Shown in pieces: positions 1-44,330 of a stretch of DNA of 44,330 nt; positions within the stretch are counted from its first letter, which is position 1; each line of letters begins with the position of its first letter. The position numbers were made by a program, and so were the translations under genes. Origin of the DNA: Candidatus Limnocylindrus sp. (GTDB lineage: Bacteria; Chloroflexota; Limnocylindria; Limnocylindrales; Limnocylindraceae); NCBI GenBank assembly GCA_040397155.1, contig JBBAWP010000005.1:1-44330 (forward strand), given 5' to 3'. Under the pieces are notes generated by a model. It was not told the DNA's origin. It saw only the letters and a program-made list of their open reading frames with translations, and ran no database searches.

Positions 1-1349
1 TGCGCGCACGAGGTCTCAACGTACAGGCGCTTCGCACCGCCACCTACGAAGAGGGGCTCACCGCCGCGCACGCACAGGCACCGATCACGCACCTGCTCGC
101 AATGGAACCTGCCGCACCGCAACTCACTGCGCGCATGCAGGCCTGGGCCGAGCAGACCGGCGTGCAGCTCAGCATTGTGCCGAACGAGCTCTGGCTGACC
201 ACGCGCGATGAGTGGGAGGATTTTGCGAGCGGACGCAAGGAGTTGCGCATGGAGTTCTGGTACCGCCGCGTTCGTAAGGCGCGCGGTTGGTTGATGGAGC
301 CCGGCGCAGGCGACGAACCGCTAGGGGGCGTATGGAATCTTGATCAGGAGAATCGCCGCCGCTTGCCAAAGGGGGCGGTGGTACCGAGCGCGCCGCACTT
401 CCCTCCAACAGAGACTGCGCAGGAAGTGATCAACGAGGTGCGCGCCGAATCGGCGGCACACTTCGGCGAGGTTGACTTGTTTGGGTGGCCAACGAACCGG
501 GGGCAGGCCCTTGAAGCACTTGAGCGCTTCTGCACGGAACGTCTGGCGGACTTCGGTCCGTACGAGGATGCGATGTCGCGTGAGCACGAGCACCTCTACC
601 ACTCACTCCTCTCAAGCGCGATGAATCTAGGCCTGCTCACCGCACACGAGATCAGCATCCGTGCACTGGATGAATTCGCACGCCGCCCGACTGAGATTCC
701 ACTGCAGTCAATTGAGGGGTTCATCCGACAGATTCTCGGTTGGCGCGAGTTTATGCACCACGCCTACGATCGATTCTGGAAGGAGTGGGAGACGTCAAAC
801 GGACTCAACCACACCGAACCGCTCCCTTCGTTCTACTGGAGCGGCGAGACGAAGATGGCGTGCATCTCTCGGGTCGTACGGAAGCTCATCAGCGGCGGCC
901 ATGCGCACCACATTGAGCGCCTGATGTTGCTCGGAAACTTCGCACTGCTGATTGGTGTGCGCCCGCAAGAAGTAGACGCGTGGTTCCTTGAGACATTCGT
1001 TGACGCGCACCCTTGGGTGGTGACCCCCAACGTAGTCGCAATGAGTCAGTTTGCAGACCTAGGGAAGATCACCAGCAAGCCGTACATCTCAGGGGGCGCG
1101 TACGTCTCGCGCATGGGGGACGACTGCTCTGCATGTGCCTACGATCCAACGCTCTCTACTGGCGACCGTGCGTGTCCGTTCACCACGCTCTACTGGGATT
1201 TCATTGACCGTCATGCGGAGCGATTTGTGAAGAACCCGCGCATGGCTCGTCAGGTGCGATCGTGGGAGTCACGAAAAGAGACGGTGCGCACCGCGATCCT
1301 CGAAGAGGCGAAGCTGATCCGAGCGCGCGCCCAGCGAGGCGAACTGTGA
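1..1349 (+). CDS. Cryptochrome/photolyase family protein, FeS-BCP ((6-4) photolyase PhrB/CryB-like); 5'-truncated by the window edge
   Basis: Frame is open from base 3 (RARGLNVQ...MEP). Motifs GGVWNLDQENR, FGPYEDAM, LYHSLLS, EGFIRQILGWREF, HHIERLM, KPYISGGAY. Four putative [4Fe-4S] cysteines (MAC, DDCSAC, ACPF). Confidence 0.9.
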   Translation, partial: RARGLNVQALRTATYEEGLTAAHAQAPITHLLAMEPAAPQLTARMQAWAEQTGVQLSIVPNELWLTTRDEWEDFASGRKELRMEFWYRRVRKARGWLMEPGAGDEPLGGVWNLDQENRRRLPKGAVVPSAPHFPPTETAQEVINEVRAESAAHFGEVDLFGWPTNRGQALEALERFCTERLADFGPYEDAMSREHEHLYHSLLSSAMNLGLLTAHEISIRALDEFARRPTEIPLQSIEGFIRQILGWREFMHHAYDRFWKEWETSNGLNHTEPLPSFYWSGETKMACISRVVRKLISGGHAHHIERLMLLGNFALLIGVRPQEVDAWFLETFVDAHPWVVTPNVVAMSQFADLGKITSKPYISGGAYVSRMGDDCSACAYDPTLSTGDRACPFTTLYWDFIDRHAERFVKNPRMARQVRSWESRKETVRTAILEEAKLIRARAQRGEL

Positions 1350-2632
1350 GCCGCGCACGTGAAGGCCATCCCGCCTGGCGACGAATTGTTGCGGTCTATA
1401 TCGCGGTGCAGTTTGCCGAGATCTTCGGGGTGAGCATGATCTACTCGTACCTTCCACTCGCGCTGGAGGGGACGGGCGTGCCGATCGGCGACATCGCTTC
1501 GCTGACTGGCATCGCAATCGCAGGTCTCTTTGTCATTGGCGCGCCGCAAGTACCAATCTGGCTCGCGATTGCCGAGCTTCGCTCTCGTCGACTCGTCATC
1601 GTCCGCAGTGGGTTGATTGCGCTGGCCGCACTGATCGCATTCGCAGTGGCAGATCAGGCCTGGCAGCTGGTTGCTGCGACTGTGGCACTCGGCTTCTGGC
1701 TCGGCAACACCGGCGTCATGCTCGCCACGATTCGTGAAGTTGCGCCAGCGAGCGAGCGTGCGCGTGTCATCTCACTCTTCAGTGCCGCCGCGCCAATGGG
1801 CTTCGCCGCAGGACCGCTCCTTGCGGCATGGCTGATCGGCGGTCTCGGTCTGACACTCGCCGCGCCGATCGCCGTCGCAGCGCTGCTGAACGGCGTCCTC
1901 ATCGTGGCAAACATCATTGCGATTCCTGACGTGCGCCCGACCGTCCAGCAGCGGGGGAGTGTGCTCCAGGTTGCGAAGCGCGGCATCGTAGAGGTGCTCA
2001 CGGATCCGATCGCGCGTGCCGGCTACCTGGTGCTGATGTTGGCGATCGCAGGAGAGCGCATGCTCCGCCCTGCGCTACCGCTGCGCATTGCAGAAGTTTC
2101 GATTGGACCAGACGTGGCGGGGATGGCGGAGCCACTCGCAACCCCTGGCGTCGCTGGTGCTGTTGGGCTGCTGATCGGCCTCACCGCGCTCGCCGGTGCT
2201 GTTGCCGCGCCAGCGATCGCCTTCTACGCCTTCCGCCGCGTCGGAATCGCGCGCAGCGCGGGGGCTGCCTTCGCCGCAGGCGCGGTAGCCGCCGTCGCAC
2301 TCGCCGTGGCGCCAACCCTGCCGCTCCTTGCCGCCGCCGTCACCGTGATCGCCGCCGTCTCCGCCCTCTTGCAGGCGGCAGTCTTCACCTGGCTTGCAGA
2401 GCGCGTTGCCCCTGCACGTCGCTCGGCTGCGCTCAGCCTCTCGCTCTTTCCGTTGTACGCCGGAAATGTTGCAGGGCTCGCCGCAGCCTCCAGCGCCGCA
2501 CGCATTGGCTCTCCACGCGAAGGGGACCTTCTCGCGCTCACTCCGATCTTTGCCGCATCGGCGCTCGTACTCGCTGCGGGCGTGGTTTCAGCCGCGCTGC
2601 TTCACCGCCGCCGCGCTACGCTCCGTGCATGA
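1346..2632 (+). CDS. MFS transporter
   Basis: About 12 hydrophobic segments; degenerate motif A (AELRSRRLVI), ERARVISLFSAAAPMGFAAGPLLA. A GTG start overlapping the upstream TGA (GTGA) is preferred over the ORF-track start at 1262. Confidence 0.8.
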   Translation: MSRAREGHPAWRRIVAVYIAVQFAEIFGVSMIYSYLPLALEGTGVPIGDIASLTGIAIAGLFVIGAPQVPIWLAIAELRSRRLVIVRSGLIALAALIAFAVADQAWQLVAATVALGFWLGNTGVMLATIREVAPASERARVISLFSAAAPMGFAAGPLLAAWLIGGLGLTLAAPIAVAALLNGVLIVANIIAIPDVRPTVQQRGSVLQVAKRGIVEVLTDPIARAGYLVLMLAIAGERMLRPALPLRIAEVSIGPDVAGMAEPLATPGVAGAVGLLIGLTALAGAVAAPAIAFYAFRRVGIARSAGAAFAAGAVAAVALAVAPTLPLLAAAVTVIAAVSALLQAAVFTWLAERVAPARRSAALSLSLFPLYAGNVAGLAAASSAARIGSPREGDLLALTPIFAASALVLAAGVVSAALLHRRRATLRA

Positions 2633-3669
2633 GCAACATCCAGACTGTCAACGGCGTTATTGATTCCGCGCAGCTCGGTCTGACGCTGACTCACGAACAC
2701 ATCTTGAACGACGTGCTCTCGTGGTGGCACCCACCGCTTAACGATTCGCCGCGCGCACGCGCGCTTGTTGACGAGAAGGTCTCCATGGAGAACCTGTGGG
2801 AGTTGCGTCACGATCCGTTTGTCAACAAGGACAACTGCACAATGACCGATCGCGCGCTCGCAGTGAAAGAGTTGCAGCGATTTGCGGCGCAGGGTGGAAA
2901 AAGCATCATTGAGACGAGTGCGGACGGAAACGGCCGAGACCCAGAGGGGCTCGCCGAGATCAGCCGCACGACTGGCCTCAACATCATCATGGGAACTGGC
3001 TACTACCTTGATGCATCGCAACCTGCGGAGAACGATGCAAAGAGTGAGCGCGATATTGCGGAGGAGATCATCCGCGACATCACCGAAGGTGCGCGCGGGA
3101 CAAAGGTGCGCTCCGGCATCATCGGTGAGATCGGCGTGGGGAGCAGCTTCACCGCACGCGAGAAGAAGTCACTCGCCGCCGCATGTGTCGCACAGCGCGA
3201 GACGCACCTCCCCATGCAGGTCCACATGCCCGCCTGGTTCCGATACGGCGATGAGGTCCTCGACTTCTGCGCCGCACGTGGCGTGCCGATGGAGAGCATC
3301 GTCCTCTGCCACTCCAATCCATCTGGTGACGACTATGACTACCAGTCCCGCCTGATCAACCGCGGCGCATACATCCAGTACGACATGATCGGCATGGAGG
3401 TCTTCTATGCAGATCAGCAGGCGCAGTGCCCGAGTGGAGACGACGACGCGCGCAACATCGCACGCCTCGTTGCGAACGGACACGGCGCGCGCGTACTCAT
3501 GTCACAGGACATCTTCCTGAAGAGCCTGCTGCGCACGTACGGCGGTCCAGGCTACGGACATCTGATCGAGTTCTTCTTGCCGCGCCTCGAGCGGCACGGT
3601 CTGCCACTCGAGCGTTCGCTGGCACTGATGACGGATAATCCGCGCAGGTTGTTTGAAGAGGCGCGTTAA
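2629..3669 (+). CDS. Phosphotriesterase-family (PTE/PHP/PTER-like) binuclear metal amidohydrolase/lactonase
   Basis: GLTLTHEH, GRDP..L..IS..TGLNII.GTGYY, GIIGEIG (bridging Glu type), QVH, LCH, SQD metal ligands; DNPRRLF C-terminus. Confidence 0.9.
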   Translation: MSNIQTVNGVIDSAQLGLTLTHEHILNDVLSWWHPPLNDSPRARALVDEKVSMENLWELRHDPFVNKDNCTMTDRALAVKELQRFAAQGGKSIIETSADGNGRDPEGLAEISRTTGLNIIMGTGYYLDASQPAENDAKSERDIAEEIIRDITEGARGTKVRSGIIGEIGVGSSFTAREKKSLAAACVAQRETHLPMQVHMPAWFRYGDEVLDFCAARGVPMESIVLCHSNPSGDDYDYQSRLINRGAYIQYDMIGMEVFYADQQAQCPSGDDDARNIARLVANGHGARVLMSQDIFLKSLLRTYGGPGYGHLIEFFLPRLERHGLPLERSLALMTDNPRRLFEEAR

Positions 3670-3686
3670 GCGCAGAAGGGGGAGCG

Positions 3687-4430
3687 ATGAAGGTCTTGCT
3701 GGTTGGAGAGTCATGGGTATCTGAGGCAACGCACTACAAGGGCTTTGACTCCTTCACGTCGGTCACCTTCCACTCGGGCGCCGACTGGTACAACGCGGCG
3801 TTGCGCAGCAAGGGGATGGAGGTTGAGCAGCTCTACGCGCACGATGTCCCAGCGAAGTTTCCATTCACCAAAGAGGGACTCGACGCCTACGACGTGATCG
3901 TCCTCTCTGACATTGGGACAAACTCCTTCCTGCTCCCAACAGAGACGTGGCTGCAGGGGAAGTCCATGCCGAATCGGTTGACGCTACTCGCCGAGTGGGT
4001 GAAGGGTGGTGGGGCGCTGATCATGGCTGGCGGATACCTCAGCTTCCAAGGCTTTGAGGCGAAGGCGCGCTTCGCGGGTACCGCTGTTGAAGAGGTGCTC
4101 CCTGTGACCTGCTACACGCACGATGATCGCGCGGAGACGCCCGAGGGTGCTGTCCCTGTGATCAACGATGCTGCACACCCGGTCCTTGCCGGTGTTCCAT
4201 CTGGCATGCCAGCGCTGCTCGGATACAACCGCGTGCAGTTGAAGTCAGGTGCAACGCTGATCGCTTCGGTGAACGGCGATCCACTGATTGCCTCATCTCA
4301 GGTCGGCAAGGGGCGAACGCTCGTCTGGACGTCAGACATTGGACCGCACTGGTGCCCTGAGCCGTTCGTGAAGTGGGAGGGCTTCGCCCCACTGATGGCG
4401 AACATGATCAACTGGGTCGCGGGAAAATGA
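3687..4430 (+). CDS. Class I glutamine amidotransferase-like protein (DUF1355 / STM3548-like)
   Basis: KVLLVGESW, YDVIVLSDIG.NSFLL, GGALIMAGGYLSFQG, WTSDIGPHW; RBS GGGGAG. Confidence 0.85.
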   Translation: MKVLLVGESWVSEATHYKGFDSFTSVTFHSGADWYNAALRSKGMEVEQLYAHDVPAKFPFTKEGLDAYDVIVLSDIGTNSFLLPTETWLQGKSMPNRLTLLAEWVKGGGALIMAGGYLSFQGFEAKARFAGTAVEEVLPVTCYTHDDRAETPEGAVPVINDAAHPVLAGVPSGMPALLGYNRVQLKSGATLIASVNGDPLIASSQVGKGRTLVWTSDIGPHWCPEPFVKWEGFAPLMANMINWVAGK

Positions 4431-4900
4431 AGCTGAACGCGCCACGCGTCGCCGCCTACGAGTCCGCAACGCGCACTTTTCTTGAGCAGGCTGCCGCGCT
4501 TGATCCGGCGACACTCGACCTCAAGCACCCCGAAGGGTGGTCGCCACGGCAGGTGATCCATCATCTCGCGGACAGCGAGGCGCAGTCATACGCGCGGCTA
4601 CGACGACTCGTGGCTGAGCCGCTCGGTTCAATCATTCAGGGGTACGACGAAGGCCTCTGGGCCGCACACCCAGCACTCGGGTACGAACGCGATCCGATTG
4701 ACACGTCACTTGCGGTGTTCGCTGCGGTGCGTGCCGGCTCACTCGCCGTGTTGCAGCACCTTGAAGACGAAGATCTCGCGCGTTATGGCGAGCACACAGA
4801 GAGCGGCAGGTACACGATCGCCGACTGGCTCGCGGGTTACTCGAAACATCCACTAGATCACGGCGAACAGATCGCGAAGGCGCTGCGCGGCGAGAAGTAG
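4427..4900 (+). CDS. DinB/YfiT-superfamily protein
   Basis: WSPRQVIHHLADSE, IQGYDEGLWA, H...H C-terminal metal residues (KHPLDHGEQI); ATG overlaps the upstream TGA. Confidence 0.85.
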   Translation: MKLNAPRVAAYESATRTFLEQAAALDPATLDLKHPEGWSPRQVIHHLADSEAQSYARLRRLVAEPLGSIIQGYDEGLWAAHPALGYERDPIDTSLAVFAAVRAGSLAVLQHLEDEDLARYGEHTESGRYTIADWLAGYSKHPLDHGEQIAKALRGEK

Positions 4901-4906
4901 CGCTGG

Positions 4907-4933
4907 GCACGCCGCGAGACTCGCGGCGCGTGC
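4907..4933. terminator. GC-rich hairpin between convergent dinB and citrate synthase genes (possible bidirectional terminator, no U-tract)
   Basis: CGCCGCGA-gac-TCGCGGCG at 4910-4928, extendable by flanking GCAC/GTGC. Confidence 0.45.
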
Positions 4934-4935
4934 GA

Positions 4936-6030
4936 TCAACCGGGGAGGTGGCGCTCCGGATGCCCGATGTATCGCGCGTCTGGGCGAATGATCTTGTCAA
5001 CGCCCGCCTGCTCAATCACATGGGCTGACCAGCCGGCGATGCGTGCGATCGCGAACGTGGCGGGGAAGAGATCAGGCGCAAGGCCAACACCCTGGAGAAC
5101 CGCTGCCGCGTAGAACTCAACATTTGTCTTCATCGCGCGACCTGGCTTCATCTCCTCAAAGACGCGAAGGATCACCTCTTCTGCGCCAATCGCAAGGTCA
5201 AGCCAGTCGGGACGGTTTGGCATCGCCTCCGCCACTTTGCGAAGTGCGGCAGCACGCGGATCGTATGCGCGATACACGCGATGCCCGAAGCCCATGATTA
5301 GTTCGCGTCGCGCGAGCTTGCCGCGCGCCCAGTCTTCTGCGCGATCAATGGATCCGATCTCGCCAAGTTGCCCGATCACTTCGGCGGGTGCGCCGCCGTG
5401 AAGTGGTCCCTTAAGACCGCCGATCGCTCCGCAGATTGCAGAGGCAATGTCTGAGCGCGTGGCGATGATTGCGCGCGCGGCGAACGTGCTCGCGTTGAGG
5501 CCGTGCTCCGCACCCGCCATCAAATACGCGTCGAGCGCGCGTGCGGTTCCTTGCTCTGGTGTCTTGCCGTGCAGCTGCTGCAAGAAGGCCGCGGCAATAC
5601 CGAGGCCTGGCTCTGGATCGATAGGTTCGAGTCCCTGACGAAGTCTCGCGAATGCGGCGAGTGCAGATGGCGCAAACGCTGCAATCTTTCGTGCCTCATC
5701 TGCGGTGGGCGGCCAGCCGAGTCGTTCACCCGCCCCCCAGACAGAGATCGCGGTGCGAAGCGCATCCATTGGGTGTGCGTGCGCAGGGAGGAGCCTGAGT
5801 GCAGCAAGAACTGCGGGTGGAACCTTGACTGGCTCAAGGACTGCGTCCGGGTGCCACTCACCGGTGAGGAGAAGATCGAGCACGCTTGCATAGGTTCCCT
5901 TGGCGACAACCTCTTCAATGGGGTAGCCGCGGTAGAGCAACTTTCCGTTTGCGCCGTCTACAAAACCGATCGCGGTCTCCGCGCCAATAACGCCCGCGAG
6001 CCCTGGGCTAAACGGCTTCTCTTCGCTCAT
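4936..6030 (-). CDS. Citrate synthase / 2-methylcitrate synthase (short dimeric type)
   Basis: GKLLYRGY, AEHGLNASTF, KGPLHGGA, MGFGHRVY..YDPRA, NVEFY, RIAGWSAH, IIRP. Confidence 0.92.
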   Translation of the reverse strand: MSEEKPFSPGLAGVIGAETAIGFVDGANGKLLYRGYPIEEVVAKGTYASVLDLLLTGEWHPDAVLEPVKVPPAVLAALRLLPAHAHPMDALRTAISVWGAGERLGWPPTADEARKIAAFAPSALAAFARLRQGLEPIDPEPGLGIAAAFLQQLHGKTPEQGTARALDAYLMAGAEHGLNASTFAARAIIATRSDIASAICGAIGGLKGPLHGGAPAEVIGQLGEIGSIDRAEDWARGKLARRELIMGFGHRVYRAYDPRAAALRKVAEAMPNRPDWLDLAIGAEEVILRVFEEMKPGRAMKTNVEFYAAAVLQGVGLAPDLFPATFAIARIAGWSAHVIEQAGVDKIIRPDARYIGHPERHLPG

Positions 6031-6299
6031 CTGCGTGGCCTCCGATCAACAAACTCAATGGCGAGCCTTAAGAGTACCGAACCGAGCAGCGCGACGAAGA
6101 GCGACCCAAGGAAGCCTCCCGCATCACCGAACCCAGTGCTCTTCGCGAGCGTTCCACCAATTAGGCCGCCAAGAATGCCGACCAGGATGTTGGCGAGGCA
6201 GCCTCGCGCCGCACGTCCACGGATGAGCCATGAGGAGAGCCCTCCGGCGAGAAAGCCGAGGAGTGCCCAACCGATCGGATCGAGATCGAAGAAGTCCAT
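6027..6299 (-). CDS. GlsB/YeaQ/YmgE transglycosylase-associated small membrane protein
   Basis: Three Gly-rich TM helices; GCLANILVGILGGLIGG and SLFVALLGSVLL patterns. Confidence 0.85.
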   Translation of the reverse strand: MDFFDLDPIGWALLGFLAGGLSSWLIRGRAARGCLANILVGILGGLIGGTLAKSTGFGDAGGFLGSLFVALLGSVLLRLAIEFVDRRPRR

Positions 6300-6306
6300 C
6301 AGCGCG

Positions 6307-6372
6307 ATCGTACGCCCCCCGAGAGAATCGCGAAGCGAGGCGTGCCAGCCCCCGAAGTGCCTCGGCTAGACT
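6307..6372. promoter_or_regulatory. Divergent -10 elements for probably leaderless transcripts of the GlsB-family gene and aspC
   Basis: TACGAT (minus strand, 6307-6312) is 7 nt from ATG 6299; TAGACT (6367-6372) is 6 nt from ATG 6379; no SD before either start. Confidence 0.6.
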
Positions 6373-6378
6373 CACCTC

Positions 6379-7605
6379 ATGGTGGACGGCAGCCTCTCCG
6401 CAAAGATCAGCAGCGCCCCTTCTGATCCCATCTTTGGGATTGTGGAGGCCTTCCGCGCCGACCCTCGTCCAGAGAAGATCAACCTTGCCGCTGGTGTCTA
6501 TATGGAGGAGAACGGCGTCACGCCGATCCTCGCCAGCGTTCGAGAGGCCGAGCGCCGTCTCCTTGCCAACTCAACCACCAAGCTTTACAAGCCGATCGGC
6601 GGCGACCCAGCGCTCGTAAAGTTGATGCGCGCACTTATCTTCCGCGAGCCTGGAGCCCCATTCGGCACGCTCCCGCCGATCGCGACCAGCGGACGCGTGG
6701 AGGTGCTTCACACACCAGGCGGAACCGGAGCCGTTCGGCTCGCCGTGGAGTTGGTGGCACGCTTGCGACCAGCGGCTCAGATTTGGGTGAGCGATCCAAC
6801 CTGGCCGAATCATCCACAGATTGCCGACGCGGTTGGCGTGCGCCACCGATCACATCCATGGACCACCGCCAACGTTCGCGAGCTTGATATGGGAGCGCTC
6901 CTCGATGCAATCGCGGCGGCGGCACCTGGCGACGCCTTCATCTTCCATGGCGCCTGCCACAATCCAACTGGCATTGATCCAACCGCTGCACAGTGGGGTG
7001 AGATTGCGAACGCCGTTGCAGCGCGCGGCGTGCTCCCCATCCTTGACTTTGCCTACCAGGGACTCGGCGACGGACTCATTGAAGATGCCGCCTCACTTCG
7101 TGCCTTCCTCGCCACAGGCTGTGAGGTCCTTGTTGCTGCGAGCGCGAGTAAGAACTTCGCTCTCTATGACGAACGAGTCGGCGCACTCGCCATTGTTGCG
7201 GCGGATCCAGCCGCCGCCGCTGCCATCCTCACGCATGCGAAAGTTGCAATTCGCGCCGCCTGGTCAAATCCACCTGGACACGGGGGGGAGATCGTTGCGG
7301 AGATCCTTGGTGACGACGCACTGCGCGCGCAATGGGAGGGTGAAGTCACCGCAATGCGTGAGCGCATCAATGGGAATCGGCGCGCCTTTGTGGACGCGCT
7401 CGCACAGGCTGGCGCAGGCGACTTCTCACACCTCCTCAGCGGGCGCGGCATGTTCTCACTGCTCGGACTCAGCGATGCGCAGCTTGCGCAACTTCGCGAT
7501 GAGCAGGCGATCTATCTCGTGGCGCGCGGCCGCATCAACTTTGCTGGCCTCTCCGCCGTGAAGATTCCAATCGTGGCAAAGGCGGTCGCAGCGCTGCTGC
7601 GCTGA
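6379..7605 (+). CDS. aspC: Aspartate/aromatic amino acid aminotransferase (AspC/TyrB, subfamily I-alpha)
   Basis: DPIFG, KINLAAGVY, TPGGTGA, SDPTWPNH, HGACHNPTGIDP, DFAYQG, SASKNFALYDERVG (PLP Lys), GRIN. Confidence 0.92.
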   Translation: MVDGSLSAKISSAPSDPIFGIVEAFRADPRPEKINLAAGVYMEENGVTPILASVREAERRLLANSTTKLYKPIGGDPALVKLMRALIFREPGAPFGTLPPIATSGRVEVLHTPGGTGAVRLAVELVARLRPAAQIWVSDPTWPNHPQIADAVGVRHRSHPWTTANVRELDMGALLDAIAAAAPGDAFIFHGACHNPTGIDPTAAQWGEIANAVAARGVLPILDFAYQGLGDGLIEDAASLRAFLATGCEVLVAASASKNFALYDERVGALAIVAADPAAAAAILTHAKVAIRAAWSNPPGHGGEIVAEILGDDALRAQWEGEVTAMRERINGNRRAFVDALAQAGAGDFSHLLSGRGMFSLLGLSDAQLAQLRDEQAIYLVARGRINFAGLSAVKIPIVAKAVAALLR

Positions 7606-7618
7606 CGGTGGTGCAGTC

Positions 7619-8515
7619 GTGAAGCTGATTGCGCCACGACTCGTCCCTCGCGTGTGGGGCGGCACTCGGCTCGCAGGACTCTTCCCGGACGCAGCGCCAC
7701 AGGAGCCGGCACAGGTGCGCCTGGCACAGGTGCGAATTGGAGAAGCGTGGTTCGGCGAGATTGGTGACCGACGCCCACTCGTGAAGCTGCTTGACGTCCA
7801 TGATCGACTCTCTGTTCAAGTACATCCGAGTGACGCACTTGCTGCAGAGCTGCACGGCGCGGGCTCGCTCGGCAAACATGAAGCCTGGATCATCCTTGAA
7901 GCGGCGCCCAACGCACACTTACTCCTCGGGCGAGACCCGAACGTGGAGCCTTTCCGTGTTGATGCGGCGCTTGAGAATGGCGAAGACGTGGCGCCGCTCC
8001 TGGCGCGCGTGGCGGTGTCTCCCGGAGACGTCCTTGATGTTCCGCCAGGAACCCTTCATGCACTGATGCCTGGGCTCTTGGTCTGGGAGGTACAGCAGCC
8101 CTCTGACCTCACCTATCGCGTCAGCGACTGGGGGCGAAACAGCAGCGAGAGACCCTTGCATCACGCCGAAGCTCGCCGCGCCACTCACTCCGATGCGGTG
8201 GCGCAACGGATCTCAACGATTGATTGGCTCTCTCCTGGACACCATCGCATCTTGGCCGGGCCTGAATTCCAGATTGCTGCGGTGATTGGACCGTGGAGCG
8301 GCGACCTTGCAACGCCGCTCGGTGCTACCGCAACCCTTGTCACGCAAGTCCCAACCTCCGCCCAATTTGCGGGCGGCAGTGTGGCTACGGTTGGCGGAGT
8401 AAGCATGAGCGCGCTTCAGAGCATCAGCGCCCCTGTCGGCATCCACGCAATCTCGCTCCCATCTGGCGCCGCACTCCTGATCGCAGAGCCTGGGGTGCCA
8501 CGCGCGCAGGAGTAA
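7619..8515 (+). CDS. manA: Class I mannose-6-phosphate isomerase (cupin), compact form
   Basis: RVWGGTRL, IGEAW, LVKLLD...LSVQVHP, GKHEAW, PPGTLHA, EVQQPSDLTYR..DWGR, RPLH. Confidence 0.8.
   Translation: MKLIAPRLVPRVWGGTRLAGLFPDAAPQEPAQVRLAQVRIGEAWFGEIGDRRPLVKLLDVHDRLSVQVHPSDALAAELHGAGSLGKHEAWIILEAAPNAHLLLGRDPNVEPFRVDAALENGEDVAPLLARVAVSPGDVLDVPPGTLHALMPGLLVWEVQQPSDLTYRVSDWGRNSSERPLHHAEARRATHSDAVAQRISTIDWLSPGHHRILAGPEFQIAAVIGPWSGDLATPLGATATLVTQVPTSAQFAGGSVATVGGVSMSALQSISAPVGIHAISLPSGAALLIAEPGVPRAQE
7696..7734 (+). repeat. Short in-frame tandem duplication in manA (PQEP-AQVRL-AQVR)
   Basis: GGCACAGGTGCG at 7708-7719 and 7723-7734, with a degenerate copy GCCACAGGAGCC at 7696-7707. Confidence 0.7.
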
Positions 8516-8587
8516 GGCACGCCCCTAGATTTGATTGCGTTTTCTAAACATTCGGGGTTTTCCGCACGAATTCGGTCGTTTTGCAGG

Positions 8588-8624
8588 AAAAAAAGTTGCG
8601 CATGCGCGACGCCTCGTTCATGAT
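8588..8624 (+). promoter_or_regulatory. Putative sigma70 promoter of the liv operon with A-tract UP element
   Basis: A7 (8588-8594), TTGCGC (8596-8601), 17-nt spacer, CATGAT (8619-8624); AT-rich upstream DNA; palindrome GCGCATGCGC overlaps the -35. Confidence 0.55.
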
Positions 8625-8631
8625 GTGCTTC

Positions 8632-8734
8632 CTCGACTGTATCGGGCGCAGCCGCACCAACGTCATGGCGAAAGCCGCAGCGTGGTGATCGCATAGCCCG
8701 AATCAGCCCCGAGCCCGCGTCGGATCCGGCGCGG
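8632..8734 (+). ncRNA. Structured leader RNA upstream of livK (long rod with GAAA tetraloop, SRP-domain-IV-like apex, plus a second hairpin)
   Basis: Nested pairings CTCG/CGAG, CTG/CAG, TCGGGC/GCCCGA, CACCA/TGGTG, GGC-GAAA-GCC; second hairpin CCGCGTCGG/CCGGCGCGG at 8715-8734. Confidence 0.4.
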
Positions 8735-8754
8735 AATAGTAGAAGGAGGACCTC

Positions 8755-9957
8755 ATGAAGGTCTTTAACAAGAAGGGCTTCGCAGCCCTTGCAGCAGTTG
8801 CGCTTCTCGCAGCTGCATGCGGTGGAAGCACGACGGAAGGGAAGACGCTGACGATCGGCATCAGCCTTCCGCTCTCGGGCTCCTCGCTCGCGTCCGCCGG
8901 CCCAGCCCGTGACGGCGCACTTCTCGCAATCAAGGAGACGACGATCGAGGGCTACACGCTCGCGACGAAGATCCTTGACCACGCCGTTGACGGTGTCCAC
9001 AATCCGGCTCAGGCCGCGACGGACGTCACGACCCTTGTTGGCGACGAGACCGTCGTTGCAGTGGTCGGCCCGTTCAACAGCTCTTCGGCAAAGGCACAGA
9101 TTCCAGTTTCGTCCGAAGCTGGTCTCGCACAGTGCTCGCCGTCGAACACCAACCCAGACCTCACCAAGGGTGATGCTGGTGCTGCGCTCCGTGGTGGCCG
9201 CCCAGTCAACTACGTTCGCGTAGCTGCAACTGACGACCTCCAGGGACCAGCCGTTGCCGTGTACGCAAAGTCACGCGGCAAGTCGAATGTGTTCATCGTT
9301 GATTCAACAGACACATACGGCAAGGGTATTGCTGACTCGTTCGCAGCTGAGTTCACCGCCGGCGGCGGAACCGTTCTCGGCCGCGAAGGTGCACCAGCAG
9401 GCACGACCGACTTCACCGCAATCGTGACGGCCGCCAAGGCGCTTTCGCCTGACGCGTTCTTCTACGGTGGCGTGACGGCGGACGGCGCTGGACTCTTCCG
9501 CAAGGCCATCGAGCAGGCAGGACTCGGCGATGTTGAGTTCTACGGCGGCGACGGCATCCAGGACGGTTCAGGCGAAGGTTCATACATTGCAATCGCGGGC
9601 GCAGCTGCTGCGAAGAGCTTCAGCTCCGTTGCTGCAATCGAGAACATCCCTGACAAGGCTGGATTCGCAGCGAAGTACGAGGCTGAGTACGGCGAAGCCC
9701 CAGGTGCATACTCTGCATCCGGCTACGCATGTGCACAGGTCATTCTCGAGGCGATCAAGACAGCCGTTGCGGCTGGCGAAGTCACCCGCGAGAGCGTCCG
9801 CGCAGCCTTGACCGACACCGCAACCGTCTACTCGACGGTCCTCGGTGACGTGTCATTCGACGAGAACGGCGACACCTCCCAGAAGATCATCTCCCTCTAT
9901 GAGGTTGTTGATGGCAACTGGACGTTCGTCGAGCAGATCGACTACGCGAACAAGTAA
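8755..9957 (+). CDS. livK: Branched-chain amino acid ABC transporter substrate-binding lipoprotein
   Basis: Lipobox LAAAC; IGISLPLSG, VVGPFNSS, SPSNTNPDLT, RVAATDDLQG, YGKGIAD, FDENGD; RBS AAGGAGG. Confidence 0.9.
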   Translation: MKVFNKKGFAALAAVALLAAACGGSTTEGKTLTIGISLPLSGSSLASAGPARDGALLAIKETTIEGYTLATKILDHAVDGVHNPAQAATDVTTLVGDETVVAVVGPFNSSSAKAQIPVSSEAGLAQCSPSNTNPDLTKGDAGAALRGGRPVNYVRVAATDDLQGPAVAVYAKSRGKSNVFIVDSTDTYGKGIADSFAAEFTAGGGTVLGREGAPAGTTDFTAIVTAAKALSPDAFFYGGVTADGAGLFRKAIEQAGLGDVEFYGGDGIQDGSGEGSYIAIAGAAAAKSFSSVAAIENIPDKAGFAAKYEAEYGEAPGAYSASGYACAQVILEAIKTAVAAGEVTRESVRAALTDTATVYSTVLGDVSFDENGDTSQKIISLYEVVDGNWTFVEQIDYANK

Positions 9958-9962
9958 TTCGT

Positions 9963-10082
9963 AGCGGGGTCTCCCCGCTCGGATCACGAGATCGTGATGG
10001 AGGGCCCCCTTCGCCCGTAAGGGCGGCGGGGGCCCTCCCACAATCACGAAGGGGCAGGTGGAGACCCGCCCACTTCTTGCCC
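9963..10082 (+). other. Multi-hairpin intergenic RNA structure between livK and livH (mRNA stabiliser/attenuator candidate)
   Basis: 11-bp GGAGGGCCCCC/GGGGGCCCTCC stem with a CGCCC-GTAA-GGGCG cap, plus several alternative flanking stems. Confidence 0.6.
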
Positions 10083-10131
10083 TAGGGGCAGTGGACAGGC
10101 AGAATCAATAGATACCTCGCGCAACCTTGAA

Positions 10132-10140
10132 GGGGGGGGG
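10132..10140 (+). repeat. G9 homopolymer forming the livH ribosome-binding site
   Basis: aGGGGGGGGGctcATG. Confidence 0.8.
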
Positions 10141-10143
10141 CTC

Positions 10144-11153
<1,010 letters not shown>

Positions 11154-11157
<4 letters not shown>

Positions 11158-12263
11158 GCGCCCTCACCGCACGGTTCGCCCCACTCCGCGCGCGGTCAAA
11201 CGCCTACTTCGCGCAACATCGCTCACTCGGTGTCCTAGTTGCCGTGATCACCATTGGCGTGGCGCTTCCACTCATCAGCCGCATCCCGCCGTTTGGCGAC
11301 CTGCAGTCCATGAACGCATGGGTGAACGCGTTCACGATTGCAGGGATCTACGCGCTCCTTGCCGTTGGGTTGAACGTGGTGATCGGCTTCGCTGGACTGC
11401 TCGACCTTGGATATGCCGCATTCTTTGCGCTCGGTGGGTACACCTATGCGATCGTGGCGTCACCTTTCTTCGATATCCACCTCCCCTTCTGGCCAATGCT
11501 CATTGTTGGCGCACTCATTGGTGCCATGTTCGGGATCTTCCTTGGTGCACCTACCCTGCGCCTTCGAGGTGACTATCTTGCGATCGTGACCCTCGGGTTC
11601 GGTGAGATTGTCCCGATCGTTCTTCTCAACGCCGACCCGTTCACTGGGGGTACCAACGGACTCGGCGGCGTCGACAAGCCAGTGATCCCAGGGATCCTTG
11701 AGTTCACGCTCATCAACCCCTGGCCGTTCTACGTGTTGATGATGGTGATGATCGCGCTGGTGATGACCGTAGTCTTCCGCCTTCAAGACAGTCGCATTGG
11801 TCGGGCGTGGGATGCGGTACGCGAAGACGAGCTCGCCGCAGAGTCATCTGGCGTGAACACGGTGATTTCTAAACTGCAGGCCTTCGCTGTTGGTGCGGCG
11901 ATTGCCGGCTTCGTCGGCGTCTTCAATGCCGCCAAGCTTACGATTGTTGCCCCAGATCAGTTTAAGTTTGTGGTCTCCATCAGCGCGGTTGCGGCGGTCG
12001 TTCTTGGCGGCATGGGGAACCCAGTTGGAGTTGCGGTCGGCGCGTTCGTGATCTACCTCGTGCAGAGCATCTTCTTGAAGCAGCTGAACACGCTCGTTGA
12101 CAACTTCAATATTCCGGTTCTTCAGGAGATTGACTTCCTTGAGTTCCAGTACGTGCTCTACGGCATTGTGCTGGTGTTGATGATGCTGAAGCGCCCGCAG
12201 GGAATTTTCCCGGCGAAGCGTCGCATCCGCATCTTCAAGGACACTGTTGGGGGCGCCAAGTGA
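11154..12263 (+). CDS. livM: Branched-chain amino acid ABC transporter permease
   Basis: GLNVVIGFAGLLDLGYAAFF, LRLRGDYLAIVTLGFGEI, SRIGRAW.AVREDE.AA, VVLGGMG, RPQGI. Confidence 0.95.
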
Positions 12264-13288
12264 GCGCGGCAAAAGTGGCGCCAGATTTGGTCCTGAAGGC
12301 GACGGCGATCACTCGTCGATTCGGCGGGCTCGTGGCGGTGAGCAAGGTTGACTTTGAGATCCCACGCGGAATGATCGCTGCCATCATTGGCCCGAATGGC
12401 GCGGGTAAGACCACCTTCTTCAACGTCGTTGCTGGCATCTATGCGCCGACGGAAGGTCACATTGAGATCAATGGGAAGCGCCTCATCTCACCGCCAACCG
12501 GCGCGAGCCGCGAACCCGCACTCCTCCTTGCGCCACTCATCCCGTTCATCGGTCTCGCCTTGTACTTCCTCCTCGTGGTTGGTGGGCTGGCAGGCTTCTA
12601 CGAAGGAGTTCTGTCCGTGGTCCTAGCGCTGCTCGGATTTGTCTCCGTGCTCCTGCTCACCATCGTGCGCCCACTCTGGTACGTGCGCTTCATCAAGCGC
12701 TTCGGAATCACGCGCCCCGCACGACCAAACGACATGGTGGAGGCTGGACTCGCTCGAACCTTCCAGAACATCCGCCTCTACAAGAGCATGACTGTGTTGG
12801 AGAACATCCTGGTCGGTGCCCATGTGCACTTGCGGTCAGGATTTCTCGGCACCATCTTCCAGACGAAGCGCACGCGCGAAGAAGAGGCGAACGTTGAACG
12901 TGAGTCACGAGAACTGCTCGCATTCGTTGGCCTCGCCGGTACGGAGAATGAGATTGCGACGAGCCTCCCGTACGGGAAGCAGCGGTTGCTTGAGATCGCC
13001 CGTGCGCTCGCAGGGAAACCGCAGCTCCTCCTCCTCGACGAGCCTGCGGCAGGGATGAACCCGAAGGAGACAGCGGAGATGACTGCGCTGATCCGCAGGA
13101 TTCGAGACGAGAAAAACATCACGATCTTGCTGATCGAACACGACATGCGCGTCGTCATGGGCATCTCTGACCGCATCACCGTGCTTGATCACGGCGAGAA
13201 GATTGCCGAAGGTCAGCCGGCCGAGATCCGCAGCAATCCGAAGGTGATCGAGGCCTATCTCGGCCGCGGCGCCGCGAGTGGGCACTGA
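12260..13288 (+). CDS. livG: Branched-chain amino acid ABC transporter ATPase with an internal hydrophobic insertion of about 77 aa
   Basis: RFGGLVAV, GPNGAGKTT, ARTFQNIRL, LPYG.QR.LEIARAL, LLLDEPAAG, LIEHDM, VIEAYLG. Confidence 0.93.
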   Translation: MSAAKVAPDLVLKATAITRRFGGLVAVSKVDFEIPRGMIAAIIGPNGAGKTTFFNVVAGIYAPTEGHIEINGKRLISPPTGASREPALLLAPLIPFIGLALYFLLVVGGLAGFYEGVLSVVLALLGFVSVLLLTIVRPLWYVRFIKRFGITRPARPNDMVEAGLARTFQNIRLYKSMTVLENILVGAHVHLRSGFLGTIFQTKRTREEEANVERESRELLAFVGLAGTENEIATSLPYGKQRLLEIARALAGKPQLLLLDEPAAGMNPKETAEMTALIRRIRDEKNITILLIEHDMRVVMGISDRITVLDHGEKIAEGQPAEIRSNPKVIEAYLGRGAASGH

Positions 13289-13300
13289 GAGGGGCGTCAG

Positions 13301-14011
13301 ATGGCACTGCTTGAACTAAAGGACGTCCACACGTACTACGGAGCGGTACATGCGCTGCGCGGCGTCTCGTTGAAAGTTGAAGAGGGCGAGATCGTCACGC
13401 TGATCGGCTCCAACGGTGCAGGGAAGACCACCACCCTACGGACGATCTCTGGCCTCCAGCGCGCACGCTCTGGAAGCATCACGCTGAACGGAAAAAGCAT
13501 TGAGGCAGCTCCAGCGCATGAGATTGTGCGACTCGGGATTGGCCACAGCCCAGAGGGTCGTCGCGTTTTCACGCGAATGTCCGTGCGCGAAAATCTAGAG
13601 ATGGGCGCATTCCTGCGCAAGCCGGGCCCCGAGGTCCAGGCAGACTTCAAAAAGATCTTTGACCTCTTCCCGCGCCTCAAGGAGCGAGAGTTCCAGGCGG
13701 CCGGAACCATGTCTGGCGGCGAACAGCAGATGCTGGCAATTGGACGCGCGCTGATGGGCCAGCCGAAAGTGCTTCTGCTTGATGAGCCGTCCATGGGACT
13801 CGCGCCGATTCTTGTGGAGCAGATCTTCGACATCATCAAGGAGATCAACACGCGCGGAACCGCCGTGCTGCTTGTGGAGCAGAACGCCATGATGGCACTC
13901 GGCATCGCGAACCGCGGTTATATCTTGCAAATCGGCGAAGTCACCCTTGAAGATGACTGCAAGAAGCTTGCGAGCAACCCGAAGGTGAAAGAGGCGTACC
14001 TCGGCGTCTAG
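13301..14011 (+). CDS. livF: Branched-chain amino acid ABC transporter ATPase
   Basis: GSNGAGKTT, PEGRRVF, FPRLKER, MSGGEQQMLAIGRALM, DEPSMGLAP, VEQN, EAYLG. Confidence 0.95.
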   Translation: MALLELKDVHTYYGAVHALRGVSLKVEEGEIVTLIGSNGAGKTTTLRTISGLQRARSGSITLNGKSIEAAPAHEIVRLGIGHSPEGRRVFTRMSVRENLEMGAFLRKPGPEVQADFKKIFDLFPRLKEREFQAAGTMSGGEQQMLAIGRALMGQPKVLLLDEPSMGLAPILVEQIFDIIKEINTRGTAVLLVEQNAMMALGIANRGYILQIGEVTLEDDCKKLASNPKVKEAYLGV

Positions 14012-15312
14012 TCGTTGACGCGGAACACGTCCGCACGCTTCAGTCTCTTGAAGAGCTGACCCCCATCACGGCGCTCAGCCAACACCGACGGCATCTTTCC
14101 CGCGGTGAGGCCGAGCAGGCGTTGATGTGATCGGATTGCGCGCGTCAGCCCCTCAAGGTGATGCTGAGGTTTTGTGCGCTTCTCCCACCAGAGCCCGTCA
14201 ATGACCAGCGCACCGCCCGCTCCGTCAACGCCACCCTTCTCGCGGTGGATTTGGATGCGGCCCACGATTGCGTCACCAGCATGGATCGGCATTGTGTACG
14301 GCCCGTAGGTGCGCCTCTTCTCCGGCGTGTAGATCTCCCAGCGATAGTGAAAGTCGTACAGCTGCTCGAGGCGCGCGCGATCGTGAATCAACGGATCGAG
14401 CGGCGAAAGCAGCGTGACCGCATTCGGATCAGCGGCTGCAGTCCGGCTTCCGGTGGTTGCGCGCGCGGCCGCCTCAAGCGCAAAACGTTCGGCCGCGGGG
14501 AGTCGCCAGACTCCTGGCAGCCCCACGATCTCCACTTCCAAGAGCTCCCCTTGCGCAATGAGTCGTTCCACGAGTTGCTTCCGGGTGAGCGGCCAGTCAC
14601 GCGGAACCCATGCCGCGTTGGCTGAGGTGAGACCCATATCGCGATGTCGCGCCAAGAAGGTGTGCGCAATCTGCTCCTCTTCACTGACGCGTCGCTCCAG
14701 CACATTGCGGGGGAGGAGTCGCTCGGGGAGGTCGAACCAGCGAATGGAGCCTTCGCGTCGGGCAAGGTAGAGCTCGCCAGAGTTTGCGAGCATCTCGAGC
14801 GCCGCGCGATACGCGGGGGTTGGCCCCCATGACCAGTCGACCAGCTTTGACGGACCAAAGTCACTCGCGCTGAGGGCGCCTTCGCTGGTGATGCGCGACA
14901 TGATCGTCTCCGCCCACGGCTTTAGCTTCTTGTAGGTGCCGTCACTCCAGAAGCGCTCACGTCGTCTATCTGCTGGACGGCGGTAGTACGGCAGTTCACT
15001 CGTGGGGATGATCACGAGCACGCCGTTGTACTGCTCAATCAGCGCGCGCTTCGCCGGCACGCTCGCGTAGAGCAGCTCGTCGACCCAGCGCGGCTCAAAG
15101 CCATCAATGCGCGCATGACAGACCAGTTCGTGGCTGCGGCCAGCGAGATCAACAGGATCAAACTGTAGCGAACCGAGTCGCTCAATCAGCGCAAGGACGG
15201 ATCCGCGACTTGCAGGGAGTGAGCGTGGTGGGAGGAGCATGTGTCGCTCGGCGAGAAACCGTCGTGCAGCGGCACGCGTGATCTTCATGGAGGGGGCGTG
15301 GTCACCGCTCAT
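14008..15312 (-). CDS. ycaQ: YcaQ/AlkZ-family (HTH_42) DNA glycosylase, interstrand crosslink repair type
   Basis: Catalytic QxD (LQFDP) with RSH.L..HARI, FDLPER.LP, LLSPLDPLI.DR.R...LYDF.YRWEIYTP..RR.YG.Y. Confidence 0.85.
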   Translation of the reverse strand: MSGDHAPSMKITRAAARRFLAERHMLLPPRSLPASRGSVLALIERLGSLQFDPVDLAGRSHELVCHARIDGFEPRWVDELLYASVPAKRALIEQYNGVLVIIPTSELPYYRRPADRRRERFWSDGTYKKLKPWAETIMSRITSEGALSASDFGPSKLVDWSWGPTPAYRAALEMLANSGELYLARREGSIRWFDLPERLLPRNVLERRVSEEEQIAHTFLARHRDMGLTSANAAWVPRDWPLTRKQLVERLIAQGELLEVEIVGLPGVWRLPAAERFALEAAARATTGSRTAAADPNAVTLLSPLDPLIHDRARLEQLYDFHYRWEIYTPEKRRTYGPYTMPIHAGDAIVGRIQIHREKGGVDGAGGALVIDGLWWEKRTKPQHHLEGLTRAIRSHQRLLGLTAGKMPSVLAERRDGGQLFKRLKRADVFRVND

Positions 15313-15836
15313 GACGGACGTTCGCTCACAGAAACCTCACGCGCATGAGCTGCACGAATGAGTGCTTCGTAGGTGATGGGGAAGACATCAAGGTGGGTGC
15401 CGCAGGCGGCCCAGAGTTCACCCCGCGATGAGAGTCCAGCATCCGCGAGAACAATTGGCGCGGCGTATTCAGGCGCTGGCGTGTGTCCAAACGGAGGGAT
15501 GCCGCCAATGACGAAGCCGGTGAACGCACGAGCCTCATCCGCCGTAGCGCGACGAACCTGTTCTTCTTGCGCAAGATTGAGTGCGCGAGTGAGTGCGGTG
15601 AGATCAACGCGATCTGCACCTGACACCAGGCAGAGCACGCCGCGCGTCTCCGCTCCCCCCTCAATGGAGAAGACGAGACTCTTGACGATCTGCCCAACCT
15701 CAACACCGAGCGCGGCCGCTGCTTGTGCCGCGGTGGCGGTGCTCTCCGCCATGGCTTGAGGGTGCACGTCGACCCCGGCGTCGCGGCCCGCCGCTACCAC
15801 TCGCTCGGTGAATGCACGTCGCTTCGCTAGATCCAT
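15309..15836 (-). CDS. YbaK/EbsC-family aminoacyl-tRNA editing (deacylase) protein
   Basis: TAAQAAAALG...GQIVKSLVF, VSGADRVD, TGFVIGGIPPFGH, WAACG. Confidence 0.9.
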   Translation of the reverse strand: MDLAKRRAFTERVVAAGRDAGVDVHPQAMAESTATAAQAAAALGVEVGQIVKSLVFSIEGGAETRGVLCLVSGADRVDLTALTRALNLAQEEQVRRATADEARAFTGFVIGGIPPFGHTPAPEYAAPIVLADAGLSSRGELWAACGTHLDVFPITYEALIRAAHAREVSVSERPS

Positions 15837-15851
15837 GCGTGCATCCTAGCC

Positions 15852-16811
15852 TCAGTGCGCGGTGCCACCCGCCTTGATGGTGCGACTTCGCGCGGTCACC
15901 ATCGCGGCAACCCCAACGACCACGATGCCACCGCCGAGCACGATCTGCGCGGAGATCGGCTCCGCAAGGATCAGCCCACCCGCGATCACGGCAACGACTG
16001 GGTTGACGTAGGCATAGGTTGAGACGAGTCCGAACGGCGCCACGCGGAGGAGCCAGGTGTAGACGTTGTAGGCGAAGAGGCTCCCCACCGTCGTTAGGTA
16101 GAAGAGCGCAAAGAGCACGTCTGGTCCGATCGTCTCAGTCTGGATCTGCGCCGGCTCACCAAGGAGCAGGGCAACGATCGCGCCACCAACGCTCCCCGCA
16201 AGCATTTGGATCGTCACGGCAACGCGAGCATCTGGCGGGGTCGCTGCACGTCGCTGGCTCCAAATTGACCCGCCACCCCAACTCAACGGACTGATGAGGA
16301 TGCAGGCGAGTCCGAGCGGATCGAGCCCTGCACCATCGGTGCGCGGCGAGATAAGGATTGCCACACCCACGATGCCGATCACGATGCCGAAGAGTGTGAG
16401 CGGCGCAATGCGGTCTTTATAGACAACTCTACCGATCAGGGCGACCCAGATGGGGAGGAGGGCGATGAGGAGCGCGGTGATGCCTGATGGGATGGTCTGC
16501 TCGCCGTACGACGTGATCCCAAGGCCCCCAACGTTTAGTGCGAGGCCAACGATCACCTGGTCGCGAATCTGTGCGCGCGTCAAGCTGCGTAGTGCTGGTC
16601 GCGCCACCACGGCGACGATCGCGAGCATCACCGCACCCGCAAGGGCGAAACGGAGCGCAACCATGGTGAACGGGGGGATGGCGCTCCCTGCCGAAGGGTC
16701 AACAACAACGCGGATCGCGAGGTAGGTAGTCCCCCAAACGATGTAGATGGCGAGCATCCCGAGTGCAATGGCAAGCGGGGAGGCCGAGGTTAGGCGCGCA
16801 CTGGAAGACAT
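15852..16811 (-). CDS. EamA/DMT family transporter (YedA-like)
   Basis: IYIVWGTTYLAIR, PPF..ALRFALAG, IPSG..AL, VSTYAYVNPVVAV..G..IL.E; start placed at MSSSARL, 6 nt after a TATCAT -10. Confidence 0.9.
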   Translation of the reverse strand: MSSSARLTSASPLAIALGMLAIYIVWGTTYLAIRVVVDPSAGSAIPPFTMVALRFALAGAVMLAIVAVVARPALRSLTRAQIRDQVIVGLALNVGGLGITSYGEQTIPSGITALLIALLPIWVALIGRVVYKDRIAPLTLFGIVIGIVGVAILISPRTDGAGLDPLGLACILISPLSWGGGSIWSQRRAATPPDARVAVTIQMLAGSVGGAIVALLLGEPAQIQTETIGPDVLFALFYLTTVGSLFAYNVYTWLLRVAPFGLVSTYAYVNPVVAVIAGGLILAEPISAQIVLGGGIVVVGVAAMVTARSRTIKAGGTAH

Positions 16812-16817
16812 GCGCAG

Positions 16818-16843
16818 ATGATACTCGTTTCCTCGCGTATCCT
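16818..16843. promoter_or_regulatory. Back-to-back -10 elements of a compact bidirectional leaderless promoter
   Basis: TATCAT (minus, 16818-16823) and TATCCT (plus, 16838-16843), each exactly 6 nt from its ATG (16811 and 16850). Confidence 0.65.
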
Positions 16844-16849
16844 TCTGCG

Positions 16850-17800
16850 ATGCGTGGCTCACGACTCCCCTGGATTCTCCTCGTCGCGGTCTCCGCATTT
16901 GGCTACGGATCAGGTCCGCTCTTTGCAAAGTGGATCTATCCCACCGGGTTTGATTGGCTCGACCTACTGGCCTGGCGTCACTTCCTCGCCGCGATCTTCC
17001 TTGGCGTGATCGTGCTTGCACTCCCAGCAGGTCGAGCGGCGCTGCGTTCGTTGTCGCCGCGGCGCGCACTCTCCGCGCTCGCAATCGGCGCGCTCTTCGT
17101 TGCGAACGCCTCAACCTACTTTGCGAGCCTGATCTGGATCGACGCCTCCCTCGCCGGACTGATGACGTATGCGTACCCAGCGATCGTTGCAGTCCTCTCC
17201 ATCTTCTTTGCGCATGCACCATCAGGTTTACGACCCTGGGTGGCACTCGGGATCGCCACCACTGGCGTTGCGCTCGGCGTTGGAGGGATCTCCGCGGGGA
17301 AGGAGCCGGCGCTCATCGGACTCATCCTTGGTGTCGCCTCACCCATCATCTACAGCTGCTACATCATCCTCGCCGCTCGTCTCGGCGGAGAATCAAAGCG
17401 CGGCACAGGATCGAGTCGCGGTGGCGGCATTCCGCCGCTTGCTGCGGTCCCACTGAGCCTCGCTGGCACGGCGCTCGGCGTCTTCGCGCTGCGGCTCCTC
17501 GCCGGACGCGACCTGCTTCCGATGCCGATCCCAAGCGATGCGCTCCTCCCAATCATCGGCGTAGCCACCATCGCTGGAATTGTGCCGATCGGTGCCTTCT
17601 ACGCTGGCGCGCAGCGCCTCGGCGCCGCACGCGCGGCGCTCGTCAGCACCGTGGAGCCGATCTTCACGATCGTTGCCGCAGGGCTCATCTTTGGAGAGAG
17701 CCTCACCCTCATCCAGCTCCTAGGTGGCGCCCTGATCTTGGGGGCCGTCCTCGTCGCCGAGTGGGGGGCGATCCGCCCGAGCGCCCCAGCGCGGAAATAA
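16850..17800 (+). CDS. EamA/DMT family transporter
   Basis: About 10 TM helices; LLAWRH, YAYPAIVA, LGAARAALVSTVEP, FGESLT..QLLGGALIL; start MRGSRLPW. Confidence 0.88.
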   Translation: MRGSRLPWILLVAVSAFGYGSGPLFAKWIYPTGFDWLDLLAWRHFLAAIFLGVIVLALPAGRAALRSLSPRRALSALAIGALFVANASTYFASLIWIDASLAGLMTYAYPAIVAVLSIFFAHAPSGLRPWVALGIATTGVALGVGGISAGKEPALIGLILGVASPIIYSCYIILAARLGGESKRGTGSSRGGGIPPLAAVPLSLAGTALGVFALRLLAGRDLLPMPIPSDALLPIIGVATIAGIVPIGAFYAGAQRLGAARAALVSTVEPIFTIVAAGLIFGESLTLIQLLGGALILGAVLVAEWGAIRPSAPARK

Positions 17801-17801
17801 A

Positions 17802-17845
17802 GTTAACGCGCCGTTTACCTGGCGGTAGCAGGCTGTTCACACGTC
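17802..17845 (+). promoter_or_regulatory. Pho-box array (PhoP/PhoB-type 11-nt direct repeats) upstream of pstS
   Basis: GTTAAC (17802), GTTTAC (17813), GGTAGC (17824), GTTCAC (17835) at exact 11-nt spacing; matches the actinobacterial GTTCACC-N4 unit. Confidence 0.75.
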
Positions 17846-17917
17846 CCACGGAGGATGTGCATGCGCCCTCAATTTATGGCGAGCCAGGGGCGCCTCGCCA
17901 AACAGGTAGGAGTGACG

Positions 17918-19258
17918 ATGAGTCTCGTAAAGAGCATTCGCGTCAGCATCGCCCTCGCCCTCGCGCTCACCGTGAGCGTCAGTGGCGTTGCGTACGCAGC
18001 TGACCCATCCATCGACGCGAACGCGGCCGGAAAGATTGAAGGCTCCGGCGCAACATTCCCTTGGAACCAGTACACAGACTGGTTCAGGTCCTTCACCGAT
18101 GAGAACACCGAAGCGACTGCGGTCACAACCGGCACGTCGCGCGCGCAGTTCCACTCAAGCAACTCCACAGCTAGCTTGGTGTTGAACTACACTGGTGGTG
18201 GTTCGGGAGCTGGAATCAATAACTTCTTCGGCTCATCACGCAGGGCACCCACCCAGATGTTCTCTGGATCAGACTCGGTGCTTTCAAGCTCTCAGCGTGC
18301 GTCAATCGCAGCAACCGACATCGGATCAAAGTACTCGGTGATCCCAGCGATCACTGGTCCACTCTCGATTGTCTATCGAGTTGATGGCCTAAAGACGACT
18401 GGAGGGGCCGCAGCAACGCTGCGACTTGACGGTTCTGTGGTCTGCGGCATCTACCTCGGCACGATTAAGAAGTGGAACGACGCAAAGATCAAGGCGTTGA
18501 ATCCATCCGTAGCAAACCTGCCAAATGCAAACATCAATGTGGTCGGGCGCTCCGATACGTCTGGCACCACGTTCGTGTTTGCTTCATATCTAGGCAAGGC
18601 ATCAACCGCTGCGCAGAAGAACTGTGGCTACCACAGCAACTTCACTTCATCGACAGAGGCAAATCTCAATGACGCAGCTGGTACATTCCTGCCCGCCCAA
18701 ACACAGCCAGGAACGTACTTTGCGGCGATTCGCACGGCCAACGGCGCCGCGGCGATCACCGGAAAGCCAGGGAACGGCGGTATTGCACCGTACGTGAAGG
18801 CGACCAACCTTTCAATCTCGTACGTCGAGTCGTCATATGCCACGAAGTATGGCTTGAAGGAGGCTGCACTCGCAGCGAAGACGAAGCGCGGCGCTACAAC
18901 GGTATACCTGAAGCCGACCAGTGCCACAGTAAGTTCCGCGCTGAAGAGCGCGGTGACTGGCGAGGATCCGATCAATCCAACCACGAGCTTCGTTCACCCG
19001 GTGTACGCGGCTGGCGTGAACTCATACCCAATCGTGGGCTACTCGTGGTGGCTGATCTATCACGAGTATGACAATGCAGCTGGAACGACCCTTGGACAGG
19101 TTCAAGGGATGGTTGCGTTCATGGAGTGGGCGCTCACCGATGGACAGAAGTCCACGTACCTCTACAAGGGGTACTCAGCAGTTCCGGCAGTGGCTCGAAC
19201 GAAGGCCATTGCCGAGCTAAAGAAGGTTACGTTCAACGGAGTATCCGTCTGGCCGTGA
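17918..19258 (+). CDS. pstS: Phosphate ABC transporter substrate-binding protein
   Basis: IEGSGATFP, YTGGGSGAG, FSGSD, WND..I.ALNP, RSDTSGTT, YPIVGYSW; RBS AGGAG before ATG 17918; signal peptide ending AYA. Confidence 0.92.
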   Translation: MSLVKSIRVSIALALALTVSVSGVAYAADPSIDANAAGKIEGSGATFPWNQYTDWFRSFTDENTEATAVTTGTSRAQFHSSNSTASLVLNYTGGGSGAGINNFFGSSRRAPTQMFSGSDSVLSSSQRASIAATDIGSKYSVIPAITGPLSIVYRVDGLKTTGGAAATLRLDGSVVCGIYLGTIKKWNDAKIKALNPSVANLPNANINVVGRSDTSGTTFVFASYLGKASTAAQKNCGYHSNFTSSTEANLNDAAGTFLPAQTQPGTYFAAIRTANGAAAITGKPGNGGIAPYVKATNLSISYVESSYATKYGLKEAALAAKTKRGATTVYLKPTSATVSSALKSAVTGEDPINPTTSFVHPVYAAGVNSYPIVGYSWWLIYHEYDNAAGTTLGQVQGMVAFMEWALTDGQKSTYLYKGYSAVPAVARTKAIAELKKVTFNGVSVWP

Positions 19259-19277
19259 TCTGAGTCTGTTCTGACAG

Positions 19278-19313
19278 ACGCTGGGGGTGGACCTGGAGGT
19301 CCGCCCCCAGCGT
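19278..19313 (+). other. 16-bp stem-loop between pstS and pstC (3' stabiliser or partial terminator of pstS mRNA)
   Basis: ACGCTGGGGGTGGACC-tgga-GGTCCGCCCCCAGCGT with one G-U pair; followed by attctct. Confidence 0.7.
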
Positions 19314-19365
19314 ATTCTCTGGCTAATCAGGTCCATGTAACGGAATAACGAGGAGGAGTTCAACC

Positions 19366-20346
19366 TTGACGACACTTGATCTCCACCAGGCTCGCGCAAA
19401 TCAGGCAGATCCGTTCTTCCGGCGAGCATTCGGGGCAGCCGCTGCCTTGGGTGGCCTCCTCCTCCTGGTGATCACTGGCTATCTGATTACCAACACCCTC
19501 CCCCTCTGGGCCATCCAGAGTCCGTTCAGTTTCATCAGCACGACGGCATGGATTACGGGCATTGAGCAAGCAGACGGCAGTACCCTTGAGGTCTACGGCG
19601 CGGCATCTGCGCTTTTTGGAACGGCGGCGTCGAGCATGATCGCCGTGCTTTTTGCAGCACCAATCGGCATTCTTGGAGCCATCTATTTGGTTGAATTCGC
19701 GCCGAAGCGTCTCGCAATTCCACTAACCTTCCTTGTGGAGCTCATCGCCGCGATCCCATCGGTTGTGTTCGGCCTCTGGGCGCTCGGCGACCTTTCTATT
19801 CGACTTCGTGACTCTATTGAGTGGTGGATCGCATCCACGCTCGGTCAAGTAATCCCGTGGCTCTCGGAAGATCCTGGTTCACCTGCCGCGGACAGCGTGT
19901 TTCGCGCAGGGTTCCTTCTCGCGATCATGATCTTGCCGATGATCGTTGCCGTCAGCCGTGAGTTCCTTCGCTCGGTCCCCATCTCGTTGCGTGAAGGCTA
20001 TATCGGCATGGGCGCCACCAAATGGGAAGCGATCCGCAACGTTGTTGTCCCGACCGCTCGGGTAGGACTTATTGGTGCAGTGCTGCTCGCTCTTGGACGC
20101 GCGATCGGTGAGACAATTGCAGTCACGATGGTGATTGGCAATGCCGAAGGGATTCCAGGAAGCCTCTTCCTGCCGGGGAACAGCGTAGCCGCGAAGATTG
20201 CGAGTAACCTCGGTGAGGCGGGGACAGAGATCCAACTCTCAGCGCTAGTTGCCCTGGGGCTTGCGCTCTTCCTACTCTCGTTTGTCATCAGCTTGGTTGT
20301 TCGAATCTCGCTTCGCAGATTTTCGGCGATCAAGGCGGTCTCGTGA
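19366..20346 (+). CDS. pstC: Phosphate ABC transporter permease
   Basis: ELIAAIPSVVFGLW, LAIMILP, LREG..GMGATKWE, LGRAIGETIAVTMVIGN; TTG start with RBS GAGGAG. Confidence 0.95.
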   Translation: MTTLDLHQARANQADPFFRRAFGAAAALGGLLLLVITGYLITNTLPLWAIQSPFSFISTTAWITGIEQADGSTLEVYGAASALFGTAASSMIAVLFAAPIGILGAIYLVEFAPKRLAIPLTFLVELIAAIPSVVFGLWALGDLSIRLRDSIEWWIASTLGQVIPWLSEDPGSPAADSVFRAGFLLAIMILPMIVAVSREFLRSVPISLREGYIGMGATKWEAIRNVVVPTARVGLIGAVLLALGRAIGETIAVTMVIGNAEGIPGSLFLPGNSVAAKIASNLGEAGTEIQLSALVALGLALFLLSFVISLVVRISLRRFSAIKAVS

Positions 20347-21218
20347 GTCGGCCAGCGGTGACCGTGCGCGAGGCGCTCCTTGAGCCTGGAGCACGTGACC
20401 TAAGGCGAGCGCGCACTGATTGGATCATGCGGCGAGTGGTTGAGTTCGCCGCCTTCCTTGCAGTCCTGCCTCTCTTTGCACTGGTCCTCTTCGTCACCTT
20501 GCGCGCACTGCCGTGGCTGAGTCCAGAATTCTTCTTCAACAATCCGCTCGACGCCCAGCCAGGAATCTTCAACGCGATCATTGGCTCGCTCCAGATGTCC
20601 GCGCTCGCCCTCCTGATCACTGGACCGATCGGCATTGCGGGTGGCGTCTATCTGAGTGAGTTTGCTTCGCCTCGCGTTTCCTCCATTGGAGAGATGGTGA
20701 TCGACATCTTGCTTGGCATTCCGAGCATCGTGGCAGGGCTCTTCGCATTCCTCCTGCTGGTTCCAATCCTCGGGTTCTCTGGTTGGGCCGGTTCGCTCGC
20801 ACTGAGTGTGCTGACGCTTCCAATTGTGATGCGCACCACGCAGGAGGTGATGCGACTCGTCCCACCGTCCATTCGCGAAGCGTCACTCGCGCTCGGAATT
20901 CCAGTCTGGCGCACCACACTCCTCGTCACCCTTCGTACCGCGCTCCCTGGGGTCCTGACCGGACTCGTGCTGGCTGCAAGCCGCGCACTCGGGGAGACGG
21001 CGCCGCTGATCATGACGGCAAAAGGGACGAACGCATCGAACTTCCTCGACTTTGGCACCACGATGAATGCGATGCCGCTCGTGATCTTCAGGTATGCGGA
21101 GGCGGCGGATGATCGGACGATTGGGCAGGCGTGGGCGACTGCGCTGGTGCTGATGGTGATCGCCCTTGCCTTAAATGTGATCGTGCGATGGCGCACCATT
21201 GATAGCCGGGTGGCATGA
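20343..21218 (+). CDS. pstA: Phosphate ABC transporter permease
   Basis: [34 protein letters not shown]...[10 protein letters not shown]. Confidence 0.95.
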
Positions 21219-21219
21219 A

Positions 21220-22116
21220 ATGACAGGGTCAGAAAGGGATGAGAACATGTTGAGCGTGTCGAGCAAGAAGACGAATCGCAAGGGTGCTGCCACCGAGAGC
21301 GCTGGAGAGGTGCAGCCTCACACCCAGGAGGCCGAGGTCGCGGTGAGCGGAGCGGTCAGCTTGACGAACGTGGAGGCCTTCTACGGCGCATTCCGTGCGG
21401 TCAACAACGTCTCCCTTGAAGTGCAGCCACGCGCGGTCACCGCGCTGATCGGGCCTTCAGGGTGTGGAAAGTCCACGCTGCTGCGCACGATCAACCGAAT
21501 GCACGAGACACTTCCTGGAGCCAGGGTGCAAGGCTCCATCACACTCGACGGGATTGATCTCTACGACCGCGAGGTAGACGCCGTGCGGGTTCGCCGCGTG
21601 ATCGGCATGGTCTTCCAGAAGCCAAATCCCTTCCCCACGATGTCAATCTACGAGAACGTTGCCGCAGGTCTGCGCCTCCTCGGACGCACGCCGAAGTCGG
21701 AGCTTGACGGCGTCGTTGAAGCATCGCTACGCCGCGCCGCGCTATGGGACGAGGTGAAGGAGAAGCTCAAGCAGCCTGGAACTTCGCTCTCTGGCGGACA
21801 GCAGCAGCGACTCTGTATCGCACGAGCAGTCGCCGTGCAGCCACGCGTGCTCTTGATGGATGAGCCATGTTCCGCACTTGATCCAGTGGCAACACTGAAG
21901 ATTGAAGATCTCATTCGCGAGTTGGCTGCGGAGTACACCATTGTCATCGTCACGCACAACATGCAGCAGGCGTCTCGAGTCTCCGACTCCACCGCCTTCT
22001 TCTCCATGGATGAGAACCGCGCGGGGTACCTGGTGGAAACGGGTCCAACGACCACAATCTTCACCGCACCAAAGGAGTCGCTGACCGAAAGCTACGTCGC
22101 AGGTCGATTCGGGTGA
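21220..22116 (+). CDS. pstB: Phosphate ABC transporter ATPase (start could be 21247)
   Basis: [62 protein letters not shown]. Confidence 0.96.
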
Positions 22117-23270
22117 TTCGCGTCAGCGCGGCGGCACGCGTCGCCCTTGCACTCGTCCTAGTTGCGGCGTGCCGACCGCCTGTAGGCGGAAGCGCCGAAC
22201 CGAGTGCCAGCTCAATCGCTGGTGATCTTGTTCCATCTCGTGACATTGCTGTTGCGATCCACCTGCCCGGAGCCCCAGACGCACTCGCCTCCGCTATCAC
22301 GAACGCAGCTGGATCAGAGTCAATTGCGGGAGCAGGAGTACAGGTAGAGATTGTGCTGCCATATGCGGGCGAGGATGCCTTTGCCGTTCGCGAGCGTGAT
22401 GGTCAGACAGATATCTTCTTCGCCACGCCGGCCGCTGCGCTCGTTGCGCGCGAGGCGGGAAACGATCTCGTGATGATTGCGGGACTCCAGCGAACTGCTG
22501 GGATGCAGTTGGCGGTACTCCCGAAAGGTCCTGCATCACTCGAGGAAGTCGCCACTGGGACAATCCTTCTTCAGGGGCGCCCTGGCGACGAAGCCCCACT
22601 ATTGGCGCAACTCGACGAGGCTGGGGTTGATCGAAGTGCACTTGAAATCGCGTACGCGGAGGACCCGTCTTCACCGTTCGACCTCTTTGGTCTATTTGAC
22701 GAGACGTACGTTGCCGCTGCCGTTACGAACTATGACGGCGCTGCACGCCTGCAAGAGTTCTACGATCTTGAGAGCGGGATTCCCGTTGGCCCAGAGGGAT
22801 CGCGGTTTGTTGCGGGCGTCGATGGCGACACTCTCTCCTTGGCCCCTGGAATGGCGATCTGGGCGCTGCGCTCCGCACTTGAGAGTGAAGACAATCGCAT
22901 CGCCATGGCGCTGACACTCATTGCGATCGCAGACGGCCTCGCAGGGTGTCGCGACGATGTCCCTGCCTGCGCGGTGGTACTTGAGGATTCAGCAATTGCC
23001 GATCGCTATGGCGACGGCCTCCTCTGGTCAATCAACGCGTTCAACGGCACGATGTGGCCAGCGCCGAGCGGTGCATTCACAATCGATGAGGCGGAACTGA
23101 CGCGGGCGGTTGACCAGGCGGTCGCTGTAGGCGTGGCGTCGGCCGCGCCACCGATCGCGGAGCTTGTGGACCGAAGCGTTCTCGACCTTGCGCTCCTGAA
23201 CCTCCCCGCCACCATTGATCTTGTGGGCGAGAGTTGGACACCGATTGAGGTCCTGCTGCCGCTCGAGTAG
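22113..23270 (+). CDS. Divergent ABC substrate-binding lipoprotein (NMT1/THI5/SsuA-like fold)
   Basis: Lipobox LVAAC; [21 protein letters not shown]....C, WSIN..N..MWP resemble NMT1-family binding proteins. Confidence 0.55.
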
Positions 23271-23324
23271 TCGCTGGACGCTTCCTGGCGTTACGCGAGA
23301 TTTCTACCTTCGGAGCCCCGATGC

Positions 23325-23909
23325 TTACGGGAGGACGACGTGGCAGGCGCGGCATCGCGCCTCGTAGGTCTCATCGCCCCCCATGCCACCAATGACAATC
23401 AGTTCGTCACTCACGCTCGCCGGCTGTCCGTTACGCATGCGCTGCGTTCGCGTCGCCTCACCACCACACTTGACGCAGATTGCGGTGAGCTTGGTGACTT
23501 CGTCAGCGCGCGCGAGTAGTTCAGGAATCGTGGCGAATGGCCGACCAGCAAAGTCCTGGTCAAGCCCACTGACGATTACGGTACGAGGGCCTGCAACGAG
23601 CTCTTCAATGATCGCGGGGAGGTCTGATCCAAAGAACTGCGCCTCTTCAATCGCCACCGCGTCTGGATCTCGCGCGAGCACTTCGTCGCGGAGTGACGTG
23701 GCGTCCTTGGCAACAACGCTCGGGAAGCGCGTCCCCGTCCGGCTCACGACCTCTCCGGGCGCAACACGGGTATCGCGGGCTGGGGTGATCAGCAGGACGC
23801 TCTGGCCAGCGATCTCGCGGCGGCTCAGGAGGCGCACGACCTCAGCCGTCTTGCCGCTGCTCATGCAGCCGGCAATCACGTGAAGCCAGGGAATTCGCGT
23901 TGAAGCCAT
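23325..23909 (-). CDS. tdk: Thymidine kinase
   Basis: GCMSSGKT, IEEAQFF, SGLDQDF.G.PF, KLTAICVKCG, YEARCRACH. Confidence 0.95.
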   Translation of the reverse strand: MASTRIPWLHVIAGCMSSGKTAEVVRLLSRREIAGQSVLLITPARDTRVAPGEVVSRTGTRFPSVVAKDATSLRDEVLARDPDAVAIEEAQFFGSDLPAIIEELVAGPRTVIVSGLDQDFAGRPFATIPELLARADEVTKLTAICVKCGGEATRTQRMRNGQPASVSDELIVIGGMGGDETYEARCRACHVVLP

Positions 23910-23919
23910 CGGCCAGAGT

Positions 23920-24684
23920 CTAGCGGAGCCCGTCTGACGCGGCTTGATCCACTAGCCAGGTGGACGTGTCGGTCAGTGCAGCCTTAGCAGGAAAATCAGT
24001 GATCGTGGAGCCAGTCTTCATGATTGACGTTAGTGCATTGAGTTTTCCTGAACCAACGACACTCACGCAAACTGAGCGTGCGCTTGCAAGAATCCCAATG
24101 GAGAACGTTAATCGCGACACATGGGGCTCAATGTGAGTTGGCGCTTCCACCGGAGATGCAACCGGCGCACCTTCTCGGGCTAGGCTAGAGCCGGGGAACA
24201 CACTCAAGCAGTGTCCATCTGAACCGACTCCAATCATCACGATGTCAAAGATAGGGAACCCCTCGGCGTTCAGAGGTACCTGGAACTCAACTAGTTCATT
24301 GAGGTACGAATTCACTGCAGCTGGTCCTGGCAGTTGAGTCGGCCAGGCATGTACCTGTACTCCGAAGCTATCTGCGGAGGTCTTCGCAGCCGTGGGCAGA
24401 AGGAGCAATTCATCCACAAGCGATGCATTGGAAAGCGGGTCGGCTCGATCCACATGTCGCTCGTCACCAAACCAAATATGTGTCTTGCTCCATGGCATTT
24501 GGGACGATAGCCTCGAATCACGCATTGCGGCGTAGAGCGCCGCAGGAGTGCTCCCGCCAGTCGCGCACCAGTGAAAAATGCCGCGAGCCGTAACGGATTG
24601 CGTAGCAGCCGCTATCACCAGGTCAGCCGCCGCTAGGGCGACCGCCTTGGCGTCTTCTACAACGATGACGTGTGGCCCGCTCAT
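23920..24684 (-). CDS. pgl: 6-phosphogluconolactonase
   Basis: TGGSTP, W.KTHIWFGDERHV, SN, FDIVMIGVGSDGH.LSVFPG, RLTFS, WLVD.AA. Confidence 0.92.
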   Translation of the reverse strand: MSGPHVIVVEDAKAVALAAADLVIAAATQSVTARGIFHWCATGGSTPAALYAAMRDSRLSSQMPWSKTHIWFGDERHVDRADPLSNASLVDELLLLPTAAKTSADSFGVQVHAWPTQLPGPAAVNSYLNELVEFQVPLNAEGFPIFDIVMIGVGSDGHCLSVFPGSSLAREGAPVASPVEAPTHIEPHVSRLTFSIGILASARSVCVSVVGSGKLNALTSIMKTGSTITDFPAKAALTDTSTWLVDQAASDGLR

Positions 24685-25856
24685 CCGACGAGTTGCGCGA
24701 ACGCGCGCAGGATAGATGGGGAGAGTGGATCAACCTCGCCAAGCTCAAGTGCCTGGCTGAGCAGTTCAGCGTCAGTGGCGCGCTTTGCTCGCAGCGTGCG
24801 CTCATGGACTGGTGTGCCGTTGATGGATGCGCGGACATGGGTGCTCTCGCCATCTGCGCGCACGCTGAGCTCCAACACGCCTCCGCGGCGCTCTGCGGTG
24901 ATGTGGAGGGCGAGCGTGGTTCCTGATCGGCCCGTATCCACCACTGGCTCGAGCGTGAGCGCGATGCGTCGTCCCTCTTCGTCAATCGCTGCACTCCATG
25001 TTCCAGCCTGGTTCTCAAGTGGTGCAGTGACACGCGCGTTCAGGCGTGAGGCGAGCCAGGCAAGGTGGTAGGTCGGCTTCACGACGTTTGCTGGGGCGGT
25101 GATGCTGCTCCCCGCGGAATACGTGGCACGGATCTTCGTGATCGCATGCAGATACGGAGCGACCTCTGGTTCGTCAAACGCGGAGGCAACCGCATCGCGC
25201 CAGCGTGCCTGGCGAATGAGTGAGAAGTCGCTGATCGCAGTGCCCGAGACACTTGAAAGGGTGATCAGGTCGCGTACAACCTCAATCCCAACCCCTTGCT
25301 GCTCAGCGCCGTTGATAAGGATTCGGTCAACGCCTCGTAGCAACTCCTTCAAGTCACGACTTGTTGGATCAACGGTGTGATCCCACCAAAGGAGAGTTGG
25401 AAGGTCATGCAGTGAGAGCTGAGGAACCATGCTGGAGAGGTGGCGCCCGGCTTCACCGCTCGCATCAATCCAGAGAAGCTCCGTGCACGCAGATGTGCCG
25501 TCGCCGCGAGGGGTGACCGCGCAGAAGATCTCAAGTCGCGCCTGAAAGGTGGGTGGTCCCTCTGGATCGCGCGGCACAATGAAGAGGGTGCGCGAAGGGT
25601 TTCTTGGGAGGCTTGTAAGTGAACTCGCCGCGCCAACCGCGCGCTCTTCACCCGGCGCCACCACGACGAGGTTCATGACGCCTGTGCGTACCGCGAGCGG
25701 TGTTGCTCCGTTGTCATCTGGTGATGTGTTGGCGCTGATCTGCTGACGCGACTCGGTGCTACTCCAGAGGCGCGCGAGGAGTGCGTCCGCCTCCGCAACG
25801 GAGTGTGCGGTGGACTTCCAGCGGAGCGTAGAGAGCTCTGCAGCGCTGAGATTCAT
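24681..25856 (-). CDS. opcA: Glucose-6-phosphate dehydrogenase assembly/activator protein OpcA
   Basis: MNLVVV, PSR.L, DLPTLLWW, SDFS..R...WR..VA.AFD, LAWLASRL; located between zwf and pgl. Confidence 0.85.
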   Translation of the reverse strand: MNLSAAELSTLRWKSTAHSVAEADALLARLWSSTESRQQISANTSPDDNGATPLAVRTGVMNLVVVAPGEERAVGAASSLTSLPRNPSRTLFIVPRDPEGPPTFQARLEIFCAVTPRGDGTSACTELLWIDASGEAGRHLSSMVPQLSLHDLPTLLWWDHTVDPTSRDLKELLRGVDRILINGAEQQGVGIEVVRDLITLSSVSGTAISDFSLIRQARWRDAVASAFDEPEVAPYLHAITKIRATYSAGSSITAPANVVKPTYHLAWLASRLNARVTAPLENQAGTWSAAIDEEGRRIALTLEPVVDTGRSGTTLALHITAERRGGVLELSVRADGESTHVRASINGTPVHERTLRAKRATDAELLSQALELGEVDPLSPSILRAFAQLVG

Positions 25857-25862
25857 TGGGCG

Positions 25863-27479
25863 CTACAACCTGCGCCAGCGACGCCCCTCGCGGGTGAGGA
25901 GCGCATCGGCGGCATCTGGGCCCCACGTCCCTGCGGCGTAATTGGGGAGTGCTGGTTCAGTGCCGGCGAGCCAGGACTCCATGATCGGATCCACAATCCG
26001 CCAGGCGGCCTCCACTTCGTCGGCACGCGTGAAGAGCGACGCATCTCCGAGGAGAGCGTCCAGGATGAGCGTCTCATACGCGTCAGGACTCTCTACTGAG
26101 AAGGCGGAACCATAGGCGAAGTCCATGTTCACCGAACGCACATCGGTGCCTAGTCCTGGCACCTTGGCGGCGAATCGCAGCAAGATCCCTTCGTCCGGCT
26201 GAATGCGAATCACGAGCATGTTTGGCTCTGGCGTATCGCCAGTTGGCGAGAAGAGGCGCTGCGGAACATCCTTGAATTGGATGGCAATCTCCGTCGCGCG
26301 CTTCGGGAGGCGCTTCCCGGCTCGCAGATAGAAGGGGACGCCCGCCCAGCGCCAGTCATCAATCTCAAATCGAGCGGCGACGAATGTCTCAGTCTCTGAT
26401 GCAGCATCCACCTCAGGCTCGCTTCGGTATCCGGCCACCTCGGCGGCGCCGATCCACCCTGGCCCGTATTGGCCGCGCACGACGTGTTCATCAACCGTAT
26501 CGGTGTTCAGGAGACGGACGGCGCGGAGCACCTTCACCTTCTCGTCGCGGAGGGCCTCCGCATCAAGCGTGGCGGGTGGCTCCATTGCAACGAGTGTGAG
26601 GAGCTGGAGGAGGTGGTTCTGCAAGATGTCACGGAGCGCCCCCGTCTCTTCGTAGAATGCGCCACGCCCCTCAACGCCGATTGACTCTGCCACGGTGATT
26701 TGAATGTGGTCGATGTATCGACGATGCCAGATCGGTTCAAAGATGAGGTTGCCGAAGCGGAAGATCAAGATGTTGCGAACGGTCTCTTTGCCGAGGTAGT
26801 GGTCAATGCGGTAGACCTGACTCTCGCGGAAGACCTTGCCAACCTCACGGTTGAGCTTCACTGCGGAATCAAGGTCGCGACCGAAGGGCTTCTCAATGAC
26901 GACGCGTCGCCAGCCACCCTCACCCGTCTCGTGATCGAGCCCTGCAGCGCCGAGACCGCGGATGATCTCTGGGAATGATGAGGCTGGAGTTGCGAGATAG
27001 AAGAGGCGGTTCCCTCCCGTCCCAACGCTCGCGTCAATTGCATCAAGGTGTCGGCTCAGAGCGGCGTACGACTCGGGATCATCAAACGCACCCTTGACGT
27101 AGCTGATGCGCGCAGCAAACTCATTCCAGCGTGCCTCATCAATTGGCTTGACGCGAGCGTGCTTCTCGAGTGATGTACGCAGGTCAGTGCGCATCGTTGC
27201 ATCGGTTGCATCACGTCGCCCGAAGCAGACGAGGGCGAACTTCTCAGGAAGGAGATCGCCAGCCCAAAGGTGATACAAGGCTGGGACGACCTTGCGATGT
27301 GCGAGGTCGCCGGTTGCTCCGAAGAGCACCACGACGTTTGGGTCAGGGACGCGCTCAATGCGCAGGCCTGAGCGAAGCGGATTCGCCTTGCTTCGCTTCG
27401 GCGTTACCTTTTTTCCTGCGCGTGCAATGCGGAGGTTGCGGATGGTTCCGCCGCCCTCGCCCGCCTTTCCACTCTTCAC
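25863..27479 (-). CDS. zwf: Glucose-6-phosphate 1-dehydrogenase
   Basis: FGATGDLA.RK, IEKPFG, RIDHYLGKE, RDILQNHLLQ, RWAGVPFYLR.GK, AYE.L, Y..GTWGP. Confidence 0.97.
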   Translation of the reverse strand: MKSGKAGEGGGTIRNLRIARAGKKVTPKRSKANPLRSGLRIERVPDPNVVVLFGATGDLAHRKVVPALYHLWAGDLLPEKFALVCFGRRDATDATMRTDLRTSLEKHARVKPIDEARWNEFAARISYVKGAFDDPESYAALSRHLDAIDASVGTGGNRLFYLATPASSFPEIIRGLGAAGLDHETGEGGWRRVVIEKPFGRDLDSAVKLNREVGKVFRESQVYRIDHYLGKETVRNILIFRFGNLIFEPIWHRRYIDHIQITVAESIGVEGRGAFYEETGALRDILQNHLLQLLTLVAMEPPATLDAEALRDEKVKVLRAVRLLNTDTVDEHVVRGQYGPGWIGAAEVAGYRSEPEVDAASETETFVAARFEIDDWRWAGVPFYLRAGKRLPKRATEIAIQFKDVPQRLFSPTGDTPEPNMLVIRIQPDEGILLRFAAKVPGLGTDVRSVNMDFAYGSAFSVESPDAYETLILDALLGDASLFTRADEVEAAWRIVDPIMESWLAGTEPALPNYAAGTWGPDAADALLTREGRRWRRL

Positions 27480-28375
27480 TCCGGCTTCACCGCATGTCCA
27501 CCGAACTGATTGCGCAATGCAGCGAGCACCTTTGCGCTATACGAATCCTCTTGACGTGATCGGAACCTCGTCAGGAGCGAGAGGGTGATCAGTGGTGCTG
27601 GGACATCAAGGTCAATCGCCTCTTGCACCGTCCAACGTCCCTCTCCCGAATCTGCAACCCAGCCCTTGATGGACTTCAGTTCGTTCCCTTCAGCGCGGAA
27701 GGCGCGCCCAGCGAGTTCAAGGAGCCAACTGCGCACGACGGAGCCTTGCATCCAAAGGTCGGAGACCTTTGCAAGGTCTACCTGGTAGCGGGATTTTGCA
27801 AGGATCTCGAACCCTTCGGCATACGCCTGCATCAGGCCGTATTCAATCCCGTTGTGCACCATCTTGACGTAGTGACCAGCGCCGGTCGCGCCGCAGTGCA
27901 TGTAGCCGTCCTTCGGTGCCAGCGTGAGGAAGATCGGCTCCATCTCTTTCACTGGTGCGGCGTCGCCGCCCACCATCATGCAGTAGCCGTTCTCAAGTCC
28001 CCAGACGCCACCCGAAGTTCCGGCATCGATAAAGTGAATGCCGTGCCCAGCAAGCTTCTCGTGCCGGCGGATCGTGTCGTGGAAGTTGGAGTTGCCTCCA
28101 TCAATGATCGTGTCGCCTTTCCCAAGGAGTGGGATGAGTTCGTCGATCATGGCCTCGGTGGCATCGCCGCTCGGCACCATCACCCAGACCTTTCGCGGAG
28201 ATGGGAGCGCGGCAACGAGGTCCTTCACGCTGTAGGTGGGGGTGGCGCCGTCCTTTGCGATCTCGTCGGTCTTCTCTCGCGAGCGGTTCCAGATGGCTAC
28301 CTCATGTCCACCTCGAAGGAGGCGCTTGACCATGTTGCCGCCCATCTTTCCAAGACCAATAAATCCGATCTTCAC
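27476..28375 (-). CDS. gnd: 6-phosphogluconate dehydrogenase, decarboxylating (short-chain type)
   Basis: IGLGKMG, IIDGGNS, DAGTSGGVWG, GHYVKMVHNGIEYG, DSGEGRW, RNQFGGH; GTG 28375 with RBS GAGGAGG. Confidence 0.95.
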   Translation of the reverse strand: MKIGFIGLGKMGGNMVKRLLRGGHEVAIWNRSREKTDEIAKDGATPTYSVKDLVAALPSPRKVWVMVPSGDATEAMIDELIPLLGKGDTIIDGGNSNFHDTIRRHEKLAGHGIHFIDAGTSGGVWGLENGYCMMVGGDAAPVKEMEPIFLTLAPKDGYMHCGATGAGHYVKMVHNGIEYGLMQAYAEGFEILAKSRYQVDLAKVSDLWMQGSVVRSWLLELAGRAFRAEGNELKSIKGWVADSGEGRWTVQEAIDLDVPAPLITLSLLTRFRSRQEDSYSAKVLAALRNQFGGHAVKPE

Positions 28376-28448
28376 AGGAGCCTCCTCACTTGTGGCCACA
28401 CCTGGGCCGTCACTGAGATGCTAGCGCGTGCGTGCGATCCGCTGTGGA

Positions 28449-30206
28449 TCAGGCACTAAGCGCGCGGCGGAAGAGCGACTCCACCGCTACGAGCCCAGCG
28501 TCTGGGTTCGAGCCGAGGTGGATGCGAAGGATCGGCAGATCATGGGCCACAAGTGAACGTGCGTCACCAAGTGCCTGTGCGTCAACAAGTTGACCGAAGG
28601 TGAAACTACTCCCAGGAATCTCAAGGTCGTGCGGTCGTCCTGCAACGAGTTGGATAAACCAGCCGATCGGCGCGCCGCCCTTGTGCAGCTGCCCCGTTGA
28701 ATGGAGGAAGCGCGGACCATAGCCAACGGTGGTGGCGCGGTGTGTTGTATCGCGCAGCAGCAGGCGGAGTGAGGTGAGCGCCGCCGTCCTTTCGGGCGTG
28801 GTGGCGACGTACGCATGGATGCCAATGTAGCCGCGCTGCGCAAGTCGCTGGAGCTGACCGGCAACAAGTTTCACCGCGTCATCTGCAAATGCGGCGGGGA
28901 GCGCGCCGTCTACCCAGAGCTGAAGTGGCCCGTCGGCACACTTCGGAGTCAGTTCTGGGAGTGCGCCAGTTGCGGCGAGTTCACCGAGCACTGCGGTGGT
29001 GTTCTGCTTGGACTCGGTCACGTTCGGTTCATCAAATGGATTGATGCCCAGAACGACGCCTGCGATCGCTGTTGCCGCCTCCCAGTGAAGGAACTCTCCA
29101 CCAAGGTCTATTGCGTCACTCAGCGTGTAACTGATGACGGGGTGTCCTGCGGCCGCAAGTTCGTTGAGTCGAGTATCAGCAGAAGTTCCATCTGCAGCGC
29201 GTGGTGCGCGGCCGCCGTTCAGCGCGATGCGCACGAAGAGGCGATCGTCCTGGTAGCTCTCGAGTGCGCCGAGTGGTTCGAGGTCAACGGGGACAACGCC
29301 TACGCCCTGCTTTCCCGTGCTCTCTGCAACGAGTTGCTCCGCCCATGCGCCGAAGCCGTGGATCGGCTCATCAACGAGGAGGGTCAACTTATCGCGCCCC
29401 TCGCGCGCGAGCGCACCAATGATCACGCCGAGCGCAACGGCACGGTTGGCGGTTGGCTCTGGCTCGCGCAGTTGAGCGGCAGCAACGGCGCCTGCAGCGA
29501 GCAGCGAATCCAGGTCAATGCCGAGAAGGCTTGCTGGCACGAGCCCAACAAAGCTGAGTGCGGAGTAGCGTCCGCCAATGTCAGCGGGGTTCAAGAAGCG
29601 TTCGAGCATCCGCTCGTTCCCCGGAATCCCATCAATGCTTGGTGAAGGGTCGCTGATCGCGATCATTGAGGCGAATGGATCTTCGCCTGCACTGAGCGCG
29701 CTCGAGATCCATCCCGCCGCATAGGCGGCGAACGAGAGCGTCTCCGTTGTGGTGCCAGACTTGCTTGCAACGATCACCAGCGTCTTGGCAGGGTTGAGCC
29801 CATCGAGCGCCGCCGCAACCGCCTCTGGATCCGTGGAGTCACAGACGCGAATCTTCAGCCACTCGCTGATTGAAGCGAACGCGGTGGCGAGCACTTCGGG
29901 AGCGAGAGAAGATCCACCCATCCCCGCCACGATTGCCGTGGTGAATCCTGCGTCGCGAACCTTCTCACCGAACGCTTCAAGTGCTGGGACCTGCTCGGTG
30001 AAGTGCACTGGCGCGTCGAGCCAGCCGAGCCGATTCGCGATCTTCGCTTGCACTTCGGCATCACGGCTCCAGAGTGTGACGTCCTTATCGGCAAGTCGCG
30101 TCGCCCACTCTTCTGTGCGCGCACGCTCGAAGACTGCGCTGATCGCAGCTAGATCTGCGGCGCGTCCGATGTGGGCGGTGAACGGAAGTTTGAGTTCGCC
30201 GCTCAC
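28449..30206 (-). CDS. pgi: Glucose-6-phosphate isomerase (stand-alone Pgi of the Tal-Pgi fusion type)
   Basis: RLGWL, GMGGSSL, VASKSGTT.ET, IGGRYSALS, EQLVAESTGK, INPFDEPNV..SK, GPRFLHSTGQLHKGG. Confidence 0.9.
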   Translation of the reverse strand: MSGELKLPFTAHIGRAADLAAISAVFERARTEEWATRLADKDVTLWSRDAEVQAKIANRLGWLDAPVHFTEQVPALEAFGEKVRDAGFTTAIVAGMGGSSLAPEVLATAFASISEWLKIRVCDSTDPEAVAAALDGLNPAKTLVIVASKSGTTTETLSFAAYAAGWISSALSAGEDPFASMIAISDPSPSIDGIPGNERMLERFLNPADIGGRYSALSFVGLVPASLLGIDLDSLLAAGAVAAAQLREPEPTANRAVALGVIIGALAREGRDKLTLLVDEPIHGFGAWAEQLVAESTGKQGVGVVPVDLEPLGALESYQDDRLFVRIALNGGRAPRAADGTSADTRLNELAAAGHPVISYTLSDAIDLGGEFLHWEAATAIAGVVLGINPFDEPNVTESKQNTTAVLGELAATGALPELTPKCADGPLQLWVDGALPAAFADDAVKLVAGQLQRLAQRGYIGIHAYVATTPERTAALTSLRLLLRDTTHRATTVGYGPRFLHSTGQLHKGGAPIGWFIQLVAGRPHDLEIPGSSFTFGQLVDAQALGDARSLVAHDLPILRIHLGSNPDAGLVAVESLFRRALSA

Positions 30207-30670
30207 CCCTGCTCCTCTTCAATCTGCTGCACCTTCTTGGTGCGCCGGACGTATCGCTCTGCGTCACTTGGAGTGGCGGAAAGGAAGGCGGCGAGCACCG
30301 TGGCTGCAGCCGAAGCGTCAATCACCTTTGCGCCGAGCGAGAGGACGTTCATGGCGTCATGCACCACCCCCTGTTCCGCTGAGGCTGGATCATGCGCAAT
30401 AGAGGCGCGGATGCCGTGGAACTTGTTCGCGGCGATCGTGACGCCGATCCCTGAGCCGCAGATCAGCAGGCCGCGCTCTGCGCCGCCGCGCTGCATCAGT
30501 TCAGCAACGGCGCGCGAGGCATCTGGGTAGTCGTCAGTCAGATCACTCCCGTCACCACCAAGATCAATCCCCTCCCACTCCGGAGCGATCTTCTGCAGTT
30601 CGTTGAGGAGTGCCGCCTTGAGCGCGGCCCCCGCGTGGTCTGCGGCAATAGCGAGCTTCCGCTGCGACAC
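30203..30670 (-). CDS. rpiB: Ribose-5-phosphate isomerase B
   Basis: ADHAG, DYPD, LICGSGIG..IAANK..GIRA, HD.MNVL.LG, RY.RR. Confidence 0.92.
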   Translation of the reverse strand: MSQRKLAIAADHAGAALKAALLNELQKIAPEWEGIDLGGDGSDLTDDYPDASRAVAELMQRGGAERGLLICGSGIGVTIAANKFHGIRASIAHDPASAEQGVVHDAMNVLSLGAKVIDASAAATVLAAFLSATPSDAERYVRRTKKVQQIEEEQG

Positions 30671-30671
30671 C

Positions 30672-32720
30672 TCAGCTGACCTTATGGCCGTCGTGCAGGT
30701 GCGGCGTTGGGATCACGCCGCGGTGCGTTCCAGCGATCACGCCACGCGCAACCTCTGCAATGCGCTCTGAAGTGAAGCCGAACTCTGAGAAAAGTTTTGG
30801 CGCAGGTGCTGATGCACCGAAGCGATCCATGGCGATGATTGCGCCGTCACTCCCCGTCCAGCGATCCCACCCAAGGCTGACACCCGCCTCAATGCCGACG
30901 CGTGAACGAACCGCGGCGGGGAGGACTGACTCGCGGTATGCAGCATCTTGATCACCAAAGAGTTCAAGACACGGTGCCGAGACGACGCGCGTAGGCGTGC
31001 CAGACGCTTCAAGGAGATCCGCTGCCGCAACGGCGAGGTGGACCTCTGAGCCAGTTGCGATGAGGATCGCCTTCGCCTGCGCACTCGCTTCGCGCACAAC
31101 ATATGCGCCGCGCTTTACGCCAGCCGCTGCGCCGATGATGGAGCCAGGGAGTACGGGCAGCTTCTGTCGTGTGAATGCGAGCACCGTCGGTGCGCTGCGT
31201 CGCTCAATAGCAACGCCCCACGCCTGCGCCGCCTCATTTGGGTCGCCTGGTCGGAAGAAGCGCAGATTTGGAATGGCGCGGAGTGCGGCGTAGTGCTCAA
31301 CCGGCTGGTGCGTTGGGCCATCTTCGCCGAGGCCAATAGAGTCGTGGGTGAAGACGAAGATGCTGCCGAGCCCGGCGAGTGCGGCGAGTCGTAGCGAGCC
31401 GCGCATGTAATCGCTGAAGGTGAGGAAGGTGGCGCTGAACGGGATCAGTCCGCCGTGATACGCGATCCCGTTGGTGATCGCCGCCATCGCGTGCTCGCGC
31501 ACGCCGAAGCTGATGTTGCGACCCGAATCTGTTGCGGTGAAGCGGCCGCCCTCATGAATGTCGGTGAGGTTTGACTCTGAGAGGTCGGCGCTGCCGCCGA
31601 TCAGTTCTGGCAGCACCGCGGCGAGCGCCTTGATGCTCGACTGGCTGACGTTGCGCGTTGGTGCATCACCGCCAAGTTCATAAACGGGCAGCGCGCGCTC
31701 CCAGCCGCTCGGCAGCCCGCCCGCCATGCGGCGCTGGAGCTCCGCCGCCTCTGTAGGGAAGGCGGTCGCGTAGGCGAGGAGTCGCTTGGTGTGCGCTGCA
31801 ACGAGCGCTTCACCACTGGTGATCGCGCCGCGGTAGAACTCGGCAACATCGGCGGGAACGTCGAAGGTTGCATCGGGATTCGCGCCGTATGCCGCCTTCG
31901 TGAGCTTGACTTCGTCTGGGCCGAGCGGTGCGCCGTGTGACTTCTGGCTCCCCGCCTTGTTCGGCGAACCGAAGCCGATCACAGTACGAACAGCGATGAG
32001 GCTCGGTCGGTCATCCTTGATAGCTGCGCTGATCGCCGCATCAATGGAGGCAACATCGTTGCCGTCTGCAACGCTGCTCGTGTGCCACCCGTAGGCGTCA
32101 AAGCGCTTCTTTACATCTTCCGACCAGGCGGTTGATGTTGGTCCGTCAAGTTGAATCAGGTTGTCATCCCAGAGATAGATCAACTTGCCGAGCTTCAGGT
32201 GTCCCGCGAGCGATGCAGCTTCGGACGCGAGCCCTTCTTGGAGGTCTCCGTCTGAGACGATCGCGAAGACGCGATGATCAATCACGGTGTGTCCTGGTCG
32301 ATTGAACTCTGCGGCGAGGCGCCGCTCGGCGATCGCCATACCGACACCGTTCGCGAATCCCTGACCGAGTGGACCCGTGGTGGCCTCAACGCCCGCGGTG
32401 AGGCCGTACTCCGGGTGGCCAGGTGTGAGAGAGCCCCACTGTCGGAATGACTTCAGGTCATCAATCGTGAGCCCGTAACCGGTGAGATGAAGCAGTGAAT
32501 AGAGGAGCGCGCTGGCGTGGCCGTTGGAGAGGACGAAGCGGTCGCGGTCGAACCAGCCAGGCGTTCGAGGCGCATGGCGGAGGTGGCGTGTCCAGATCGT
32601 GTGAGCCATCGGCGCGCAACCCATTGGGGCGCCAGGGTGGCCAGAGTTTGCCGCCTGGACGGTGTCGATCGCGAGGGTGCGGATCGTGGTGATTGCTGAC
32701 TGCTCAAGTCGTGGATCCAT
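30672..32720 (-). CDS. tkt: Transketolase
   Basis: [65 protein letters not shown]; start MDPRLEQ with a G-rich RBS. Confidence 0.97.
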
Positions 32721-32754
32721 TAGTGCCCCCCTGCGTGGTTGTTGGTGTCCGTTG

Positions 32755-32775
32755 ATTGTAGACTCCATCGGAGTC
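32755..32775. promoter_or_regulatory. Overlapping divergent -10 elements (tkt operon / DMT gene) with an adjacent inverted repeat
   Basis: TACAAT (minus, 32755-32760), TAGACT (plus, 32759-32764), GACTCC-atc-GGAGTC (32761-32775). Confidence 0.45.
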
Positions 32776-32793
32776 AGTAGTACTGGAGGCGCA

Positions 32794-33726
32794 ATGCCCC
32801 GAAGAAGCCTCATGAGCCGTCGCCCAACGAGCGTGCGCGCGGTCGCCGAAGCTGGCGTGCTGGTCGCCATGCTGATCTGGGCGGCGAACTTCACGGTGGT
32901 GAAGGCGGCGGTCACTGAGTGGCCGGTACTCCCCTTTTCGGCGATTCGGATCACGGCGGCAGGCCTGATCGTGCTCCTCTGGACACAACTCCGCGGCGGA
33001 AGCATCCGTATGGCCCCGCGTGACCTTCTCATCACCGGCGCATTCGGCGTGATTGGACAGGGGGCGTATCAGCTTCTCTGGGCCGGGTCACTCGGCACCA
33101 TCAATGCTGGGACGAGTGCGCTCCTGATCTCAGTCACACCGTTTCTCACTGCAATCTTTGCCGCGCTCTTTCGGATTGATCCGCTGCGACCCGCAACGAT
33201 CGCCGGCGGCCTCATTGCGTTTGCTGGCGTGACAGCCGTTGCACTTGGCGAAGGTGCCGGTGCGTTTGGAGGGACAACCGCTGGTGTCACTGCAACGCTG
33301 CTCGCCGCCGCCTGTTGGGCCTCGTATCTTCTCGCCGGCGCACGGGTGATCCCGCGCACTGGCGCACTCGCGTTCACGGGGTGGAGCATGGTGATCGGCG
33401 GGGCCGTGTTGATCCCCTTCGGCGCGATTCAGTGGACGGAACTCGGTTCGCCAGCAATCCCTGCAGCCGCACTGTTTGGCATCCTCTATGCCACCTTCGG
33501 TTCGAGTAGCCTCGCGAACGTCCTCTACTTCACCGCTGTCCCCGTGGTTGGTCCCGCGCGCGTGGCGAGTTTCCAGCTCCTTGTCCCGTTCCTTGCCGTG
33601 GTGATTTCCGCGATTGTCCTTAGTGAGGCACTCGAGCCGGTTCAGGCAATCGGCGGTGCGCTCATCCTGCTCGGCATCTGGGCGGGCCGCCAAACTCAAC
33701 TCCCATTCCGACGCCGGCTGCGATAG
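32794..33726 (+). CDS. EamA/DMT family transporter
   Basis: [40 protein letters not shown]...Q.IGG.LIL; RBS GGAGG. Confidence 0.88.
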
Positions 33727-36191
<2,465 letters not shown>

Positions 36192-36209
36192 CGCCGCTCC
36201 CGCCCCCCG

Positions 36210-36238
36210 TTGACGGGGCGACGCACATCCAATAGAGT
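36210..36238 (+). promoter_or_regulatory. sigma70 promoter of rho
   Basis: TTGACG (36210-36215), 17 nt, TAGAGT (36233-36238); followed by a C-rich leader. Confidence 0.65.
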
Positions 36239-36331
36239 CTTCTCATCCCCCCACTCCTCCTGCGCAGAGGCGTTGGACGTTTCGTGCGGGGATCCAAGGA
36301 AACACCCAAGACGAGGAAGGTACCCAACCCC

Positions 36332-37753
36332 ATGTCAATGAACGACCCACGAAACCGCGGACCCCGACGAGGACCACGCCGCGGCCCCGGCATGAACAGC
36401 GGTCAGGGTGGCATGCGCATGCCGCACAGTTCTCTCCCCCAAGATGTTGAGGTGCTCTCAGAGGCCGACCTTGCCGCTGAAGGGCTGCTGACGTTCGCGG
36501 CGCTCGCCAACATGACGGCGAGTGAACTCATGGCGGCAGCAAAGAAATTCAACATCACCGCCACTCAGCAGGAAGATCTTCCGAAGGTGATCCAGAAGAT
36601 CCTTACCGCGCAGGCGGAAGAGCAGGGTCAGGTGTGGGCAGAGGGCATCCTCGAGATTGTTGACGACGGCTACGGCTTTGTTCGTCGCAACGGGCTTCTT
36701 CCAAGCGCAGACGATGTCTATGTTCCGTCACCGATGCTGCGCCGCATTGGACTTCGACAAGGCGACACGATCGGTGGCGTTATTCGTGCTCCACGCGAAG
36801 GTGAAAAGTTTTGGGGCATGCTTCGCGTTGAGATCATCTCTGGAACAGATCCTGAATCAGCGCGTCGCAGGCCCCACTTCGGAGACCTGACGCCAATCCA
36901 CCCGATTGAGCTGATCAACCTAGAGACCGATCCCTCGAACCTTTCGCAGCGCCTCATCAACCTGGTGAACCCGCTCGGAAAGGGGCAGCGTGCACTGATC
37001 GTTTCGCCACCAAAGGCTGGTAAGACGAGCCTCCTCAAGCAGATCGCACAGGGTGTGACCGCGAACTATCCGGAGATCTCGCTGATGGTCTGTCTCATTG
37101 GCGAGCGACCTGAAGAGGTGACCGACATGCGCCGCTCCGTGAAGGGCGAAGTGATCTCGTCAACCTTTGATGAGCCAACGGAGAATCACACGCACGTCGC
37201 AGAGATGGCGTTGGAGATTGCGAAGCGTCGCACCGAGGCGGGCGCCGACGTAGTGGTGCTGCTCGACTCCATCACCCGACTCGCCCGTGCGTACAACCTG
37301 GCACTCCCGCCATCAGGACGAACCCTCTCCGGTGGTATTGATCCGATCGCGCTCTACCCACCGAAGCGCTTCTTCGGTGCCGCACGCAAACTCGAAGAGG
37401 GCGGCTCGCTCACGATCATCGGTACCTGCCTCGTGGACACAGGCTCCAAGATGGACGACGTGATCTACGAAGAGTTCAAGGGGACTGGTAACTCCGAGCT
37501 CGTCCTTGACCGCAAGCTTGCCGAGAAGCGCATCTTCCCGGCCATTGACGTGCAGCGTTCTGGCACGCGCCGCGAGGAGCTACTCCTTGACGAGGCGACC
37601 CTCAAGATGGTCTGGACGATGCGCCGCATGCTCTCAGCCGTAGGTGCGAATGAGGGGATTGAGCTCCTTCTGAACCGCATTGCGAAGACCGAGTCGAACG
37701 CCCAGTTCCTCGCCTCCCTCACCAAGGGGACCGAAGGGTCAAACCCAGCCTAG
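36332..37753 (+). CDS. rho: Transcription termination factor Rho
   Basis: [62 protein letters not shown]; the start may be 36332 or 36338. Confidence 0.97.
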
Positions 37754-37825
37754 GGAGCACCCTCCACACCTCTCCTGAGCACGGATCGGGGGCGGGTAGA
37801 ATGAGGGCTGAGATCGGAGGCGAAG

Positions 37826-39364
37826 ATGACGAGAACTGGTCGCGAGCGTTCTAAGCGTTCAAAGCAGGGACTGCTCAGCGGCGCGCGCCCCGGCACCCTC
37901 TGGTTCCAACTCTTCGCGGCCATCCGTCGCCAAGGGATCGCGGTGCTTCGCACCCTAGAACGTGCTGGAGACCGGGCGCTCAGCTTGAGCCTCTTCCGCG
38001 CCGGTGAATTCCTCAGGCACCCTCTCCCGCGACGCATCCGTGTCCATCCGAAGTTGCGAGAACGCACCAGCGGACTTGCCGCGGCTGCAATCCTCCACCG
38101 CCTCACTCCAAGGCTGGAAGAGTGGGGAATTATCCGCTTCCTCACGCGCTGTCGAACGGCACTGATCAAGCGGCTCGCAGGGATTGAGCGCTCTCCAGAG
38201 CAGGCAGCCCCAGTCGGCATCGCGCTCCTTCTCGGGATTGCGATCGTTGCGAGCATTCTTCCTGGTCCCGCGGTTGACCAGCGAGCACGCGCCCTCGATG
38301 ACGGAGCGTTTACAGGCGCCCCCGAGACCTTTGAACCGATCACCCCAGCGCTATGGGGGAGCGCAGTTGATCCAGACCGTGCTACCGCAACAGGTGAGTC
38401 CAGCGTCGGCGAGTTCGCTGGCGTCGGCACCGAAGATCCTCTGGAGCCAGGCGCGCTTGGATGGCGTCCGATTGAGGCGGCTCGTGACGCGTCGGTTTCC
38501 GTGAGCGCAAGTGCCGATACCGCGTTGTTCGACGGTCCACGCATTCTGGAAGACGGCACCATGCTTCTCCCCGCCGCGGTCGATCTCAACATCTTGGATG
38601 GTCGAACCCACGTACAAATCCATGTCGTGCAGAAGGGGCAGACGCTCGCGCAGATTGCAAAGCTCTACAACATTGGCCTGATGGATGTGGTCTGGTCGAA
38701 CCGTCTCCCATCCACAAGTAATCCACCCGCCGGTCGCCGCCTAAAGATTCCAGATACAAAAGGGTACGTTCACGTGGTTGCTGAACACGAAACACTGAAG
38801 TCGATCGCGAACACCTCACGTGTCTCTCTGACAAAGATCATGTCCTACAACGGTCTCCGCTCGTCTGATGTGGTGCTGGGCATGGTCTTGGTACTCCCTG
38901 GCGGACGTGGTCCTGCACTTCCTACCTATCAGGCGTCTGGCCAGTCATATGCGTACAACGGACCGCTGCCGCAGATCTACAGCGGGATGACCTTCCGCTA
39001 CCCAGTGCCTGGCGGTCGATTCGTGCGCGGATTCTTCCGCGGCCACGACGGGATGGACATCTCGCAATCAACAGGTGCCCCAATCCTTGCGGCAGCTGCT
39101 GGCGTGGTGGTTCGCACTGGGTGGGTGAACAACTGCGGTGGCAACCAGGTTGTTATCGCGGTCGGTTCAAATCTATACACGGGGTACTACCACCTCTCAA
39201 GGATCTTGGTCTCACCAGGACAGAAGATTGCGCGCGGGCAGCAGATCGGAAAGATTGGAGAGACGGGCTGCACCACTGGTCCGCACTTGCACTTCTCCGT
39301 CTCACGCGGCTATCCACTCGCCAGCGGGTCAACCTTCTATAACCCCGCGCGTTTCCTCCCATAG
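37826..39364 (+). CDS. LysM-domain M23 metallopeptidase (cell-wall endopeptidase), membrane-anchored
   Basis: TM segment (GIALLLGIAIVASIL), two LysM repeats (HVVQKGQTL.QIA; HVVAEHETL.SIA), HDGMD, YYHL, GPHLHF; TAGAAT -10 and GGAGG RBS upstream. Confidence 0.85.
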   Translation: MTRTGRERSKRSKQGLLSGARPGTLWFQLFAAIRRQGIAVLRTLERAGDRALSLSLFRAGEFLRHPLPRRIRVHPKLRERTSGLAAAAILHRLTPRLEEWGIIRFLTRCRTALIKRLAGIERSPEQAAPVGIALLLGIAIVASILPGPAVDQRARALDDGAFTGAPETFEPITPALWGSAVDPDRATATGESSVGEFAGVGTEDPLEPGALGWRPIEAARDASVSVSASADTALFDGPRILEDGTMLLPAAVDLNILDGRTHVQIHVVQKGQTLAQIAKLYNIGLMDVVWSNRLPSTSNPPAGRRLKIPDTKGYVHVVAEHETLKSIANTSRVSLTKIMSYNGLRSSDVVLGMVLVLPGGRGPALPTYQASGQSYAYNGPLPQIYSGMTFRYPVPGGRFVRGFFRGHDGMDISQSTGAPILAAAAGVVVRTGWVNNCGGNQVVIAVGSNLYTGYYHLSRILVSPGQKIARGQQIGKIGETGCTTGPHLHFSVSRGYPLASGSTFYNPARFLP

Positions 39365-39366
39365 CG

Positions 39367-40770
39367 GTGTTCCTCGACGTCGTTGACCTGCATCTTTCCG
39401 CCGGTCGAGGAGGCGATGGCGCTTCCACCATGCGCCGAGAATCGCACGTGCCACGCGGCGGCCCAGACGGAGGGGACGGCGGACGCGGTGGGAGCATCTA
39501 CGTCTCTGTGGACACGGGGCAGACAACGCTGCGCGACTTTGAACAGAAGCGACGGCTGCAGGCTGGAGAGGGCGGCAACGGTGGGAACAAGAAGTCACAC
39601 GGGAAGGCTGGGAAAGATTTAGAGATTGGGGTTCCACCAGGGACGGCAATCTTTGACGCCGTCAGTGGCGACCTCATTGCAGACATTGTCTCTCGCGAAC
39701 AGCGAGTGATGATCGTGAAGGGCGGCCGAGGCGGACTTGGGAATGCGCACTTTGTGACCTCCACGCATCAGGCACCGCGCCACGCACAACGCGGTGAACC
39801 GGGCGAGACCCGCGAGGTTCGATTTGAGCTTCGCCTGATCGCGGATGTTGGACTTGTGGGCCTTCCAAACGCGGGGAAGTCCACCACCCTCGCCGCACTC
39901 ACCGCCGCACAGCCAAAGATTGGCGATTACCCCTTCACCACGCTCGAACCGAACCTGGGTGTGATCGAGCTTGGACTAGAAGATGGTCGACGACCGACCG
40001 TGGCCGACCTTCCAGGGCTGATTGAAGGGGCATCTATGGGTGCGGGCCTCGGCTTTGCTTTCTTGCGACACGCGTCACGAACGCGCATCTTGGTGCATGT
40101 GGTGGACGCGTCAACCGCCGATCCACTGCGCGACGCGGCGATCATTCGCGAAGAGCTCGCCGCCCACAATCCTGCGCTGCTGGAGAAGACAACGCTCGTG
40201 GTGCTGAACAAGATTGATCGCCCAGGAGTCCGTGAACGCCTCGAAGAGCTACGCACCGGATTCAGTGCGCTTGGCCTCAAGAGCATTGCCTGCTCCGCAC
40301 TTGGCGGTGCGCTCGGTGAGGGGATCACCGATCTCCGCAACGAGCTCGCTGAGTTACTCCCAGACGCGGAGACACTCGCGCTCCCAACCGAACCGGCAGG
40401 CGTTGTGGTGCACCGCATTGATCCGATCGCCGTCTCTGGGTTTGAGGTCAGCCGTGATGGAGAGTCATACCGCGTGCGCGGAAAGGCCATTGAGCGACTC
40501 GTGCACCAGACCGATTTTGCGCGCGACGAGTCGGCGCAGCGGTTCCATCATGAGTTGAAGCGACAAGGAATTGAGTCGGCGCTGCGCAAGGCGGGCTGCC
40601 GCGCTGGAGACACGGTGGTGATCGGCGAGCTCTCCCTTGAATGGGAAGATCCAGATGAGGCAGACCTGCTGAACACCGCAGATGCTGCGGAGGCGAGCGA
40701 TCTCGATCTAGAGGAGCTCGGCGAGACGCTGGAAGAGGCGGCCGTTGGAAGCTCGGAGGGGAGCCAGTGA
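39367..40770 (+). CDS. obgE: GTPase ObgE/CgtA
   Basis: GGPDGGDGGRGG, DVGLVGLPNAGKST, YPFTTL.PNLG, ADLPGLIEGA, NKID, C-terminal OCT domain plus acidic tail. Confidence 0.97.
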   Translation: MFLDVVDLHLSAGRGGDGASTMRRESHVPRGGPDGGDGGRGGSIYVSVDTGQTTLRDFEQKRRLQAGEGGNGGNKKSHGKAGKDLEIGVPPGTAIFDAVSGDLIADIVSREQRVMIVKGGRGGLGNAHFVTSTHQAPRHAQRGEPGETREVRFELRLIADVGLVGLPNAGKSTTLAALTAAQPKIGDYPFTTLEPNLGVIELGLEDGRRPTVADLPGLIEGASMGAGLGFAFLRHASRTRILVHVVDASTADPLRDAAIIREELAAHNPALLEKTTLVVLNKIDRPGVRERLEELRTGFSALGLKSIACSALGGALGEGITDLRNELAELLPDAETLALPTEPAGVVVHRIDPIAVSGFEVSRDGESYRVRGKAIERLVHQTDFARDESAQRFHHELKRQGIESALRKAGCRAGDTVVIGELSLEWEDPDEADLLNTADAAEASDLDLEELGETLEEAAVGSSEGSQ

Positions 40771-41441
40771 GCAAGATCGGCGTGCTCGGCGGAACGTTTG
40801 ATCCGATTCACGACGGACACCTTGCGCTCGGCCAAGCTGCGTGTGACCTGCTGAAACTAGATCGCGTGATCTTTGTGCCCGCGGCACGCCCGCCACACAA
40901 GGTGAACGATCGCGTGACCGACGCGGAGACCCGATCCGCAATGGTGAAACTCGCAATTGCAGGAAACCCGAACTTTGAGTTGAGCCGAACGGAGCTTGAT
41001 CGTCCTGGGCTCTCCTTCACCGTTGACACGCTCCAAGAGATCGCGGAGTCGGCGCCTTCAGGCGCACCGCACGAGCTCTATCTCATCCTCTCTGTTGAAT
41101 CGCTCCTCGGGTTCCACGAATGGGAGAATCCAACCGCAATCCTTGATCTTGCGCGCGTTGCTGCACTTCCTCGTCCAGGGACGCCCACCCCAGACCGCGC
41201 CTGGCTGAAGCGACACTTTCCTGGCCGCGAGGATCGCTTCCTCTACCTGGACGGATTCCACCTCTCACATGCGAGCCGTGAGCTGCGGGCGCTCGCCGCA
41301 CGAGGTCGTTCACTTCGATATCTCGTGCCGAACCCAGTGGCGGAGTACATCAAGAAGAGCGGTCTCTACCTGGATCGCCCAGAACTCGTGCTGAAGCGTC
41401 CGATCGAGCCAGACGATATTCCCGTGGATCCTGCAACCTGA
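40767..41441 (+). CDS. nadD: Nicotinate-nucleotide adenylyltransferase
   Basis: GVLGGTFDPIH.GHL, PPHK, SFTVDTL, YLVP..V.EYI....LY. Confidence 0.93.
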   Translation: MSKIGVLGGTFDPIHDGHLALGQAACDLLKLDRVIFVPAARPPHKVNDRVTDAETRSAMVKLAIAGNPNFELSRTELDRPGLSFTVDTLQEIAESAPSGAPHELYLILSVESLLGFHEWENPTAILDLARVAALPRPGTPTPDRAWLKRHFPGREDRFLYLDGFHLSHASRELRALAARGRSLRYLVPNPVAEYIKKSGLYLDRPELVLKRPIEPDDIPVDPAT

Positions 41442-41462
41442 TGACTCGGGTAGGCTGAGCGC

Positions 41463-41828
41463 GTGATCCCACCGCAGCGCAGTATTGAGCCACACGATCT
41501 TGCGCGGAGGGTCGCCCTCTTGGCTGAGGATAAGAAGGCGGCAGACATCATCGTGTTGGACGTTGCTGGCCTCACCACCATCGCTGAAGCGTTTGTAATC
41601 TGCACCGGAGGGTCAGAGCCACAACTTGCGGCAATCACCGCGAGCATTGTTGACGGCATGGCGGCTGAGGGGGTGACACCCGCGCACCGTCATCGCGCTC
41701 CGTCGTCCCACTGGATCGTCCTTGACTATGGCAGCGTGATCGTGCACATCTTCACGCCACCTGAGCGGGAGTTCTACAAGTTGGAGCAGCTCTGGGCTTC
41801 GGCGAAGGTCTTGCTCCGCATTCAATAG
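41463..41828 (+). CDS. rsfS: Ribosome silencing factor (Iojap)
   Basis: DKKA.DI..LDV, FVICTG, WIVLDYGSVIVHIF...REFY.LE.LW. Confidence 0.95.
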   Translation: MIPPQRSIEPHDLARRVALLAEDKKAADIIVLDVAGLTTIAEAFVICTGGSEPQLAAITASIVDGMAAEGVTPAHRHRAPSSHWIVLDYGSVIVHIFTPPEREFYKLEQLWASAKVLLRIQ

Positions 41829-41831
41829 CAG

Positions 41832-42884
41832 TTAGCCGATCCGCGTCGCGCTCCATCGGGTGAGCGCAGGGCCCCAGGCGCGTTCACCATCACCCTTTGA
41901 GATCGCATCGAGCTCCACCAGTCCCGTGATCGCATCGGCAATCTCTCGTCCGCTCCACCGGCGTGCAGCCTCTGCGAGCTTCCCTGCGGGGTATTCGTGC
42001 ATCCCGATCTCCCGCGCCACCTGTGCCAGGGGGCGACCGTCCTCCACCACCGCCCCATGGATCTGCGCAAGGTCACGAAACTTCCGATGCAGCGTTGACA
42101 CCACCATGGGGCCAGGCTCGCTGATCGCACGCCCAAGATGCTTCGCCGCAAGAGGACCGCTGCGCGCCACGATCGCATCGGCAAATGCAAAGAGCGAACC
42201 GATCCCGCGATCTGCAACCAGCGCGTCCACTGCGCGCACAGAGATTGCGCCGGTTGGTACCGCGAGCATCAACTTCTCAAGTTCAATAGCCGCCGTCATT
42301 CGCATCCCACTGCGGTCAAGGTCGGGCTCACGGACTTCAGCACCGAGTCGCTCGGCGATCTCCTTTGCCGCATCACCCGCAATCTCGCGCCCCGCCGCCT
42401 GTGCGCGCTGCAAGATCCATGAGGCGAGTTCGCCAGGACCTGGTGAGATGCAGTTCACCACGGCACCACCAACATCTTGCACAAGGAGGCCGAGCTCACC
42501 CGGGCCTTCGGGTCGTGCCCCCTTTAGGTTGGGTCGTCGCGCGCGTTGGTCAATCAGCGCGACCGCATTCCCAGGCGCAATGTTGGCGAGCGCAGCGGCG
42601 ACGCCGGCGCGCAACTGTTTCGTTGCGGAGAGCCGACCCGCCCCTGCGACCACCGCAAGCGTTCCGCCGCCAAAGAGCCCACCAGTCGCGAGTCGCTGTG
42701 CCAGATCCGCAAGCACCGCACTCCCATTTCCAGAGCCGCGCCCTTCCGCCTTTAGGCGTACGCGATCTGGTCCCCCCATCCCACCAGCCGCCAGCCCTTT
42801 GGCGAGCAGATCAACCGCCTCCTCGATCAGAAGGAGGTCATCGCCCCAGGCGAGGAGTACCGCAGGATTCGTTGGCTTGGCCAT
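41832..42884 (-). CDS. holA: DNA polymerase III delta subunit
   Basis: LLAWGDD.LLI, T.GLFGG, L.SWI...A...G..I...AA..I, ELEKL.L, FAFADAI, HEYPAGK, L.ELD..SK; near leuS. Confidence 0.8.
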   Translation of the reverse strand: MAKPTNPAVLLAWGDDLLLIEEAVDLLAKGLAAGGMGGPDRVRLKAEGRGSGNGSAVLADLAQRLATGGLFGGGTLAVVAGAGRLSATKQLRAGVAAALANIAPGNAVALIDQRARRPNLKGARPEGPGELGLLVQDVGGAVVNCISPGPGELASWILQRAQAAGREIAGDAAKEIAERLGAEVREPDLDRSGMRMTAAIELEKLMLAVPTGAISVRAVDALVADRGIGSLFAFADAIVARSGPLAAKHLGRAISEPGPMVVSTLHRKFRDLAQIHGAVVEDGRPLAQVAREIGMHEYPAGKLAEAARRWSGREIADAITGLVELDAISKGDGERAWGPALTRWSATRIG

Positions 42885-42928
42885 GCGCGGATGGTAGCGC
42901 GGTCAATGCACTAGATGAGTAACCCCCG

Positions 42929-43870
42929 CTAGATCTTCTCCAGCTGTGGCTTGACCTCTTCGGCGAAGCGGATGAGGGACTCCTCATCGTGCGGGGTGGA
43001 GAAGCCGGCAACGAGGTGCTTGTAGCCGAGCTTCACGTACGGGGCGAGCTGCTCAACGATCTGGTCAACGGTGCCAACCGGCTGGCGCTCCCAGAGCGGT
43101 GAGATGCCGTTTCTAGCGAACTGCGCCTCGTAGATCTTCTGTGCGTCGTCTGGGTTGTTGCGGATCACCACGGTGCCGATCCCAACGGTGCGTTCAATCT
43201 CGTCTGGGTTGCGGCCGACAGCGGCGCAGTGCTTCAGGAGCACCTCCTCCTTATGTGCAACCTCTTCGGGCGTGCCGCCAACGTTGTTGCCGTCGCCGTA
43301 CTTGGCAACGAGCTTCAGCGTGACCTGCTCGCCACCACCGCCGATGAAGATCGGCAGGTGCTTCTGGACTGGTGCGGGGAGGTTGCGTACCGTCTGTGAC
43401 TTGTAGCGAGGGCCGGTAGCGGTTGGTTCGGTGCCGTCGAGCATGCCGCGCATGATCGGGAGCGCTTCGCCGAGCCAGCGGAGTCGCTCGGGAAAACCCT
43501 CGCCGAAGTTGAGGCCGAAGTGCTGGTGCTCCTCTTCAAACCAGGCGGCGCCAATGCCGAGGATGGCGCGACCGCCGGAGATGTGGTCGAGAGTGGTGGC
43601 GAGCTTGGCGGTGAGCGCCGGCTCGCGGAAGGTGTTCGCGCCAACCATCAGGCCGATGCGCACGTTCTTCGTGGCTTCGGCCCATGCGACGAGGGTGGAC
43701 CAGCCTTCAAAGATTGGCCCGTTTGGGTTGCCGATGATTGGATAGACGTGATCCCAAGTCCAGAGGTTGTCGTAGCCGACGCGATCTGCCGTGACGGCCA
43801 TAGAGCGCATGGATGCCCAATCGGTGAACTGTGGCCAGATGAGTGCGCCGATTTTGACCTTCTCGTTCAC
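42929..43870 (-). CDS. LLM-class flavin/F420-dependent oxidoreductase
   Basis: GYDNLW.WDH, EGWSTL...AE.T..VRIG.MV.ANTFR.PAL.AK, TLDHISGGR..LGIGAAW, IGGGGE..TL; GTG 43870 with RBS GGGAGG. Confidence 0.9.
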   Translation of the reverse strand: MNEKVKIGALIWPQFTDWASMRSMAVTADRVGYDNLWTWDHVYPIIGNPNGPIFEGWSTLVAWAEATKNVRIGLMVGANTFREPALTAKLATTLDHISGGRAILGIGAAWFEEEHQHFGLNFGEGFPERLRWLGEALPIMRGMLDGTEPTATGPRYKSQTVRNLPAPVQKHLPIFIGGGGEQVTLKLVAKYGDGNNVGGTPEEVAHKEEVLLKHCAAVGRNPDEIERTVGIGTVVIRNNPDDAQKIYEAQFARNGISPLWERQPVGTVDQIVEQLAPYVKLGYKHLVAGFSTPHDEESLIRFAEEVKPQLEKI

Positions 43871-43895
43871 GATGAACCTCCCGCTCTTCTCCTGC

Positions 43896-44330
43896 CTATC
43901 CAACGATGTTGATGAGGCGGCCACCGGCGTGGATGACCTTCTTCACGGGGCGACCCTCAAGTGCGACTTTCACCTTATCGGATGCGAGTGCGAGCGCCTC
44001 AATCTCCGCCTCTGTTGCGGTGGCGGAGATGGTGAGTTTGTCGCGAAGCTTCCCGTTGACCTGAATTGGGAGCTCACGCGTGCTCGCAGTAAGGAGAGAT
44101 GGATCAACAACTGGCCAACTGCGCTGGTGAATGGAGCGCCACGCTGGGTCGCTCACGGCAGTCCCTCGTTCCGCCTGAAGGCGGCTGTGCATCTCTTCGG
44201 CAAGGTGTGGGGCCATTGGAGCGAGTGCGGACAAGAGGTAGTCGAGGGCTTCGCTCCATGCTGCCCCGCCAGCAACAGGGCTGCCGCGATATGGGAAGAG
44301 GGCGTTGGCAAACTCCATCAACTTCGCAAC
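43896..44330 (-). CDS. leuS: Leucine--tRNA ligase, C-terminal part (5' end outside the window)
   Basis: VAKLMEF.N, LAPMAPHLAEE, SIH..SWP, IQVNGKLR, KKVI....RLINIV; frame open to the window edge. Confidence 0.95.
   Translation of the reverse strand, partial: VAKLMEFANALFPYRGSPVAGGAAWSEALDYLLSALAPMAPHLAEEMHSRLQAERGTAVSDPAWRSIHQRSWPVVDPSLLTASTRELPIQVNGKLRDKLTISATATEAEIEALALASDKVKVALEGRPVKKVIHAGGRLINIVG

Follow-up and report, generated by a model that had tools for sequence, protein, structure and literature searches.

The livG-type gene in the window (the whole 44,330-nucleotide stretch of DNA that was analysed, from Candidatus Limnocylindrus sp.) encodes an ABC transporter ATPase whose catalytic domain is split by an internal insert, and this insert bears every mark, in its sequence and predicted structure, of a two-helix transmembrane (TM) hairpin with both ends in the cytoplasm. 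The reading we favour, at a probability of about 0.65, is that the protein is a working LivG of a LivKHMGF-like (HAAT) importer, which would be anchored in the membrane by its built-in hairpin. The original prediction of a membrane-anchored nucleotide-binding domain (NBD) stands as far as computation reaches, because the marks of a TM hairpin, the conservation of the insert within a lineage and the intact catalytic motifs together point to such a protein, rather than to gene decay or a chimeric assembly.

The open reading frame occupies positions 12260..13288 of the forward strand, and its stop-free translation is 342 residues long, followed by the stop codon. Residues 1-76 (12260..12487) are the N-terminal part of the NBD, which aligns to residues 7-72 of the structure MJ1267 and contains, in the AlphaFold2 secondary structure, the first strands, Walker A (44-52), the Walker A helix and a beta-hairpin (65-76). 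The C-terminal part, residues 154-342 (12719..13285), aligns to MJ1267 residues 74-256, and holds the pre-Q-loop helix, Q169, the helical subdomain, the signature, Walker B, H294 and the LivG C-terminal motif. In the alignment to the MJ1267 structures (PDB 1g6h, 1gaj and 1g9x), residues 11-76 of the query correspond to 7-72 of the chain, and 154/155-335 correspond to 74/75-256; because the aligned blocks stop at 76 and resume at 154/155, residues 77-153 (12488..12718) are unmatched. Approximately 77 residues thus stand where MJ1267 has a single one, without counterpart in ordinary LivG, and the spacing from Walker A to the Q-loop is 122 residues, compared with 46 in an ordinary LivG. The insert ends 16 residues before Q169. 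This alignment and the stop-free frame confirm the proposal, made from the DNA alone, that about 77 extra in-frame residues lie between the strand following Walker A and the Q-loop. The span initially assigned to them, 12485-12715, corresponds to residues 76-152, and all of the strings then quoted were located in the 342-residue protein: GHIEINGKRL at 66-75, ALLLAPLIPFIGLALYFLLVVGGLAGF at 87-113, GVLSVVLALLGFVSVLLLTIV at 116-136, RPLWYVRFIKRF at 137-148 and RPNDMVEAGLARTFQN at 155-170.

LivG is normally a soluble NBD of about 250 residues. This protein is not an uninterrupted soluble domain of approximately 255 residues, being 342 residues long with a 77-residue gap relative to MJ1267, yet its assignment as a LivG is supported by several family models. 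The Pfam ABC_tran domain matches in two separate stretches, and PF12399 (BCA_ABC_TP_C) scores 50.1 bits at residues 313-338, where 25.5 would suffice. Of 191 families, the NCBIfam LivG model NF008449 ranked first, with 288.2 bits across two stretches separated by the insert, followed by UrtD at 191.4 bits; the NF008449 score nevertheless fell short of the equivalog cut-off of 362 bits. Current family models place LivGs with this insert below the equivalog threshold and name them generically, and such proteins are called "ABC transporter ATP-binding protein", "ATP-binding cassette domain-containing protein" or "hypothetical protein" in their sources. The nearest clusters in the ESM Atlas, which holds no model of this LivG, are likewise generic LivG-like ATPases, and the insert itself matches no Pfam or NCBIfam family. 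The catalytic motifs are Walker A GPNGAGKTT (44-52), Q169, the signature PYGxQR (237-242), Walker B LLLLDE (256-261) and H294, all of which align to MJ1267 and are invariant across 94 homologues.

The predicted hairpin comprises helix 1 (residues 82-107, 12503..12580), with E85 and P86 on its N-terminal side, a short turn that is non-helical in the AlphaFold2 model and predicted to face outside (108-112, 12581..12595), and helix 2 (113-136, 12596..12667). It is followed by a basic aromatic neck (137-153, 12668..12718) containing an RPxWY motif, a short helix at 139-146, R147 and G149. Mean Kyte-Doolittle hydrophobicity over 19 residues peaks at 2.54 in the first segment (centre 98) and 2.84 in the second (centres 126-127), and reaches at least 1.6 in 93 of 94 homologues for segment 1 and in all 94 for segment 2, with medians of 2.33 and 2.74. 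Among the 80 best LivG loci, drawn from one genome per prokaryote species, the interval between Walker A and the Q-loop exceeds 1.13 on the same scale in only three, two having this insert and one a planctomycete variant, and the hydrophobicity of the insert is therefore above chance. The charges across the 94 sequences follow the positive-inside pattern of basic flanks, an acidic turn and two nearly uncharged helices: lysines and arginines together average 3.46 in the N-terminal flank and 4.99 in the C-terminal flank (137-155), as against 0.14 in the turn, while the turn region (108-117) averages 1.24 acidic residues, helix 1 (87-107) averages 0.07 basic and 0.05 acidic residues, and helix 2 has no lysine or arginine in any sequence. 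AlphaFold2, run with the 94 sequences, places helices of 26 and 24 residues at 82-107 and 113-136, as a model only, with a mean pLDDT of 85.8 and a pTM of 0.81 for the LivG, and block pLDDT values of 75-87 over the insert. Hence the two hydrophobic stretches and succeeding basic aromatic segment seen originally are reproduced by the hydrophobicity peaks, the RPxWY neck and the charge of the C-terminal flank, and a TM signature is present by hydrophobicity, charge pattern and structural model alike.

Conservation within the insert is concentrated at the base of this hairpin. Across the 94 homologues E85 and Y141 are invariant, R137, P138 and W140 are conserved in at least 97%, R147 in 90% and G149 in 93%, whereas the hairpin helices have a mean identity of 40%, compared with 71.5% for the core. 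Helix 2 is conserved with a 100-degree periodicity, its moment being 0.259 where shuffles average 0.133 and 3.8% of them reach it; helix 1 lacks such periodicity, with 36% of shuffles reaching its moment, and contains two or three prolines in this LivG (P92 and P95, the former 87% conserved). The aperiodicity of helix 1 and the low identity of both helices would also fit an anchor that is loosely packed or faces the lipid, with no specific partner.

That the insert might be an artefact, be it a contig chimera, read-through of a frameshift or a mobile element, was given next to no credence: nothing was found in its favour, and it is already refuted by the 53 other genomes and the independent contigs that carry the insert. 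A 2,458-nt lake-metagenome contig from a separate run spans 12200-13300 with 14 substitutions and no gaps, no indels were listed across four runs, and a contig from a metatranscriptome library, a type of library that can hold DNA, covers 12200-12885 without gaps. The original concern that the insert would be missing from close relatives or reads was thus not borne out. Within the window the frame is uninterrupted, GC content is flat across the insert borders (0.59-0.62), the insert contains neither repeats nor intein motifs, and its flanks rejoin the NBD exactly at adjacent MJ1267 residues. An intein or mobile element is also not indicated by any family match, and the 77 residues show protein-like amino acid conservation. 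Candidate insert-less forms in the reads were rejected: nine joints, whose shorter sides are 20-28 letters long and 90% alike, started at conserved ABC motifs and were taken to be contigs of other ABC genes.

Limnocylindria are abundant in lakes and soils, and the insert is a lineage-conserved feature of this class: it is 72-78 residues long in 94 homologues, and an insert-only profile finds it in 53 of 200 further genomes from the class. By family, these matches fall in all seven genomes of one (f1), in 36 of 60 of a second (f2) and in 9 of 66 of a third (f3), leaving 24 of the f2 and 57 of the f3 genomes without a match to the profile. This patchy presence means the transporter is dispensable for many relatives. 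All eight genomes of the window's genus, this one included, carry the insert, and are reduced to approximately 1.0-1.4 Mb. Among 8000 scored, the insert profile matched at least 284 protein clusters (E<=1e-3). The insert was found in none of 357 Chloroflexota genomes outside the class and, across all prokaryotes, in only two of the 80 top LivG loci; among 2772 ORFs, its HMM matches those of LivGs alone. Two further searches give no measure of rarity: a phmmer search with a 91-residue insert query against 1.84 billion representatives returned 13 matches at E<=1e-3, a count that cannot be read in that way because a single hydrophobic segment is too uninformative at that database size, and a word-seeded search with residues 76-155 alone returned 34 matches, all of them close relatives.

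When the insert columns were masked, the 27 carriers sampled all formed one clade (UFBoot 99, SH-aLRT 96), within which no insert-less member was found, and two insert-less LivGs from sister genomes fell outside it. The insert is under purifying selection, as is the rest of livG, with a dN/dS of 0.074-0.091 compared with 0.046-0.080 for the rest of the gene (three congeners, dS of 0.5-0.7). This selection, and the invariance of the motifs across homologues, uphold the view that the Walker A, Walker B, signature and H-loop elements are intact and that the gene is not decaying.

The gene lies in a livK-H-M-G-F transporter operon on the forward strand. It is preceded by livK, the first gene of the order, encoding a 400-residue substrate-binding protein (8755..9957; Pfam Peripla_BP_6, E 1.8e-41), and by two permease genes, livH, encoding 337 residues (10144..11157; BPD_transp_2, E 4.8e-43), and livM, encoding 369 residues (11154..12263; BPD_transp_2, E 2.5e-50), each product having nine hydrophobic peaks. 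It is followed by livF, encoding a second ABC ATPase of 236 residues without the insert (13301..14011), for which ABC_tran gives one continuous match (residues 19-164, E 1.2e-32). The livH stop overlaps the livM start, and the livM stop the livG start, by 4 nt each. The livK-H-M-G-F order is kept in all 21 related loci examined, none of which has a regulator gene accompanying the operon, and Rfam gave no matches across 7500-14500. Longer frames of 505-828 residues upstream of livG in relatives, considered as LivM-LivG fusions, are arginine-rich out-of-frame read-through in GC-rich DNA. PF12399 has a single match in this 85%-complete, 1.06-Mb assembly, making this the only LivG found there; therefore the transporter of the reduced genome depends on the LivG with the insert, which sits in a system likely to be important for the nutrition of its carriers.

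These features suggest a sequence of events in which an in-frame module of 72-78 residues was acquired by the ancestor of one Limnocylindria clade, at a loop of two to three residues joining the beta-hairpin that follows the Walker A helix to the short helix preceding the Q-loop. The module would form a hairpin whose two helices span the membrane, its ends lying in the cytoplasm and its short acidic turn outside. Conserved interfacial residues would set its base from both sides, E85 and the adjacent proline from the first, RPxWY, R147 and G149 from the second. A review (PMC3971661) describes importer NBDs as lying very near the membrane, and the Q-loop as a major site of contact with the membrane domains. 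We infer that the hairpin crosses the bilayer and holds LivG permanently at the membrane by the LivH/LivM permease pair, probably next to LivM, the gene of which terminates within the livG start codon. So placed, it would give the translocator two more helices, and would decide how the two unlike ATPases are paired with the permeases, LivG rather than LivF being the one it positions. Speaking against this, the LivH and LivM of carriers are short of no helix for which the hairpin would have to stand in. The idea of the hairpin as a substitute for helices lost from LivM, raised by LivM lengths of 369-437 residues in carriers versus 545-641 in many insert-less Chloroflexota loci, was dropped, as other insert-less systems have a LivM of 422-448 residues, and the LivH and LivM of carriers have 7-10 hydrophobic peaks. 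Derivation of the hairpin from a neighbouring permease was also rejected, with the insert HMM matching no LivH or LivM ORF and its next best match after LivGs having an E of 0.089. Complex prediction, using LivH and LivM alignments with the 80-residue insert alignment, scored 0.00 against a mark of 0.32, which speaks neither for nor against a contact.

Anchoring need not be the whole of the hairpin's role, and it may instead be a control element, in which ATP hydrolysis would be tuned or gated, from a position directly upstream of the Q-loop, by shifts of the helices within the bilayer that could be driven by the lipid state, by the conformation of LivH and LivM or by another membrane protein, much as an accessory TM helix modulates some other ABC machines. 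As first proposed, the hairpin may also add subunit contacts, gate transport or sense the state of the membrane. This is unlikely by our estimate, though the short distance between the insert and Q169, the conserved face of helix 2 and the restriction of the insert to one of two unlike ATPases are all in keeping with it, as is the planctomycete variant, in which a large hydrophilic segment separates two helices inserted at this position. No part of the insert is more conserved than the neck that joins helix 2 to the core, but such conservation is equally expected of a purely structural joint; moreover, control has no known partner or signal, no regulator gene accompanied the operon in the 21 loci, and the proposal is in any case compatible with anchoring. 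Alternatively, the helices might not cross the membrane at all, forming instead a monotopic, in-plane or re-entrant wedge, or a hydrophobic arm buried in the cytoplasm against LivF or a second copy of the transporter. The prolines of helix 1 could kink it accordingly, yet both stretches are approximately 20 uncharged residues with Kyte-Doolittle values of 2.3-2.8 in the 94 sequences, the basic residues are restricted to the flanks and the acidic ones to the turn, and the modelled helices have the length needed to cross a bilayer. Unlike soluble arms, these helices have no charged face, making this arrangement distinctly unlikely.

It is very improbable that the insert is a functionless passenger, tolerated in a permissive surface loop. 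The loop does accept other insertions, of 24 residues in clostridia and 8-10 in some Chloroflexota, and the helix sequences drift. However, a passenger would not be expected to evolve at the dN/dS of the catalytic core (0.07-0.09), to hold its length at 72-78 residues with seven positions at least 90% conserved across the clade, to be retained in all eight reduced genomes of the genus, or to lack any insert-less member within its clade. Anchoring by a hairpin that crosses the membrane is thus the reading we retain.

The same loop has received other insertions. Planctomycete LivGs (loci L080/L123, L124 and L125) have two hydrophobic helices there, separated by 130-280 hydrophilic residues, and share with the Limnocylindria insert its site, the flanking hydrophobic helices and a basic stretch, RSRRT.D, before the Q-loop. 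They differ in the hydrophilic residues between the helices, are not matched by the Limnocylindria insert HMM and fall outside the hairpin clade, and their insert looks like an independent event on this comparison of sequences. Pfam finds no domain in it, and an AlphaFold2 model from three sequences only had a mean pLDDT of 49.6 and was unusable. Clostridial LivGs have a 24-residue lysine-rich insert (seven loci by a first motif filter, and more by a looser one), and some Chloroflexota LivGs have 8-10 extra residues. It is conceivable, if doubtful, that the loop is a general port for wiring membrane or extracytoplasmic modules into the ATPase core of ABC importers, of which the Limnocylindria and planctomycete inserts would be two independent uses. 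If so, events in or beyond the membrane would control ATP hydrolysis directly, bypassing the coupling helices, and integral-membrane ABC ATPases would be a recurrent and overlooked class.

In the textbook picture of an ABC importer, the ATPases are soluble and dock on the permeases only via a coupling helix. An ATPase with its own TM hairpin would change how the complex is made, with the middle of a cytoplasmic enzyme needing co-translational insertion, how two unlike ATPases find their places and, possibly, how the use of ATP is coupled to transport. The 77-residue hairpin would also be a natural compact module, which could be deleted or swapped for probing an extra membrane contact on an ABC motor. 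A membrane-type helix pair inside the catalytic domain of LivG is absent from the solved structures and family models searched, and no description of a TM insert in LivG or another importer ATPase was found in the literature searched, subscription journals and TCDB being outside its scope; within those bounds, it remains true that the architecture is unrecognised among described importers and is not an already described LivG subtype.

Comparison with known systems places the transporter with the LIV-I or HAAT importers (LivJ/K-LivHMGF; TC 3.A.1.4), with which it shares the same five genes, a Peripla_BP_6 protein, two BPD_transp_2 permeases and the unlike LivG and LivF, although membership of this family does not fix the substrate here, and both ATPases are peripheral in the described systems. 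The fold and motifs of this LivG are those of MJ1267 and other LivG-type NBDs (phmmer E 4.6e-34 to 1e-33), Foldseek TM-scores to such structures being 0.83-0.84 on the target and only 0.63 on the query. MJ1267 and the E. coli-type LivG (NF008449, a profile of 255 positions) are, however, uninterrupted and soluble at approximately 255 residues, whereas here the domain is interrupted, at the point that lies between residues 72 and 74 in the MJ1267 chain, by 77 residues with two hydrophobic helices. The TagGH teichoic-acid exporter of Bacillus subtilis similarly includes an ABC ATPase polypeptide with a TM segment of its own, but as a single helix at the C-terminus of an exporter ATPase, rather than a two-helix hairpin predicted inside the catalytic domain of an importer ATPase. 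In LptB2FGC (PDB 6mjp, found among the NBD matches), the LptC helix is an extra TM helix beside the core permease pair, and it affects ATPase coupling. That helix belongs to a separate protein that is not the ATPase, and has no sequence relation to the hairpin; by analogy, LptC is nonetheless a possible model for how the hairpin may act.

The window encodes a catalytically intact LivG containing a conserved module, maintained by selection, that resembles a transmembrane hairpin in its composition, its charge pattern and the shape modelled for it. The livG gene (12260-13288, +) translates without interruption into 342 residues, among which all the peptide strings quoted in the original prediction were found, and its product is matched by the Pfam models ABC_tran, in two pieces, and PF12399, the LivG-type C-terminal motif. 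Against the crystal-structure sequences (257 residues) of MJ1267, an ordinary LivG-type NBD, residues 11-76 align to chain residues 7-72, and residues 154/155-335 to 74/75-256. As these flanks align to near-adjacent MJ1267 residues, residues 77-153 are an insertion, at a site occupied by one to three residues in an ordinary LivG. Translation and alignment therefore both confirm the extra in-frame residues originally noticed between Walker A and the Q-loop, which are spaced by 122 residues in this protein versus 46 in an ordinary LivG. The protein departs from the "uninterrupted soluble domain" feature of LivG, and misses the NCBIfam LivG equivalog cut-off (288 versus 362 bits); it belongs to the LivG branch by its motifs, fold, C-terminal motif and operon.

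This operon encodes a LIV-type ABC importer through five genes on one strand: livK (8755-9957, +; Peripla_BP_6), livH (10144-11157, +; BPD_transp_2), livM (11154-12263, +; BPD_transp_2), livG and livF (13301-14011, +), the second ABC ATPase. There are 4-nt overlaps between livH and livM, and between livM and livG, with livM ending inside the livG start codon, and the gene order is kept in 21/21 loci of LivGs having the hairpin (carriers). PF12399 has a single match in the 1.06-Mb assembly (85% completeness), hence the hairpin LivG is the sole LivG found in this genome, the size of which agrees with the reduced Limnocylindraceae genomes (median 1.3 Mbp, 63% GC) described in an excerpt of PMC13212565. 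Downstream lie genes for an AlkZ-like DNA glycosylase (14008-15312, -) and a YbaK-type aminoacyl-tRNA editing domain protein (15309-15836, -), followed by two EamA transporter ORFs (15852-17246, -, and 16763-17800, +) that overlap head-to-head by ~480 nt; the minus-strand ORF opens with ~150 arginine-rich residues, which suggests a start called too far upstream. Elsewhere, the livK ORFs of soil relatives (L106-L122) encode 412-601 aa, of which the first 50-160 residues precede the region matching the window's 400-aa LivK; this extra sequence is either a long N-terminal tether or the result of an ORF called too long. Many insert-less Chloroflexota LIV operons, and one from a Methanosarcinales MAG, encode a very long LivM, of 559-641 aa, in which 13-16 hydrophobic peaks were counted; the window's 369-aa LivM has about six fewer (L020:4304-5998, L025:4262-6013, L026:4276-5979, L028:2817-4742, L036:4097-5974, L064:4174-5991 and L074:4304-5983).

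Within the insert, the 19-residue Kyte-Doolittle mean peaks at 2.54 and 2.84, and across an alignment of 94 full-length homologues a value of 1.6 was reached by the first hydrophobic stretch in 93 and by the second in all 94, with charged residues nearly absent from both. Mean K+R in these homologues was 3.46 in the N flank, 0.14 in the turn (D+E 1.24) and 4.99 in the C flank, the charge pattern predicted for a hairpin with both ends cytoplasmic, a topology needed here because the NBD halves on either side of it lie in the cytoplasm. The AlphaFold2 model built with this alignment (mean pLDDT 85.8, pTM 0.81; insert block pLDDT 75-87) has helices at 82-107 and 113-136, with five residues forming the turn between them, then a short helix at 139-146; each hairpin helix exceeds the length required to cross a bilayer by 4-6 residues, which leaves room for a short neck. 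The insert varies little in length (72-78 residues in 94 sequences), with a mean pairwise identity of 0.40, versus 0.715 for the core. Conservation is strongest at its base, where E85 and Y141 are invariant; conservation reaches at least 90% at R137, P138, W140, R147 and G149, and 86-88% at P92, L131 and L132. Helix 2 has a conserved face (3.8% of shuffles reach its conservation moment), and by the same measure helix 1 has none (36%). The insert has no match among Pfam or NCBIfam models, and a Foldseek search of the PDB returned only ordinary soluble NBDs (MJ1267, LptB, MlaF, MalK and others) with TM-scores of about 0.84 on target and 0.63 on query, hence the hairpin is covered by no solved chain.

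The stretch is present in 14 DNA runs, each containing at least half of the sampled words, from seven studies that sampled lakes, fresh water or waste water; one of these runs may be the source sample. Over 12200-13300, a 2458-nt contig from one run aligns without a gap and differs by 14 substitutions, and the four runs compared had no listed insertions or deletions. A metatranscriptome-library contig covers 12200-12885 gap-free, meaning presence in the library rather than transcription. Among three congeneric genomes with unsaturated dS (0.5-0.7), dN/dS was 0.074-0.091 in the insert, versus 0.046-0.080 in the rest of the gene. A full-length search gave 8000 significant matches, the best 120 mostly of 332-380 residues, and 115 of 121 fetched proteins carried RPxWY.

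Querying 400 other Chloroflexota genomes with 116 residues centred on the insert matched 22, all of the window's class (families f1 4/4, f2 15/23 and f3 3/16), and none of 357 genomes from other families. An insert-only profile from 14 sequences matched 53/200 other genomes of the class (f1 7/7, f2 36/60, f3 9/66, f4 1/66, f83 0/1); the f4 match, both weak and partial, comes from a genome flagged unpublished, as does one f3 match. In one genome of the class (G835:C1:247107-247335, -) the match is split between profile positions 1-57 and 59-77, 4 nt apart on the same strand, and may represent a frameshifted or decaying hairpin livG. Of 8000 candidates scored with the same profile, at least 284 protein clusters matched at E<=1e-3; ABC_tran is present in every one of the 120 listed, and nearly all of these are of 327-377 residues. 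Close relatives are labelled Candidatus Limnocylindrus sp., Candidatus Limnocylindrales, bacterium Ellin6529 or Chloroflexi/Chloroflexota, with one partial sequence labelled Actinomycetota. Of the best 80 LivG loci from one genome per prokaryote species, two (a Chloroflexi and a Limnocylindrales MAG) have this insert and one a different transmembrane insert, with no hydrophobic stretch in the Walker A to Q-loop interval of the other 77.

When insert columns were removed from 81 LivG sequences and the IQ-TREE phylogeny rooted on LivF, 27/27 carriers formed one clade (UFBoot 99, SH-aLRT 96), recovered in 100% of 200 bootstrap trees and by FastTree (support 0.957); on these trees, the insert appears to have a single origin. 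Five insert-lacking f2 genomes gave no instance of hairpin loss: three lack a close LivG, and the insert-less LivG of each of the other two falls outside the carrier clade, among other Chloroflexota sequences, and belongs to a paralogous system.

In LivG, insertions recur at the loop between Walker A and the Q-loop, making it a hot spot. Planctomycete proteins of 431 aa (L080:5960-7252, +, the same place as L123; spacing 222), 435 aa (L124:1321-2625, +; 227) and 580 aa (L125:283-2022, -; 371) carry at this loop two hydrophobic helices separated by 130-280 hydrophilic residues, followed by a basic RSRRT.D stretch. This insert, present in 3/301 sampled genomes of that phylum, contains no Pfam domain, and AlphaFold2 with three sequences gave an unusable model; it would place a sizeable domain outside the cell within an ATPase polypeptide. 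In clostridial LivGs (L013, L014, L015, L019, L024, L030, L050 and other Clostridia-type loci) the insert at this position is 24 residues long, rich in lysine and not hydrophobic (spacing 70); the seven sampled form one clade (support 0.931), and some Chloroflexota LivGs have 8-10 extra residues (spacing 54-56).

The original prediction of a membrane-anchored NBD agrees with the hydrophobicity, charge and AlphaFold2 model, and the anchor itself remains a predicted one: we infer that the hairpin spans the membrane and keeps LivG next to the permeases. Three points bear on how plausible this is: an excerpt of PMC3971661 places importer NBDs very close to the membrane, with the Q-loop as a major contact site with membrane domains, and 16 residues separate the end of the insert from Q169; the modelled helices have length to spare; and planctomycete LivGs have two hydrophobic helices at the same loop. 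Since the hairpin occurs in LivG alone and the end of livM falls within the livG start codon, the favoured role is at LivM, where the hairpin would fix LivG in place and thereby set an asymmetric LivG/LivF arrangement. The conserved neck could possibly be regulatory, which is compatible with such anchoring.

A literature search found no description of a transmembrane hairpin inside LivG or another importer ATPase. The nearest described case found is TagGH of Bacillus subtilis, which, as an excerpt of PMC11466899 presents it, is likewise an ABC ATPase having its own membrane segment, a single C-terminal helix that leads to an extracellular domain. However, that segment is appended at the end of an exporter ATPase, whereas the window's LivG has a hairpin inside an importer ATPase.
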